A DNA stretch of 64,000 nucleotides from Acidiferrobacterales bacterium (GCA_947258385.1 CAMYII010000069.1:11106-75105), one strand, 5' to 3'; counted from the first letter of the stretch, positions 1 through 64,000 are shown. Translations and numbers: made by a program. Notes: generated from the sequence alone by a model not told the origin.

Positions 1-90
1 GGTCTTCTAAGCACAAGCCCTCCTCTGCGCAACACACTCAGGCGCACAGTGAGCATTTGCGCGCAAGCACATTTAAACAAGTCAGCAAAC

Positions 91-1449
91 ATGAACCACT
101 CTCACGCCCAGGAAATTGCTTATATCGTTAAGGCCTATCCGCGCACCTCTGAAACCTTCATCGCCAACGAGGTGCGCCTGCTGGAGCAAGCCGGCCTACG
201 GTTACAAATATTCTCCTTGCTGCACGTCGCGCAGACACAAGAGCACGGGGTATTCAAGCAGATACAAGCGAAGGTCACGTACCTTCCCCCGCTCGACTCC
301 TTGTCGCGCAGCCGTTTCCTTTCATGGATGTGGCGCAATGGGAAGCGTGTGGCTGCCTCCCATCTGCGCCTGGCAGGCAAGCGCCCCGGCGCCTATCTTG
401 GCTGCCTGTTCAAGGCCTTGGCCATGGGCGTCAAATACCGTAAACGCAAGACCGATCTGTGCAGAAAAAAAATTATCAAGGAGTTTCTACAGGCCGGCTA
501 TATTGCCGAGAAGATTTTGCGGGCCCCCCAAATCAAACACCTGCATGCCCATTTCTGTGGGACCACTACGACCGTGGCCCTGTTTGTCAGCCGTCTGTGC
601 ACCTTGCCCTTCAGCTTCAGCGCACACGCCAAGGATATTTACCAGCAACAGCAGAATCCAGGCGACTTGTTACAACGCAAAATCAAACAGGCCGCTTTTG
701 TGGCCACGTGCACACTCACCAACCAAGACCACCTTCTACAAATGTGCGCATCGTCGAAACCGATTTATAGGATCTATCATGGAGTCAATACCCAGTTGTT
801 CCGACCGCCGTTACGGCACGGCACTATCGAACGCCCACTGATCTTGTCCATCGGGCGCCTGGTGCCAAAGAAAGGCTTTACTTATCTGGTGCAGGCGTGT
901 CATCACCTCAAACAGCAGGGCCATAATTTTGACTGCGTGATTATCGGCGATGACGGCGGCGAGCACGCGGCATTGACACGGCAAATCCGGCAACTGGAAT
1001 TGAGACAGACCGTTCGCCTGCCCGGCCCCATGACGCAAGAGGCGCTGTTACAGTGGTATCAACAGGCGACAGTGTTTGCGCTGCCCTGCGTTGTCCTCGA
1101 CGATGGGGACCGCGATGGGATTCCCAATGTCTTACTGGAGGCCATGGCAGTGGGCCTGCCCGTGGTTTCTACGCCCATTTCCGGCATTCCGGAAGTGGTC
1201 CACCACGAACGCAATGGCATACTGGTCCCACAGCGGGACAGCGTCGCACTGGCGGCGGCAATCGAGACACTATTCACCCAGGCCGCCTTGCGCTCCAGGC
1301 TCGGTGAAGCGGCAAGACAACACATCCACCACCAGCATGATTCAGCGAGGACCACCGTGGAACTCGTGCGCTTGTTTCAGTCCTCCCTTTACCTCGGACA
1401 AGACGCGATACCGCTGGCCGGCAGTAAACAAGGACACGCAAATGTCTGA
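91..1449 (+). CDS. Glycosyltransferase family 4 (GT-B fold, WcaL-like)
   Basis: YPRTSETFIANE N-terminal motif, HLHAHF, GRLVPKKG, DRDGIPNVLLEAMA; ATG at 91 preferred over GTG at 49. Confidence 0.9.
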   Translation: MNHSHAQEIAYIVKAYPRTSETFIANEVRLLEQAGLRLQIFSLLHVAQTQEHGVFKQIQAKVTYLPPLDSLSRSRFLSWMWRNGKRVAASHLRLAGKRPGAYLGCLFKALAMGVKYRKRKTDLCRKKIIKEFLQAGYIAEKILRAPQIKHLHAHFCGTTTTVALFVSRLCTLPFSFSAHAKDIYQQQQNPGDLLQRKIKQAAFVATCTLTNQDHLLQMCASSKPIYRIYHGVNTQLFRPPLRHGTIERPLILSIGRLVPKKGFTYLVQACHHLKQQGHNFDCVIIGDDGGEHAALTRQIRQLELRQTVRLPGPMTQEALLQWYQQATVFALPCVVLDDGDRDGIPNVLLEAMAVGLPVVSTPISGIPEVVHHERNGILVPQRDSVALAAAIETLFTQAALRSRLGEAARQHIHHQHDSARTTVELVRLFQSSLYLGQDAIPLAGSKQGHANV

Positions 1450-1499
1450 GGTTAGGAGTACGATGATTTTCACGGCACAACCATGGACCAGAGAATCTA

Positions 1500-2735
1500 A
1501 TGCCTTATCCTGACACCAAACGTATCGCTTATGTTATGAAGCGCTATCCGCGCTATTCAGAGACATTTATCGTCAACGAGATCGTGGCGCATGAAGCGGC
1601 CGGTATGGACATCGAGATCTTTTCCCTGCGCGCGCCGGAAGATACCCATTTCCAGGATGTCATCGCACGCGTCAGGGCACCGGTCAATTATTTGCCTCCC
1701 GCGACACCCAAGACCCCGGTATTCTGGCAGAACCTTGTCGAGACGGCCGATCTCCTGCCCGAAATCTGGCAGATCTTGCCAGGCGTGCGCCGGGACCCCA
1801 TACGCGATATCTATCAGGCACTTACCCTGGCACGGCTGATTTGTCAAAAAGACATCACCCATGTACATGCCCATTTCGCCAGTCAGGCAACCACGGTCAC
1901 ACGCCTGGCCGCGAAGTTCGCCGGCATTAATTATAGTTTTACCGCCCACGCCAAAGATATCTTCCATCAAAGCGTGGATGCCGATGATATGCGTCTGAAG
2001 CTGCGGGAAGCCCTGTTTAGCATCACGGTGAGCGATTTTAATCTGAGCTATTTGCGCGATACCTTTGGTCGCGATGCCAAACACGTGGTGCGCCTTTATA
2101 ATGGACTGGACCTCGAACGCTTTCCTTATCGATCTCCGCAGCAACGCCCGCGACAGATCATCGCTATCGGACGCCTGGTGGAGAAAAAGGGATTTGCCGA
2201 CCTGATCACGGCCTGCGCCATACTGGCCAAACGCGGGAAGGATTTCACCTGTGCAATCATTGGTACCGGCGAACAGGAAGCGGCCTTGCGCGAACAGATC
2301 CGGCAACATGGACTGCAAGCGCTCGTGCATGTCCTGGGGCCGCTGCCGCAGCAGGACATTATTCAACACATCCAGCAGGCCGCGGTACTCGCCGCACCCT
2401 GTGTGATCGCCGCCGACGGCAACCGCGATGGACTGCCTACGGTGTTGCTGGAAAGCATGGCCCTGGGAACGCCCGTTGTCAGCACTGATGTTACCGGCAT
2501 TCCCGAACTGGTAAAACACGAACGCACCGGACTCGTGGTACCACAATACGATCCTGAATCCCTGGCCAATGCCCTCGAACATCTGCTGGGTACACCGGAA
2601 GTGCGAATGAATCTGGCGATCCAGGCACGCCAGGCGATAGAATCCCAATTCGATATCCAGCAAAACGCCGCACAACTGCGCAAGCTGTTTCAGACTAGCA
2701 TGTTGCCTACGGCCATGTCTCAAGAGGCCGGCTGA
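1500..2735 (+). CDS. Glycosyltransferase family 4, paralog of the upstream gene
   Basis: YPRYSETFIVNE, HVHAHF, GRLVEKKG, NRDGLPTVLLESMA. Confidence 0.92.
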   Translation: MPYPDTKRIAYVMKRYPRYSETFIVNEIVAHEAAGMDIEIFSLRAPEDTHFQDVIARVRAPVNYLPPATPKTPVFWQNLVETADLLPEIWQILPGVRRDPIRDIYQALTLARLICQKDITHVHAHFASQATTVTRLAAKFAGINYSFTAHAKDIFHQSVDADDMRLKLREALFSITVSDFNLSYLRDTFGRDAKHVVRLYNGLDLERFPYRSPQQRPRQIIAIGRLVEKKGFADLITACAILAKRGKDFTCAIIGTGEQEAALREQIRQHGLQALVHVLGPLPQQDIIQHIQQAAVLAAPCVIAADGNRDGLPTVLLESMALGTPVVSTDVTGIPELVKHERTGLVVPQYDPESLANALEHLLGTPEVRMNLAIQARQAIESQFDIQQNAAQLRKLFQTSMLPTAMSQEAG

Positions 2736-3919
2736 TGCGCATCGCCTACATCTGCACTGACGCCGGTGTCCCCGTCTTTGGCACCAAGGGGTGTTCGGTC
2801 CATGTCCAGGAAATCCTGCGCGCCTTTCGCAAGCAGGGCGCGACGATAGAAGTATTCGCCACCAGTCTCAAGGGCGAGGCGCCGGCAGACCTGGCGGGCA
2901 TCCCAATACACAGACTCGATAAACCGCAAGGCGATCGTGCCGCCAGAGAACAGGCGGCGCTCGAGGGCAACACCCGCCTGCGGGACTTGCTGCGACAACA
3001 TGGCCCTTTCGATCTGGTCTATGAACGCTATGCCCTATGGAGCTATTCGGCGATGGAATACGCGCAGGCACAGGGCGTGCCCGGCCTGCTCGAGGTCAAC
3101 GCGCCTTTGATCGAAGAACAGGCCGAGCACCGGGGACTGGTGGATCGCGGTGCCGCGCAGCAGGCTTCGCGGCGCGCCTGGCACAGCGCCAGCGCCTTGC
3201 TGGCCGTCTCGCGCGAAGTCGCCGAATACCTACAGCGCGATAACCCGGCGCAGCGCATTCATGTCATCGCCAACGGCGTCAACCCCGAGCGCTTCACGCC
3301 AGAGCTGGCGCCCGCTCTGTCCCGTTCTGAGGAATCTTTTGTAATCGGGTTTGTCGGCACGTTCAAGCCCTGGCACGGTCTATTAGATCTGGTGGAGGCA
3401 TTTGCCCTCGTGCACCCCAGGCTGCCGCAGGCACGGCTGTTATTGGTAGGTGACGGACCGCAACGCGAGGCCATCGAACACGATTTGCAGGCAAGAGGGC
3501 TGCACAACTACGTCCACTGCACCGGGGCGGTGGCACCGCAACAGATACCGGCATTGCTGACCTCTATGGATGTCGCCGTGGCGCCTTATCCCGATCTGGC
3601 GTCATTTTATTTTTCACCGTTGAAGGTCTATGAATACATGGCCGCGGGCCGTGCGGTCATCGCCAGCCGTATCGGGCAACTCGCGCAATTACTGCATGAG
3701 GGCGTCTACGCGCTGGTGTACCAGCCGGGTGATATCAAAGCCCTGGCAGCCGTACTCGAGCGCCTCGCGCGCGATCCTGAACTTCGTTTGCGCCTGGGAA
3801 AGGCCGCGCGCCGCAAGATACTCCGGGAACATAGCTGGGATGCCGTGGTACAACACATCTTGGCGATTGCGCGCGACTCCACAAGCGTCCAGGCACAGGC
3901 ATGCGAGGCCCCTTACTAG
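2735..3919 (+). CDS. Glycosyltransferase family 4
   Basis: FVGTFKPWHG, YFSPLKVYEYMAAG; TGATG overlap with the previous gene. Confidence 0.92.
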   Translation: MRIAYICTDAGVPVFGTKGCSVHVQEILRAFRKQGATIEVFATSLKGEAPADLAGIPIHRLDKPQGDRAAREQAALEGNTRLRDLLRQHGPFDLVYERYALWSYSAMEYAQAQGVPGLLEVNAPLIEEQAEHRGLVDRGAAQQASRRAWHSASALLAVSREVAEYLQRDNPAQRIHVIANGVNPERFTPELAPALSRSEESFVIGFVGTFKPWHGLLDLVEAFALVHPRLPQARLLLVGDGPQREAIEHDLQARGLHNYVHCTGAVAPQQIPALLTSMDVAVAPYPDLASFYFSPLKVYEYMAAGRAVIASRIGQLAQLLHEGVYALVYQPGDIKALAAVLERLARDPELRLRLGKAARRKILREHSWDAVVQHILAIARDSTSVQAQACEAPY

Positions 3920-5769
3920 TGGCAAGCCCGGCAAAGCTCAATAAACTGGCCCCTTCACTGTGGCGCGTGCTGAAATACTTCTGGCCCTATGTGCGTAAGC
4001 GCAGATTACTCATATTCGGCGCGTTTGCCGCCCTGTTCGTGGAAGTGGTCATGCGCATCCTGGAACCGTGGCCGTTGAAATTCATTTTTGATCGCATTAT
4101 TCCGACACAAGGGGCTGGAGGCGCAGGGCCTGATGACACCCTGCTGCAGACGATGACACCCGGCGATGTGTTGATCCTGTCCGCTATCGCGGTGGTGATC
4201 ATCGCTGTACTGCGCGCTGCGGCCTCCTATGTCAATGTAGTGGGCTTCGCGCTCATCGGTAACCGCGTATTGACCGAGGTGCGCAACGACGTGTACCGGC
4301 ACCTTCAGACCTTGTCGCTTTCGTTTCATGGCAAATCACGCACCGGGGATATGATTGTCAGGGTGATCGGGGATATCGGTCTGCTGCAGGACGTCACCGT
4401 CACCGCCTTATTACCTCTGCTGGGCAATCTCATGGTGCTGGCCGGCATGCTGGGGGTCATGTTGTGGCTCAACTGGCAATTGGCAGTGCTGGGCCTGGTC
4501 GTGGTTCCGTTGTTCTGGCTGTCCTCGGTACGACTGGGAAGACGCATCCGCCAGGTCTCGCGCCAGCAACGCCAGCGTGAAAGCGCCATGGCGGCAACGG
4601 CCGCCGAGTCCATCGGCGCCATCAAGACCGTACAGGCACTGTCGTTACAACAAATTTTTAACCAGATTTTCTCCAGCGCCAGCAACAAGAGCCTGAAACA
4701 GGGCGTGCAGGCCAAACGGCTTTCGGCCAACCTGGAGCGCACCGTGGATGTCTTGATTGCCATCGCCACTGCCCTGGTGTTGTGGTATGGCACTCATCTT
4801 GTGCTGAGCAGCGCGCTTACACCCGGGGGGCTGTTGGTGTTTCTGTTTTATCTCAAGACCGCCTTCAAGCCGGTGCGCAATTTCGCCAAATATCTGGGAC
4901 GCCTGGCCAAGGCCAGTGCCGCCGGCGACCGGATCCTCGAACTGCTGGCGCATGAACCGGGGGTATCCGATCTACCCGATGCCGTCACCGCGCCGCCCTT
5001 ACGTGGGGCGGTGACATTCGATCAGGTCAGCTTTGCCTATGACGACCACACGGCGTTGCGCGACCTGAGTTTCGAGGTACAGGCCGGGCAACGTATCGCT
5101 ATCGTCGGTCCCTCCGGCGCTGGCAAGTCCACCATCGTCAATATGATTCTCCGGCTCTACGATCCGGGTTCGGGCGTGGTACGCATCGACGGACAGAATA
5201 TCCGCCGGTATACGCTCGACTCCCTGCGCGCCCAAATCGGTGTTGTGCTACAAGATGGTCTCCTGTTTGCCGCCAGTGTCCATGACAACATTGTCGGGGG
5301 CAGCCCAGAATACACGCCGCAAGCCGTCGAGCAGGCGGCGCGTCTGGCCAATGCACATGAATTCATCATGCAACTGCCGCACGGCTATGACACTGTGTTG
5401 GGGGAACGCGCGGTCACCCTGTCCAACGGCCAACGCCAACGCCTGACCATCGCCCGGGCCATCATACGCCGGACGCCGATCGTTGTTCTGGACGAACCCA
5501 CGACCGGTTTGGATGAAGACAACGAGCGCCAGGTCATCGAGGCGCTGGAGCACCTGACCGAGGGACGCACCGTGTTCATGATCACTCATGATCTGCAACT
5601 GGCGCGTCGCGCTGATCGCATTCTCTATATTGACGGCGGCGTACTGCGGGCCTGGGGCGATCATCATACACTGTTGCAGGGCAACACCCGCTACGCTTCG
5701 CTGTTCCAGGATGAGCCCATGACCAACAACGCCAACACGAACAGGGCGACTCATGCTGAGCTCGGCTGA
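3901..5769 (+). CDS. ABC exporter, fused permease/ATP-binding (MsbA-like)
   Basis: Hydrophobic N-terminal helices, Walker A GPSGAGKS, signature LSNGQRQR, Walker B VVLDE, H-loop ITHD. Confidence 0.93.
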   Translation: MRGPLLVASPAKLNKLAPSLWRVLKYFWPYVRKRRLLIFGAFAALFVEVVMRILEPWPLKFIFDRIIPTQGAGGAGPDDTLLQTMTPGDVLILSAIAVVIIAVLRAAASYVNVVGFALIGNRVLTEVRNDVYRHLQTLSLSFHGKSRTGDMIVRVIGDIGLLQDVTVTALLPLLGNLMVLAGMLGVMLWLNWQLAVLGLVVVPLFWLSSVRLGRRIRQVSRQQRQRESAMAATAAESIGAIKTVQALSLQQIFNQIFSSASNKSLKQGVQAKRLSANLERTVDVLIAIATALVLWYGTHLVLSSALTPGGLLVFLFYLKTAFKPVRNFAKYLGRLAKASAAGDRILELLAHEPGVSDLPDAVTAPPLRGAVTFDQVSFAYDDHTALRDLSFEVQAGQRIAIVGPSGAGKSTIVNMILRLYDPGSGVVRIDGQNIRRYTLDSLRAQIGVVLQDGLLFAASVHDNIVGGSPEYTPQAVEQAARLANAHEFIMQLPHGYDTVLGERAVTLSNGQRQRLTIARAIIRRTPIVVLDEPTTGLDEDNERQVIEALEHLTEGRTVFMITHDLQLARRADRILYIDGGVLRAWGDHHTLLQGNTRYASLFQDEPMTNNANTNRATHAELG

Positions 5770-8152
5770 CCGCGACCTGGTCCGGCGTGATCGCGCTATA
5801 CACGGTCTGGCCACGGTGCTGGATCCCGAGGCCATGGTCGAGTTATTGCTGACACACTTGCCTCAAGCGAATATCCGCGACGTTGAAGTCCACTATGTGC
5901 GCTACAAACCCGGCGTCAATTGTCTGGTGGGCTACACCCTGAACACGGCTGAGGGTACCGTGGACCTCTATGCCAAGGCCTACGGTGCCGCCAGCGACGG
6001 CAAGCGCTACAAACTGCCAGATCCCTGCAACCATCACCCCGTGCTCGGTGCCCACAGCCTGATCGTGGAAGACCTTGCCTTGACCATCAATGTGTTTCCC
6101 TGTGATCGACGTCTTGGGGTACTCAACAAGCTGCACTCAGCGCAGAATCGTGAACAGCTATTGCGCAAGATGCTGCCGAATCAGCCGCGGTACTGGCAAG
6201 TCCGGCTGCAAAAACTGCGTTATAAACCGGAACGCCGCTATGTCGCGAGCGCGCTGCTCGACGACCATCCGCAACTGGTGCTCAAGTGCTATGACCTGAC
6301 AACCTTTGATAATGCCTATCGCAATGCCAAGCGCCTGACATCAAAAGGACCACTGCGACAGGCCCGTTGCCTGGGGCGCTCCAGGCGTCACCGTGTACTG
6401 GCCTTCGAATGGATCGCCGGCCGGCCATTATCACAGATGATCGCCGAACACAGCTGGCGGGAACAGGATCTGGCCCTGCTTGGTGCCGCCCTCGGCAGCT
6501 TGCATCGGCAAAAGACCAAACGCCTGCATAGCCTGACACGCACCCGCGAGGCCAGGACCTTGGAGGCGGTGGCGCTGTGGTTAGGGACTATCCATCCTGA
6601 TCTTCAGCAACGCTACCACGCTGTGGGACAGGCCCTAAGCGCATCGCTGTTAGCCTTGCCCCCGCAAGGCGCCACGGTCCACGGCGATTTCTACGCCGAA
6701 CAAGTGCTGATCGACACCGGCGACAACGCACGCGCGGCGCTCGTGGATCTGGATTGCGCTGCGCGCGGCGATCGCGCCATGGACCTGGGTAACTTCCTGG
6801 GCCATCTGCAACGCGATGTCATCCTGGGTAAACTCGATGCCGACAACGCCGAGCGCCTGCGCGACGGCCTGCTGCGGGGATACCGCGAGACTGCCTCCTT
6901 GCCGGATAATGCACGTATCCAGCTGTATACCGCCGCCGCATTATTACGCCTCGCACCGGAATGTTTCCGTCGCCGCCTGCCCGACTGGCCACAGCAGTTA
7001 CGAGCGCATATGGACGCCGCCGAGGCTCAGCTTGCTTCGTTGGGAGGGGTCAGCATGGGCATGGCCAAGACACCACAGGCAGACACGACCGATCGCACCG
7101 AAGTCATCGATCCGTTTGGCATTGTCGCTGACCCGCTCCTGGAATTTGCCGACGCCGCGCTCGATCCCCTGCACGTGGCGAGCCAATTGCGTCAACACCT
7201 GCCTGAATACCTAGGCAGGCTGGAACGATTACGGGTCGAGGAAATCCGTGTATTGCGTCACAAACCCGGTCTACGTTGCCTGCTGCAATACAGGATCACA
7301 TACCAGACGGCGGATGGCACACAGGAAGACCTCACACTGATGAGCAAGATCAACGCCAGGCGCCCGGACAAGCCAGGCTATCGCCTGTTAAAGCAGCTAT
7401 GGAACCACGGCTTCGATGTCTACAGCACCGATGGCATCGGCGTACCCGAACCCATGGGCCTGATTCCCGATTGGCATATGCTGCTCCAGCGCCATGTCCC
7501 CGGCGTCCAGGCAAGCGAAGCGCTGGCACAGGCCGGCGACACCCGTATCGCCACGCGCATCGCCGAGGCCATCCATAAACTGCATCGAACCGGCATACCC
7601 GCCCAACGCCAGCACGGCATCGACGATGAACTTCGAATCCTCGCTGAACATCTGGACGGTCTGGCCCGGCAACGGCCCGCCTGGTCTGAGCGCCTGGAGC
7701 GCATCCTGCAGGCCTGTACCGAGCTCGCGCAGGCGAGCGCACCGCACCCGCCCTGCGGCATCCACCGCGATTTTTATCCCGACCAGGTGCTCATTGACGG
7801 TGACCGGCTCTATCTTCTGGACCTGGATCTGTATACAGAAGGGGAAGCCGTGCTCGACATGGGTAACTTTATCGCCCATCTCATGGAACTGGGATTGCGG
7901 ACGCGGCGCGACCCATGGGCGCTGAACGCACAGATGCACGCATTGGAACAACGCTTCCTTGAGCTCAACGGTGAGAGCTGTCAGCCGCGGTTACAGACCT
8001 ATGTCACCTTGAGCCTCGTCAGACACATTTCCCTGAGTACACGCTTCGAAGAACGAAAGCCGTTTACCATGGCGTTGATGGCGTTGTGCGAACAACGCCT
8101 GGGTATAGGCAAAGACGACCAGAGCAGCGAGCGTTTCATCAGTCAAATCTAA
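5753..8152 (+). CDS. Tandem aminoglycoside-phosphotransferase/choline-kinase-like protein (two kinase domains)
   Basis: Two Brenner-like motifs, VHGDFYAEQVL..LVDLD and IHRDFYPDQVL..LLDLD; repeated R(Y/H)KP modules. Confidence 0.85.
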   Translation: MLSSADRDLVRRDRAIHGLATVLDPEAMVELLLTHLPQANIRDVEVHYVRYKPGVNCLVGYTLNTAEGTVDLYAKAYGAASDGKRYKLPDPCNHHPVLGAHSLIVEDLALTINVFPCDRRLGVLNKLHSAQNREQLLRKMLPNQPRYWQVRLQKLRYKPERRYVASALLDDHPQLVLKCYDLTTFDNAYRNAKRLTSKGPLRQARCLGRSRRHRVLAFEWIAGRPLSQMIAEHSWREQDLALLGAALGSLHRQKTKRLHSLTRTREARTLEAVALWLGTIHPDLQQRYHAVGQALSASLLALPPQGATVHGDFYAEQVLIDTGDNARAALVDLDCAARGDRAMDLGNFLGHLQRDVILGKLDADNAERLRDGLLRGYRETASLPDNARIQLYTAAALLRLAPECFRRRLPDWPQQLRAHMDAAEAQLASLGGVSMGMAKTPQADTTDRTEVIDPFGIVADPLLEFADAALDPLHVASQLRQHLPEYLGRLERLRVEEIRVLRHKPGLRCLLQYRITYQTADGTQEDLTLMSKINARRPDKPGYRLLKQLWNHGFDVYSTDGIGVPEPMGLIPDWHMLLQRHVPGVQASEALAQAGDTRIATRIAEAIHKLHRTGIPAQRQHGIDDELRILAEHLDGLARQRPAWSERLERILQACTELAQASAPHPPCGIHRDFYPDQVLIDGDRLYLLDLDLYTEGEAVLDMGNFIAHLMELGLRTRRDPWALNAQMHALEQRFLELNGESCQPRLQTYVTLSLVRHISLSTRFEERKPFTMALMALCEQRLGIGKDDQSSERFISQI

Positions 8153-8159
8153 ACCCTGT

Positions 8160-10097
8160 TTGACCACACAGTCCCGGATTGATCAGACTATGAGCATTTA
8201 TCGTACCGCGTATGCCATTGCATTTTCCCTCATCGCACTCATCACCACCCTCGACAGCGCTCAGGCCGCCAAATTTGTCGGCAAGGAGCTTGAGATCAAG
8301 GGCAACTGGCGCGACGGCATAATCACAGCCAAGAGCATACGCGCGCCAAACAAGCGCTACGATGAGGACAAAGGCCGCGTCAGCGGGCGCATTACGGCCG
8401 TCGACCGGGGACTGCGCCGCATGCGGATCGGCCCGCTGACGATACACTGGTCGGCCAAGACACGGTTCGAACAGATCAAAGAGAGCACGCTGAGGGCGGG
8501 ACTGACGGTCAAGGTCAGCGTACGCCGCAGGAGTGACGGCAGGCTCGAGGCCAGGTCCATTAAAACGCGCGCGCGCATACGCGAAGCGATACGCTTGCGC
8601 GGCCTGGTCAGCACGGAAGAAAAGCTCGAGGATCGCTCGTATTTGGTTACCATACTGGGGCTGCAGGTGCGCGTTCCACGCAAAACATCAAAAGAGATAG
8701 ACAGACTGATTCGCCGCCCCGATGACCGTCGCCCGGAAGACCAATTCACCGTTACCATCGGTGACCGGCCCCTGACCATTGGCGGTGAATACAATCTGGA
8801 AGGTGAGGACCGTCACGACTTTAAGCTTGGCACTCCGGACGGCGACAACATTGAGCGTGATGACATCGCGCGCGTCAACCAGGAGCTGCAACTGGAGTTT
8901 GTCTATCCTTTCTCCGACGACGTGTCCATGTTCCTGGAGGCCAAGGGGCTCGACCGCCGGGATGTGCACATTGAGAACCGCAACAGAGATCTGGAAACCA
9001 CAACCGAGCTGCAGCGGGGCGAGACCTGGGTCTATATCAACAGACTGTTCAGCAAGTATTCGGGACTGCAGCTCGGACGTCAGAACGTCCGCGAAAGACG
9101 CGAATGGTGGTGGGACGAGGACCTGGACGCGGCGCGCCTGCGTTACACCGACAGGCACATTCACGGTGAGATCGGGCTGGCGCGCGAGCTCTTCAAGGTC
9201 TCTAACAAGCAGGACGAGATCGACCCAGAGAAGGAAGACATCACCCGTATTTTCGCCCACGGGGCCTGGCAGTGGCGCAAGCGGCAACTCCTCGAGGTCT
9301 TTGCTCTCAGTCAGACGGACAGCTCCGAGACACATGCCGTAGGAGAGCAATTGAACCCCGAAGAGGAAGACGAGATCGATGCAGACCTTGATTGGTTGGG
9401 CTTGCGTGCCAGAGGCAAAGTGAAATTCAAGCACGCCGGGCGGCTGCTCTATTGGCTGGATAGCGCCGTGGTAAAAGGGGAAGAAACCGTATACGACTAT
9501 GATGACAACCCCCTGCCCCCTCCCGCTCCCCCACGAGAAGTAGGTGACAGGGTTGATCAGGACGTGGATGGCTGGGCCTTTGATATCGGCGCCAGCTGGT
9601 CCACGCGTCTGCCGGGCCGGCCGGCCTTCACCCTGGGCTATGCCGTGGGTTCGGGCGACGACGACCCCAACGACGGCACGGACGAGTCCTTCCACCAGAC
9701 CGGGCTGCAGGACAACAACGGCCGCTTTCATGGGGTCAACCGCTTTCGCTATTACGGCGAGCTGCTGCGGCCCGAACTGTCCAATCTGCGCATCGCCACC
9801 GCCGCCATCGGTTTTCCGTTCTCGAAAAGGAGCTCAGTGGAATTGGTCTATCACCGTTATGAGCAGGTGTATGAACAGGAAGGATTACGCGATACCCGCC
9901 TGAAAATAGATCCCAATGATCCTGATCTTATTGATACCGACATTGGCGAGGAACTGGATCTCGTGATCGGAATGCGCAAATGGAAGCATGTGGACCTGGA
10001 ATTCATCGTTGCCGCCTTCCGTGCCGGCAAGGCCTTTGGTGTCAACGAAGACGAGACCGCGCGTTATGTAAATGCGGAGTTTACCTATAACTTCTAG
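8160..10097 (+). CDS. Alginate-export (AlgE-like) outer-membrane beta-barrel with N-terminal DUF5666-like repeats
   Basis: Signal peptide ending AQA; GRQ..WWWDEDLDA, GSGD..F.QTGLQDN, YYGELLRPELSNL; C-terminal Phe (YNF); start may be ATG 8190. Confidence 0.8.
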   Translation: MTTQSRIDQTMSIYRTAYAIAFSLIALITTLDSAQAAKFVGKELEIKGNWRDGIITAKSIRAPNKRYDEDKGRVSGRITAVDRGLRRMRIGPLTIHWSAKTRFEQIKESTLRAGLTVKVSVRRRSDGRLEARSIKTRARIREAIRLRGLVSTEEKLEDRSYLVTILGLQVRVPRKTSKEIDRLIRRPDDRRPEDQFTVTIGDRPLTIGGEYNLEGEDRHDFKLGTPDGDNIERDDIARVNQELQLEFVYPFSDDVSMFLEAKGLDRRDVHIENRNRDLETTTELQRGETWVYINRLFSKYSGLQLGRQNVRERREWWWDEDLDAARLRYTDRHIHGEIGLARELFKVSNKQDEIDPEKEDITRIFAHGAWQWRKRQLLEVFALSQTDSSETHAVGEQLNPEEEDEIDADLDWLGLRARGKVKFKHAGRLLYWLDSAVVKGEETVYDYDDNPLPPPAPPREVGDRVDQDVDGWAFDIGASWSTRLPGRPAFTLGYAVGSGDDDPNDGTDESFHQTGLQDNNGRFHGVNRFRYYGELLRPELSNLRIATAAIGFPFSKRSSVELVYHRYEQVYEQEGLRDTRLKIDPNDPDLIDTDIGEELDLVIGMRKWKHVDLEFIVAAFRAGKAFGVNEDETARYVNAEFTYNF

Positions 10098-10116
10098 GTC
10101 CGGGATGGCAACAAAG

Positions 10117-10322
10117 CAGAATCCGAAAATCGATACCTCAATACGTTCTGCCCCCTAGCGTTGTGGAACAAACGCAGAGGTCGCGAGACGCAAAGTACGC
10201 GAAGAAAGCAAAAAACGCGTTATATTCTGAGTATTCTCTGCGCCCTCCGCGCCTTGGCGTGCTTTGCGTTGCTTCCAGAGCATCAAGGGTTGCTGAGCGT
10301 TCGATTTTGCGACCGGTTCTAG
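10117..10322. repeat. Repeat family A, copy 1 (MITE-like nested hairpin)
   Basis: Shares AACGCAGAGGTCGCG..GTATTCTCTGCG.CCTC.GCGCCTT.GCGTGCTTTGCGT core with 22197, 39739 and 56490; ends GGTTCTAG; left end approximate. Confidence 0.85.
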
Positions 10323-10334
10323 TGACCCACCTGC

Positions 10335-11339
10335 TTAGGGCAGCCCGCGCACCGGCGGGATGATCGCGCGCAGCTTCGCCACCGTGTGGCGCGTCACCTG
10401 CGCGGCCCATTGGGAGGTCGTGCTTTGCGTGAGACCGAACCCCCGCAGGTCCGCGGCAAAATTTGTGACATAGATGAACTCGCCGCTGCGCACCAGGCTC
10501 GACGGAAACAGCAGGCCGACCACCGCGCCTTGCGGATCAACGCCACCGAAGTCGCCCAATGCGGCGATCATGCGCCCGCTCGGATCGAGCACGACCACTT
10601 CGTTGGCCTGATTAGCCGTCACCCAGATATTGTCGTGCTCGTCGATGATCAGGCCATCGGGACCGTTGACGGCGTTGACGAACACCTCCGGCGTACCGGG
10701 GTTACCGGCATTATCGACCGGAATCTTCACAATACTGTCCTCGCCGGTATTGGCGACGAACAAGGCAGTGGCGTCGTTGTTGAATGCCAGGCCGTTGGCG
10801 CCGAACGGCGGAAACCCGGCGGTGGTCAGCAGCGGGTCACTCACCCAGGACGCTATCGCGCCGCCGCCGGGACCGGTGCGCCAGATCACCCCCTGGAAGG
10901 AATCAGAAATATAAACATTGCCGTGCCGGTCGAAGGTCATCACGTTCGGCCCGGCCGCCGCGCCGCCGGGAATGGTCGCGAAGACCGTGGCGCTGCCGGT
11001 GAACGGATCCACCTCGAGCAGCTGCTGCGCGCCGAAGTCGACTATCAGCAACGCACCAGTAAAGGGATGAAACTTGATGTCCAACAGCAGGCCGCTGGCG
11101 GGCGCGACCGTCAGCGCACGCAGCAGACGTCCCTTGCTGGAGAACACAAACAGTTCGCCGGCAAAGGTCGTGACGTAGACATTACCCTGTTCATCGACCG
11201 TCAACGCCTCCGGGTTGCCGGCCCCATCAGGGAGCGTCGCGAAGTTCGATGCCGGCGTTCTGAGCCAGGCATGGGCCGGTACGGCGAGCACTGCTAACAG
11301 CAGTATTACGGCGAAAATAATGGGCTGTGTTCTTTTCAT
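10335..11339 (-). CDS. Secreted SMP-30/gluconolactonase/LRE-family beta-propeller protein
   Basis: Signal peptide (AHA); repeats PEALTVD.GNVYV, PNVMTFD.GNVYISDS, ANGLAF, PDGLIID. Confidence 0.8.
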   Translation of the reverse strand: MKRTQPIIFAVILLLAVLAVPAHAWLRTPASNFATLPDGAGNPEALTVDEQGNVYVTTFAGELFVFSSKGRLLRALTVAPASGLLLDIKFHPFTGALLIVDFGAQQLLEVDPFTGSATVFATIPGGAAAGPNVMTFDRHGNVYISDSFQGVIWRTGPGGGAIASWVSDPLLTTAGFPPFGANGLAFNNDATALFVANTGEDSIVKIPVDNAGNPGTPEVFVNAVNGPDGLIIDEHDNIWVTANQANEVVVLDPSGRMIAALGDFGGVDPQGAVVGLLFPSSLVRSGEFIYVTNFAADLRGFGLTQSTTSQWAAQVTRHTVAKLRAIIPPVRGLP

Positions 11340-11560
11340 CTTCTGTCGTCTCCATGCGCAGAGAGGCGACACGTTACGCTATTTGTGCAAACGAACGCAA
11401 GCACCTTGCCGAAGCGCTTGAATTGCACATACTCGTGTCCCATCAGCCATCATTGCCGACCCAGCTGGTGTTCTCTATGATTGAGACCCACCCATGACCA
11501 TTTATGAAAACCAGCACTCAGTTTGTGCCGGGGCGGGATATCACCGTACGAGTTTGCCGG

Positions 11561-12040
11561 ATGTTGGAGTTCAAATTACTCTTACTTTTAACGGTTGCCA
11601 ACGGCACGCCGGTTATGGCCCGTCGAATTTTCGGCTCGTGGCTCAGCTACCCGGTGGACGGCGACATGAAATTTCTTGACGGCCGGCCGTTGCTCGGGCG
11701 ATCAAAAACCGTTCGCGGAATTGTGTTCTCCGTGGTCATCACAGCGCTTGCCGCACCGTTTCTCGGGTTGCCTTGGACGACAGGCGCGGGGGTTGCGGCG
11801 CTGGCCATGCTCGGCGATCTTATCTCCAGCTTTACCAAGCGACGATTGAAACTGCCCGCGAGCAGCATGGCGCTGGGGCTCGATCAGATCCCCGAGTCGC
11901 TGTTGCCGCTGTTGGTATACCGCTTGAGGCTGGGGCTCGAGTGGTGGGACATTATTATTATAGTAGCGGTTTTTTTCCTCGGCGAATTGGCGCTCTCCCG
12001 TGTGCTGTTCAAACTCAACATCCGCGACAGACCGTACTAG
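11561..12040 (+). CDS. CDP-archaeol synthase (CarS/DUF46)-like membrane CTP transferase
   Basis: ANGTPV, PVDG, GRSKTVRG, GDLISSFTKRRL, LDQ motifs; hydrophobic helices. Confidence 0.8.
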   Translation: MLEFKLLLLLTVANGTPVMARRIFGSWLSYPVDGDMKFLDGRPLLGRSKTVRGIVFSVVITALAAPFLGLPWTTGAGVAALAMLGDLISSFTKRRLKLPASSMALGLDQIPESLLPLLVYRLRLGLEWWDIIIIVAVFFLGELALSRVLFKLNIRDRPY

Positions 12041-12067
12041 CCTCGGATCGGCCGGCAAAGGTGTGGG

Positions 12068-13021
12068 TCAAGCCGGATGCAGGCGATGCAACACGATCTC
12101 CGGTGGACAGTTCAGCCGTACGCTGACGATGCAGGTCCCGGAACCGACGGAGGTGTAGCCGATCATGTCGTGATAGCGCCACGGGCCCGAGCCCATGTAA
12201 CGCGGACAACGGGCATCCAGCGTCAACGGGAACCCGCCGGGCAGACAAATCTGGCCACCATGGGTATGGCCGCATAACAGCAGATTGAAACCGGCATGCG
12301 CCGCCTGCTTGTAGATCTCCGGTGTGTGCGACAACAGAATGGAAACCGCCTCGTGCGGAACATCATGCGCGGCCTTTTCTATGTTATCCACGCGATAATA
12401 ATGCGCGTCATCGATGCCGACCAGATGGAGCACGGCACCATCGCGTTCGATGGCGACGGATTCGTTCAGCAGCATGCGGATACCCATTTGTTCCATGCCC
12501 GGCACCATGCATATGGTGTCGTGATTGCCGAGCACGGCGTAAACGGGGTCCTTGAGATGCACGCGAACCTTTTCCATGCCCTCGAGCGTAGCGTCATACG
12601 CGCCAAAGGTCTGCGCCCGGTAATCCCCGGTTAGCACGCATATGTCATAGTTCACCTCGCGTAAGCGCTCGATCAGCGCGTGCGTCGCATCCCAATTCAT
12701 ATCGACATGCAGGTCGCTGGCGTGGAGGATGGTAAAGCCGTCAAACGCACGGGGCAGACCCGGCAGCCGGATCTCGTTGTGCCTGATACGGATATCCAGT
12801 GTATTGCGCTTGCCGCGTCCGTACAGGCCCAGCAGCCTCAGGCCGTTGCGGATAACAGAATGAATGGAGTACCAGTTCTCGAGATGGAAAAAGTTCATGC
12901 CATGACCGAACACCCTGGCTTCGTTGTCGGACTCAATGCCCAGCCGCTGCCGGGCGTGCAGCCGGCCGAGCCGCTTTTCCAACAGTTCAATGATGTTCTG
13001 ATCCATCGTCTGCCAAGGCAT
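12068..13021 (-). CDS. Metallophosphoesterase (YkuE/YaeI-like)
   Basis: SDLH, LTGD, LGNHD, LLSHTP, CGHTHGGQ. Confidence 0.9.
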   Translation of the reverse strand: MPWQTMDQNIIELLEKRLGRLHARQRLGIESDNEARVFGHGMNFFHLENWYSIHSVIRNGLRLLGLYGRGKRNTLDIRIRHNEIRLPGLPRAFDGFTILHASDLHVDMNWDATHALIERLREVNYDICVLTGDYRAQTFGAYDATLEGMEKVRVHLKDPVYAVLGNHDTICMVPGMEQMGIRMLLNESVAIERDGAVLHLVGIDDAHYYRVDNIEKAAHDVPHEAVSILLSHTPEIYKQAAHAGFNLLLCGHTHGGQICLPGGFPLTLDARCPRYMGSGPWRYHDMIGYTSVGSGTCIVSVRLNCPPEIVLHRLHPA

Positions 13022-13481
13022 GAGTTCGATATTCCGTGTATAGCGCAGGCCAGGACGGCCTTTACCTCACCATAGCCCAAAGCGGCGGCGCAGAAAGCCG
13101 TTCCGCGACGGGCCTCGCCCGCGCCACCGACAATCAGGCATTCCGCCACAGCCGTGCGCTTCCGGGAATATGCACGCGCCGAGGCACGGTTGTCCATCGG
13201 CGGTCTTGCGGCCCGTTCTCTCCGGCGCCGCCAAATCAGGGAATAATTCCGCTACCCGGATCGTCTTCGTCTAAGGTCATTGTTCTAAATATCTATATAT
13301 AATATGTTGCCCCACGAATTATCATGGCGGCAACTACTCGGGGAGGACGCGCGTGGTGGAATGCCTGTGCGCGGGATTTGCTTGCTCGGATCCATGCCCT
13401 CCTCATTAACCTAGTGAAACACGTCGGCATTGTGCATTAACAACGGCCGATAACGTTTATTGGCAATTGGAGTTACGGTTT

Positions 13482-14312
13482 ATGACAACAAAATTGCTCG
13501 CGCGGGTACTCGTCCTGCTTTGTTCCCTGCTCGCGATCCTTCCGGCCGCGGCCGAGATACTGTTCACCGCGCCGCCGCGGGAGACCCCGGAGGACGCGGC
13601 GAAAATCTACGGTCCGGTGGCCGATTATTTGACAGAGGCGATCGGCGAGAAAGTCACTTATCAACATCCGAGCAGTTGGGGCCTGTATCAGGCCACGATG
13701 CCGAAAAACCGGTACGACCTGGTCTTTGACGGGCCCCACTTCGTCGCCTGGCGCGTGAGCCAACTGCAGCACGAACCGCTGGCGAGGCTGAGCGGCCTGC
13801 TGACCTTCGTGGTGATCACACAGAAGGACAATCCGGACTATACCGACATCAATGCCCTCAAGGGACACGCCGTCTGCGGTCTGGCTCCGCCCAATCTGGC
13901 CACCTTGACGCTGCTGGAGCAGTTCGGCCCCGCCCAACAGCCCCTGCTTATCCAGACACAAAGTTTCCGTGAAGCCTATCAAGGCGTGATTGACGGCAAA
14001 TGCAGAGCGGCGGTATTGCGAGACAAACTGTACCACAAGCTGGAAGGCAACACGGGGCGCACCCGGGTGATTTTTCAGAGCAGCGGCTTCCCCAACCAGG
14101 CGTTCACCGCGTCGGCGAATCTTTCCGATGCCCAGAAGGTCCGGATCGTCAGCGCACTGCTGGCACCCGAGGCGGCGACCAAAATCAGCGGATTTCTCAA
14201 TAAATATTCTCATGGAAAAGGCCTGGTCAGGGCGACAAGAGCGGAATACCGGGGCATGGAAAAACCGCTGCAGGATATGTGGGGCTTTGAGCTCGGCCGC
14301 TCGGGAGGCTGA
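13482..14312 (+). CDS. PhnD/SsuA-type periplasmic substrate-binding protein (orphan)
   Basis: Signal peptide; FTAPPRE..YGPVADYL, FDGPHF, PPNLATL; no transporter genes adjacent. Confidence 0.75.
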   Translation: MTTKLLARVLVLLCSLLAILPAAAEILFTAPPRETPEDAAKIYGPVADYLTEAIGEKVTYQHPSSWGLYQATMPKNRYDLVFDGPHFVAWRVSQLQHEPLARLSGLLTFVVITQKDNPDYTDINALKGHAVCGLAPPNLATLTLLEQFGPAQQPLLIQTQSFREAYQGVIDGKCRAAVLRDKLYHKLEGNTGRTRVIFQSSGFPNQAFTASANLSDAQKVRIVSALLAPEAATKISGFLNKYSHGKGLVRATRAEYRGMEKPLQDMWGFELGRSGG

Positions 14313-14385
14313 CCGTCACGGTGCAGGTGGGCCAGGGGATCGGGGCGGAGAGACGCCGTTTTGCAGGCGTATCTCCGTCGGCCGC

Positions 14386-16170
14386 TCAGGCCGCCGTCAA
14401 CGCCTGTGCCGTTTGATAGAAAACAAAGCTGACCAGCCACGCCAGCGTCAGCGGCCAGATCACCGCGACCACGGTGAACCAGCCGCTTTTGGACTCCTTC
14501 TTCAGCACGGCGATCGTGGACAGGCAAGGGGTGTAGATCAAGACGAATAACATGAAGCTGTAGGCCTCGATCCAGCCCAGCTGTGCGGCGATGATGCCCG
14601 GCAGCGCACTCTCGCTGGCCCCGTAGATCACCGCCAACGCCCCGATCACCACCTCCTTTGCCACGAATCCGAACAGAAGAGCGATGCTCATGAGATTGTC
14701 GATGCCGATCGGCGCGAACAGCGGCGCCATCCATTCGGCCAGTTGGCCGGCAAGGGTCGCGCTGCTGGCCGGCTGCACCTCGAAGGGGTAATGAGTCAGG
14801 AACCAGACCAGCACCACGCCCAGCAAAATGAAACCGCTGGCCTCTTTCAGAAATTGACGTGATTCCTGCCAGCCGCGCAGCAGCATCTGGCGCGCGGTCG
14901 GAAACCGGTAAGGGGGCAGCTCCAGCAGCAGTGGTTCGTCGTTGGGCAGGCGCCTGCGGTACAAGGCGGCGGTCAAAAAGGCCGCGAAAAAACTCATGAC
15001 ATAAAGACTGAACAGGACCAACGGCGCGGCCGCCGGCGAGAACACCGCGGTCGTGACGAACACAAATACCTGCAGGCGTGCCGAGCACAATGAGAACGGA
15101 ATAATCAGCATCGTAAGGAGACGCAGGCCGCGTGATCGCATGACCCGGGTGCCCATCAACGCCGGCACGTTACAACCAAAGCCCATGAGCTGCATGACGA
15201 AAGAACGGCCGTCCAGGCCGAGTCGCGCCATAAACGCGTCCATGAGAAAAGCGGAGCGCGAGAGGTAGCCGCTGTCCTCGATCACGCCCATGAACAGAAA
15301 GAACAAAACGATGATGGGCAGAAACGACAGGACGGTGCCAACACCGTTGTAAACGCCTTCGAGCAGGAAGCTTTGCAGCTCCAGGTTGGCCCCGCCCAGC
15401 AGCGGCGCGACATATCCTTCCTTGAACGCATCCAGCAACCAGGCGACACCGTCCTGCAAAGGGGTACCCGCCGTATACACCGCCTCAAAGACAATGTACA
15501 TCGCCAGCAAAAACAGCGGCAGGCCGAACAGCGGGTGCAGCAGCACGCGGTCGAGGCGATTGGTCAGACCCTGCGACGCGCTGACAGGGACATGGACGGT
15601 GTTGCTCACCAGCCGCTCGAGCCGTGCCTCCAACTCGTCATCACGGGCGAACGCCGCGGGATCGGCGGTGCGCGCGACCGCATCTTTTTGCAGGTGTTCG
15701 ATTGTCTGCTTCGCCTGCGGGAATCCCTGGCCGTACTTCGCGCTCATCATCACGACGGGAAGCCCGAGGGTTTGCCCAAGTTTCTCATGTTCCACCCGGA
15801 TCCCCTGGCGCCTGGCTTCGTCTGCCATGTTGAGCAACAACACGATGGGCAGGCCGAGCTCCTTGAGCTGCAGTACCAGGGACAGCTGGCGATCGAGCTG
15901 GGTGGCGTTGGCGATGACGACCAATAGATCTATCGGGTTGTGTTCCAGGAAATGGCGCACAACCTGTTCGTCCTCGCTGTAGCCGTGCAGGTTGTAAATG
16001 CCGGGTAGATCGACCAGCTCCACCATCTCCGCCGCCAGCAGGATTCTCGCCGACAGCAGATCGACAGTCAGGCCGGGCCAGTTGCCTACGCGGGCGCTGG
16101 CGCCGGTGAGCCGGTTGAAAAAGGTGGACTTGCCCGTATTGGGCATACCGAGCAGAGCAATCCGTTTCAT
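14386..16170 (-). CDS. feoB: Ferrous iron transporter B
   Basis: GMPNTGKS, VGNWPGLTV, DLPG, NMAD G-domain; EDSGYLSR, GFGCNVPA, CSARL, YTPC. Confidence 0.96.
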   Translation of the reverse strand: MKRIALLGMPNTGKSTFFNRLTGASARVGNWPGLTVDLLSARILLAAEMVELVDLPGIYNLHGYSEDEQVVRHFLEHNPIDLLVVIANATQLDRQLSLVLQLKELGLPIVLLLNMADEARRQGIRVEHEKLGQTLGLPVVMMSAKYGQGFPQAKQTIEHLQKDAVARTADPAAFARDDELEARLERLVSNTVHVPVSASQGLTNRLDRVLLHPLFGLPLFLLAMYIVFEAVYTAGTPLQDGVAWLLDAFKEGYVAPLLGGANLELQSFLLEGVYNGVGTVLSFLPIIVLFFLFMGVIEDSGYLSRSAFLMDAFMARLGLDGRSFVMQLMGFGCNVPALMGTRVMRSRGLRLLTMLIIPFSLCSARLQVFVFVTTAVFSPAAAPLVLFSLYVMSFFAAFLTAALYRRRLPNDEPLLLELPPYRFPTARQMLLRGWQESRQFLKEASGFILLGVVLVWFLTHYPFEVQPASSATLAGQLAEWMAPLFAPIGIDNLMSIALLFGFVAKEVVIGALAVIYGASESALPGIIAAQLGWIEAYSFMLFVLIYTPCLSTIAVLKKESKSGWFTVVAVIWPLTLAWLVSFVFYQTAQALTAA

Positions 16171-16205
16171 GACTCTCCGGCCCGGGGTGCGTGGTTCACG
16201 CGCGC

Positions 16206-16442
16206 TTAGCGCAGGGTCTCGATAACCGTCAGCTGGATCAGGCTCGCCTCTTTACGGCGCATCATCAGATCGGTACTGCCGACACGGACCTGGATCGGGC
16301 CGCCCAGATTGGCGCGGCGTATGACCGCCACTTCGCGGCCGGCGCGCAATCCCAGGGCCAGCATGCGCGCGCGCAGGCCGTCTTCCCCTTGTACTTCGGC
16401 GATCAGCGCGCGTTGTCCGGTCGGTAATTGCTCCAGCGTCAT
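16206..16442 (-). CDS. feoA: Ferrous iron transport protein A
   Basis: 78 aa, RMLALGLRAG..GGPIQV..MRRKEA; directly upstream of feoB. Confidence 0.93.
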   Translation of the reverse strand: MTLEQLPTGQRALIAEVQGEDGLRARMLALGLRAGREVAVIRRANLGGPIQVRVGSTDLMMRRKEASLIQLTVIETLR

Positions 16443-16467
16443 GGCGAGTTCCTCGTGGTGGCCCTAG

Positions 16468-16484
16468 ATGAGAAACATTCTCAT
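16468..16484. promoter_or_regulatory. Fur-box-like inverted repeat upstream of feoAB
   Basis: ATGAGAA-ACA-TTCTCAT perfect 7-3-7 palindrome about 25 bp upstream of the feoA start. Confidence 0.75.
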
Positions 16485-16513
16485 TTAGAAATATAATGGC
16501 ATATTAGTAACAC

Positions 16514-16980
16514 CTAATCAAGTCTTAAATCGTGTGCACCGACTGGTTTTCCATTATCCCGCGGGTTCGTCCGCTGCTTGCGGCAATACGTCACGGATCG
16601 CCGCCGGGATCGGGGTCGAACGATCCCCAAACCAGCCGCGCGCTGCCCGTTGCGTACAGGGTCTCCGCTTGCGCGGCATCGCGCACCTAAATACGTCTCG
16701 ACACTGCTGCCACCCGGACAGCCCCCATACAAGTGAACCTCAAGGCTCGCCGGATACACCACCGGTTTGTGAAAAGTGCAGGCGGCATTGATGAGCACCG
16801 GCCCCAACGCCGTGCCGGTCAATACCGCGCCGACCGCGTCAATGCTTTCCAGCCAGCTGACCCGCGCCTGCTCAAAAAGGTGAAGTAGGTCGCGCTATTC
16901 ACATGGCCCAGGGCATCAAGATCCGCCCAGCGTACCGGAATCCTTAGCGTGTGCAGACAGGTCTGGCCCTCGGTCAAGGA
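16514..16980 (-). pseudogene. Acyl-CoA thioesterase (4HBT/YbgC hot-dog family), frameshifted
   Basis: IPVRWADLDALGHVNSATYFT / shift / EQARVSWL..PVLINAACTFHKPVVYP..SSVETY / shift / VRDAAQAETLYATGSARLVW; at least two frameshifts; ends approximate. Confidence 0.75.
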
Positions 16981-17031
16981 TTCACCGCCTGTAGTTCAAC
17001 AGGCCGCCGCATCACCTTTTTCAAAACGTGA

Positions 17032-17664
17032 TCAACCCTCGCCCTCACGCGACCGGCCGCTGCAGAGCCGGTGGGGGATGGTCTCATCGACCAGTTTCAG
17101 CGTGAAAACATCGCCGAGCGCCTGGCAGATCCGCCCGATCGTCAGGTGTTCGGCATCGACCGGATCTTCCCAGTGACCACAGGTCAGGCGAAGCACATCG
17201 GGTTGTGCCTCCGAGCGCAGATAGATCAGGGTCGCGTACATCTGCGGGCTGGCTCCGTCGGAAACGAAAATGATTCCGCGACCGGCCAGCCATTGCACCG
17301 GGGCATACCTTGCATAGTCGCTCTCCCGCCGGACCTTAACGATGACAAAGGTATCGGCGTGGACCCGCTGCGGCGCCGGCCTGAGCGTACGCAGCTCAAA
17401 TTTACAATGGGGATGGTAGAGATCGACGCCGCCAAACGGCAGGATCCGCCCGCCCTGCAGATAAATGCTGGCACTGTCGGCGGGAATGCTGACGTCTTTG
17501 AGCAGGACCAGTTTCGAGCCGACAGGTAGGCGGTACTCCGGCGAGTCCTCGTAGCCCTGCCACAGCCCCCGGCACCCGGAAAGCAGGACAACTGAGACAA
17601 TCAGCACAGATCGCAACACAACCACCCCCTCGCCATTGCGTGTCAGACCCTCGCCACGCATCAC
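17032..17664 (-). CDS. Hypothetical lipoprotein
   Basis: Lipobox LLSGC after a hydrophobic stretch; true start probably downstream of 17664. Confidence 0.65.
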   Translation of the reverse strand: MMRGEGLTRNGEGVVVLRSVLIVSVVLLSGCRGLWQGYEDSPEYRLPVGSKLVLLKDVSIPADSASIYLQGGRILPFGGVDLYHPHCKFELRTLRPAPQRVHADTFVIVKVRRESDYARYAPVQWLAGRGIIFVSDGASPQMYATLIYLRSEAQPDVLRLTCGHWEDPVDAEHLTIGRICQALGDVFTLKLVDETIPHRLCSGRSREGEG

Positions 17665-17679
17665 CGGATAACCCTCGTT

Positions 17680-17715
17680 GCGGGATGCCGAAAAGCACTT
17701 TTTTCGGCATCCCGC
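17680..17715. repeat. Repeat family B hairpin, possible terminator
   Basis: GCGGGATGCCGAAAA-GCACTT-TTTTCGGCATCCCGC, perfect 15-bp stem. Confidence 0.7.
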
Positions 17716-17794
17716 TGGAATGCCATTATATCGCGTCGCGTTCCGCGCATCGAATCATCAATCCGATGCGCGGACACGGCCACGCCGGACCTGA

Positions 17795-19759
17795 TCAGCC
17801 GAGCACTGCACCCGGTTCGGGTTGCGGATGGTTTGTGAGCACCAGCACCTCTGAGGGTGGAAACTCGCCGATCTCAACGAAGGCCTTTCCGTCCGCGGCG
17901 ATGCGTACCGGCACTTCGGAGCCGACCGGATGGACACCGGCAAACCCCGGCCCTGCCGCCGCCTGGGCGGTGTTGAGAACGACGGTCATGGCGCCGCCGT
18001 GAGGATTGAGCACCGCGTCAATCAGCACGTTCGCCCCGCGCGCATCCGTGCCGTGGGCGTTGAGCACACACACGAGCTCTTCGTCGTCCAGAATGCGCGA
18101 CCAGGCGACGATTTCGCCCGGGCCATAGACATCGAACGGCCAGCCCAGTATGGAAATAGGGCGTGGGTATTGCCGCCCGTAGCGCAATGCGGGGAAGTCC
18201 CGGCGCAACGCCGTCAGCGCGGCAATTCGCACATAGGCCGGATGCTCGGAATCGAAACAATGCTGGCCGGCGGTACCAAAAGCGCCGAATCCAGGCAGAT
18301 CAGTGTCCACCGCGTCGAGGCCCGGGTACCCGGCTTGCCGCGGGTGCAGTGGGCCGAACATCGCCTCGCGCAGGTAGCGGTCCGAGCCACCCCAGTCCGG
18401 CAGCCATTGGCGCTCGCCGGGCTCCGGCCCGGCCAGCGCCTGCTCGGTGCCGTAATAGAGACAGGGAATGCCGAGGGTAAACAGCTGCAGGGCCACCCCG
18501 GCGACGAGCTGATGATCCGACGCCGCTTCACTGGAGAAACGCAGCTTCCCGCCGAACACGTGATCGTGGTCGTCCAGCACCGAGACGTGCCGCTCGCCGA
18601 GGTTGCGGTGCGAGCCCATGACGGCGTGGCCGGGCTCGAAACCGGCAAAATAATCGCGCGGATGGGCCAGCGCCTTGGCGATCGCGTTGAGCTGGACCCG
18701 CATCTCACCGATGTCCAGCGCGGCATTGAGGTTGCGCGCCAGCACATCGAGGTAGCGGTCCTGGTTGGTGTCGCCGCCGGCGATCTCGCCGACGAGGAAG
18801 AAATTCTTCTTGCCCAGGTTCGCCGCAAACTCCTTGATCGAACCGCAGAAGTTGCGCGCCTCCTCCGGGGAGACGTGCTTGAGCGTATCGATGCGGAACC
18901 CGTCGCAGTCGCTCAAGGCAATCCAATACTTGTAGCACAGGGCCAGATCCGTCAGCAGCCCCGGGGAATCGAGCTTGAAATCGCGCAGCGTGATGAAATC
19001 GGTGCGCTTGTGCTCGGCATAGGGATCGTTGATGTCCCCCGCGCCAAGATCGCCCAGGCCGGCACGGGTGTAGCGCTCCGAGTCCTGCAGCTCGCGCGGC
19101 CACACCCCTTCCTCCGGGGTCTGGATCGCGGCAACGGGCTGACCGTCGTGGCCGCGCCAGGCGCCGAAGGGATGGCGCTCCCAGGTGTAATAAGGCGTAG
19201 TTTCCCCGCCCGGTGTCGCGGGCGGATACAGCCAGTTAGCGCCCGAGTGGTTGAAAATAATGTCGAGGATGACGCGCAGACCGGCCTCATGGGCGGCGGC
19301 GACCAGCTCAACGAGCGCGCGGCGGTCGCCGAAACGGGGATCTACGTCGAGGAAATCCTGAATCCCGTAGCCGTGATAGCTGTCCAGATGGCCGCGCTGC
19401 CGGAACACCGGGCTCAGCCAGAGCGTGGTCACGCCGAGCCCTTGCAGGTAATCCAGCTTGGATCGTACCCCTTCCAGCGTGCCGCCTTGAAAACGTTCCG
19501 CGCCCGAGCGCGCCCAGCGGTCCCAGCGCCACGGTTCCCCGTTGGGCAATGCCGGGCGCGCCGCCTCGAGACGCTGCCGGTCCAGGCGCGGGCGTGTCGC
19601 CTCCTGACCGTCACTGAAACGGTCCACGAGCAGAAAATACAGGACCTGGTCCCGCCATTCGACCGGAGAAGGATAATAGCCTTGACGTCTTGGCAGGGAC
19701 ACGCCACGGCGAATGCTGGCCGGCCTGTCGTGGTCTAATAGGATATCGGCGAATGCCAT
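17795..19759 (-). CDS. Alpha-amylase family (GH13) glycosyl hydrolase
   Basis: YFLLVDRF, GGTLEG..LDYLQGLGVTTLWLSP, YHGY, DIIFNH, DGFRIDTLKH, GE, DDHD, GIPCLYYGTEQ. Confidence 0.92.
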   Translation of the reverse strand: MAFADILLDHDRPASIRRGVSLPRRQGYYPSPVEWRDQVLYFLLVDRFSDGQEATRPRLDRQRLEAARPALPNGEPWRWDRWARSGAERFQGGTLEGVRSKLDYLQGLGVTTLWLSPVFRQRGHLDSYHGYGIQDFLDVDPRFGDRRALVELVAAAHEAGLRVILDIIFNHSGANWLYPPATPGGETTPYYTWERHPFGAWRGHDGQPVAAIQTPEEGVWPRELQDSERYTRAGLGDLGAGDINDPYAEHKRTDFITLRDFKLDSPGLLTDLALCYKYWIALSDCDGFRIDTLKHVSPEEARNFCGSIKEFAANLGKKNFFLVGEIAGGDTNQDRYLDVLARNLNAALDIGEMRVQLNAIAKALAHPRDYFAGFEPGHAVMGSHRNLGERHVSVLDDHDHVFGGKLRFSSEAASDHQLVAGVALQLFTLGIPCLYYGTEQALAGPEPGERQWLPDWGGSDRYLREAMFGPLHPRQAGYPGLDAVDTDLPGFGAFGTAGQHCFDSEHPAYVRIAALTALRRDFPALRYGRQYPRPISILGWPFDVYGPGEIVAWSRILDDEELVCVLNAHGTDARGANVLIDAVLNPHGGAMTVVLNTAQAAAGPGFAGVHPVGSEVPVRIAADGKAFVEIGEFPPSEVLVLTNHPQPEPGAVLG

Positions 19760-19865
19760 GACACGAACTCCTTTGCGTTATTGCGTGTTCTCCAAAACCC
19801 ATGCTGTCACGGGACCGGGGCGGCACGCGCATGCCCACAGACGGCGCACACCGCGCGCCCGAGGC

Positions 19866-20189
19866 TTAATCGAGGAGCTGTTCCAATACGCGCACCCGCG
19901 CCCGCAGGGCCCGCACTTCATCGAGCAGATCCAGCGCCAGGGCGACCCCGGCGAGATTGAGTCCCAGGTCCCGTTGCAGGCGCAGCGCGGCACGCACGCG
20001 CTCGAGCTCACTGGCGGCAAAACGCCATTGCGCCGGGGACGGGCCCTGGGGCTGCAGCAGGCCCTCCTCCACCATCGCCATCAAGGCCTCGCCGGGCAGA
20101 CCGCAGCCGCGGCACATCTCGCGCAAGCTTAAGGTCACGTGCTCGTCGAGGACGAGACTGACCGCTATCTTGAGTTCGCGTTCGCCCAT
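19866..20189 (-). CDS. cbpM: Chaperone modulator CbpM
   Basis: MerR-like LSLREMC..MVEEGLL.P..RLQRDLGLNLAGVALALDLL; immediately downstream of cbpA. Confidence 0.88.
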   Translation of the reverse strand: MGERELKIAVSLVLDEHVTLSLREMCRGCGLPGEALMAMVEEGLLQPQGPSPAQWRFAASELERVRAALRLQRDLGLNLAGVALALDLLDEVRALRARVRVLEQLLD

Positions 20190-20190
20190 T

Positions 20191-21123
20191 TCAGACTCCC
20201 ATGCGTTCGCGTGGATTGAACGGCATGGCCCTGGCCAGCTGCTCGTACAGGCGCCTGTGCTCGGACGTCTCCGCCTTCGGCGTACGGATCTGCAAGACGA
20301 CGTATTGGTCCCCCGCCGGGCTGTCCGGCAGCCCACGGCCCTTGAGGCGCAGCTTCTGACCGGACTGGGCGCCGGCCGGGACCTTGAGATCCACCGTGCC
20401 CCCAAGCGTCGGTACCGCCACCGTGGCGCCCAATGCAGCTTCCCAGGGGGCGAGCGGCAGGTTCAGGTAGACGTCGCGTCCCTCGACCCGGTACAAAGCG
20501 TGGGGTTCGAACAGGATCTCCAGGTACAGATCCCCGCGCGGGGCGTCACCCAGGCCCGCCCCGCCCTGGCCGCTCAGGCGGATCTTCTGGCCTTCGGTGA
20601 TGCCCGGCGGAATTTTTACGTTGAGCGTATGCGGGCGCATCGTGACGCGCCCACGGGCGTCCACCTCGGGAACCTGCAGGGTCAGCGTGCGCGTCGCCCC
20701 GTGATAGGCATCCTCGAGACCGATTTGCACCCGCGCCTGATGGTCCTCGCCGCGCAGGCCGGCGCCTGCGCGGCGGCCACGGCCCCCGAACAGGGCCTCG
20801 AAGAAATCGCTGAACTGCCCGGCATCGGCGCCGGTGAATCCACCGCCGCTGAATTCAAAACCGGCGTCCCATCCCGGCGGCGGGGTGAATTCCTGCCCCG
20901 CCTGCCACTCACCGCTCAGCAGGCGATCGTAGGCCGCGCGCTTCTCGGGGTCCTTGAGCGCTTCGTAGGCCTCGTTCACCTCCTTGAAGCGTTCCTCGGC
21001 ATCGGACTCCTTGCTGACGTCCGGATGGTATTTGCGCGCCAGCCTGCGGTAGGTGCGCTTGATATTGTCCTGGGTAGCCTCGCGCGCCAGGCCCAGGATC
21101 TTGTAATAGTCCTTGAATTCCAT
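20191..21123 (-). CDS. cbpA: DnaJ-class co-chaperone / curved DNA-binding protein
   Basis: MEFKDYYKILG..KYHPD J-domain, FSDFFEALFG, DnaJ C-terminal domain, no zinc finger. Confidence 0.93.
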   Translation of the reverse strand: MEFKDYYKILGLAREATQDNIKRTYRRLARKYHPDVSKESDAEERFKEVNEAYEALKDPEKRAAYDRLLSGEWQAGQEFTPPPGWDAGFEFSGGGFTGADAGQFSDFFEALFGGRGRRAGAGLRGEDHQARVQIGLEDAYHGATRTLTLQVPEVDARGRVTMRPHTLNVKIPPGITEGQKIRLSGQGGAGLGDAPRGDLYLEILFEPHALYRVEGRDVYLNLPLAPWEAALGATVAVPTLGGTVDLKVPAGAQSGQKLRLKGRGLPDSPAGDQYVVLQIRTPKAETSEHRRLYEQLARAMPFNPRERMGV

Positions 21124-21201
21124 ACGTTGTTATCCGCTTAAAGCCATCGTGCCATCGACACCCGGCATAGCCATCCGGATTGTCCTCGTTGACCAATTTA
21201 T

Positions 21202-21230
21202 ACATGGGGCTTCCGGGGCCGGTTTTCACC
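21202..21230 (-). promoter_or_regulatory. Putative sigma-32 (RpoH) promoter for cbpAM
   Basis: Minus strand GGTGAAA-N14-CCCCATGT resembles the CTTGAAA-N13-17-CCCCATNT consensus. Confidence 0.55.
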
Positions 21231-21253
21231 ATGACACGGATCGGCTTCGTGAC

Positions 21254-22132
21254 TCAGCGCAGGTGCTGACGGATAAACTTGGCGGCCCGCCAGTTGGCGT
21301 CTTTCGACGCCAGGTCATCGGCGAAGGTGCGCACCGTATCCGGACGGAAGTCGAAACCGCGACCCACGCCGGGATAGACGATGAGCTGCACCGGCCGCCC
21401 CTTGGCCTTCAAGGAATTCACGGCCGACTCGATCGAGCGGCGGCGCTGATACTGCTCGTCTTCGCCGATGAAGATCAGCGCCGGAATCTTGAGCCCATCG
21501 GCCTCCGCGGCATAGCTGTAGACCTGCAGCGGTTCCGGCGCATTGGGGTCCTGCATGTGCGGATACCAGGAGACATAGCAGGCGACATCCTTCTCCTGAC
21601 GCCCCTTGGTGACCGCAACCTTCAGGGTCATGTAGCCGCCGCGCGTGTGCGAGACCAGGCATACCTTCCTGCCCTTGATATCCGGCCGCGACAGCAACAG
21701 ATCGAGGCCTTTGTCGACGTCGTCCTCCACCGCATAGTCGTGCTCGATCGGATAGGGATCGATGAAACGCCCGCTGAACACCTCAGGGGCGAGCACCACG
21801 AAGCCGCGCGCGGCCAGGCGCCTGACCTTGAGCTGGATCAGCTGGTCCAGACCGCGGCGGCCGTGCTGGAACAATATTCCGGGGTATTTGCCCCGCTTCT
21901 TGGGGCGCGCGAGCATCGCCGACACCTCGGTGTCGCCGTTCTTATACGACAGCCAGCGCACATCGACGGCATAGTTGCTCGGCACTTCGAGCGTGCCTTG
22001 TTCCCACCACTTGGCATCCCACCACCACGGAAAGTCCGAGGTTTGCTCCTCGGCATGGGCCGCTGTCAGAATACCGACAAGCGGGATCATCAAAAGACAA
22101 GACTGTATAAAAGCTCTGATCAACCGCGGCAT
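21254..22132 (-). CDS. Exported dienelactone hydrolase-family alpha/beta hydrolase
   Basis: Signal peptide; LAARGFVVLAP, IPALIFIGEDE, YPGVGRGF; atypical nucleophile elbow SHTRGG. Confidence 0.7.
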   Translation of the reverse strand: MPRLIRAFIQSCLLMIPLVGILTAAHAEEQTSDFPWWWDAKWWEQGTLEVPSNYAVDVRWLSYKNGDTEVSAMLARPKKRGKYPGILFQHGRRGLDQLIQLKVRRLAARGFVVLAPEVFSGRFIDPYPIEHDYAVEDDVDKGLDLLLSRPDIKGRKVCLVSHTRGGYMTLKVAVTKGRQEKDVACYVSWYPHMQDPNAPEPLQVYSYAAEADGLKIPALIFIGEDEQYQRRRSIESAVNSLKAKGRPVQLIVYPGVGRGFDFRPDTVRTFADDLASKDANWRAAKFIRQHLR

Positions 22133-22196
22133 AGTGCCCCTCCAACAGCGGAATGATTCGTAAAGATCCTCTAAACTAATTCAAGACTTTCTTAAC

Positions 22197-22391
22197 TAGA
22201 ACCTATCTCAAGATACCTCCTACCCCTGGCACTGTGCAACAAACGCAGAGGTCGCGGAGGCGCAAAGGTCGCGAAGGAAGCAAAAACGCTTTATTTTGAA
22301 GTATTCTCTGCGTCCTCTGCGCCTTGGCGTGCTTTGCGTTGCTGGCAGGGCGTGAAGGCTTGCTGAGCGTTTGATCTTGAGACGGGTTCTA
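22197..22391. repeat. Repeat family A, copy 2 (most complete, with terminal inverted repeats)
   Basis: TAGAACCTATCTCAAGAT ... ATCTTGAGACGGGTTCTA (16/18 inverted match) enclosing a long internal hairpin. Confidence 0.9.
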
Positions 22392-22430
22392 TTGAAAAAA
22401 ATCAACAAATCAGCAATTGACGCAAATCAT
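22392..22430. promoter_or_regulatory. Two FNR/CRP-family-like boxes upstream of hsp20
   Basis: TTGAA-AAAA-ATCAA (22392-22405) and TTGAC-GCAA-ATCAT (22417-22430) versus TTGAT-N4-ATCAA. Confidence 0.45.
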
Positions 22431-22531
22431 TGCGCCGCACCACGATTTTCTTTATTTTGTTAGACGTCTGAGCGGTTCTATCAGCGCTTATAGGGAAATA
22501 TACCCTCACAATTGGATATGGAGGAACGATC

Positions 22532-23062
22532 ATGACAGCCGAACCCGAAACGATTGAACCTCAGCAAAAGACGGCTTCTGAGAAGCCAGGCAAGGCCATC
22601 GAAAAGCCCGCGCCAGCACGCGCCGTGAGCCCCTTTGAGGAGATGGAACGGATGATGGAGGGCTTCTTCCCCCGCGGTTGGCTGCGCCCATTCCGCTGGC
22701 AGTGGCCCTCCTGGGGCGAGCTGCCCGCGCCGTTTGCGGGCAAAATCCCGCATGTGGACGTCATCGACCGGGATGAGGAGATCGTAATCCGTGCCGAGGT
22801 CCCCGGGGTCGAGAAAAAAGACCTCGATGTCTCACTGACCGAGAACACCGCGACGATCAAGGGCGCGGCCAGGCGCGAGGAGAAAGCGGAAAAGGGCGAT
22901 TATTACCGCTGCGAGATCTCCCGCGGCGCCTTCGCCCGCACCGTCATGCTGCCGGCCGAGGTCGATGCCGACAAGGCCAAGGCAAGCTTCAAGGATGGGG
23001 TCCTGGAGCTCACCCTGCCGAAGGTCGAGAGGTCGAAACGGCGCAGCGTTAAATTGGACTAA
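22532..23062 (+). CDS. Small heat-shock protein (Hsp20/alpha-crystallin)
   Basis: PHVDVID..AEVPGV.K.DLDV, GAFARTVMLP, ASFKDGVLELTLPK; GGAGG RBS. Confidence 0.95.
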   Translation: MTAEPETIEPQQKTASEKPGKAIEKPAPARAVSPFEEMERMMEGFFPRGWLRPFRWQWPSWGELPAPFAGKIPHVDVIDRDEEIVIRAEVPGVEKKDLDVSLTENTATIKGAARREEKAEKGDYYRCEISRGAFARTVMLPAEVDADKAKASFKDGVLELTLPKVERSKRRSVKLD

Positions 23063-23171
23063 CAGGCTGCTGAAAAAGTCCTTGCACGGACTTTTTGTAT
23101 GCCTTGCGTCGCCGGCGGTACGTCCTGTGGCGCCTGGGAGCTTGCGGAAAAACACGTTTTTCAGCAAACTG
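23063..23171. repeat. Repeat family B, longer copy (IS-end-like inverted repeats)
   Basis: CAGGCTGCTGAAAAA ... TTTTTCAGCAAACTG, directly after the hsp20 TAA. Confidence 0.7.
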
Positions 23172-23224
23172 CCAGTGGTCCGGGCGGCGATACCTTGCCG
23201 CACGGAATGGAGGAAGTTTTAGGA

Positions 23225-23593
23225 ATGGAACACCGTTGGAATATACGCCTGCCTGTCAGGCTCGATGTCGGGCTCAAGATTCCGCAGGCCGGCCTGCTGC
23301 ACGGCCGGACCAGCGACATCGGCCCGGGCGGCATGTTCATCAATACCGGGGCAATCGCACTTCAGACCAACACTCCCGTCGAAGCGCTGTTGACCTTGCG
23401 CGAGACCAAGGCCAACCACAGCTATCGCATCCCCTGTGTCGTGATTCACGCGACCCCAGAGGGTGTGGGCGTGATGTTCACCGAGTTCAACCGCAGTACC
23501 GCCCGCGCACTGAAGGCGCTGTTGCGGATCTATGACCTTGGCACCGCTTGGTGGCAGACCCCGCAAACGGGTACACCCGATCCGCAGGCATAG
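23225..23593 (+). CDS. PilZ domain protein
   Basis: EHRWNIR (RxxxR) and DIGPGG (D/NxSxxG-like) motifs; GVGVMF. Confidence 0.85.
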   Translation: MEHRWNIRLPVRLDVGLKIPQAGLLHGRTSDIGPGGMFINTGAIALQTNTPVEALLTLRETKANHSYRIPCVVIHATPEGVGVMFTEFNRSTARALKALLRIYDLGTAWWQTPQTGTPDPQA

Positions 23594-23656
23594 GCAGAGG
23601 CTATATCGACCACAAGAAATCGAACCGATCCAATTTATCTACACGAGGAGGGCGTC

Positions 23657-24356
23657 ATGGCAAATTCCCCACGCAAAGCCGGCACAAAAGGTGCGGCCGG
23701 CGGTAGTCGAAAAGGCAAAGCGGCTGCGGCGGGCCCAGCCGTCACCGAGGAAGAACGCCAGCGCATGATCGCCGAGGCGGCCTATCTCCGTGCCGCCCAA
23801 CGCGAATTTAACGGCGGTGACCCGGCCGCTGACTGGGCGGACGCCGAGGCCGAAATCAACAAAAGGTTGCTACCAAAGGGCAAACAGCAGCACTTACCAA
23901 GCCCGAAACAGCAGAAAGCCGAGCTCGCCGCCTATGAACGGCTGCGCGAAGAAGCAAAAAAACGCTTCGCCGAGATAAAAGATACCGTCAATGCAGACGC
24001 CATCCGCGACAGCATCGACGCGGTGCGCGCGCGCGCCGCCGAGGTGCTCTCGGCCCACTACCTCGTGGGCTACCCCGGCCGGGAGATGACCACGGCGAGG
24101 AACCTCCGGCTCACGCCGCTGCACGCGAGGCTCGCCGCGCGGGGCGCCTTCTTCGGCGAGCGCTCCGGCTGGGAGCGCGCGAGCTGGTTCGCGCCCGGCT
24201 GCAGCAGCGCATGAAACTTACGACGCCGGTGACATGGCCTCCAAGGGAACATTTGCCTGCATCGCCTGCGATGAGCGCATCACCCTGCAGACCGCGGGGC
24301 ACCTGCCGACGTGCCCGAATTGTAACCAGGCGAAGTTCCGGCGCGTCCCGGACTGA
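23657..24356 (+). pseudogene. DUF2934 + zinc-ribbon (DUF1451-like) gene, disrupted by a foreign fragment
   Basis: ERQRMIAEAAYLRA..DWADAEAEI at the N-terminus; out-of-frame C-terminus HETYDAGDMASKGTFACIAC..LPTCPNC..FRR* (24210-24356); GcvT-like fragment between them. Confidence 0.7.
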
Positions 24357-24404
24357 TAGGCGGCCGGCGGGCGGTGCCCGTTCGGATCGCCGCACGGATC
24401 CCGA

Positions 24405-25238
24405 ATGAGGGATGCTGCCTGCGTGCAGTTCATGCAGTGGGCTTTGCCGCGGCTGCGCATGCGCTGGGCGGGCTTCCGCAAGGTACGCCGGCAGGTCTGT
24501 AAGCGCATCCAGCGGCGCATCAACGCATTACAACTCGCCGGTGCGGCAGATTATCGCGGCTATCTGCGGGTCCATCCGGCCGAATGGGATGTGCTCGATG
24601 GACTTTGTCACATTACGATCTCCCGGTTCTATCGCGACAAGGGGGCGTTTGATTTTCTTGGCGAGGAGGTGCTTCCAGCACTGGTACGCCTGGCAGCCGC
24701 GCGCGGCGACAGCATGATCAAATGCTGGAGCGCCGGATGCGGCTGCGGCGAAGAACCCTATACACTCGCGTTGATCTGGTATTTTTGCGCACCATCCGCC
24801 CGCCAATCCTCGGACATAGCAATCACCGCGACGGATATCGACCCCCGCCTGCTCGCCCGCGCCGAGCGCGCCTGTTATCCCGGCAGCAGCGTGAAGGCGT
24901 TGCCCGATCGGTGGCTGACGCTGGCGTTCGATCGAACGGGTGACCAATATTGTCTGCGGCCGGCATTGCGTAACAGCGTGAGCTTCATGGCGCAGGACAT
25001 GCGCCAGACACGGCCTGACGGTCCCTTTGACCTGATCTTGTGCCGCAACCTGGTCTTCACCTATTTTGACCGCGAGCGCCAACGGCAAATCCTCGCACAA
25101 TTAAATGAGCGTCTGCGCCCGGGGGGCGCGCTTATGATCGGTTCCCATGAAACGCTGCCCGATAGCGTTGCCGGTCTGTGTCCCCCGTGCGCGCACGTAC
25201 CGATTTACCGCAAAGCGGTCGAACACCGGGCGGGCTGA
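24405..25238 (+). CDS. CheR-family protein-glutamate O-methyltransferase (orphan)
   Basis: ITISRFYRD, WSAGCGCGEEPYTLA, ATDID, FDLILCRN..YFD, GSHE. Confidence 0.9.
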   Translation: MRDAACVQFMQWALPRLRMRWAGFRKVRRQVCKRIQRRINALQLAGAADYRGYLRVHPAEWDVLDGLCHITISRFYRDKGAFDFLGEEVLPALVRLAAARGDSMIKCWSAGCGCGEEPYTLALIWYFCAPSARQSSDIAITATDIDPRLLARAERACYPGSSVKALPDRWLTLAFDRTGDQYCLRPALRNSVSFMAQDMRQTRPDGPFDLILCRNLVFTYFDRERQRQILAQLNERLRPGGALMIGSHETLPDSVAGLCPPCAHVPIYRKAVEHRAG

Positions 25239-25844
25239 ATGCCAAAGAGATTCCGCTGCGAACTCATCAGTTGGCGCCGGGTCTACCAGCTGGCACGCCG
25301 TCTCGCATTGGACATCAGCAACGCACGCTTTCAACCCGACATCATCGTGGCCGTCGCCCGCGGGGGTTATGTCCCGGCGCGGATACTGTGCGATTTTCTG
25401 AACGTCTACCGGCTGGCCAGCGTCAGCGCCACACATTACGCCGCCGGCGCCCGCCAACTGGGCCGCGCCCGCCTGGGCGCGTCACTCGACACCGACATCA
25501 GCGGCCTGAAGGTCCTGGTCGTGGACGACACCAGCGATACGGGGGACACCCTCGGGCTGGTTCTCGAGCACATCAAAGCCCTGAACCCGGCGTCGGTCAA
25601 CGTCGCGGTCCTGCATTACAAAAAGGTCTCCGCCGTTGTACCGGATTTTTTTGCACAAAAGGTGGTTAAATGGCGCTGGATCATCTATCCCTGGGCCGTG
25701 ATCGAGGACATCACAGGCTTTATACAGGACATGGCCAACAGGCCCGGCACGCCGGAGCGAGCCGCCGTTCGACTGAAAAGGGATTATGGTGTACAAATAC
25801 CAAAGCAAATCCTGAGTGACGTCTATACGTTGCTTCGATCATGA
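25239..25844 (+). CDS. Type I phosphoribosyltransferase (purine PRTase-like)
   Basis: IVAVARGG, VLVVDDTSDTGDTL PRPP motif, WIIYPW. Confidence 0.9.
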   Translation: MPKRFRCELISWRRVYQLARRLALDISNARFQPDIIVAVARGGYVPARILCDFLNVYRLASVSATHYAAGARQLGRARLGASLDTDISGLKVLVVDDTSDTGDTLGLVLEHIKALNPASVNVAVLHYKKVSAVVPDFFAQKVVKWRWIIYPWAVIEDITGFIQDMANRPGTPERAAVRLKRDYGVQIPKQILSDVYTLLRS

Positions 25845-25881
25845 GCATTCCAACGACACAGCCACTTGGAGGAATCCGATC

Positions 25882-26181
25882 ATGGCAGAGTCGCAAAAAC
25901 CCATCATCGATGGCTGGTATGAAGACCACGAAGGGCGGGTCTTGAAAGTGGTGGCAATCGATGAGGATGCAGGCACCGTCGAGGTCCAGTATTTCGAGGG
26001 CGACATCGAGGAATTCGATCTCGATACCTGGGAACAGCTCGAGCTGGAACCGGTGGCAACGCCGGAAGACTGGACCGGCCCCTTCGATGACCTGATAGCG
26101 GACGATCTCGGCGACACCGACCGGCCCATGCGACCGGAAAACTGGAACGGCCCCGCGGACGAAATGGATCTCAAAGACTAA
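25882..26181 (+). CDS. Small acidic conserved hypothetical protein (DUF6763-like)
   Basis: P..GWY..VVAIDE..VEVQYFEGDIEE..W..PEDWTGP pattern; GGAGG RBS. Confidence 0.7.
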   Translation: MAESQKPIIDGWYEDHEGRVLKVVAIDEDAGTVEVQYFEGDIEEFDLDTWEQLELEPVATPEDWTGPFDDLIADDLGDTDRPMRPENWNGPADEMDLKD

Positions 26182-26350
26182 AGTGTACGATTTGTCTGCG
26201 GAACCTTTGACTTGCCCAGAGCATCCCTGGGATGATTGTGCCGGTGCTTTCCTACTAAACTTTGCTGCGCGTAGCGTAGGAGTCAACAGGGACCACGCCT
26301 GAGCCCGATAGGGATTTCAACCGACACCACACCGAGACGGGGAGAAATCC

Positions 26351-27712
26351 ATGTCAGACACCAAGATACTGCTTGACGAGTCAGAGATCCCTACCCACTG
26401 GTACAACGTCGTCGCGGATATGCCTATTCGCCCGGCCCCGCCGCTGGGCCCGGATGGCCGGCCGCTCGGTCCCGAGGCGCTGGCCGCCATCTTTCCCATG
26501 GCCTTGATCGAACAGGAGATGTCGACCGAACGCTGGATCTCGATCCCGGAGCCGGTACGCGAGATCTATCGCCTGTGGCGACCGTCGCCACTGTGCCGCG
26601 CCCGCCGACTGGAGCAAACACTGGGAACGCCCGCCAGGATCTACTACAAGTACGAGGGCATCAGCCCGGCCGGCTCCCACAAACCCAACACCGCGGTCGC
26701 GCAAGCGTATTACAACAAGCAGGCCGGCATCACCCGCCTCGCCACCGAGACCGGCGCCGGCCAGTGGGGTTCGGCGCTTGCGCTCGCCGGTCAGATGTTT
26801 GGCATCGAGGTGCGGGTCTATATGGTCAAGGTGAGTTTTCACCAAAAACCCTACCGTCGTTCCATGATGCAGACCTGGGGCGCGGAGGTGCTGGCGAGCC
26901 CGACCGACATCACCGAATCAGGCCGCAAGGCGCTCGCGCAGGACCCGGAATCCCCGGGCTCCCTGGGCCTCGCCATTTCCGAGGCGGTGGAAGAAGCGGC
27001 CTCGCGCGAGGACACCAATTATTCACTCGGCTCGGTGCTGAACCATGTGCTGCTGCACCAGACCGTGATCGGCCTGGAAGCAAAGAAGCAGTTCGAGAAG
27101 GTGGGCGATTACCCCGATATCATCTACGCCCCCTGCGGGGGCGGTTCCAATTTCGGCGGCGCGGCCTTTCCGTTCTTCGCCGACAAGGCCGCCGGCAAAG
27201 AGGTGCGGCTGGTGGCGGTGGAACCGGCCTCGTGCCCGACGCTCACCCGGGGGCATTTCGCCTACGACTACGGCGACACCGCGGGACTCACGCCGCTCAT
27301 GCATATGTACACGCTCGGGCATGACTTCATGCCACCGAGCATCCATGCCGGCGGGCTGCGCTACCACGGCGACTCGGTGCTGGTATCCCAGCTATACCAC
27401 GATGGCCTGGTCGATGCCGTGGCGGTTCCGCAAATCGCAACCTTCGAGGCCGGTGTCACCTTCTCGCGCTGCGAAGGCATCATCCCGGCGCCCGAGTCCA
27501 ATCATGCGATACGCGCCTGCATCGACGACGCGTTAAAGTGCAAGGAGACGGGCGAACCGAAAACCCTGTTCTTCAATCTCTCCGGCCACGGCCACTTCGA
27601 TATGGCGGCCTACGACAAATATTTCAGCGGTGAGCTCGAAGACTACGACTATCCGGAGCAGGCGATCAAAGCGGCGCTGCACAATCTGCCCAAACTCGCC
27701 AGCGCCGGATAG
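26351..27712 (+). CDS. trpB2: TrpB2-type tryptophan synthase beta-like PLP enzyme
   Basis: [49 protein letters not shown]; no trpA nearby. Confidence 0.93.
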
Positions 27713-27724
27713 ACCGGTCGCCGT

Positions 27725-27768
27725 ACTAGCAGGTTGCTGCAGGACTTGTTTTTCAGCAACCTGCTAGT
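27725..27768. terminator. Repeat family B hairpin between convergent genes (possible bidirectional terminator)
   Basis: ACTAGCAGGTTGCTG ... CAGCAACCTGCTAGT, perfect 15-bp stem overlapping the cytochrome stop codon. Confidence 0.7.
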
Positions 27769-28135
27769 TTTCCGGCGGCGGCATCAGCGAGGAAGGAATC
27801 GGCGCCCTGCGATACTGTTTCGTCGGCGCATAGTTGGTCGACAGATAATCCAGGATCAGATCCTCCGTCTTCGCATCGAACTGCCAAAGCCCCTGGGTCG
27901 CCTGCATCCAGCGGATGATATCCGTCCAGGTCTGCCGGTCGCCTTTCTGACTTAGGATAAACTTGGCCGAGTGGCAGATCGTACAATTGGTTTTTACCGT
28001 TTCGAAGCCCCGGTCGATGATGAGGCCGGTCTGTTCATCGATGCGTTTCTGATCGGTCGTCTTGGCGAACGTCATCGACGCCGACAGGCAAGACCAAAGC
28101 ACAACACCTATTAATGTTAATGATCGCATCTTCAT
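27764..28135 (-). CDS. Monoheme cytochrome c, SorB-like partner of sulfite dehydrogenase
   Basis: Signal peptide; NCTICHS; W...IRWMQATQGLW; 12 bp downstream of the sulfite oxidase gene. Confidence 0.85.
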   Translation of the reverse strand: MKMRSLTLIGVVLWSCLSASMTFAKTTDQKRIDEQTGLIIDRGFETVKTNCTICHSAKFILSQKGDRQTWTDIIRWMQATQGLWQFDAKTEDLILDYLSTNYAPTKQYRRAPIPSSLMPPPEN

Positions 28136-28147
28136 CGCATTACCGCC

Positions 28148-29470
28148 TCATACGACCCGCACGGCGATGCGATGACAGGCGTTGTTGAGGTACCCGCGCG
28201 GGTTCCATCCCGGCAATACCATGGGTTGGGAGGTGCCGGCGCTGTCCACCGCCCTGGCCCATACCTCATAATATCCGCTCTCCGGAAATTCGACCTCGGC
28301 CTGCCAGCGCTGCCAGGCGAGTCGGTTTTTCGGCGCATTGAGATCGGCCCTGGACCAGGTGGCACCGAAATCAATCGAGACATACATGCGCCTGACCCTG
28401 CGATCCCCCGCCCAGGCGTGACCCCTGAGCGCAAGCGCCTCGCTGCGTTGATGCAGGATGCCTGACTTGGGATAAGTAATAATCGACTTGACCGGCATGG
28501 ATTCGATGATGCACATATCCTCGTCGGCCACCCGCGTGCCCGGGGCCACCGACTTGCAGGGTACCCGGTAAGACTGTCCGGTCATCTTCGGTCCGTCATG
28601 GACCTCGCTTCTGATGACAATTTTTCTGAGCCATTTACCGGAGGTGGAGGCCGGCCAGCCCCCGCACACGAGCCGCAGCGGATAGCCGTTTAGATGGGGG
28701 ATGTCCTCGCCGTTCATGGCCCAGGCGATGAGCGTTTCGTTCTCCAGCGCTTTTGACATCGGCACCCCCCGGGAAATCGGCACCTTGTCGGGATTGCCGC
28801 TCAGATGCGTGTCTGCGCCGTAATAACCGATATAAACCGCATCGTCTTTGATACCGCAATGCGTGAGCACGTCCTTTAACCTCACCCCGGTCCAGGCCGG
28901 ACACCCGATCGCGCCGACAGTCCATTGATTGCCTTTGGCGGGCGGATTGAATTCGCTCCTGCCATTGCCACCGCACTCGATCTGAAGCCGATAGGTATAG
29001 TGCTTGAACTGCGCTTTCAGCTCATCGAGGGTGAAGCTCGTCGGGCGCTCGCAGGATTCACCGGCGATCTCAAGGGTCCAGGATTTCGGATCGATCTTCT
29101 GGCGCTCAGGGGGAACACCGTTGTTGCGCACGAACAGGCGATGCGCCGGCGTCACCTCGTCATCAAGCAAGTGCGCGGGTGTCTCCGCGTTGATCGGCCG
29201 GTCATTCAAGACGATCAGGTCCTCCTTTCCTGGGATCGCAAACGGCTCGTCCGTGCCGGCAAGCGCCGCCGGTATCAGGCCACCCGGCATCTTGTGGGCG
29301 AACGGGATATGGGCGCCCAACACTGCGCTCATGGCGAGCAGTCCGCTTTTTTTCAGGAAACCGCGCCGCGTAAGCGGATCGACCTCCCTGCCCCATAACA
29401 CGCGATCGGCCTTGACGGCGTCCTCGTCATACAGTTCATGGATACCGCGCTGGTGTTTCTTTCCGCTCAT
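28148..29470 (-). CDS. Sulfite oxidase-family molybdoenzyme (SorA-like sulfite dehydrogenase), Tat exported
   Basis: TRRGFLK Tat motif; FVRNNG, ECGGNGR (Mo-ligating Cys), WTGVRL, MNGE.IP.LNGYPLR, KWL. Confidence 0.92.
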   Translation of the reverse strand: MSGKKHQRGIHELYDEDAVKADRVLWGREVDPLTRRGFLKKSGLLAMSAVLGAHIPFAHKMPGGLIPAALAGTDEPFAIPGKEDLIVLNDRPINAETPAHLLDDEVTPAHRLFVRNNGVPPERQKIDPKSWTLEIAGESCERPTSFTLDELKAQFKHYTYRLQIECGGNGRSEFNPPAKGNQWTVGAIGCPAWTGVRLKDVLTHCGIKDDAVYIGYYGADTHLSGNPDKVPISRGVPMSKALENETLIAWAMNGEDIPHLNGYPLRLVCGGWPASTSGKWLRKIVIRSEVHDGPKMTGQSYRVPCKSVAPGTRVADEDMCIIESMPVKSIITYPKSGILHQRSEALALRGHAWAGDRRVRRMYVSIDFGATWSRADLNAPKNRLAWQRWQAEVEFPESGYYEVWARAVDSAGTSQPMVLPGWNPRGYLNNACHRIAVRVV

Positions 29471-29900
29471 CGTAGATCTCCCACCTGAATGCAACTGCGA
29501 AGATGAAGGTTTTCTGTTTCCCCTACACCGTAGGTTAACAGCGCGAAAGCGAATTTATTTAATCGAATTTGTTACCGAGCCATAAGAAACTTAAATGCCT
29601 AAGGCGGAATAAAAAAGCATGTCGGATTACACATCGGGATTGTGACGAGGCATGTATCGACACGCTGTACCGCACCCAGGCGCATCGCCTAAAATGCCGG
29701 CAATCGTTGTCACGACGCGGACACGGCACCCGGGCGAGCGAGTTCGCCGCGGGGACACCCTTGCTTTCCGCCCCTCGAATTTATAATATCACTAAACTTG
29801 CGGTCTTTTCGGGACCTCATCGCTTACCGCGGTGAGATCCTCGCTCATTTGGGCGTATTCTGTCGTATGTGCACGCCGAGAATCGTTTAGAGGTGAAGCC

Positions 29901-31802
29901 ATGGCAGTCATTTCAAACAATGCCCGTCGATCCCTACCGCCAGCAAATGCGTTGGTTCTCTGTGTTCTACTATACAGTAACAGCCCCGGTGTCGAGGCGT
30001 CAATATCAGCCGCCGGCCCGAGCCCGCAGAGTGAGACACAGGCGGCTACGGGAGGCACTGAAGAGACACGAGTCCAGGCGAGCCATCAACACGTATCCAC
30101 GACAGACCACAAGGCGTTCAAGCAACTGAATCGTGAATTCAAAACCGGCCAGGAGGTCACCCGGGTCTGTCTTTCCTGTCATACCAAAGCGGCGAAACAG
30201 CTGCACAAGACCAAACACTGGCGCTGGGATTTTACCCACCCGCAAACCGGACAGGCACTGGGCAAGCGAAATATCGTCAACAACTTTTGCGGCTCGATCA
30301 CCACCAATTACGCCTTTTGCACCAGTTGCCACATCAGCTACGGCTGGAAGGATGCCAACTTCAACTTCACCTCCGAGGAGGATGTCGCCTGTATCGTCTG
30401 CCACGATACCACGGGCACTTACCGGAAGTTTCCGGTCGGCACGGGTCACCCAAACTTCGAGGATAATCCGCCGCAGTGCGGCACATGTCATGGCGAAGGC
30501 GACCCGAAGGCCGCGCTGGCAAAACTAAAGACTGCGCCCATCATAATACCGGGCGCCAACGGTGGCACCCCGGTAAGCTGCGATGGCTGCCACGGGGTCG
30601 CACCGCACAAAGGCAATGACCTGCTTAACGGCCATGTCAACAAGGTTGACTGCCAGCAGTGTCACGCAGTAGAACCGGATCCGAACAGCCTGACGGGCTG
30701 GAAAGGACCGGATCTGACGCGCATCGCGCGCAATGTCGGGCTGCCCAAGCGGCGCGACTGCGGGAACTGTCACTTCCATGGCGGCGGTGGCAACGCGGTC
30801 AAACACGGCGATCTCGACAACTCGCTCGTCAGTCCCAAAAAGGCGCTGGACGTGCACATGGATGAGGATGGACTCGACTTCACCTGCGCCACCTGTCACC
30901 GCACCGAAGGCCATGAGGTGCCCGGCAGCCGCTACGCGGGGCTTGCCAAGGACACGGCCGGCATCGTCATCCCGGGGCGCGAATTCAGTCACGCGAGCTG
31001 CGAATCCTGCCACGGTCTCACTCCGCACCCGCGCACGGTGAACAACAAGATGAACGACCACATCGGCAAGGTCGCCTGCCAGAGCTGCCACATTCCGGCC
31101 TTTGCCCGCGGCGGGGTTGCCACGCTGATCTCGTGGGACTGGTCGACCGCGGGAAAACTCGACGCAAACGGCAGGCCGCTCGTGGTGAAGAAACACGAGT
31201 ATTCGCTCTATGACGGCAAGAAGGGGGATTTCCTATTCGCCGAAAACGTCATACCGGAATACCACTGGTATAACGGTGAGGTCAGGTACACCCTGATCAA
31301 GGATACTGTCGACCCAAACCAGGAGGTCAAGATCAACGAGGTCAGCGGCAACCATGACGACCCCAAGGCGCGCATCTGGCCGTTCAAGGCCATGCGCGGC
31401 AAGCAGCCCTACGACAAGGGTAACAAAACATTGGTCGTGGCCCATCTGTTCGGCCACGATGACACTGCCTACTGGGAGAACTTCGATTGGGACAAAGCGA
31501 TCCGAACCGGCATGAGCGCAGCCGGCGCCCCCTACAGCGGCGAGTATGGTTTCGTGCGCACCATCATGTACTGGCCCATCACCCATATGGTGGCACCGAA
31601 GGAAGACGCCCTGGCCTGTGACGCCTGTCACAGCAAAAACGGCCGGCTCAAACACCTGACCGGCTTTTACATGCCCGGCAGGGATTCGAACCGGTGGCTG
31701 GAGCTCATCGGTTGGGCGGCGGTGCTGCTGGCCATCGCGGGCGTGCTCGTGCATATCGTTTGGCACGCGACCACCGTGCGTGCGAAGGGAAGGGGTCAGT
31801 GA
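29901..31802 (+). CDS. Octaheme tetrathionate reductase (OTR)-family multiheme cytochrome c with 11 CxxCH motifs and a C-terminal TM anchor
   Basis: STTDH..F..L, CLSCH..H.W, GKRN.VNNFC, CTSCH.SYGW, CHF.GGGG.AVKHGDLD, WDWSTAG, ITHMVAPKE.AL.C..CH; 11 CxxCH counted. Confidence 0.9.
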   Translation: MAVISNNARRSLPPANALVLCVLLYSNSPGVEASISAAGPSPQSETQAATGGTEETRVQASHQHVSTTDHKAFKQLNREFKTGQEVTRVCLSCHTKAAKQLHKTKHWRWDFTHPQTGQALGKRNIVNNFCGSITTNYAFCTSCHISYGWKDANFNFTSEEDVACIVCHDTTGTYRKFPVGTGHPNFEDNPPQCGTCHGEGDPKAALAKLKTAPIIIPGANGGTPVSCDGCHGVAPHKGNDLLNGHVNKVDCQQCHAVEPDPNSLTGWKGPDLTRIARNVGLPKRRDCGNCHFHGGGGNAVKHGDLDNSLVSPKKALDVHMDEDGLDFTCATCHRTEGHEVPGSRYAGLAKDTAGIVIPGREFSHASCESCHGLTPHPRTVNNKMNDHIGKVACQSCHIPAFARGGVATLISWDWSTAGKLDANGRPLVVKKHEYSLYDGKKGDFLFAENVIPEYHWYNGEVRYTLIKDTVDPNQEVKINEVSGNHDDPKARIWPFKAMRGKQPYDKGNKTLVVAHLFGHDDTAYWENFDWDKAIRTGMSAAGAPYSGEYGFVRTIMYWPITHMVAPKEDALACDACHSKNGRLKHLTGFYMPGRDSNRWLELIGWAAVLLAIAGVLVHIVWHATTVRAKGRGQ

Positions 31803-32258
31803 CGTGACGGTGCAGGATTTGGGTGAGGTTTAGCCTCTCTGGTACGGGATGCCGTACCGGGTGCACCATAACAGGCTGCTCACAGAGCTCAATGTGCGCG
31901 GCGTCTTTTACCCGTTGGTCGTCAAACGGGCGTGTCTCTGCACATCACCTTTGCCGAGAACCTGATTGGTTTAAGGGCATTCGCCATCTCTCCGCACCTC
32001 ACCACGGGCGTGCGCAAGCGATATCTTCCCACGAGGGAAAAGATGTTCGCAGTCGCAGGATTCTATCCCATGAGCATCTTTGACGGGGAGGATTACACCC
32101 ACTGAGATACGCAATCCGCGAAACACAATCCGCCACAACACCTGGTCTCTCTATGCTGCAAATCGCCATCACGCATGCATTTTTGGTTTGAGATTCCAGA
32201 GTCGCGCAACCATCCGACCGTTGATCTCTTCGAAAGATCTCCTACTATCTATTATTAG

Positions 32259-32302
32259 CAGGATGCTGAAAAAATCCGTGGAAGGACTTTTTCAGCATCC
32301 TG
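32259..32302. repeat. Repeat family B hairpin
   Basis: CAGGATGCTGAAAAA-ATCCGTGGAAGGAC-TTTTTCAGCATCCTG. Confidence 0.8.
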
Positions 32303-32406
32303 GCTAGAAAAATACGATCGCCCGTTCACAGCGTCTGATCTTGGATATCTTGCGCAAATAATGAGCGTATGCCGCCCAACAGCTGCTTTTCCGTGTCAAC
32401 AGATTT

Positions 32407-32420
32407 TTGACATAGATCAA
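32407..32420. promoter_or_regulatory. FNR-type box upstream of the diheme cytochrome
   Basis: TTGAC-ATAG-ATCAA (one mismatch to consensus), followed by an AT-rich -10-like region at about 32441-32448. Confidence 0.7.
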
Positions 32421-32484
32421 AGAAATTCGGGGGTATTGATTAATAATGAATACTAATGGTTCGTGTGGAACAGGAGGCCTGAAT

Positions 32485-33102
32485 ATGAAAATAAGGTTGC
32501 TTAGGGTTGCGGCTGTGTGCGCATTACTGGCAACAATGGGCATCGTACAAGCGGCCGGGAATATTGAGGCCGGGAAGAAAAAGGCAGCCAGTTGCAACAC
32601 CTGTCACGGAGAGGATGGGCAAGGCATTAATCCGACCCCGCCGCTGGCAGGTTTGACCGAGGAATACTTTACCCGGCAGATGAACGCCTATAAGACCGGT
32701 AAGCGTGAGAACGCGATGATGGAGGCGTTCGCGCGGCCGCTGAGCGACAAGGACCTCGCTGACATGGCGGCCTATTACGCCGCCCTGCCGAAACCCTGCG
32801 GAGATGGCGGTGCGCCTGCGCCGACAACGACAGGCACCGGCGAGGTGATCGGGGATATCGACGCCGGCAAGAGAAAGGCCGCCAAGGGCGGGGCATCGAG
32901 TTGTAACGGTTGCCACGGCCTCCATGGGCGGGGTGACCCGCTAAATCCCCGCATAGCAGGTCTGGCAACCGGATACTTTATCCACGAGATGAACGACTAC
33001 AAGACGGGTGCGCGCGAACATCTGATGATGCAAGTGGTCGTGCAGGACCTGAATGAAAAGGATATGGCGGATCTGGCGGCGTACTTTGCGTCGCTACGCT
33101 GA
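32485..33102 (+). CDS. Diheme cytochrome c4/c553-type
   Basis: AGGAGG RBS, signal peptide, CNTCH and CNGCH, each followed by P.(L/I)AG..Y..K.G.R..MM..D(M/L)AAY. Confidence 0.92.
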   Translation: MKIRLLRVAAVCALLATMGIVQAAGNIEAGKKKAASCNTCHGEDGQGINPTPPLAGLTEEYFTRQMNAYKTGKRENAMMEAFARPLSDKDLADMAAYYAALPKPCGDGGAPAPTTTGTGEVIGDIDAGKRKAAKGGASSCNGCHGLHGRGDPLNPRIAGLATGYFIHEMNDYKTGAREHLMMQVVVQDLNEKDMADLAAYFASLR

Positions 33103-33293
33103 AGACCGGCTGGCGCGTACGCTTCATCTGTATCCGTCGCAGAAATAGTCAATTCAACGTCGCGCCCGGGGTATGCAAGCCCGGACTTGCCCGAAGGGGT
33201 GCGCTGCTCCCTATGGGGAATCCCATGGCGTTGTGCCCGCGGCAATACCGCAGGGAATTCTTGTGCAACATAACGGCTGAGGAACGCGGTCTG

Positions 33294-33992
33294 TCAGCGA
33301 GCTGCGTTCGGCGTCGCACTCGCCTCGCATTGTTCTCCAGTCCATCCAGCGATTCGCTCCTTTTCCGCCTCAACAAAATCGCTGGCCAACATGGCCATCT
33401 CTTCGTAGAAGGGCAGTTCCGCCGCCTCGATGACCTTTTCGCAAAACGTAGGCACCCAACGGGCGAGATGCTTCTCGATGAACTCCTGTTCGATATGCTG
33501 GACGCGTCTCACCGTATCGAGATCGCTTTCGCGCCAGGCCTGCGCCTCCATGCCGGTAAGTGCCTGCATGAATTCCAGCTCAACACTGAGATGATCCGGT
33601 ATGACGGTATTGTCTGGCCGGTATTCAAAACCGACTGATTCGATAAAGCGTTTGACTTCGGCGGTTGACTGCCCCCAGAGTGATCCGCCCCCTCCTTCGA
33701 TATGAACGGACTCGTGGGGCGGAATATGTTTTCCGGGACCAACGAACAGCCGGGTATATTCCACCGCCAGATCGACAAGCAGTTGACTCTCGGAAAGGTT
33801 TCGAAAATCCGCCTCCAGCTCGACGCCGGCGCTGGCCAGGGCCGTGATTATCGTGGGTCTTCTGATCTGCTCGACGAGTTCGGCGCTCGGTGGTTCCCGG
33901 TAGACAGCAACCAGAAAACCATACATGTGACTGATCGCGGTGACCGTAGCGGCCATTTCCAAGGGCTCATCGGCCAGTCGTAGATCTCTCAT
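33294..33992 (-). CDS. TorD/DmsD-family molybdoenzyme maturation chaperone
   Basis: EYTRLFVGP..PPHESV, PDHLSVELEFM, F..KHL..W. Confidence 0.92.
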   Translation of the reverse strand: MRDLRLADEPLEMAATVTAISHMYGFLVAVYREPPSAELVEQIRRPTIITALASAGVELEADFRNLSESQLLVDLAVEYTRLFVGPGKHIPPHESVHIEGGGGSLWGQSTAEVKRFIESVGFEYRPDNTVIPDHLSVELEFMQALTGMEAQAWRESDLDTVRRVQHIEQEFIEKHLARWVPTFCEKVIEAAELPFYEEMAMLASDFVEAEKERIAGWTGEQCEASATPNAAR

Positions 33993-34009
33993 GCGTCATC
34001 CCACGCGCG

Positions 34010-36550
34010 CTACGCCTTGGTGACGGATACGACGGTATCCATACAGCGCTGTTGACCGGTTATCGGTTCGGGCGTGTTGGGTATGATCCAGTTCGGGTTC
34101 ACGCCATTGCTACGCCACCACTTGGTCGCCAGCCTTGGGTTTTCGTCAACCCCGGTGGGCGATTTGGTTCCTGATGCATAGCGCCCGCTCTGCCAGTGCC
34201 CACAGTGATAGGCAACGGCAATCACGCCGGGCACGACCGAGGGCGTCACGTGCACTACCGTTTTGAGCTCGGCGATACTGGACCTGACCTGCACGACGTC
34301 TCCGTCCTTGATGCCCCGGGCCAGCGCCGTTGCCGGATTCATCCAGGCAGGGTTGTCGTGATAAATCTCGCTCAACCACTTGCAGTTCTGCGTACGCGAA
34401 TTGGTGTGCACGTTGACCTTATAGGTGGTCAAGACCAACTCATCGGGCCGCATTCTCTCATGCTCGGGAACCGCTATGTAGGTCGGAAGCGGGGAGAACC
34501 CTTTGTCCTTTAAGAGAGTGGAATAGATCTCAAAATGACCCGACTTGTTCAGCACGTCGGGATGGAACCCGGCATAGACCCTGCCCCCTATCCTCTGACC
34601 GACATAGCCCTTGTGCGCATCCTTGGTGCGCGTATAGCCGTTTCGCTCCGCTGCCTCGCGGCTTCTGGCCCCGGACTTCTTCCAATTCCAGTAAACGTCT
34701 GTCGCTGCGTCTAAGATGACGTCCTCATGATTCACATCCTTCGATGAGATCCTTCTCTTATAGCCGTAGTATTCCGGCCTGGCATTGACATCGAACCAGA
34801 CGCCATTGCGTTTCATGTACTCAAAACCACCGGCTTGTTTGACTCCAGGCGTCATCTCGCAGGATTGCCGGACGAAATCCCTGGCAGAATCGAAGCCCAG
34901 CGGAAATCCAAGCCGTTGCGCCAGATCGCAACACACGTCCTTGAAGTCCCGCGCCTCGCCCAGCGGTTCCACCAGGGGCTGACGGATATAATACTCGGGA
35001 ATCTGGTTCGGGCCGATGTGGTCTTCCCAGTCCCACCGTTCCAAGTAGGTGGCGTCCGGCAGAATGAGATCGGCCAGGGCGGCGGACTCGTCATAAAACG
35101 GGCTCACACAGACGGTGTAGGGCAGTAGCGTCTCATTTTCCAGGATGGAGATATTTTCCAGGACTTCACCGTTGCTGTAGGCGGGATTGTGGCAATACCA
35201 CATATAGACATCCGGCCGTCCCATCCGGCCGTCCTTGATCACCTTGAGTATCTGATGGCTGACATGGTGGTGAGGGAAGGCCGCTTGCCCCTTAAAGCCA
35301 TCCAGTATCTTTAACTTCTTTGCCCTGGGTCTGCGCTTCGGTCCGCGCGGATACCTCCACTGCGCCTTTACGGCCCGGCATCGGCCGCCGGGGTTGTCGA
35401 TGTTTCCCGTAATCGCGGCCAGCAGTTGGATGGCGCGCTCGGTTTCGACGCCGTTGTAGTGCGCGGCCGCGCCGCGATAACTGATGACGACGGCAGGCTT
35501 CGCATTGGCGAACTCATGCGCGATGGTCCAGATTTTTGCCACCGGGACGCCACTGACCTCCTCCGCCCATTCCGGGGTGTATCGCGCCAGATGGTGCTTG
35601 AGCGTCGCAATCTTTTCACCGATAGACGCGCGCGGATTTAGTGTTACTTTGCAGTATTTGAGGAACTGCTCACCTTCGCCTCGGTACAGGCCGGCATTCA
35701 CGATGATGTGGCACATCGCGAGGACAACGGCGCCATCGGTGCCGGGCCTCACCGGCACCCACTGACTTGATTTGGCGACGGTATTGGCAAGTCTCACATC
35801 GAACGTTACTAGCCGCACGCGGCGATCCACAATGGCATTGACCAGCCGTTGTGCCAGCGGAATATGGTTCGAATGGGCTTCCACACAATTACTGCCAAAA
35901 TTGAGCACATAACTGGTTTCGTCAAAATCCCAGTTATCGTCCTGGTTGCCCCAGGTCAGCTCCTGGGCAATCCATTTGCCGCTTTGGCTGGTGCTGGCGT
36001 GGTTGCCGATGGTCGCGGTGCCGTAGGCCGCGAGAAATGATTGTATCATCGCGTAGGCGCTTCCTTCCATCCGGCCATAATGGAACATGAACTTTTCCGG
36101 CTGCTCTTTCTCGCGGAGCACCTTCAGCCGGCCGGTGAGGTCCGCAAGCGCTTCGTCCCAGGAGATCTGCTGCCATTTCCCTTCGCCACGGCGCCCCACA
36201 CGCTTTAGAGGGTATAAAATCCGGTCAGGATCATTGACCTGGTTGACACCGGCCTGACCCTTCGCGCACATCTTGCCCAGGGTCCTTATCGAGCGGGGCT
36301 GGCCTTCCACTTTGACGACCCGGCCGTCCTCGACATAGCCAATGGCGGGGCAGCGGGTGACACATTGCCAGCACGCAGTCGGAATGGCCTTGCGCGGACA
36401 TCCCCGGGTCGGAGAGAAATCCTTGCCCCCCCATTCGAGAAACCGGGTCGGCTGCGCCAGGGCCTCTTTGCCAACGAGCATTGTGGTCGCCGCCGCAGTC
36501 CCCAGCTTCATAAAATCTCGACGATTAAACATGATCTTTCCCTTCCTCAT
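34010..36550 (-). CDS. Mo/W-bisPGD oxidoreductase catalytic subunit (PsrA/PhsA/SrrA/TtrA/ArrA-related), Tat exported
   Basis: NRRDFMK Tat motif; CWQCVTRC..C [4Fe-4S]; DPDRILYPLKRVG.RGEGKW..ISWDEAL; PGTDGA; ADLILPDATYLERWD; MNP.TA..GI.DGD. Confidence 0.9.
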   Translation of the reverse strand: MRKGKIMFNRRDFMKLGTAAATTMLVGKEALAQPTRFLEWGGKDFSPTRGCPRKAIPTACWQCVTRCPAIGYVEDGRVVKVEGQPRSIRTLGKMCAKGQAGVNQVNDPDRILYPLKRVGRRGEGKWQQISWDEALADLTGRLKVLREKEQPEKFMFHYGRMEGSAYAMIQSFLAAYGTATIGNHASTSQSGKWIAQELTWGNQDDNWDFDETSYVLNFGSNCVEAHSNHIPLAQRLVNAIVDRRVRLVTFDVRLANTVAKSSQWVPVRPGTDGAVVLAMCHIIVNAGLYRGEGEQFLKYCKVTLNPRASIGEKIATLKHHLARYTPEWAEEVSGVPVAKIWTIAHEFANAKPAVVISYRGAAAHYNGVETERAIQLLAAITGNIDNPGGRCRAVKAQWRYPRGPKRRPRAKKLKILDGFKGQAAFPHHHVSHQILKVIKDGRMGRPDVYMWYCHNPAYSNGEVLENISILENETLLPYTVCVSPFYDESAALADLILPDATYLERWDWEDHIGPNQIPEYYIRQPLVEPLGEARDFKDVCCDLAQRLGFPLGFDSARDFVRQSCEMTPGVKQAGGFEYMKRNGVWFDVNARPEYYGYKRRISSKDVNHEDVILDAATDVYWNWKKSGARSREAAERNGYTRTKDAHKGYVGQRIGGRVYAGFHPDVLNKSGHFEIYSTLLKDKGFSPLPTYIAVPEHERMRPDELVLTTYKVNVHTNSRTQNCKWLSEIYHDNPAWMNPATALARGIKDGDVVQVRSSIAELKTVVHVTPSVVPGVIAVAYHCGHWQSGRYASGTKSPTGVDENPRLATKWWRSNGVNPNWIIPNTPEPITGQQRCMDTVVSVTKA

Positions 36551-37503
36551 AGCCCGATCGGATAGGTAATCTGCCCGGCCGTCACCACGACATAACGCAA
36601 CATGAACCCGCCGATCAGCACGGCCACCGGCATGAACACCTCGAGGCTGCGGTGTACCTCAAAGGTTTTCTGGTAAAGCAACCTGGGCAGAATCAGAAAC
36701 AGTTCGATCACCGCCGGTATCAGAAGTCCGAGCAATACCACCCAAAGCCAGAACGTAGATGCCAGGGGGCCTCCCGCCAGAATGACCGAAATGGCGTGCT
36801 TGACACTGCCGATCGTTAGATGGGCGTACATGATGAACAGCAAGAGCACCAGCGATTCCAGAGCAATCAGCAAAATATCCGTGGCGGTCAACAGGTAGCC
36901 GCTTTCGCGGTACCGGTGTTCCGCCTCCGGATCCCCTTTTCGGTGCAATATGGCCCACGCCAGCATGATGCCGGCGATCCCGGTGGACAACGATGACAAC
37001 AGGAACAGCATCGCCAGGATGGGCGAGTTCCAGAAGGGCCGCGAGGGCATGGCGCCCAGCAACACGCCAGTATACACGGCCACACCGATACCAAGCGGCA
37101 CGCACACCCACGCCAGGAGCCTTCTCGGCCTATCCCACTTATCGCCGGGGGCCGCGTTTCTCGGGAGGAAAGTGGCCGCATACAGAATGCTGATCCCGAT
37201 AAAAAAGGTCAGCAGCCAGGTCCCGATGGACATGGGCGACAAGTTGATAACCCTGTAAAGGTTAATCCACCGGAACCAGAGGCCCACGTGAAAAGTACCC
37301 AGCTCAAAAATCAGCAGGAAGCAGCCGATGCTGACTGGAATCGGAGCAATGAAAGCGCCATAACGCGCAATGTTGAAGTAGGTCCCGGAAGGTCCGCTGC
37401 GCAACAGCACCGAGGCGCTGGTAGCCAGGGCACCGGCGCCCATGCCGGCGAGGAACAGATAACTGATCACCGGCAGACTCCACGTTAATTCTTCGCCGTG
37501 CAT
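36547..37503 (-). CDS. NrfD/PsrC-family quinol-interacting membrane anchor
   Basis: W.LPVISYLFLAGMGAG, SPMSIGTW, YTGVLL..RPFWN, GG..LRY. Confidence 0.93.
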   Translation of the reverse strand: MHGEELTWSLPVISYLFLAGMGAGALATSASVLLRSGPSGTYFNIARYGAFIAPIPVSIGCFLLIFELGTFHVGLWFRWINLYRVINLSPMSIGTWLLTFFIGISILYAATFLPRNAAPGDKWDRPRRLLAWVCVPLGIGVAVYTGVLLGAMPSRPFWNSPILAMLFLLSSLSTGIAGIMLAWAILHRKGDPEAEHRYRESGYLLTATDILLIALESLVLLLFIMYAHLTIGSVKHAISVILAGGPLASTFWLWVVLLGLLIPAVIELFLILPRLLYQKTFEVHRSLEVFMPVAVLIGGFMLRYVVVTAGQITYPIGL

Positions 37504-37505
37504 CG

Positions 37506-38261
37506 CTACCTCCTCTCCTTTTTCGATCGGTGGGTGTTCACGTGAATGTACTGGCCGGTATAGTGGATGTCGTGCTCGTCGGAATCGTCCGCGCCGATGT
37601 AGAACACATTTGGTTGCGTGCCCATTTCCTTCCTCAACACCGTAACCGCGTTGTGCGCGATGAGCTTGGAGATTTCACTGCCTGACGCGTTCACATCGCC
37701 GAAGATGCGCGCACGCCCCACACAGGTATTCACACAGGCGGGAACCAGCCCTTGGCTTATGCGATGCACACAGAAATCACACTTGTCGGCCGTGCCCGTA
37801 ATCGGGTTCAAGAAGCGGGCATCATAAGGACAGGCTTGAAGACAATACTTGCACCCGATGCACATGTTCTTGTCTATGACGACGATGCCATCCCGCCGCT
37901 TGTACGTCGCGCCGGTAGGACACACGCGGACGCACGGTGGCTCCGAACAGTGGTTGCACAGCCGCGGCAGGAAGGTCCGTTGCGCAAAGGGGTGGTCCCC
38001 CTTTTCGGTATACTCCACCCACGATCTGTTTACCCCCAGCGGCACGTCGAACTCGCTTTTGCACGCGACCGTGCAGGCGTGGCATCCGACACAGCGGCGG
38101 GCGTCGATGAGCATTCCGTACTGGACTGCGCGCTTGGGGGCGGCGGCGCGCGCGGCGGCGGGTAAGGCGGCCGCGCCGGCGGCCGCCGCGGTCGCGACGC
38201 CCAGCCGCTCCATGAATTTCCGGCGGCCGCGCTTGCGTTTCATGGTTCTGGCAGACATCAT
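37506..38261 (-). CDS. 4Fe-4S electron-transfer subunit (TtrB/PsrB/NrfC-like) with Tat-like signal
   Basis: GRRKFM; CVGCHACTVAC, CNHCSEPPCVRVCP, CIGCKYCLQACP, KCDFC..PACVNTC. Confidence 0.93.
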   Translation of the reverse strand: MMSARTMKRKRGRRKFMERLGVATAAAAGAAALPAAARAAAPKRAVQYGMLIDARRCVGCHACTVACKSEFDVPLGVNRSWVEYTEKGDHPFAQRTFLPRLCNHCSEPPCVRVCPTGATYKRRDGIVVIDKNMCIGCKYCLQACPYDARFLNPITGTADKCDFCVHRISQGLVPACVNTCVGRARIFGDVNASGSEISKLIAHNAVTVLRKEMGTQPNVFYIGADDSDEHDIHYTGQYIHVNTHRSKKERR

Positions 38262-38305
38262 TTTCTCCGTTCGAAACCCGTTTGGACCCATAATCTCAAG
38301 CTCAA

Positions 38306-38346
38306 AGTATAGACAGAGCTCGAACATGTTTATTGATAAAGATCAA
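38306..38346 (-). promoter_or_regulatory. Class II FNR-dependent promoter of the molybdoenzyme operon
   Basis: Perfect TTGAT-AAAG-ATCAA at 38333-38346; minus-strand TATACT at 38311-38306 places the box near -41.5. Confidence 0.85.
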
Positions 38347-38939
38347 TTTCTCGCAACTTTCAATTCATCCGATCCAGATCAATCCGTCAGGAATCCATCG
38401 GCGGGCCAGACAAGCGCTGCTATCATGGTGAGTTCAACCCGCAAGCGTCTCCGATCCACCGCCTCCGGCGCGACATGGCGCGGTGACATGCGCCGAGGCG
38501 TCGTTCCCTACCGCATGGTGTCGCACCGAGTCGACCATGTGCGGCCGGGTCTCAACGAAACCCGCGATACAAACAACAGGACATCCACTCCGACTTGCCC
38601 CCGGGGCATAAGCGAAGATGCGCAGCAGCGTCGCCCGGGGCCCACCCCGTATGCCAGTGCCGCGATCTTCTTTCCGGGAAACCAAGAGCGCTTCTGATCC
38701 GACGGTCGGGCTTGACCAGGGCAAAGGCTACCGCCATGATCAACCGCCAGTGCCCTTGCGAAATGCCACCTGCCCGGGCCGTTATGGCGGCCTTGTTCGT
38801 CCAGCGATTTGCGGTTGGGTAACCGCGCAAATCTTCCACTCGTTGCAGGTCATGAAAGTTTGATGGGCAGGGACTGATTTGAATGATAATGTGAACCGTA
38901 CTATGCTTGGCGTGTTCCCCTGGAGCAGGAGGTTTTATT

Positions 38940-39269
38940 ATGAAAAGAACAGTCCCTATCGTGGCAGGTGTATGTTTGTGCCTGGCGGCGATAGGCACCG
39001 CCCTGGCGGCCGGGGACGCCAAACTTGGTGAAAAGCAGGCATCCAGTTGCAATGGTTGCCACGGGGCGGACGGGCGGGGCCAGGGCCCCAATCCACCGCT
39101 GGCCGGCATGAAAGAGGCGTACTTTATCCAGCAGATGAATGATTACAAGTCTGGCGCCCGTTCCCATCTGTTTATGCAAAGGCTCGCGCAGGGGCTGAGC
39201 GATCCGCATATCGCCAACATGGCGGCCTATTATGCCTCGCTCCCACCGCCTTCTGGAAAGGGCAAGTGA
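38940..39269 (+). CDS. Monoheme cytochrome c553-type
   Basis: AGGAGG RBS, signal peptide (ALA), CNGCH, PPLAG..YKSGAR..MAAYYASL. Confidence 0.9.
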   Translation: MKRTVPIVAGVCLCLAAIGTALAAGDAKLGEKQASSCNGCHGADGRGQGPNPPLAGMKEAYFIQQMNDYKSGARSHLFMQRLAQGLSDPHIANMAAYYASLPPPSGKGK

Positions 39270-39369
39270 AAGGTGAAGAACCGCATTTAATTCCATGAAT
39301 CATGGTTGATGCGATGTTTCTGCAACAATACAACCATTAGGTATTGTGTGAGGGATTGAGAAAGGAAAA

Positions 39370-39741
39370 ATGATGTCGCGCAAACAGACAATGACCGCCG
39401 TTGCCCTGATAGCGAGCGTGCTGGGTACAGGGTGTGCAAAGGAGATCAGTTTCAGCAAGGATGTAAATCCGATCCTGCAAAAGAGTTGCCTGCCCTGTCA
39501 CAGCGTCTGGGGTCCCGGCTATGCCGCCACTGGTCTTAGTCTGGAAAGCTACGACAGCCTCATGAAGGGCACGAAATTTGGCGCTGTCACCAAACCGGGT
39601 TTCAGTGGAGCCAGCGCCCTTGTGATCTTCGTGGAATACGACCACCAACCCGTCAACATGCCCCTCGGCCAGAAGCGGTTAACGCCGGAGGAGATCAAGC
39701 TCATCAAGAAATGGATCGATCAAGGCGCGAAAAATAACTAG
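39370..39741 (+). CDS. Monoheme cytochrome c lipoprotein (Planctomycete cytochrome C-like domain)
   Basis: Lipobox-like GTGC; ISFSKDVNPIL..SCLPCH, GLSLESY..L.KG, MP..L..EEI..I.KWIDQGA. Confidence 0.82.
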   Translation: MMSRKQTMTAVALIASVLGTGCAKEISFSKDVNPILQKSCLPCHSVWGPGYAATGLSLESYDSLMKGTKFGAVTKPGFSGASALVIFVEYDHQPVNMPLGQKRLTPEEIKLIKKWIDQGAKNN

Positions 39742-39837
39742 AACCCACCCCTTGGCGTTGTGGAACCAGCGCAGAGGTCGCGGACAAAGCAAAAACGCCA
39801 TATTTTGAAGTATTCTCGGCGTCTTTGCGGTGAACCC
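39739..39837. repeat. Repeat family A, copy 3 (internally deleted)
   Basis: TAGAACCC..CCCTTGGCGTTGTGGAAC..CGCAGAGGTCGCGGA..TATTTTGAAGTATTCTC; starts at the TAG stop codon. Confidence 0.8.
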
Positions 39838-39987
39838 TCATACAAGGCTTTTCCGCTGAAATATTAACTTTCAATGCAGAGGCGCCAAGATGCATCGTTA
39901 GCATCACCCAAGGTGTATTCGATAGGCGCATCACCATGTATACTGCCAGGCAGCCGGTGACGGGATGCGCCACGCTGCCGTGACGAG

Positions 39988-41010
39988 GTGTCGAGAATTG
40001 ACTGTCAACCGCTCATGTCACAATCATGTCGGGAGTTCGTTATGCGCGAGCCTGCAGAATGCGTCGACGTCGTCAGCACACCACACGAACAGATCCAAAC
40101 CTTTCGACGGCATCGAAAGATCCTGCTGTCGTTTTCACGCGAACTGCTTCTGCTGAGTGGCATCGCTGCCGTCGCCAATCGGGCCTGCGACGCGGCAACA
40201 GAGCTCGCGGACGTAAGATTTGCGCGCATACTGCTGCTCGATCCCGCCGACAAAAACTTCAAACCCGTCGGTCACGCGGGATGGGATACCAGCGACCCTG
40301 CCAGCCTCGTTCAGGATGGGGATATGGATTCGGAAGCCGGCTATACCTACAGGGTGGACAAGCCGGTCATCATCACCAACACCCGTGACGAGGCACGGTT
40401 CAAGCTGCCGCCGGTTTACCAGGAACTTGGTATTGTGACCGCCATCAACCTGCCCATGACGGACAGCGACGAAGTGATCGGGGTCGCCTCCGTACAGCAT
40501 GACCAACCGCACAGCTGGACCGACGAAGAATGCGAAGCGCTGGAATTTCTGGCCAATATCACCGCGACCGCGATACGCCATTGCCGGGAAAGGCAGCGGG
40601 CCGATCAGCTCACGGAGGAACAGGCCAGCGCGCTGCATGAACTTCAGATCAAGAGCGCGGCCCTGGATGCGACCGTGGACATGGTCGTCATTACCGATCT
40701 CTACGGCAAGGTTGAATATGTCAATCCGGCGTTCGAGAAAGGCACGGGTTTCACGGGCGAGGAAGTCATTGGTACGAAATTCGACTTTCTCAAGTCCAAG
40801 GCGGCGACACCCGACATCTATCATGATATCTGGGACGCCTTGTTCGCCGGCCAGACCTGGAAAGGGGTAGTCGTGAACAACCACAAAGACGGGACGGATT
40901 ACCTCGAGGAACAGACCATCACCCCGATCACCGGTGAGGATGGGCAGGTGCATCACTTCATCGCCGTCAAGCGCAAGATCGATTTGGGCCGCGCGCAGTC
41001 CCATGCCTGA
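39988..41010 (+). CDS. GAF + PAS sensor protein with no output domain
   Basis: GAF (PVIITNT..E.RF, GIVTAINLPM, W..EE..L..LAN) then PAS (VVITD..G.VEYVNPAFE..TGF..EEVIG..W.G..N..KDG..HFIAVKR); start uncertain. Confidence 0.8.
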   Translation: MSRIDCQPLMSQSCREFVMREPAECVDVVSTPHEQIQTFRRHRKILLSFSRELLLLSGIAAVANRACDAATELADVRFARILLLDPADKNFKPVGHAGWDTSDPASLVQDGDMDSEAGYTYRVDKPVIITNTRDEARFKLPPVYQELGIVTAINLPMTDSDEVIGVASVQHDQPHSWTDEECEALEFLANITATAIRHCRERQRADQLTEEQASALHELQIKSAALDATVDMVVITDLYGKVEYVNPAFEKGTGFTGEEVIGTKFDFLKSKAATPDIYHDIWDALFAGQTWKGVVVNNHKDGTDYLEEQTITPITGEDGQVHHFIAVKRKIDLGRAQSHA

Positions 41011-41080
41011 CAGGTGAACGGCCGGCCCACCCGCGCGACGCGGCATTGGCCACCCAAGCCTGCGGACCGCACATGATCTG

Positions 41081-42229
41081 TCAAATCCGCTCGCCCTCGG
41101 GCGTGAAACAGTACAGCCCGTCCGGGTCGACGCTCAGATTGAGCACCTCTTCCCGCTTGAACGGCCGGTGACCCGGCAGCACCGCCGCGAGCGGCGGTCC
41201 GGCCCCATCGCCCGTGCCCCTGGCCGTGGCGGCCATATCGGTCGCCACGGTTTCCAGCGCAGCATCGACATAAACGATGGTCTCGTGGCCCAGCGACTCG
41301 GCGGACCGCACCGTGGCCGGCATCAACCCGGCGCCCGCCTCCGTTAACGACAGCGCCTCCGGGCGCATACCGATCAACATCGATCGACCGCACCATCCTT
41401 CGAGCCCGGGATGCCGGGTCCGTATTCCCGCGCCGAGCGGCACGCGCGCCGCACCAAGAAGCAATACCAGTCCGCGATCGTCCGTGTCCAATCGACCGCG
41501 GACAACGTTCATGCCCGGGCTGCCGATGAAGCCTGCGACGAACACATTGGCCGGATTTTCATACAGCTCCCGCGGCGCGGCCACCTGTTGCAGCACGCCC
41601 GCACGCATCACGGCGACTCGATGGCCCAGGGTCATGGCCTCGACCTGGTCGTGCGTCACATACAGCGTCGTGATCCCCAAGCGCTGCTGCAGGGCCGCGA
41701 TGTCGGTGCGGATCTGGACCCGGAGACTGGCATCGAGGTTCGAAAGCGGTTCATCCATCAGGAACACCGACGCATCTCGCACGATCGCCCGACCCATCGC
41801 CACGCGCTGGCGCTGACCGCCGGACAGCACACGCGGCTTGCAGTCGAGCAACGCCGTCAGGTTCAGCATCGCGGCCGCCCGCTCGACGCGTTGCCTGATT
41901 TCTGCGGCGGCGAGCCTCCGCATAGTAAGCGGAAATTCCAGGTTCCTGCGCACGCTCATATGGGGGTAAAGCGCGTAGTTCTGAAACACCATGGCAATAT
42001 CGCGCCGCTGCGGGGGCCAGTCGTTGACCACCTGGCCATCGATCAGGATCTCGCCGCTGCTCACCTCTTCCAGGCCGGCCACCATGCGCAGCACCGTCGA
42101 TTTTCCACAGCCGGACGGACCGACCAGTACCAGCAATTCGCCGTCGGTGACTTGCAGATTGAAATCGCTGATGACCCGGCTGCCGTCCGGGTAGACCTTT
42201 TCCGCGTGATGAAAGGTGACAGCCGCCAT
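41081..42229 (-). CDS. Carbohydrate ABC transporter ATP-binding subunit (MalK/UgpC-like)
   Basis: GPSGCGKST, VFQNYALYPHM, LSGGQRQR, DEPLSNLD, YVTHDQVEAM. Confidence 0.95.
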   Translation of the reverse strand: MAAVTFHHAEKVYPDGSRVISDFNLQVTDGELLVLVGPSGCGKSTVLRMVAGLEEVSSGEILIDGQVVNDWPPQRRDIAMVFQNYALYPHMSVRRNLEFPLTMRRLAAAEIRQRVERAAAMLNLTALLDCKPRVLSGGQRQRVAMGRAIVRDASVFLMDEPLSNLDASLRVQIRTDIAALQQRLGITTLYVTHDQVEAMTLGHRVAVMRAGVLQQVAAPRELYENPANVFVAGFIGSPGMNVVRGRLDTDDRGLVLLLGAARVPLGAGIRTRHPGLEGWCGRSMLIGMRPEALSLTEAGAGLMPATVRSAESLGHETIVYVDAALETVATDMAATARGTGDGAGPPLAAVLPGHRPFKREEVLNLSVDPDGLYCFTPEGERI

Positions 42230-42234
42230 GACTA

Positions 42235-43089
42235 TTATCCCTTAATTGCTGAGGCGGCCACGCCGCGCACGAACCACCGCTGGAACGCCACGAACACCAC
42301 CAGCACCGGCATGACCATCATCGCCCCAAAGGCCAGTATGTCTCCCCACTGCAAAGGCGGCAGCGTGTAGAAGGTGGCAATGGCAACCGGAAGGGGGCGG
42401 ACCCGGGGACCGATGGTCACCATCAACGGCCACAGATACGAACCCCACCAGGTAAGGAAAGAGAGAATCGCGACCGTCGCGAATACCGGCCGGGCGTTGG
42501 GCACGATAATAAAGAAAAACGTGCGCAACACACCGGCACCGTCCACGCGCGCGGATTCCTCGAGCTCGCGCGGCAGCCCGATGAAAAAGCTGTAAAAAAG
42601 AAAAATGGAGAACGCATTAGCAATGAAAGGCAGAATCTGTGCGATATAGGTGTCGCGCAGGCCGAGAATTGAAACCTGGTAGAACAGCGGAACGGCGATG
42701 GCCTCGAAAGGAACGATCATGACCGCCAGCAGCAGATTGAACAGCAGCGTGCGGCCGCGCCAGCGTAGCCGAGCGAAGGCATATCCGGCGAGCGAGTTGA
42801 CCAGCAATCCGGCAATGACAATGCTGCCGGTGATAAATAAGGAGTTGAACAGAAAGCGCGCGAAGTCGGCGCGGCGAAAGACATCGGCGTAATTCCGCAG
42901 CGAGACACTGTCCGGCCACAGCGCCTTGACAGTCCCGGCCTCCATCAACACACGATCATCCGGTTTCAGGCTTCCGATAATCATCAACAGCACCGGCACG
43001 ATAAACAACAGCACAGAGGCGATCAGCACAGCATACCCGGCGGCCCTGGCCAGCCCGTGATGCTGTGCCGCAGTGCTCGCCACCCTCAT
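42235..43089 (-). CDS. Carbohydrate ABC transporter permease
   Basis: LPRELEESARVDGA (EAA motif); ATGA overlap with the upstream permease. Confidence 0.93.
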   Translation of the reverse strand: MRVASTAAQHHGLARAAGYAVLIASVLLFIVPVLLMIIGSLKPDDRVLMEAGTVKALWPDSVSLRNYADVFRRADFARFLFNSLFITGSIVIAGLLVNSLAGYAFARLRWRGRTLLFNLLLAVMIVPFEAIAVPLFYQVSILGLRDTYIAQILPFIANAFSIFLFYSFFIGLPRELEESARVDGAGVLRTFFFIIVPNARPVFATVAILSFLTWWGSYLWPLMVTIGPRVRPLPVAIATFYTLPPLQWGDILAFGAMMVMPVLVVFVAFQRWFVRGVAASAIKG

Positions 43090-43988
43090 GCCACCTCGCT
43101 TTGCTGGCGCAACAGCCGTCGCTGCAACCATGTGATAAACAACACGATGATGAAAAACACCACCGCCATGGCGCAGGCGCGCGCCACCTGCTGGCGGGTG
43201 AAGGCCGCCTGCACGGTCTCAAACATCACCACGGTCGTGGCATCTTGCGGGCCCCCGCGCGTCATGAGCTGCACCTGATCGAACAAACGGAAGGCAAGAA
43301 TAGTGGTGACCAAGACCACAAAGATCAGGGGATTGCGCAGCTGCGGCAGCGTGACATGCAGGAACTGTGGCCAACGCCCCGCCCCGTCCAGGGCCGCGGC
43401 CTGGTACAGCTCCTCCGGGACCGACTGCAGACCGGCGAGCAGGATGACCATCTGAAAGCCGGCGCCCTGCCACACCGACAACAGCATCAATGCCGGTAGC
43501 GCAAGCCACGGGTCGCGCAGAAAATCGCGTGGTTGCCAGGCACCCCAGGTGATCATCTCCAGAAAGGCGTTCATCATGCCGCTCGCACCCGGGGCATAAA
43601 TCAGAATCCAGATGACCGCCACCAGCGACATCGGGAACACGACCGGCATAAAAAACAGCGTACGGAATACCACGGTCCCTCGCAGCCCGTGGTTGAGCAA
43701 CAGCGCGAGCCCGAGCGCGATACCCGTCTGCAACGGCACCACCACCACGGCAAACATCATATTGTTGAACAACGCGCGGCGAAATCCCGGATCTGAAAAG
43801 ATGCGCGCGAACTGCTTCAGGCCGACAAACTCAAGCGGCAAGGGAGACCCCAGACGCAGGTTGGTGAATGCCAGGACCACGGCGAGCAAAAACGGGACCG
43901 CGATGAACAGGGTCAGACCCAACAGAGCCGGTCCGGCGAACAACAGCGCCGCCGGTGTTTGGTCGTCCAACGCCTTGCGCCTGAACAT
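43086..43988 (-). CDS. Carbohydrate ABC transporter permease
   Basis: LAGLQSVPEELYQAAALDGA EAA motif, FVGL, T.GGP. Confidence 0.93.
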   Translation of the reverse strand: MFRRKALDDQTPAALLFAGPALLGLTLFIAVPFLLAVVLAFTNLRLGSPLPLEFVGLKQFARIFSDPGFRRALFNNMMFAVVVVPLQTGIALGLALLLNHGLRGTVVFRTLFFMPVVFPMSLVAVIWILIYAPGASGMMNAFLEMITWGAWQPRDFLRDPWLALPALMLLSVWQGAGFQMVILLAGLQSVPEELYQAAALDGAGRWPQFLHVTLPQLRNPLIFVVLVTTILAFRLFDQVQLMTRGGPQDATTVVMFETVQAAFTRQQVARACAMAVVFFIIVLFITWLQRRLLRQQSEVA

Positions 43989-44055
43989 GCTGCGCCCCCC
44001 TTTTATTGGTGCCGGCAACAAAGGCCGCGCCTCCGTACCACATCACCTGCCGGCA

Positions 44056-45444
44056 TCACTGTTTGCCCCGCCGTGTTGGCACTGGCCATGGATAACCCAT
44101 GTTGTCTTCAATTTCATTGTCGATCTCGGCCGCCGCCCGGTCGAGAACAGACTTCACGTCCCCACCGCTGCGGATCCGTTCGAACGCCTGTTGAAACAGC
44201 GCGGTGAGCAACGGGTAGGCCGGCGTGCGCGGACGCGGGACCGCGTGCCCACCCAGCAGCTGCTCGACAAACAACCGTAGCGGCCCGCCCTCGCGATACC
44301 GGGATGACCGGGCCACGGCCTGGTGGGTGCCGGGCACCGCCCCGTTGGCCTCGGCCATGGCCAACACCTCCTCGGGGATCAGCAGGAACTCCAGGAAGGC
44401 GGCGGCCGCCGCCGGCGCCTTGCAGTTCACGGTAACGCCCCAACTCCAGGAACCCTGGCCGGTCTTGGCGCCGTGACCAAAATCCGGCAGCGGCAGCAAC
44501 AGCAACTGCTCACCCAGGGCCGCGGCATAGTCACGGTAATTCCAATGCCCGCCCAGCGCGAGCGCCACACGGCCGCTGACGAAGGCCGCGTCGTCGATAT
44601 TGGGGTCGACATAGCCCGCATCGATCCAGCCCTTGAGCGTGGCCATCGCGCCAACGCTCGCCTTGCTGTTGAGTGCTCCGCTGGCTCGCAGCTTGGTGCT
44701 GCGGTCGATCAGGTCCCCACCTGCCGACTGGATGAAGGGCGAAAAGGCATAGGTATACCATTCACCGGCATAGTTCAGCTTGAGATCCAGCACGGCCCCG
44801 TCGGTGTCGTCTTGTGCCAGCGTCGCTAACAGCATCGAGAACTCCCCGACGGTCCAGGCCTGTCGCGGCGAAGCCGGTATGCGCGCGCCGATCCGCTCGA
44901 GCCGGCCGCGGTCGGCATAAAGCGCAAGCCCGGAATCGAAGGTGCCTACCGAGTACAGCCTGCCGTGATAGCTACCCTGTTCGATGATGGAGGGCAGGAG
45001 GTTACGACGCGCCGTCTCGGACAACAGGCCCTCAAGGGGAATGAGATGGCCCTGCCAGACATAGGTATACAGGAACGGGCCGTCGAACTCCAATAACTCC
45101 GGCAGATCGCCGGCCACGGCGGCGGCCTGGATCTGCGCGTTATACGTGCCTTCCGGAACCAGCGTCAGATGAACATCGATGGCGTCCTGACGTTTGTTAA
45201 AACGCTCGACCTGGGCGCGCAATGTGTCGCGCTCGCTCTCCTGACCGGCATGCGCCCAGACCTCGAGCCGGGTGCGTGTCTCGTCGCGGGCAGGCTCGCG
45301 CTCGCAGGCACTCAGCAACAGCGACCCGATAATCATCAACATCGCGGCGCAAACACCGAACGAGGGCATGATCATGCTCCGGTAACAATACCCTCCAAAA
45401 GCAACGGCGGCCCGCGCCCACGCCGCCGAGCACCGGCGCAACAT
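44056..45444 (-). CDS. Carbohydrate ABC transporter substrate-binding lipoprotein
   Basis: Lipobox LLLSAC; AGDLP..DGP, FVSGRVAL..GHW, RPRTPAYP; true start probably near 45370. Confidence 0.88.
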   Translation of the reverse strand: MLRRCSAAWARAAVAFGGYCYRSMIMPSFGVCAAMLMIIGSLLLSACEREPARDETRTRLEVWAHAGQESERDTLRAQVERFNKRQDAIDVHLTLVPEGTYNAQIQAAAVAGDLPELLEFDGPFLYTYVWQGHLIPLEGLLSETARRNLLPSIIEQGSYHGRLYSVGTFDSGLALYADRGRLERIGARIPASPRQAWTVGEFSMLLATLAQDDTDGAVLDLKLNYAGEWYTYAFSPFIQSAGGDLIDRSTKLRASGALNSKASVGAMATLKGWIDAGYVDPNIDDAAFVSGRVALALGGHWNYRDYAAALGEQLLLLPLPDFGHGAKTGQGSWSWGVTVNCKAPAAAAAFLEFLLIPEEVLAMAEANGAVPGTHQAVARSSRYREGGPLRLFVEQLLGGHAVPRPRTPAYPLLTALFQQAFERIRSGGDVKSVLDRAAAEIDNEIEDNMGYPWPVPTRRGKQ

Positions 45445-45448
45445 CGTG

Positions 45449-46438
45449 TCACAACCGCCCGGCGGACAATGCCGCGCCCATGAGCCCGACGCGGGGATTC
45501 AGCACGACCCTGACCGGGATCGTCTGCGTGACGTGGGACATGCGGCCCTTGTCGTTGAAGGCGCGGATGAACTCACCGCCTTTGAGTCGGTCGATGATCT
45601 TCGGCGCGATACCACCGGCAACATAGGCCCCGCCGGTAGCGATACACGTGAGCGCGAGATTGCCGGCCTGGGCCCCATAAATCGCGATGAACAGATCCAG
45701 TGCCTTGACCGCGAGCGTATCGTCGGCCTCGAGCGCAAAACGCGTAATGACCGCCGCCGGATCAGACGCCATCAGGGCCTTGTTCAACTCCGCGGACTCG
45801 CGCGCCACGCCGGTGTCGCGCAGAAACTGATAGATATTGACCAGGCCGGGGCCACACAAGATCCGATTGTATGACACTCTCTCAAACCGCTCCCGCATAT
45901 ATTGCAGCAGGGCGACCTGCGTTGCGTCTTCCGGAGCGAAGCCGACATGCCCGCCCTCTGAGGCCAGCGCTTCATAATGGTCCTGCTGCCACACGAGTAT
46001 GCCTTCTCCAAGACCGGTCCCGGCGCCAATCAGAACCCTGGGACCATGGGGCTGTTCCTGTCCTTGCTGCAGCTCGAGGATATCATCCGCGACCAGCGCC
46101 TCAATGCCATAACCCACGGCCTGGAAATCATTGATCAGGCACACGCGCGCGATCCCCAGCTGCTCCGCCAACTGCCTGGCATCCAACTGCCACGGCAGAT
46201 TCGTCAGTCTGGCACGCTCGCCGCTCACCGGTCCAGCCACACCAAAACATGCAGATGCCAGACCTGCAACGGCGTCCTTGCCGGCCTGGTGCAAGAATTC
46301 GCTCACCATCGGCGCAAGGTCGTCATAGGCGCGGCTGTCGTAGCGCTGCTCCTGCAACACCTTGCAATGCGTGCCCTCGACCTCGGCGATCTGCAACAAG
46401 GTCTTAGTGCCGCCGATGTCACCGGCAAGAATCCTCAT
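45449..46438 (-). CDS. glk: Glucokinase
   Basis: LAGDIGGTKT, GVAGPV, TNLPW, INDF, GAGTGLGE, SEGGH, GGIAPKI. Confidence 0.95.
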   Translation of the reverse strand: MRILAGDIGGTKTLLQIAEVEGTHCKVLQEQRYDSRAYDDLAPMVSEFLHQAGKDAVAGLASACFGVAGPVSGERARLTNLPWQLDARQLAEQLGIARVCLINDFQAVGYGIEALVADDILELQQGQEQPHGPRVLIGAGTGLGEGILVWQQDHYEALASEGGHVGFAPEDATQVALLQYMRERFERVSYNRILCGPGLVNIYQFLRDTGVARESAELNKALMASDPAAVITRFALEADDTLAVKALDLFIAIYGAQAGNLALTCIATGGAYVAGGIAPKIIDRLKGGEFIRAFNDKGRMSHVTQTIPVRVVLNPRVGLMGAALSAGRL

Positions 46439-47193
46439 TGGCGCACGTCCGGGGGCAGGTTTGCCGCGGCCGCCTCATCGAGATACCACTCGATCTCACC
46501 GCTGGGCTCGAGCAGTTGCAGCGGCAGCGGCGGGTGGCCGTGCGACTCGGCAAAAAGACGCCGCATGATCTCGGCCTTGTCCGGTCCGGCGACCAGCACC
46601 ATGATATGCCGTGCTCGATTCACCGTCGGCAGCGTGATACTGATACGCCAGACCTTGTATTTGGCGACGTACGCCGCGGCCACCGGGCGTTCCCGTTCCC
46701 GCAGGATGCAGCTATTGGGAAACAGCGAGGCCACATGACCGTCGGGTCCGACACCGAGCATGACAAGGTCAAATTGGATCTCGCCGTGCTCGGATCGCGG
46801 CAACTCGGAGTGCAATACCTGCGCATAGGCGGCGGCACCCTGGCGGATGTAGGCCATGTCGGCCTCGATGCGGTGGACCTGGGATGCCGGGATCGGGACA
46901 TTGTCCAGCAAGGTCTCGCGGGCCATGCGGTAATTGCTGTCCACGTGCGACGACGGAACCGCACGTTCGTCACCGAAGTAGATGTGCACACGCGACCAGT
47001 CGAGCTTCCCGGCGAACTCGGCACCAGACAGACGCTGGTACAGAAGCCTCGGCGTGGAACCGCCGGACAACGCCACGTGAAACGCACCACGGGCGGCGAT
47101 GGCTTGCGCGGCGAGCTCCATCCAGCGCCGGACCGCGGCCGCAGCGAGGTCATCCTGGTTGGCAAAAACCTGCGGCCGCCTGCGTTGCGCCAT
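46435..47193 (-). CDS. pgl: 6-phosphogluconolactonase
   Basis: ALSGGSTP, FGDER.VP..SNY, LGVGPDGHVASLFP, RISIT. Confidence 0.95.
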   Translation of the reverse strand: MAQRRRPQVFANQDDLAAAAVRRWMELAAQAIAARGAFHVALSGGSTPRLLYQRLSGAEFAGKLDWSRVHIYFGDERAVPSSHVDSNYRMARETLLDNVPIPASQVHRIEADMAYIRQGAAAYAQVLHSELPRSEHGEIQFDLVMLGVGPDGHVASLFPNSCILRERERPVAAAYVAKYKVWRISITLPTVNRARHIMVLVAGPDKAEIMRRLFAESHGHPPLPLQLLEPSGEIEWYLDEAAAANLPPDVRQ

Positions 47194-47262
47194 CTCCGGT
47201 CTCCTCCACTGTCATCGTTTGCCGCCTTGCTGCCGTGACGCGCGCCCCGCGGCCAAGCCACC

Positions 47263-49674
47263 CTAGTCTTCATTTTCGGACTCGTGTTCGTGGGCGCGCC
47301 TGGCCATGGCGATCAAGCGTGCCTCAACGCGCTGATTGACGCTGCCGGCGGGATACATCCCGGCTTCGTCGCGTTCGCCCGCCGCCAGACCGGTGAGCAG
47401 TGCCATGCCTTCATCGATGGTCTCCACGGGGTGGATATGAAACTTATTTTCGGCGACCGCATCGATCACATCACGGCGCAACATGAGATGGTTGACGTTG
47501 CTCGCCGGAATCAGTACACCCTGCTCACCGGTCAGGCCGCGCCTGACGCACACATCAAAGAAACCTTCGATCTTCTCATTGACACCGCCAATGGCCTGCA
47601 CCTGACCGTTCTGGTTGACCGATCCGGTGACCGCCAGGGACTGCGCGATCGGCACATCGGCCAACGCCGAGAGCAGAGCATACAACTCCGCCGATGACGC
47701 GCTGTCACCCTCCACGCCACCGTAGGTCTGCTCAAAAACAAGGCTCGCGTTGAGCGACAAGCTCTCCTCCTGTGCATAGCGGCCGTTCAGAAAACCGGTG
47801 AGAATGAGCACACCCTTGGAGTGGATCGGCCCGCCCAGCTCGATCTCGCGTTCGATGTCCAGCACCTCGCCCTTGCCCTGCCGCACCTTGGCGGTGATAC
47901 GGCTCGGATGGCCAAAGGCATAATCGCCTAACATCACCACCGACAACCCATTGACCTGCCCGGCCACCGCACCGTGCGAATCAATCATCAACGTGCCACG
48001 TTGAATCTCCTCCAACAGATGCTGCTGCACCCGGTCGTTGCGGTGTACCCATGCATCGATCGCCTGCTGCACATGGTTGATACCGATCACGTCGCTCGCC
48101 GCCTCACCGGCCCAGTAATCGGCTTCACGCAACAGATCCCCGATCTTTCCAAAGCGCGTGGAAAGCTTGTCCGTATCTTCCGCCAACCGGGAACCGTGCT
48201 CGATCACGCGCGCCACGGCATGCCGGTCCAAGGGCCGCAATTTCTCGCGCTGCGCCAGCATCGCGATCAAATGCGCGTAACCCTGGCTGCTTTGCTCGTC
48301 GCGGTCCATGACGCTGTTGAAATCGGCCGCGACTTTGAACAGCTCGCTGAACTCCGGATCGAGCTCACAAAGCAGGTAGTAAAGCAGACGCTCGCCGAGC
48401 AAGACCACCTTTATATCCAGCGGAATCGGTTCCGGCTCCAGTGTCGCCACGCTGAGCAGGCTCAAGGCATGGCCTAGGGATTCGATCCGGATCTCGCGGG
48501 ACCGCAAACAGCGCTTGAGCGCCTCCCACAGGAACGGCTGCAGCAACACCTCGCGCACATCGAGAATGAGGTAGCCGCCGTTAGCCTGATGCAGGACGCC
48601 GGGTTTGATCAGGGTGAAATCGGTGACCAGCGCACCCATGCGCGCATGGTGTTCGAGGCGGCCGATCAGATTCTGATACGTCGGGTTGTCCATGTAGATC
48701 ACCGGTGCGCCTTCGGTCTCGCTGCGATCGACGATCACGTTGACCTTGTAACGGTGCAGCGCGGCTTCCCGGCTGGAGGGTCGTTGCTCGGGAACTCCCG
48801 GAATCATAATTTCCGGTTGTTCCTGACGCCGGAAGGCATCCGCATTGTCGGTCACATCCAGCTGCACGGCATTGAGATAGTCCTGCACGGCCGGCAACCC
48901 CTCATAGACCCGGCGCAACTCGTCTATCACATGGCCGACGGCCGACATGGTGATCTCGCGATTGAGCTGCTTTAACGCTTCCTGGCTCTCTCTGCGCCAG
49001 CGCACCACCTGCTGGAGAATGCCCTGCAGGTGTTCCTGCAGGTTTTCCACGATCGCCTCGACCTGTTTGCGCTTCTCTTCCGGGAGCTTTTCGTACTCAT
49101 CGGGCTGAATCACTTCACCGTCACGGGTGGGAACGAAGGCAAGTCCGGAAGGCGTGCGCAGCATGGTAATCTCGTGCTCCTCGGCCTCTTTCTGCAGTGC
49201 CTCAAAGGCCTGCTCCTGCTGCTCTTTCAGTTTCTCCTCGATTTCCTGGCGCCTGGCGCGGTATTCATCGCTCTCATAGGCCGTGGGCACGGCGGAGCGC
49301 AGCTCGTCGACCAGCTGTTCCATGTGCTGGCGCAGCTGCGGACCCATACCCGGCGGCAGCGCCAGGGCAAGCGGCTTCTGCGGATCCTTGAAATTGTTGA
49401 TATAGCACCAGTCATCCGGCACGGGCTCCGCCGCCGCTTTTTGCTCGGTAAACTGCTGGGTAACGGAACGTTTGCCGGTACCGGAGGGACCCAGGGCAAA
49501 CAGGTTATAACCCTCCCGGCGGATACCTATGCCAAAATGGATCGCATTCAGCGCCCGTTCCTGACCCACAACCTCCAGGGCTTCCTCAAGCTCCGCGGTT
49601 GTGTCAAAGGCGAACTGTGCGGGATCGCAAACTCGGTACAGTTGCTCCGGGCTTAAGCACTTTTCGGCATTCAT
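47263..49674 (-). CDS. Lon-like (LonB/LonC-type) AAA+ protease
   Basis: GQERA, GPSGTGK, HQANGGYL, GQVNGL, HSKG, EGDSAS (catalytic Ser), GGVNEKIEGF. Confidence 0.9.
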   Translation of the reverse strand: MNAEKCLSPEQLYRVCDPAQFAFDTTAELEEALEVVGQERALNAIHFGIGIRREGYNLFALGPSGTGKRSVTQQFTEQKAAAEPVPDDWCYINNFKDPQKPLALALPPGMGPQLRQHMEQLVDELRSAVPTAYESDEYRARRQEIEEKLKEQQEQAFEALQKEAEEHEITMLRTPSGLAFVPTRDGEVIQPDEYEKLPEEKRKQVEAIVENLQEHLQGILQQVVRWRRESQEALKQLNREITMSAVGHVIDELRRVYEGLPAVQDYLNAVQLDVTDNADAFRRQEQPEIMIPGVPEQRPSSREAALHRYKVNVIVDRSETEGAPVIYMDNPTYQNLIGRLEHHARMGALVTDFTLIKPGVLHQANGGYLILDVREVLLQPFLWEALKRCLRSREIRIESLGHALSLLSVATLEPEPIPLDIKVVLLGERLLYYLLCELDPEFSELFKVAADFNSVMDRDEQSSQGYAHLIAMLAQREKLRPLDRHAVARVIEHGSRLAEDTDKLSTRFGKIGDLLREADYWAGEAASDVIGINHVQQAIDAWVHRNDRVQQHLLEEIQRGTLMIDSHGAVAGQVNGLSVVMLGDYAFGHPSRITAKVRQGKGEVLDIEREIELGGPIHSKGVLILTGFLNGRYAQEESLSLNASLVFEQTYGGVEGDSASSAELYALLSALADVPIAQSLAVTGSVNQNGQVQAIGGVNEKIEGFFDVCVRRGLTGEQGVLIPASNVNHLMLRRDVIDAVAENKFHIHPVETIDEGMALLTGLAAGERDEAGMYPAGSVNQRVEARLIAMARRAHEHESENED

Positions 49675-49917
49675 TGGTGTGGTTTTTCTCGTGTTTGGCA
49701 CGGTCGTGAAATCGCTTGCGGGCCGCATCGTCCTTGTAGACACTTGCGAAACTCAACTCTAACGTATTTTTGCATGCCAGCGCACCCCGTGCCAGCGACG
49801 GCCAGGCACAACCCGCTGATATCACGAACGTCAGATACGGGGTAAAAAAGAAGTGAAGGAAAAATCCGGCTGGATGGAAGGGGGCACATCTGCCGCTTCC
49901 CGCGGCCCGGATTTCGC

Positions 49918-50298
49918 TTAGACGAGCTGGATCGGAATGGCGTCGCGTGTGTGGCGCAGCCGGTTGCGCTCATCCACGTACACCAATTCCGGCTTGAAGC
50001 CGGCCAGCTCCTTGTCCTCCAGCACCGCGTAAGCGCAGATAATGACGATATCGCCGGGATCGGCCTTGTGGGCGGCGGCACCGTTCACGGAAATGATACC
50101 GGAACCGGCCTGGGCGCGGATCGCGTAGGTCGTGAAACGCTCCCCGTTATTGACGTTATAGACCTCGACCTGCTCGTACTCTCGGATATCCGCGGCATCC
50201 AGCAAATGCCCGTCGATCGCCACCGACCCCTCGTAGTCCAACTCCGAATGGGTCACGCGGACACGGTGCAGTTTCGCTCTGAGCAGAATTCTTCGCAT
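49918..50298 (-). CDS. panD: Aspartate 1-decarboxylase
   Basis: KLHR..YEGS (cleavage site), [13 protein letters not shown]. Confidence 0.97.
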
Positions 50299-50337
50299 AA
50301 CGTCAGTTTACCATGAATACCGGCCGATTATCCCGGT

Positions 50338-51198
50338 TTAGCCGCCAGGATTCAAATCGAGCTCGATATTATCGATCAAGCGCGCGCCGCCGAGATAAGC
50401 GGCTGCAAGGATCACGAGCTTACGGTCATCCGGCCCGGCTTCCTGAAGGTCCGCCTGACGGCGGATGCTGAGGTAATCGGGACGGAAACCGGCCCCGGCA
50501 AGCGCCTGCATGACCTCATCTGCTGCGCCCGGTAATATGCGCCGCGCCAATACTATTTGATCGCGCAGGCCGCAAAGAGTTGCATAGAGCGTCGGCGCCA
50601 GCCGCCGCTCTTCGCTGGAGAGATAGGCGTTGCGCGAGCTCATGGCGAGGCCGTCGGCCTCACGCACCGTTTCCACGCCAACGATCTCGACCGGCATCGC
50701 GAGATCGGCCACCATCAACCGAATGATTAATAACTGCTGGTAATCCTTTTTGCCGAACAGCGCCACATCCGGCGCCACCAGGTTGAACAGTCTGTTGACG
50801 ACCGTTGTCACCCCGCGGAAATGACCCGGTCGGCTGGCGCCGCACAGAGTATCGCTTAACCCCGGTACCTCCACAAAGGTCTGCGCCGCCTGCCCGCGCG
50901 GGTAAACGGTGTCGACCGAGGGGTTGAACAGCAGATCAACATGGGCCACGGCCAATGCGGCCTGATCTTCCGTGAACGTGCGCGGGTAGCTGCCAAAATC
51001 CTCGTCTTGCCCGAATTGCATCGGATTCACGAAAATACTGGCGATCACAGCATCGGCGATCGAGCGGGCCTCCCGGATCAACCGCAGGTGGCCGGCATGT
51101 AAATTGCCCATGGTTGGCACAAAGGCGATGCGCTTGCCTGCGGCGCGCAGGGCCGCCACGCGCTCGCACAGTTCGCCGCGGGTTTCCACGACAATCAT
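50338..51198 (-). CDS. panC: Pantoate-beta-alanine ligase
   Basis: VPTMGNLHAGH, FVNPMQF, RPGHFRGV, GLAMSSRN, RLIDN. Confidence 0.97.
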   Translation of the reverse strand: MIVVETRGELCERVAALRAAGKRIAFVPTMGNLHAGHLRLIREARSIADAVIASIFVNPMQFGQDEDFGSYPRTFTEDQAALAVAHVDLLFNPSVDTVYPRGQAAQTFVEVPGLSDTLCGASRPGHFRGVTTVVNRLFNLVAPDVALFGKKDYQQLLIIRLMVADLAMPVEIVGVETVREADGLAMSSRNAYLSSEERRLAPTLYATLCGLRDQIVLARRILPGAADEVMQALAGAGFRPDYLSIRRQADLQEAGPDDRKLVILAAAYLGGARLIDNIELDLNPGG

Positions 51199-51203
51199 GG
51201 CGA

Positions 51204-52001
51204 TCAGAAACTTTCTTCCGCCGTGGGAAACTCACCCGCCTTCACCGCCGCGATAAAGGCCTTGAACGCCGCCTCGATGCTGTCCTGCTCGCGCATAAAA
51301 TTGCGTGAGAACTTGGGACTGGGACGCGGATAGATGCCCAACATGTCCTGCAACACCAACACCTGCCCGTCGCACAGCGGGCCAGCGCCGATTCCGATCG
51401 TGGGGATCGCCAGCGCCGCGCTCACCTCGCCGGCCAGGCTCGCCGGCACCGCCTCCAGCACCAGGATGCTGGCACCCGCGTGCTCCATGGCCTTGGCGTC
51501 GGCAAGGATCTGGCGCGCCGAGGCCTCGTCACGGCCCTGAATGCGGTAGCCACCCAGTTGGTGCACGGATTGGGGGGTGAGACCGAGATGGGCGCAGACG
51601 GGAATACCGCGCTCCACCAGGAAGCGCACGGTCTCTACCATCGGCGCGCCGCCCTCCAGCTTGACCACATGGGCGCCGCCCTCTTTCATCAACCGCCCCG
51701 CGCTTTCAAGGGCCTGCTGCGGCCCGGCCTGATAACTCATAAACGGCAGATCCGCGATCAGGAGCGCCCGCGTGCAGCCTCTGGCGACACAGCGGCTGTG
51801 ATAGGCCACCTCACCAAGGGTCACGGGCAGGGTCGATTCATGACCCTGCATCACCATGCCGAGAGAATCGCCAACCATGATCGCATCAATACCGGCATTG
51901 TCCATCAGGCTGGCAAAACTGTAGTCATAGGCAGTCAGGCAGGTGATCTTTTCACCCGCTTGTTTCATTTTCTTCAGTGTCGTGATGGTGACCGCTTTCA
52001 T
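51204..52001 (-). CDS. panB: 3-methyl-2-oxobutanoate hydroxymethyltransferase
   Basis: LTAYD, VGDSLG, VKLEGG, HLGLTPQ, GIGAG..DGQVLV. Confidence 0.97.
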   Translation of the reverse strand: MKAVTITTLKKMKQAGEKITCLTAYDYSFASLMDNAGIDAIMVGDSLGMVMQGHESTLPVTLGEVAYHSRCVARGCTRALLIADLPFMSYQAGPQQALESAGRLMKEGGAHVVKLEGGAPMVETVRFLVERGIPVCAHLGLTPQSVHQLGGYRIQGRDEASARQILADAKAMEHAGASILVLEAVPASLAGEVSAALAIPTIGIGAGPLCDGQVLVLQDMLGIYPRPSPKFSRNFMREQDSIEAAFKAFIAAVKAGEFPTAEESF

Positions 52002-52648
52002 GGCTGGCTCGTCAAGGGATTGAAAAAATGGCGTCCACGGCGAATGCTGCCTATATGCTCCAACAGCGCCGCAAAATCCTCGTCGCTGTCAACAAAATTG
52101 ATCTCCGCGGCGTTGACCACCAGCAACGGCGCCGCCGCGTAATGATAAAAAAAGCGCGTGTAGGCATCGGCCAGCGCCTGCAGGTAATCGCGCTCGATCC
52201 GGTGTTCATAGTGTATGCCGCGCCGCCGTATGCGGTCGAGCAGTACGGCCACCGGGGCCTGCAGGTAAACCACCAGGTCCGGCACCGGCATGTCCAACTG
52301 CAGCTGATTGTACACCTGCTGATACAGGCGCAGTTCGTCATCATCCAGCGTCACCTGGGCGAACAGGCTGTCCTTCTCCAGCATGAAATCCGCCACACAC
52401 CCGGGACGGAACATGTCGCCCTGCTTTAACTCCTCAATCTGGCGGGCGCGCTGAAACAGGAAAAAAAGCTGCGTCGGCAGGGCGTAATTCTTGCGCGAGT
52501 GATAAAAGCGTTCCAGAAACGGGTTCTCTTGCGGCCTCTCGAGCAGCAGCTCGCTGCCGCCAGCGGCCGCCAGCCGCCGGGCGAGACTGGTCTTGCCAAC
52601 ACCGACCGGTCCCTCCACCACGACATAACCCAGGTTTTTGAAATTCAT
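51998..52648 (-). CDS. Deoxynucleoside kinase
   Basis: EGPVGVGKTSL, NPFLERFY, QLFFL..R, PDLVVYL; located between folK and panB. Confidence 0.92.
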   Translation of the reverse strand: MNFKNLGYVVVEGPVGVGKTSLARRLAAAGGSELLLERPQENPFLERFYHSRKNYALPTQLFFLFQRARQIEELKQGDMFRPGCVADFMLEKDSLFAQVTLDDDELRLYQQVYNQLQLDMPVPDLVVYLQAPVAVLLDRIRRRGIHYEHRIERDYLQALADAYTRFFYHYAAAPLLVVNAAEINFVDSDEDFAALLEHIGSIRRGRHFFNPLTSQP

Positions 52649-52668
52649 ATCCCGTCCAAGCTTACGCT

Positions 52669-53238
52669 TTATTCGTTCGCGGTATTGACAGTGGGCTCCG
52701 CCGGCAACGAACTCACGCCTTGTGTCAGCGTCTCATCGAGGCGGCGGACATCTTGCGCGGCGCACCCCGGGAGCAGCTCACGAACGGCGCCTTTCCCCGG
52801 AATCAACAGATCGGCGGCGATCTCCGCCAGAGGATACAGCACGAACGCCCGTTCGTGGAGCCTGGGGTGGGGTATGACCAGCCTCGGCAAACGCATGACC
52901 CGTTCGCCGTAGAGCAACAAATCCAAGTCGAGGGTGCGCGGCCCGCCCTTGCCACCTGCACGGTCCCGGCCAAACCCGGCCTCGATCTCAAGCAGGTGGC
53001 GCAGCAGCGGCAACGGTTCGAGCCCGGTTTCAATACGGCAGACACCGTTGATAAAATCCGGCTGTGGTTGATCGCCGACCGGCGCGGTCAGATAGGCGGA
53101 GGAACACTGCTTCACCGAGGTCGTGTCCAAGGCATTGAGCCGTTCGATACCTTGCCGCAAAATTCGAAGGCGATCACCGAGATTACTGCCCAGAGCAATA
53201 TAGGCGGTCTGTTGCGCCTGCCGCTTATTCCTGCGCAT
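52669..53238 (-). CDS. folK: 2-amino-4-hydroxy-6-hydroxymethyldihydropteridine diphosphokinase
   Basis: YIALGSNLGD, GPRTLDLDLL, PHPRLHERAFVL.PL. Confidence 0.95.
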   Translation of the reverse strand: MRRNKRQAQQTAYIALGSNLGDRLRILRQGIERLNALDTTSVKQCSSAYLTAPVGDQPQPDFINGVCRIETGLEPLPLLRHLLEIEAGFGRDRAGGKGGPRTLDLDLLLYGERVMRLPRLVIPHPRLHERAFVLYPLAEIAADLLIPGKGAVRELLPGCAAQDVRRLDETLTQGVSSLPAEPTVNTANE

Positions 53239-54541
53239 GGCTTGCCGCTTTCCGCTTGCGTGAACGCGACCGGCCACGGCGTCCCTTGGGCGGGGAGACG
53301 GCACGCACCATGGCCCGGGTCTCGGCCTCGTCCACCTCCTGAAACCGTGTCCACCATTCGCACAGCTCCGCTGGTTCTTCGCCTGCCTCGGCCCGCAGGC
53401 ACAGAAAATCATAGGCGGCCCGGAACCGCTCATGCTGCACTAAACGGAACGCGTGCTTGCCGTGGCGTCGCGCAAAACGCGGCTGCAGCGCCCAGATCTC
53501 GCGCATGGGCGTGCTGAAGCGGCGTGGAATCGAGGTGTGCCGCGCCTGCTCCCGGAGCACATCGCTCGCCGCCATGCGGAAGGCCTCGTGGGGGCTGCCG
53601 CCACGTTCCATCAGGCGATCCGCCTGCCTGCGCGCCGGTTCCCATAACAGCACCGCAAGCAAAAAAGCTGGCGTCACCGACTTGCCGCCATTAATGCGCG
53701 TATCGGTGTTGGCCAACGCCCGCGGCACCAGGGTGATGGGAAATCCGTCCTGCTCCCGGGTCATGCCCTCCTCGGTCAGGGGAAAGACGTGCCCGAACAG
53801 CTCGTAGTGACGCAGCATTTCGAAACTCGTCAGGGCGCAACCGCCTTGGAAGAGTTTGATGACTTCGTCGAACATGCGTGAGGGCGGCACGTCACGCAGC
53901 AGCGGCGCCAGTTTGTGCAGGGCGCCGGCCGTGCGGGCCTCGATCTTGAACCCCAATTTGGCGGCGAAACGTACCGCCCGCAGCATGCGCACCGGATCCT
54001 CACGCAAGCGAACCTCGGGGTCGCCGATCACCCGCACGATCCCCTGCTTGAGATCGGCCACGCCGCCGACGTAGTCGGTCACGGAGAAGTCCGCGATATT
54101 GTAATACAGGGCATTGATCGTGAAATCCCTGCGCCAGGCATCGTCTTCCATGGCGCCATACACGTTGTCCCGCACAATGCGCCCGGCCTCGGTCAGCTCC
54201 AGACCGGCCGCCGTCTGTTCCGCCTCCGGCGCGGCGCGATAGGTCGCGACCTCGACGATCTCACGCCCGAATCGGACGTGCACCAGGCGGAATCGCCGGC
54301 CGATCAAGCGGGCGTTACGGAAGAGTTTGCGCACCGTTTCGGGCTGGGCATCGGTGACCACGTCGAAGTCCTTGGGCTCGCGCCCGAGCATCAAGTCGCG
54401 CACACACCCCCCGACCAGCTGGCTCTCATGACCCACCTCTCTCAGTCGAATCAATACCTTAAGCGCGCTTTCACTGAGCTGGGCGCGCGAAATAGGATGC
54501 TCGGATCGTGGAATAACGACTGGGGAACGCGGCTTACTCAC
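53225..54541 (-). CDS. pcnB: Poly(A) polymerase I
   Basis: VGGCVRD..PKDFD, LIGRRFRLVHV signature, DAWRRDFTINAL, EDPVRMLRA, FRAAYDFL; GTG start. Confidence 0.96.
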   Translation of the reverse strand: MSKPRSPVVIPRSEHPISRAQLSESALKVLIRLREVGHESQLVGGCVRDLMLGREPKDFDVVTDAQPETVRKLFRNARLIGRRFRLVHVRFGREIVEVATYRAAPEAEQTAAGLELTEAGRIVRDNVYGAMEDDAWRRDFTINALYYNIADFSVTDYVGGVADLKQGIVRVIGDPEVRLREDPVRMLRAVRFAAKLGFKIEARTAGALHKLAPLLRDVPPSRMFDEVIKLFQGGCALTSFEMLRHYELFGHVFPLTEEGMTREQDGFPITLVPRALANTDTRINGGKSVTPAFLLAVLLWEPARRQADRLMERGGSPHEAFRMAASDVLREQARHTSIPRRFSTPMREIWALQPRFARRHGKHAFRLVQHERFRAAYDFLCLRAEAGEEPAELCEWWTRFQEVDEAETRAMVRAVSPPKGRRGRSRSRKRKAASHAQE

Positions 54542-54651
54542 CTTGAAAATCGATCGCCCTCGGCCTCAACAGCCATTTTGATTATTGTGTGATTATACCT
54601 CTAACGTATAATACACGGCTTTCCGGCCTATATCTGGTCGGAGACCGTTAC

Positions 54652-54727
54652 GCTCCCTTCGTCTAGTGGCCTAGGACGCTGGCCTCTCACGCCGGAAACA
54701 GGGGTTCGAGTCCCCTAGGGAGCGCCA
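54652..54727 (+). tRNA. tRNA-Glu (anticodon CTC)
   Basis: GCTCCCT acceptor..GTCTAGTGGCCTAGGAC D arm, CTGGC-CTCTCAC-GCCGG anticodon arm, GGTTCGAGT T loop, 3' CCA; TATAAT at about 54607 upstream. Confidence 0.96.
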
Positions 54728-54762
54728 CCTTTTCGTCCCGGCAACACGACGCAGAATAACCG

Positions 54763-55629
54763 ATGGCAAGCACATCGCCTCATATCGCCGAGGTTGGCCG
54801 GCAGGATTTCGACCAGCAGGTGCTGCAGCGTTCGCGGCAGGTGCCGGTACTGGTGGATTTCTGGGCCGCCTGGTGCGGCCCCTGCCAGATGTTGATGCCC
54901 CTGCTCGCCAAGCTGGTCGGGGAGTACGAGGGCCGGTTTTTTCTCGCCAAGGTCAACAGCGACCAGGAGCAGGAACTGGCGCGCCAATACGGCATCCGCA
55001 GCCTGCCCACCGTCAAGCTCTTCAAGGACGGGGCGGTCGCCGATGAGTTCATGGGCGCGCAGCCGGAGGCGGTGATCCGCGAGCTCCTCGATCGGCATAT
55101 CCTCCGGGAGTCCGATACCGCGCTTGCCGCGGCACTGGCGGCCCGGCAGGCCGGGAAAACCGAACAGGCGCTGGAGATGCTGGACACGATAATGCAGTCG
55201 GATCCGGCCAATGAGAAGGTGAAAATTGCGTACGCCGATATGCTGTTTGCCTGCGCCCGCTATGACGAAAGCGAACAGGTGCTGGGCACGCTCGCCCCGG
55301 CGAGCCGGCAGGAACCTGCCATCGCGGTCATGCTGGCGCGACTCGATTTCGCGCGCGCGGCCAAGGATGCCCCACCCGTCGCGGCGCTTGAGCACGCGAT
55401 TGCCGAGGATGCCGCAGACTGCCAGGCACGCTATCGGCTCGCCGCGCACCATGCGCTGCAGGGTGAGTATGCGGCGGCGCTGCAGCAATTACTGGAAATC
55501 GTCAAACGCGACCGCGCGTTTGCCGACGACGCCGGACGCAAAGGCATACTGATTGTGTTCGACCTGCTCGGCGGCAAGGGTGAACTGGTCAACCGCTACC
55601 GCCATCTGCTCGCGACCGCCTTGAACTGA
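54763..55629 (+). CDS. cnoX: Thioredoxin + TPR chaperedoxin (YbbN/CnoX family)
   Basis: VLVDFWAAWCGPC thioredoxin domain followed by TPR helices; C-terminal YRHLL..L. Confidence 0.88.
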   Translation: MASTSPHIAEVGRQDFDQQVLQRSRQVPVLVDFWAAWCGPCQMLMPLLAKLVGEYEGRFFLAKVNSDQEQELARQYGIRSLPTVKLFKDGAVADEFMGAQPEAVIRELLDRHILRESDTALAAALAARQAGKTEQALEMLDTIMQSDPANEKVKIAYADMLFACARYDESEQVLGTLAPASRQEPAIAVMLARLDFARAAKDAPPVAALEHAIAEDAADCQARYRLAAHHALQGEYAAALQQLLEIVKRDRAFADDAGRKGILIVFDLLGGKGELVNRYRHLLATALN

Positions 55630-55805
55630 TCGCTGCCGAGAGGCGGGCCCGCCAAGGCGGCAACGCCGGCTGCCTGTGGCTGGCGGTCTCACGCCGGGGC
55701 ATATAAAGTCTTAGGGAACCTTCAGAAAAAGTTTATCCACGGACTGCGGGACGCCCTGAGTCAAGCGGCGCTTCCCGAAATGCGCTATCGGAACACTGTT
55801 ACGCT

Positions 55806-56492
55806 ATGACCAATGGACCGACCGATCTGGAACAGCGCGTGCGGGAGTTGGAACGACGCCTGGACCGGATACAACGCGCGCAGGCGCCGCTGCTGGCACC
55901 GTCTTCGCTACATCCGGCGATCGCCCTAGGCCTGATTCTCATCGCCTCGGGCTTCGGCTATCTCGGCGTGGGTCTGCCGCAGCACGCCTACCAGTTCCTG
56001 CTGGCCGGGCTGATCCTGCTGGTCGCCTATCACCGCGGGGCGCTGCTGCTGCGCGAGGCCTACTGGCGCTGGCCCCAGATCACGGCCAATTACGCGTTCC
56101 TGTGCCTGCTGTGTAAGCTGCTCATCGGCGGCGGCACCAAATACCCCCTGGAGTGGCTCAAGGTGCCGACGATCAAGACCGTACCGCCGGGCGATGACGC
56201 CACCTGGTTCAATCGCGCCATCCCCGATTTTGAGTTCGGTTGGGAGGCCATCGCCTCGGTCTCGGACTGGAGCTTTGATATGACCCGCATCCAGGTGCTG
56301 CTGCTGATCGTGACGCTGCTGGGCGCATTGGTCCGTTTTCAGCCCTTCGCCTCACTGACCGCGCTCATTCTGCTGGTCATTTCCATTCCGACCTTTTTCG
56401 CGTTCCATTGGGACTGGGTCATCCTGTTCCTGATCGCCGGCGCCGCCGCGCTGTATCTGCAGACCGGGACACCGGCGCGCCACATCGATTAG
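55806..56492 (+). CDS. Hypothetical membrane protein
   Basis: 228 aa, N-terminal coiled coil then several hydrophobic helices. Confidence 0.7.
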   Translation: MTNGPTDLEQRVRELERRLDRIQRAQAPLLAPSSLHPAIALGLILIASGFGYLGVGLPQHAYQFLLAGLILLVAYHRGALLLREAYWRWPQITANYAFLCLLCKLLIGGGTKYPLEWLKVPTIKTVPPGDDATWFNRAIPDFEFGWEAIASVSDWSFDMTRIQVLLLIVTLLGALVRFQPFASLTALILLVISIPTFFAFHWDWVILFLIAGAAALYLQTGTPARHID

Positions 56493-56667
56493 ATCCTATC
56501 GCAAAAACCCTTCCGCCCCCTGGTGCTGTGGAAAAAAACGCAGAGGTCGCGGAGACGCAAGGTACGCGAAGAAAACGAAAACACTTTATTTTGAAGTATT
56601 CTCTGCGTCCTCTGCGCCTTCGCGTGCTTTGCGTCGCTTCCAGGGCGTGAGATTTTGAGACAGGTTT
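56490..56667. repeat. Repeat family A, copy 4
   Basis: TAGATCCTATCGCAAAA ... ATTTTGAGACAGGTTT with the shared hairpin core; begins at the TAG stop, between convergent genes. Confidence 0.85.
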
Positions 56668-56676
56668 GCAAGACCA

Positions 56677-57363
56677 CTAGGCGCGCAGCAGGCCGCCCAG
56701 CCAGCGGCCGATGTCAGCGATCTCTTCGAGGTTCACGGTATGCTCCATCGCATAGGCGTGCCATTCGAGCTTCACCCCCGTCCCCTGTAACAGCTCCCGC
56801 GAGGCCTCGGCCAGCGGTCGTGGAATCAGCGGATCGCGGTCGCCGTGGGCGAGAAACACCGGCAAGCCGGCTATCGGCGCCGGCGACTGTCCGCCGGGCG
56901 ATATCGCTTCCGGGATCGGGACGTAGGTCGACAATGCCAGGATGCCGCCAAGGCGCTGCGGATAGCGCAGGCCCGTGTGCAGGGCGATGGCGCCGCCCTG
57001 CGAGAACCCCGCCAGCACGATGCGATCCGTGGCGATACCGCGCCCGGTTTCGCGCGCGATGAGCCCCCGCAGGCCCTGCTCTGACTCCAGAATATGGTCG
57101 GCATCGTCCGTGAAGCCTGAGGGCGCGGGCAGCATGTCATACCAGGCGCGCATCACGTAGCCGCCGTTGATGGTCACGGGCCGGTACGGCGCATGCGGGA
57201 AAACAAAGCGCACGGCGACATCCCCGGCCAAGCCCAGCTCCGGCACGATCGGCTCGAAGTCATGACCGTCCGCGCCGAGGCCGTGCAGCCAGATGACGCT
57301 GGCGGACGGCGCGCTGGCGGTCTCGACCTCCAATGTCTCCGGCAATCGAACATCGTCTGGCAT
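56677..57363 (-). CDS. Phospholipase/carboxylesterase (alpha/beta hydrolase)
   Basis: WLHGLGADG, VTINGG..MRAWYD, GFSQGG, HGDRD, MEH. Confidence 0.93.
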   Translation of the reverse strand: MPDDVRLPETLEVETASAPSASVIWLHGLGADGHDFEPIVPELGLAGDVAVRFVFPHAPYRPVTINGGYVMRAWYDMLPAPSGFTDDADHILESEQGLRGLIARETGRGIATDRIVLAGFSQGGAIALHTGLRYPQRLGGILALSTYVPIPEAISPGGQSPAPIAGLPVFLAHGDRDPLIPRPLAEASRELLQGTGVKLEWHAYAMEHTVNLEEIADIGRWLGGLLRA

Positions 57364-57402
57364 GATAGACTCGCTAACGGCCCATGGCGCACGGTGCGCC
57401 GT

Positions 57403-57762
57403 TCATGCTTCACCACGGTAGATACAACCCGCGGTACAGGTCTCCTGCACCACCACCCGGCTCAGCAACGGCAGCCCGGGCTTCAACCGGGCCCACAGCC
57501 ATTTGGCCAGATTCTCGCTGGTCGGGTTCTCCAGCCCCTCGACCTCGTTGAGATAGCGATGATCGAGCTGCTCAAACAGGGGCTTGAAGGCGGTGCTCAA
57601 ATCAGCGAAATCCTGCACCCAGTCCTCGGGCGACTGCACCGGGCCGGCGACATGCACCTCGATCCGGAAGGAATGCCCGTGCAGCCGGCTGCACTTATGC
57701 TCGGCGGGCAGGTTTGGCAGACGGTGGGCCGCCTCTATGGTGAAAACCTTGAATATTTCCAC
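57403..57762 (-). CDS. queD: 6-carboxytetrahydropterin synthase
   Basis: [39 protein letters not shown]; GTG start inferred. Confidence 0.94.
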
Positions 57763-57927
57763 GGACAATAATCCATCAATTGGAACAGGCGACGTAGCGG
57801 TGACAGTCGATGCTGTCGGTTTGACCCCGCTGACCAGGCGCACAGAGTTGCGGGCGCAGTTTATTCCAAGCGCTGCCGAGGTTAAACTTGGCCCACATAG
57901 TAAACCAACTCACGTAATCCAGAAACC

Positions 57928-58749
57928 GTGTCGTCCAACCCGCTACCGCTGATTATCGAGCCGGACGCCCTGCAAGCGCAGCTCGGCAAGACGAACCTAC
58001 TCATCGCCGACCTCTGTAAGCCCGAGGTCTACGCGCGCACGCATCTTCCGGGCGCGGTGCACCTGGATTACATGCAGGTGATCGCGGCCTTCAATCCCGG
58101 CATGGGCCTGCTGCCCGGTGAAGCCCAGTTGAGCGAGCTGTTTTCCTCGATCGGCATGACACCCGACACCCACCACGTCGTCGCCTACGACGATGAGGGC
58201 GGCGGGCGCGCCGCCCGGCTGTTGTGGACCCTGGAAATGATCGGCCATCGCAGCTATTCGCTGCTCAACGGCGGCATCCACGCCTGGGCCGCGGAGAACC
58301 GCCCGCTGACCTCGGAAGCAGCGGCCCCCTCGCGCAGCCGGTACCCGGTCACGATCCTCGGGACAGCCGGCGCCGACAAACCCTATATCCTGGAGCACCT
58401 GAACGACCCCGGGGTCGTGCTGCTGGACTGCCGCTCACCGGCCGAATACGCGGGTCGCAAGAGCTTTGCCCGGCGTGCGGGACACATCCCCGGCGCAGTG
58501 AATTTTGAATGGACGAACGCGATCGATCCACAACGCGCGCTGCGCCTGCGACCGGCAGAGGAGATTGGACCGGCCCTGCGCCGCCTCGGCGCAAGCCCTG
58601 AGAAGGAAGTGATCACTTACTGCCAGACCCATCACCGCTCGGCGCACACCTATATCGTGCTGAAGAGCTTGGGCTATGAGAAAATTAAGGGGTACGCGGG
58701 CTCCTGGTCAGAGTGGGGCAATGACCTGGAGACGCCTGTCGAACAATAA
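57928..58749 (+). CDS. Tandem-domain rhodanese / thiosulfate sulfurtransferase (RhdA-like)
   Basis: HLPGA, GHIPGA, active-site loop YCQTHHRS, YAGSWSEW. Confidence 0.93.
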   Translation: MSSNPLPLIIEPDALQAQLGKTNLLIADLCKPEVYARTHLPGAVHLDYMQVIAAFNPGMGLLPGEAQLSELFSSIGMTPDTHHVVAYDDEGGGRAARLLWTLEMIGHRSYSLLNGGIHAWAAENRPLTSEAAAPSRSRYPVTILGTAGADKPYILEHLNDPGVVLLDCRSPAEYAGRKSFARRAGHIPGAVNFEWTNAIDPQRALRLRPAEEIGPALRRLGASPEKEVITYCQTHHRSAHTYIVLKSLGYEKIKGYAGSWSEWGNDLETPVEQ

Positions 58750-58759
58750 GGCCGATGGT

Positions 58760-58984
58760 TTACAAGGGGTCCCGACCGATATCACAGGTATAACAACGCG
58801 AGCCCCAACCATCGTCTTCGAGCGCCGTGTCAACCTCGCGCAAGGCATACACATCACCGACATAGACCATCGCCGCTGCCTCGCACATCTCGGGGTCGAG
58901 CTCACACACCGTCTCGGCCTGGGAGACGAGCGCCTGCGCTCTGACCGTCACGTTACGGACCGAATCAACGAGCCTGTTCATCAT
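58760..58984 (-). CDS. Small hypothetical Cys-containing protein
   Basis: 74 aa ORF with GGAGGGG RBS, filling an intergenic gap; no recognised family. Confidence 0.45.
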   Translation of the reverse strand: MMNRLVDSVRNVTVRAQALVSQAETVCELDPEMCEAAAMVYVGDVYALREVDTALEDDGWGSRCYTCDIGRDPL

Positions 58985-59344
58985 TCACCCCTCCCCGGCC
59001 AATCACTGCCGGAAGCATGATACCTGATTCCTCTAGAGCAGCAAATTCCATGCCGGTTTTGGCCCTATGAAGGTCAACTAACCCTCTGACTTTATGACAG
59101 AAAAGAGCCGTCTACCGGCCCCGCAGACTACCTTAGGCCGCGGGGTGCCGCTCACGGTCGCATCCGCTCGCGCCGGCCCCGGGCGCTGGCAGGCCCGGTG
59201 CGCCCTCGGGACCGGGTTTTCCCACGAACTGCAACCCCCCAGACGGTCGTCCCACGGGCCGTGCGAGGATCGGCCGGTGGGCACGATCATTGCACTGGTA
59301 AGCCTAGAACGGTAACCAAACGACCAGGCCAATTTATCGGAAAA

Positions 59345-60178
59345 ATGCCCGAGAAATCGAAAAATCCATCAGGCCCTTCTCGCCGGCTGCTCGGCGAGCA
59401 CACAGGCAGGTACGTGATTCATGCGCTGCTGTTCGTGGTGCTGTACGTTCTTTTTGCCGGCCTGCTGGCGATCTCCGGCATTGTGGAGCAGATCAGCATG
59501 GATACGGGTTCAGGTAACGGCCAGAACAACTCTGGACTGTTACTGCTGTACCTGATGCCACTGATTTTCGCCGTCTGGGGGCATGAGGCGGCCACCATCC
59601 TCATCCGCAAGGCAAACAAGATCGCGCATAAAAGCGAACGTGGCGGGCGGGCACTCCCGGTCTCTGATGTGGATCCGTGCGGCACCGGAACCGCCGTGGG
59701 CGATTCCAGCTTCAATCTGCACGAGCTCATCTATCACTGCATGACAGCACTCACCGCACGGGCCCAACGTAAGACCTTGATCCTGTCGATCAACATCCAC
59801 TCGAATGTCCCGGTGTGGGTGACCGGTAATGAGTCGGAGCTGTGCCAGGTCATACGCGGGTTATTGAACAACGCCGTCAAGTTTACCGACAGCGGCGAGA
59901 TCGCCCTGAATGCAAAGACCCTGGAGGAATCACGCGGCAAGGTGTTGCTGCGGATCGAGATCCTGGACACCGGCATCGGTATGAGTCCCGAGACGCAGAC
60001 CCGCATATTTGACTACGACGCCCCGGACGGCGCCGAGGACGATAGCCTGTCGGTCTGCAAATCACTGATCGAAACGATGGGCGGCAAGATGGGCGTTAAC
60101 AGTGAGCGCTACCACGGAAGCACTTTCTGGTTTACAACCTTATTACACAAACACTCGGCACGCGGGATCGCCGCCTGA
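59345..60178 (+). CDS. Membrane protein with a C-terminal HATPase_c domain lacking HisKA (degenerate sensor kinase)
   Basis: Two TM helices; LLNNAVKFT (N box), DTGIGM (G1), MGG..GSTFWF; no H-box, G2 box degenerate. Confidence 0.75.
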   Translation: MPEKSKNPSGPSRRLLGEHTGRYVIHALLFVVLYVLFAGLLAISGIVEQISMDTGSGNGQNNSGLLLLYLMPLIFAVWGHEAATILIRKANKIAHKSERGGRALPVSDVDPCGTGTAVGDSSFNLHELIYHCMTALTARAQRKTLILSINIHSNVPVWVTGNESELCQVIRGLLNNAVKFTDSGEIALNAKTLEESRGKVLLRIEILDTGIGMSPETQTRIFDYDAPDGAEDDSLSVCKSLIETMGGKMGVNSERYHGSTFWFTTLLHKHSARGIAA

Positions 60179-61336
60179 TCAACACGCGGCGAGGTAGGAC
60201 GCGATGCGCCGCACCCCCTCCTGCAGATTCTCCAGCGTATTCGCATAGGAAAACCGCAGGTGCTCCTGCGGCCGGTGGAAGCCGAAATCCACCCCGGGCG
60301 TGACGGCGACACCGGCCTTGTCCAGCAACTCGAAGGCGAAACGATAGCTGTCGTCGGTAAAGCGGCGACAGTCGGCGTAGACGTAGAACGCCCCCTGGGG
60401 CGTCACCGGAATCTCGAACCCCAGCTCGCGCAGCGCCGGCAGCAGGTAATCGCGCCGTTGCTTGAAAATCCGGCGGCGGCGCTCGAGCTCACGGCCCACG
60501 TCCGCTCCGAATGCCGCCAGCGCCGCGTACTGGGCAAGGGTCGAAGGCGCAATGAAAATATTCTGCGCCAGCCTATCCACCGCGTTGACATAGCGCTCCG
60601 GGGCCACCAGCCAGCCCACGCGCCATCCGGTCATGCCGTAGTACTTGGAAAAACTGTTGATGACAAAGACATCGCTGGAATGGCGCAATACGCTGACGGC
60701 TTGCGAATCATAGATGAGCCCGTGATAGATCTCATCGACAATCAACACGCCGCCAAGCTCTTGGACCGTCCGCACGATCCGCGCCATCTCCTCATCGGCC
60801 ACCACGGTACCGGTGGGATTGGACGGGGACGCCAGCAGCACCGCCACGGTGTTCGCGGTCCAGTGCCGCCGGATCAGCTCCACGTTGAGCTGATAGCCGG
60901 TCGCCGCGTCCACCGGCACCGCCACCGCTTTGCCCTCGAACAGGCGCACGAAATGTCGGTTGCAGGGATAGCCGGGGTCGGCCAGGAGTACCTCATCACC
61001 GGGGTCGATCAGGGCCGCGAAAATGAGCTGCAGCGCGCCGGACGCCCCCGGGGTGACGCACACCCTCCCGGGCTCCGGCCGCGCGTCCTCGGGATAACTG
61101 CCGGCGATCACCTGGCGCAGCTCCGGCAGGCCGAGTGCCGGGGTGTAGTGGGTGTAACCCCGGCGCAACCCCTCGATGCCCGCCTGCACGATGCCCCCGG
61201 CGCTGGGAAAATCGGGTTCTCCGATCTCCATGTGAATAATGGACCTGCCGGTCGCCTCCATGGCGCGGGCGCGCGCCAGGACTTCCATGACATGAAAGGG
61301 TTGGATGTCGTGCATGCGGGCGGCAAGCGGCTTCAT
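60179..61336 (-). CDS. Class I/II PLP-dependent aminotransferase
   Basis: IGEPDF, YT.ALG..LR, SPSNPTG, DEIY, NSFSKYYGMTGWRVG. Confidence 0.94.
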   Translation of the reverse strand: MKPLAARMHDIQPFHVMEVLARARAMEATGRSIIHMEIGEPDFPSAGGIVQAGIEGLRRGYTHYTPALGLPELRQVIAGSYPEDARPEPGRVCVTPGASGALQLIFAALIDPGDEVLLADPGYPCNRHFVRLFEGKAVAVPVDAATGYQLNVELIRRHWTANTVAVLLASPSNPTGTVVADEEMARIVRTVQELGGVLIVDEIYHGLIYDSQAVSVLRHSSDVFVINSFSKYYGMTGWRVGWLVAPERYVNAVDRLAQNIFIAPSTLAQYAALAAFGADVGRELERRRRIFKQRRDYLLPALRELGFEIPVTPQGAFYVYADCRRFTDDSYRFAFELLDKAGVAVTPGVDFGFHRPQEHLRFSYANTLENLQEGVRRIASYLAAC

Positions 61337-61339
61337 GGG

Positions 61340-62098
61340 TCAAGCGGCGAACAAGGCACGCACCAGCGAAAGATCGAGATAGCTCGCCCCGTTGACCGGC
61401 GTGCCCGAGAGCACCCGGAAAGGCGCTCCCGGCTCGCCGAACTGGTCGAGCACGATCAGCGCGTCGCTGAAGTCGTGGTCCCGGGTATAGTCATTGACCG
61501 TGATAACCGTCTTCAGGCCGGCGCCGCGCGTGGCGGCGATGCCATTCTCCGAATCCTCAAACGCGATGCATTGCTCCGGCCCGAGCCGCATCTTCTCCAG
61601 CACATAGTGGTAGATGTCCGGCGCCGGCTTTTTCGCCGCGACCACATCCCCGGCGCCGATCACTTCGAACCAGGATTCGGCCTGCGGCGCGGCGCAGTGC
61701 CGCAGCAGCGCGCTGACATTGGCCGGCGTGGTGGTGGTGGCAATGGCCAGACGCACACCTTCAGCGCGCGCCTCGCCCAAAAGACGCAAAACGCCCGGAC
61801 GCAGCGGGATCCCCCCCCGGGCCAACAGCGCCGTGTAGTGACGGGTCTTGGCGGCGTGCAGGCGGGCCACGAGTTCATCGAAATCCGCCGGTTTCCGGTA
61901 ATCGGGGCGATACCGCTCGACGTAGTGGCGGATGCGCTCCTTGCCGCCGGTGACCGCCAGCAACGCGCCATAAAGCGTGACGCCCCAATCCCAGTCCAGA
62001 CCGAACTCCGCGAACGCCCGGTTGAACGCCACCCGGTGGCCGTCGCGTTCGGTATCGGCCAGGGTCCCGTCCACGTCAAAAATCAATGCCTGTAACAT
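61340..62098 (-). CDS. HAD-superfamily hydrolase, CbbY-like
   Basis: FDVDGTLADTERDGHRVAFN, GGKERI, KKPAPDIY, FEDS.NG. Confidence 0.88.
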   Translation of the reverse strand: MLQALIFDVDGTLADTERDGHRVAFNRAFAEFGLDWDWGVTLYGALLAVTGGKERIRHYVERYRPDYRKPADFDELVARLHAAKTRHYTALLARGGIPLRPGVLRLLGEARAEGVRLAIATTTTPANVSALLRHCAAPQAESWFEVIGAGDVVAAKKPAPDIYHYVLEKMRLGPEQCIAFEDSENGIAATRGAGLKTVITVNDYTRDHDFSDALIVLDQFGEPGAPFRVLSGTPVNGASYLDLSLVRALFAA

Positions 62099-62249
62099 CG
62101 TTTTGCCCACCTTGATAATCGCCATATAAATTGTAAGGGTATAGTGCCGCCGATCTCCCTTGTTGCACCCTCCCGGCCTTTCTGGTATAGATTCGCGCTT
62201 ATTTTTTGGGGCGGCAATCCGAAAAAACCATTATCGCAGGAGTTCATGC

Positions 62250-62696
62250 ATGCCGGCTAGAAAGAAAAACCAGGAACCATCAGACGACCTGATTCACGGA
62301 ATCAAGCCCTATGTGCTCAAGAAGGGCGAAAAGCACATGAATAAAAAACAGCAGGAGCATTTCCGCAGCATCCTGCTCGCTTGGATAGAGGAGTTACTGG
62401 ACGAGATTTCCCGCACCGTTTCGCAGCTGCGGGACGAGCACGAGACACACCCGGATCCCAACGACCGGGCCAGCCAGGAAACCGATATGTCCCTGGAACT
62501 GCGCAGCCGCGACCGCGAGAGCAAACTCATCAAGAAGATCAACGAGGCGCTGGAACGCATCGACAGCGGCGACTACGGCTATTGCCGGACCTGCGGGGTG
62601 GAAATCGGCGTGCAGCGGCTGGAGGCCCGGCCGACCGCGGAATTGTGCGTGGACTGCAAGACGCTCGATGAGATCCGCGAGAAACAGCTGGGCTGA
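62250..62696 (+). CDS. dksA: RNA polymerase-binding transcription factor DksA
   Basis: PDPNDRASQE coiled-coil tip, YGYC..CG.EIG..RLEARPTA.LC.DCK. Confidence 0.95.
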   Translation: MPARKKNQEPSDDLIHGIKPYVLKKGEKHMNKKQQEHFRSILLAWIEELLDEISRTVSQLRDEHETHPDPNDRASQETDMSLELRSRDRESKLIKKINEALERIDSGDYGYCRTCGVEIGVQRLEARPTAELCVDCKTLDEIREKQLG

Positions 62697-62774
62697 GCAC
62701 CGGCGCGCTCGCGCGCAACGAATCACGTATAATCGGGGGACTGTCAGCAGCCCCCTTTGTTTCCGGAGCGCAAT

Positions 62775-64000
62775 GTGCCCACCCTCCTGATCCGCAATGC
62801 CGTCATCGCCCGGCCCGACGGCACCACCTTCGAGGGCGACCTGGCCTGCGAGGACGGCACCATCAGCCGGCTGGGTGGGCAGCTCGACCTCGAGGCGGAA
62901 GAGACCATTGATGCCGGCGGGAAGTTGCTGCTGCCGGGGGTCATCGACCCACAGGTCCATTTCCGTGAGCCGGGCAAGGAGTACAAAGAGGATCTTGCTT
63001 CGGGGTCTCGCGCCGCGGTCAAGGGCGGTGTGACCAGCTTTCTCGAAATGCCCAATACCAATCCTGCGACCAGCACGCAGGCTGCGCTGGACGATAAATT
63101 CGCGCGCGCGGCGCAGAAATGTGTGGCCAATTACGGATTCTTTATCGGCGCCACGCCGCACAATCTCGACGCGCTCAACACCGCGGGCCCGGTCTGCGGG
63201 ATCAAGATCTTCATGGGATCGAGCACCGGGGACCTGCTGGTCAACCGGCCCGAGGACCTTGAACGCATCTTCGCCAACGGCAGCCGCTTGATTGCCGTTC
63301 ATGCCGAGGACGAGGCCCGCATCAACGCACGCAAAAAGCGTTTCGCCGGGCGTACCGACCCGGCCGTTCATTCCGAGATTCGCGATAACGAATGCGCCAG
63401 GCTGGCGACCGAGCTGGCGCTCGCACTGGCAAAGAAATATCAACGTCGATTGCACATTCTGCACCTGTCTACCCATGAGGAGGTGGAACTGCTGCGCCGG
63501 GACAAGCCGCAATGGGTCACGGCCGAGGTCATACCCAACCACCTGCTGCTGAACGTCAATGACTACGAAAAGCTGGGCACGCTCGTGCAGATGAATCCAC
63601 CGATCCGTCAGCCTGAGGACAATGCGGCCCTGTGGCAGGGACTGCACGACGGCGTCATCGATTTTATCGCCACGGACCACGCACCCCATACGCTGGAGGA
63701 AAAACGCCTGCCCTACCCCGATTCGCCCTCCGGCATGCCGGGCGTGGAAACCTCGCTGCCGCTGATGCTCACACAGATGAAAGCGGGCAAGTGTACGCTC
63801 GCGGAAATCCAGAAATGGATGTGCTGGGGCCCGGCGCAGGCCTATGGCATCGCCAATAAGGGCAAGCTGCTCGAGGGCTGGGACGCCGATATGACGCTGG
63901 TGGACCTGGACAAGGTCGAGGAACTGGACAAAGGGAACATCTTCTGTAAAGCCGGCTGGTCATACGCCCCGGTGTCCTGGGCAAGCCGCTGGTCTTCCGA
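62775..64000 (+). CDS. pyrC: Dihydroorotase (amidohydrolase family), 3' end beyond the window
   Basis: Read directly from sequence: LLPGVIDPQVHFREPG, GGVTSFLEMPNT, KIFMGSSTG, VHAED, MNPPIR, ATDHAPHT, PSGMPGVET, DAD. Confidence 0.85.
   Translation, partial: MPTLLIRNAVIARPDGTTFEGDLACEDGTISRLGGQLDLEAEETIDAGGKLLLPGVIDPQVHFREPGKEYKEDLASGSRAAVKGGVTSFLEMPNTNPATSTQAALDDKFARAAQKCVANYGFFIGATPHNLDALNTAGPVCGIKIFMGSSTGDLLVNRPEDLERIFANGSRLIAVHAEDEARINARKKRFAGRTDPAVHSEIRDNECARLATELALALAKKYQRRLHILHLSTHEEVELLRRDKPQWVTAEVIPNHLLLNVNDYEKLGTLVQMNPPIRQPEDNAALWQGLHDGVIDFIATDHAPHTLEEKRLPYPDSPSGMPGVETSLPLMLTQMKAGKCTLAEIQKWMCWGPAQAYGIANKGKLLEGWDADMTLVDLDKVEELDKGNIFCKAGWSYAPVSWASRWSS

Follow-up and report, generated by a model that had tools for sequence, protein, structure and literature searches.

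A serine at the predicted molybdenum-ligand position of an Acidiferrobacterales respiratory enzyme, encoded near an OTR cytochrome with eleven heme motifs

According to the relevant passages of two surveys (PMC10100899, PMC7331816), the DMSO reductase superfamily is divided into its main lineages by the molybdenum ligand, which may be Cys, Sec, Ser or Asp or may be missing; that ligand is Cys in PsrA, PhsA and SrrA, the published trees show Cys throughout the Psr/Arr/Ttr branch, and one survey screened every sequence for the "correct" ligand. Ligand swaps have so far been studied as engineered mutants, as described in the part of PMC12769810 that deals with NapA, where replacement of the ligand Cys by Ser or Asp lowered turnover without abolishing it and tuned selectivity. 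OTR cytochromes are all stated to have eight heme motifs in an excerpt of PMC11024163, and no 11-heme OTR appeared in passages of two papers that we consulted.

We have analysed a window of 64,000 nucleotides from the genome of a member of the Acidiferrobacterales, about 13 kb of which had been singled out, in an earlier sequence-only reading, as a respiratory island. The eleven ORFs listed in that reading were all found where it had placed them, and its total of 16 CxxCH heme motifs holds (17 raw matches minus one Fe-S motif in B), 11 of them belonging to the OTR. As it had proposed, the products would, judging from their families, link the quinone pool with periplasmic cytochromes c, and both main enzymes depart from their family pattern, with Ser188 in the molybdenum subunit A and three added hemes in the OTR; neither of the two sits in a characterised clade that shows its deviant features. 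The GC content of the region is 55-60%, close to the 58.5% of the genome, and thus gives no compositional hint of recent transfer. Two REP-like dispersed short repeats are present, one in the gap between otr and the c4 gene (32256..32310; 26 blastn matches across the genome) and one at 39745..39829 (79 matches). Three genes at the far end, all on the plus strand, encode a monoheme class I cytochrome c (38907..39269; ca. 53-59% identity to either half of c4), a PSCyt1-like monoheme protein that is probably a lipoprotein cytochrome (39370..39741), and a GAF-PAS protein (39988..41010; 92% identity to its counterpart in the related locus L015) in which domain and profile searches detected no output domain. 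The PSCyt1-like protein has three paralogues elsewhere in the same genome.

The molybdoenzyme operon lies on the minus strand in the order B-C-A-D and encodes an Fe-S subunit with a twin-arginine motif at its N-terminus (B, 37506..38327), an NrfD/PsrC-family membrane anchor with eight predicted helices (C, 36547..37503), a Mo/W-bisPGD subunit with an FS0 motif and predicted Tat export (A, 34010..36550), and a TorD/DmsD-type private chaperone (D, 33294..33992). The label of Psr/Ttr/Srr type given to A at first proved too loose, since A belongs to a separate unnamed clade and scores far under the PhsA, ArrA and TtrA cut-offs. Its best NCBIfam match is PhsA (NF012032; 352 bits, cut-off 694) and its best PDB match Thermus 2VPW (E 1e-49), while the other profiles gave 104 of the 1750 bits needed for TtrA (NF011567; A has 846 aa and TtrA ca. 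1000), 184 of 1600 for ArrA (NF041714; the clade is also separate from ArrA/ArxA), 294 of 778 for DmsA (TIGR02166) and 178 of 440 for QrcB. In the FastTree tree behind the placement, which contained no SrrA sequence, A is nested in an unnamed clade with the ligand loop NHTS(I/V)CE and the same B-C-A-D gene order, so that, as placed by sequence, the parent of A is this large Cys clade and not Psr or Ttr, nor probably Srr. The ESM Atlas returned only generic molybdopterin clusters. A Soe-like arsenite-induced enzyme of Thioalkalivibrio, considered as a possible identity, was rejected on the absence there of a Tat signal, as stated in the relevant part of PMC6620896.

The serine noted in the sequence-only reading is confirmed: in alignments, S188 falls on the Cys of ArrA, ArxA, PhsA and NapA, and A reads Ser-Gln (loop NHASTSQ, 35984..36004, minus strand, with the Ser188 codon AGC at 35987-35989) where the loop of the parent clade, NHTSICE in the family, has Cys-Glu. 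The position is occupied by Cys in 118 of the 120 best homologues and by Ser in two, and 75 shorter homologue fragments rendered 69 with Cys-Glu, six in which the motif was not read, and none with Ser-Gln. Our pattern scans demanded a Gln after the ligand as well as exact flanks, so that independent Ser-Glu variants would escape them. A pseudogene or a sequencing error can be discarded, since the codon is AGC or AGT in three loci, with intact frames and dN/dS well below 1; a further candidate, locus L016, was dropped as a chance match within retrotransposon-like ORFs.

The Ser form has a single origin, in a small lineage whose most distant ends share 71% identity in A, and came together with T185A, E189Q, H203Q and T227S. 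Its monophyly received an SH-aLRT value of 100 after removal of 22 trait columns, and synonymous sites are saturated between the two Ser lineages (L014 and L015, which carry the same A sequence where they overlap, were counted as one). Ten near-invariant columns are changed in both lineages, seven of them to the same new residue, as compared to 45% identity at variable columns. The window lineage has gone further near the pocket (K162E, K167A, K170Q and Y204D), and the query A deviates at 23 of 311 conserved columns, against a family median of 3. The FS0 cysteines, K97, R160, H184, K192 and the cofactor-binding motifs are kept; pocket assignments for A are based on alignments, on which Ser188 would be the molybdenum ligand. 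With its serine, A is held under purifying selection (dN/dS 0.09-0.14; 0.135 and 0.088 in the comparisons with relatives), two Cys pairs giving lower values (0.044 and 0.078); dN/dS was 0.27 for D against L014 and 0.05 for C against L015.

In class II FNR promoters, the TTGAT-N4-ATCAA box is located ca. 21-22 nt before the -10 hexamer. Both FNR boxes of the earlier reading are real matches, the one at 32407 with one mismatch and the one at 38333 perfect, and each is followed, after 21 nt, by a sequence that agrees with the -10 hexamer at five of six positions: AATAAT in the c4 promoter (32407..32447, plus strand) and TATACT in the BCAD promoter (38306..38346, minus strand; box at 38333-38346), the true start of B being probably at 38291 or 38261, 3' of that hexamer. 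The genome, of 4.5 Mb, contains 17 perfect and 212 one-mismatch sites, so that the 32407 box taken by itself could be due to chance. Both boxes are, however, retained in relatives with 93-96% identity (32407 in L014, 38333 in L015), the arrangement of box, 21 nt and -10-like hexamer was found in seven of the eight promoters examined, and perfect boxes also precede B in the Cys loci L039, L040, L042 and L044. These promoters therefore match the class II layout, and binding of FNR to them is predicted. The diheme cytochrome c4 gene (32446/32485..33102, plus strand; start likely at 32485, after AGGAGG) is convergent on D in the window, in L014 and in the distant L013, that is, in both Ser lineages, although the 160 bp that precede c4 in L013 showed no FNR box. 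In 16 other Mo-family loci we found no diheme c4, and one shows a monoheme match. The claim that the whole island is FNR-linked thus stands for BCAD and c4 and falls for sorA and otr, whose intergenic region has no FNR box at up to two mismatches (the best has three); a generic sigma-70 and terminator scan gave matches at chance level only. Only BCAD and the diheme c4 gene have FNR-type promoters and travel together.

The OTR (29901..31802, plus strand; alternative start at 29832) matches TIGR04315 with 632 bits (cut-off 375) and, counted from the ATG at 29901, has 633 aa. Eleven heme motifs were counted, eight of them canonical, in agreement with the sequence-only reading. A three-heme module (residues ca. 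184-270; 30450..30710) is inserted between canonical hemes 3 and 4 and matches residues 329-397, further along in the protein, with 44% identity (71 aa, E 2e-12), so that the alignment identifies the three extra hemes as a duplicate of the protein's own hemes 5-7 (30885..31091). The catalytic Lys122, the heme-2 ligand, is present in all 118 aligned OTR sequences, including the query, and the 11-heme form is probably still catalytic. In the three insert-bearing OTRs (the others are P0122 and P0123), Phe, Leu or Ile stands in place of the Arg that is otherwise conserved before heme 2. The membrane anchor that had been pointed out is indeed present as a helix, but it is not unusual, since 94 of the 118 sequences, including this one, have a C-terminal helix. 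A viral scan with the OTR gave no matches.

The explanation that we favour, if only tentatively, is that BCAD encodes a periplasmic reductase, induced by FNR and fed by quinol, whose chemistry has been retuned to O-atom transfer. The conserved core would be an FNR-controlled pair, BCAD and the gene for the diheme c4, both activated by FNR at low oxygen, as their promoter anatomy suggests. As is established for such an architecture, D would insert the Mo-bisPGD cofactor into A, Tat would export A and B, and both would bind the NrfD anchor C, electrons then passing from quinol through C, the clusters of B and FS0 to Mo. The Mo pocket was remade in one ancestral event, by the change of Cys to Ser and its four companions, after which the window lineage lost the cationic or H-bonding neighbours K162, K167, K170 and Y204. 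The Mo centre, O-ligated or unligated, would still be active, and the oxyanion chemistry of the parent could have given way to O-atom transfer with an acceptor that is neutral or at least less anionic, e.g. an S- or N-oxide. For a sulfur-oxidising autotroph, such an enzyme could serve as an accessory reductase at low oxygen, c4 acting as its second electron partner, and the OTR would be a second, independent variant in which the electron wire is lengthened by three hemes. Elsewhere in the genome there are genes for SoxB, two DsrA, two RuBisCO-family proteins, Soe-like and Psr-like enzymes and an 8-heme OTR, which indicates that ordinary sulfur jobs are already covered. Against this explanation speak the number of conserved columns at which A deviates, its dN/dS above those of the two Cys pairs, the silencing-type changes and ligand-less forms discussed below, the missing FNR box at the c4 of L013, and the fact that a quinol-fed reductase does not need c4. 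A bolder version, which we regard as rather unlikely, is that a natural Cys-to-Ser ligand switch, kept by selection in a Psr/Arr/Ttr branch that otherwise has Cys throughout, led either to new chemistry, convergent on the DMSO/TMAO reductases, or to a nascent quinol:cytochrome c conduit like Qrc or alternative complex III, caught in mid-transition and wired through the recruited c4 to the self-duplicated OTR.

The main alternative, which we consider doubtful, reduces A to a scaffold: ABC would act as QrcBCD and alternative complex III do, without Mo chemistry, electrons passing between quinol and c4, the monoheme cytochromes and the 11-heme OTR. The changes in the pocket are isosteric and neutralising, and are carried further in the window lineage; C to S, E to Q, H to Q, H to N and Y to S are also typical of silenced enzymes, and the recruitment of c4 coincides with the Ser change. 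In the wider clade, many of the members less close to A have no Cys at all at the ligand position, so that the family readily gives ligand-less forms, and ActB, given in the relevant section of PMC10100899 as lacking Mo/W-bisPGD, provides a precedent. Against a silent A, the chaperone D is retained and under selection, as are retained the cofactor-binding motifs and R160, H184 and K192, and the seven of ten new residues common to both Ser lineages exceed what would be expected of a dead site.

Less probable still is that the reaction of the Cys parent clade (on an As, Sb, Se or S oxyanion) continues unchanged, Ser being tolerated or tuning its rate. Operon order and FNR promoter are the same as in the nearest Cys loci, R160, H184 and K192 are kept, and AioX-like genes adjoin 7 of 16 family loci; these AioX/S/R-like genes are found beside deeper branches of the parent clade, which is partly arsenite-sensor-linked. 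However, the Cys-Glu pair is fixed in the 118 and 69 homologues mentioned above, which implies that it is not normally dispensable, five pocket residues were altered together, and no AioX homologue was found in the genome of the window or beside the six nearest Cys loci.

That SorAB, OTR, c4 and BCAD make up one co-regulated sulfur-oxyanion circuit, as the adjacency of the genes, the otr, c4, BCAD, monoheme and GAF-PAS genes of a close relative, and the proposal, in an excerpt of PMC12949373, of OTR as a sulfite reductase would suggest, is highly improbable, since sorA is missing from that relative, sorA and otr lack FNR boxes and occur in none of the 16 Mo-family loci, a search of the other Ser lineage's genome, which is 69% complete, gave no OTR (weak evidence), and OTR and the Mo family never overlap among relatives. 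The single system put forward in the sequence-only reading does not survive the co-conservation analysis for sorAB and OTR. In the close relative, the contig shows trpB2, then a 139-bp remnant of the 3' end of sorB, then the otr promoter. The Mo family was found in 3 of 40 relatives, all three without OTR, and is absent from all five OTR-bearing relatives that were covered by both searches; the sets of relatives contain no second genome of the window's genus, a search around G178 rendered unrelated class members only, and the synteny comparison covered runs other than X2, X3 and X5 (short pieces). The SorA-like protein (28148..29494, minus strand; Tat export predicted) has the sulfite-oxidase fold and the Mo-ligand Cys, and adjoins the SorB-like monoheme cytochrome c (27764..28135, minus strand); both score below the equivalog cut-offs (247 against 600, and 35 against 93 bits with NF052246). 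As a sulfite dehydrogenase, SorAB is ordinary and can be dispensed with; the region is a patchwork of respiratory genes with separate promoters, the cytochrome and sulfite genes beside the Mo enzyme being mostly separate passengers.

The Ser lineage is rare, its parent clade is itself uncharacterised and the 13-kb island is not conserved as a whole. Nonetheless, a natural swap with Cys sisters at 66-69% identity provides a matched pair for testing the hold of the ligand on substrate and direction. If A proves silent, it would represent an early step towards pseudo-enzymes of the ActB/QrcB type. The OTR shows clearly how a multiheme cytochrome can be enlarged by copying its own heme module.

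Compared with known systems, the direct parent of A is the unnamed clade that includes Azoarcus sp. KH32C pAZKH WP_015451713.1 and many MAGs, whose nearest members are 61-69% identical to A and alike in B-C-A-D order and FNR promoter, but have Cys-Glu instead of Ser-Gln and no adjoining diheme c4. PsrABC, PhsABC and SrrABC share with this locus the Mo-bisPGD subunit with FS0, the Fe-S subunit, the NrfD anchor and Tat export, whereas PsrA and enterobacterial PhsA are only ca. 28-30% identical to A, form a separate clade and have Cys, and B-C-A-D order is found here. The H...C loop of ArrA (6CZ7) aligns with H184...S188 of A; ArrAB and ArxAB, including the ArxA of Cereibacter pORIO3 (L020), differ in having Cys and sensor genes that are absent here. 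DmsA, DorA and TorA resemble A in having Ser as a candidate Mo ligand, and dmsABC is under FNR-type control. However, DmsA is 26% identical to A and the ligand loop of the E. coli protein is out of register with S188, so that "DMSO-reductase-like" lacks sequence support, and any likeness would be convergent, given the different lineages. QrcBCD and alternative complex III (ActB/ActC) combine, as here, a MopB fold with Fe-S and NrfD subunits and adjoining c-type cytochromes, but QrcB and ActB lack the Mo cofactor, while chaperone and cofactor motifs are retained in the locus of A. Finally, the Shewanella OTR 1SP3 is the only PDB match of the OTR (E 2e-113), and all its eight heme motifs and its heme-2 Lys are retained in the window's protein, the three-heme duplicate being present only in the latter.

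The region at 27764-41010 of the window carries a Ser-bearing Mo-bisPGD enzyme and an 11-heme OTR, which are two real, rare variants side by side. In the main texts searched, mostly of non-subscription papers, we found neither a Ser-liganded member of the Psr/Arr/Ttr branch nor an 11-heme OTR described; in the available portions of the surveys PMC10100899 and PMC7331816, Cys is listed for Psr/Arr/Ttr and the word 'serine' occurs 0 times. All of the open reading frames listed in the sequence-only reading are present, in families matching those it named, and its 16 heme motifs were confirmed (17 CxxCH strings minus one Fe-S motif in subunit B), 11 of the 16 being in the OTR. The FNR boxes that it placed at 32407 and 38333 both exist, with one mismatch and perfect, respectively, in a genome with 17 perfect sites of this type and 212 with one mismatch. 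A -10 hexamer (5/6 match) lies 21 nt after each box; among the 8 promoters examined, relatives included, 7 had their best-matching hexamer at this distance. Neither sorA nor otr is preceded by a box with fewer than three mismatches. A second FNR-like site (38369-38382, two mismatches), 36 bp upstream of the perfect BCAD box, is possibly a tandem site.

Ser188 of the Mo-bisPGD subunit A, the candidate Mo ligand, aligns with the Cys of ArrA, ArxA, PhsA and NapA. The ligand loop reads Cys-Glu in 118 of the best 120 homologues and Ser-Gln in two, P0001 (93%) and P0002 (71%); among 75 shorter fragments it is Cys-Glu in 69, unreadable in 6 and Ser-Gln in none. A DNA pattern scan for Ser variants, anchored on the Gln that follows the ligand, rendered one locus in the GTDB collection (L013, in a 50%-GC gammaproteobacterial MAG) and three in JGI metagenomes, namely two 93-96% relatives and one chance match. 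The three Ser sequences form one clade (SH-aLRT 100) even with 22 trait columns removed, and the Ser codon, AGC or AGT, is one base away from Cys. Common to both Ser lineages are L78V, T185A, C188S, E189Q, H203Q, T227S and V512I; where both differ from the family at near-invariant columns, the new residue is the same in 7 of 10, as against 110 identical among 243 variable columns. The window's lineage has changed further (K162E, S165A, S166Y, K167A, K170Q, I187T, Y204D, H717N, S780A, Y788S, H818N, D828E), its A being off-family at 23 of 311 conserved columns, against a family median of 3. The FS0 cysteines, K97, R160, H184, K192 and the cofactor-binding motifs are kept. The dN/dS of A was 0.135 against L014 and 0.088 against L015, both close relatives, and 0.044 and 0.078 in two Cys pairs taken for comparison; values for the Fe-S subunit B, the NrfD anchor C, the chaperone D and c4 were 0.08, 0.05, 0.27 and 0.17. 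The A gene is therefore maintained; one event rebuilt its pocket, which later changed again in the window's lineage.

Subunit A stays below every NCBIfam cut-off (PhsA 352/694, ArrA 184/1600, TtrA 104/1750); in the PDB it matches Thermus PsrA and ArrA best. In a FastTree tree (78 rows, with no TtrA, SrrA or AnrA reference) it lies deep inside a clade of 50 rows, with support 99, that is distinct from the PhsA/Psr and Arr/Arx clades. Those members of this 50-row clade that were among the 37 representatives scanned all fell short of the curated cut-offs. Across the wider clade, many representatives of clusters at 50% (P0246, P0249, P0252, P0254, P0255, P0261, P0263, P0275 and others) have no Cys in the ligand column, which suggests that ligand-less or non-catalytic MopB subunits have arisen there repeatedly. 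The family is patchily distributed: 3 of 40 relatives carry it and, at E <= 1e-150, so do 13 of 400 genomes of the class. A survey of 16 of its loci, each of up to 20 kb and including the Azoarcus KH32C query locus, found AioX-like genes in seven, that locus among them, and a c4-like gene in one, a monoheme. AioX is absent from the stretches covered around the six Cys loci nearest to the window's (61-66%), and in four of them B is preceded by a perfect FNR box. Among the sensor-linked relatives seen, L047 (G394:C84) is the closest: its B-C-A-D operon, with 59% identity, has AioX/S/R-like genes and a further S/R pair as neighbours. At L039:13131-18753 a Cys-clade BCAD locus has six FNR-like boxes and, next to the operon, an independent cytochrome set made up of a PSCyt1-like cytochrome, a monoheme cytochrome and a five-heme protein.

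The co-conserved island of sorAB, OTR, c4 and BCAD that had been proposed was not borne out, neither otr nor sorA occurring in any of the 16 loci. One contig of metagenome run X1, at depth 19.8, goes from trpB2 into 139 bp of sorB and then straight on to the region upstream of otr, with 27905-29759 missing; on that one contig's evidence, sorA is dispensable. Further X1 contigs hold part of otr, c4-D-A, C-B-monohemes, and GAF-PAS. OTR was found in 6 of 60 relatives, with 8 hemes in each of the 7 loci counted, and in none of the three relatives carrying the Mo family; five OTR carriers also searched for that family had none. The other Ser genome had no OTR match, weak evidence at 69% completeness. 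Around BCAD, co-conservation extends to c4: in L014 and L013 (62% identity), as in the window, the c4 gene is convergent on D, and it therefore travels with the Ser enzyme. These two are the part of the region that merits a bench test. Two short dispersed REP-like repeats, at 32256-32310 and 39745-39829 (26 and 79 blastn matches in the genome), set the region's units apart. The GAF-PAS protein (39988-41010), with no output domain detected, stops just past the PAS domain, is 92% identical in L015 (dN/dS 0.29) and may be a stand-alone sensor module.

The OTR scores over the TIGR04315 cut-off and matches 1SP3 in two pieces, either side of an insert of ~87 residues. This insert is an internal copy of hemes 5-7 (44% across 71 aa, E 2e-12) in which the intervening His residues are kept. 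Among 119 other OTR matches 113 have 8 heme motifs, two share the insert (P0122, 70%; P0123, 61%), two reach 11 via an N-terminal extension and two are 16-heme tandems. Of the 118 aligned sequences, every one has the heme-2 Lys, 114 have the Arg before heme 2 and 94 a C-terminal hydrophobic helix; in place of that Arg, the three carriers of the insert have Phe, Leu or Ile. P0124, P0125, P0176 and P0226 represent the other architectures (16-heme tandem double, 11-heme with N-terminal triheme extension), and G000:C65:51599-53233 of the host genome encodes a divergent 10-heme OTR-like protein in which two extra C-terminal heme motifs replace the membrane helix. In the portions available, PMC11024163 states that every OTR has eight motifs and that heme 2 is catalytic and ligated by Lys, and PMC9250108 treats heme grafting in general terms. 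The physiological substrate is disputed: as far as the accessible text goes, tetrathionate is reported to induce otr (PMC8528874), whereas OTR is reported to have no role in tetrathionate respiration, sulfite being suggested instead (PMC12949373).

The host genome (4.5 Mb, 100% complete, 58.5% GC) encodes SoxB, two DsrA over cut-off, two RuBisCO-family genes, a Psr-like enzyme, an 8-heme OTR and the 10-heme OTR-like protein elsewhere, and a further enzyme that we take to be Soe-like from motif and context; the host is therefore a probable sulfur-oxidising autotroph. No NarG over cut-off was found in it. Both DsrA copies (G000:C80:62530-63732 and G000:C106:18558-19748) are full; at least three CxxCH motifs occur in each of 33 open frames of the genome, and G000:C33:20287-22071 has 18. 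A close relative is represented in one marine metagenome.

For this architecture, export by Tat, cofactor loading with the help of a chaperone, and wiring from quinol through NrfD and Fe-S to Mo are established. It is our tentative reading, held at somewhat less than an even chance, that FNR would induce BCAD and c4, as the promoter motifs suggest, that electrons would pass from quinol through NrfD and Fe-S to Mo in the reductase direction, and that Ser188 would ligate Mo, with the substrate shifted to a neutral O-transfer acceptor. The proposed shift draws on the ligand-substrate pattern of the superfamily (PMC10100899 and PMC7331816, in the portions available), on NapA ligand mutants that retain reduced activity (PMC12769810, likewise) and on three lysines near the ligand loop lost in the window's lineage. 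It could also be the case, though we give it a lower probability, that A is a silent Qrc/ACIII-like conduit, since the substitutions in its pocket are of silencing type and ligand-less relatives are common. Less likely than the conduit, and improbable, is that the parent clade's chemistry was retained; an integrated island, its co-conservation not borne out, is less likely than the conduit too, and very improbable. As for known systems, the ligand loop of DmsA is not in register with that of the window's A, which counts against the neutral O-transfer shift and, together with the silencing-type changes and the common ligand-less relatives, makes the silent conduit a close rival.
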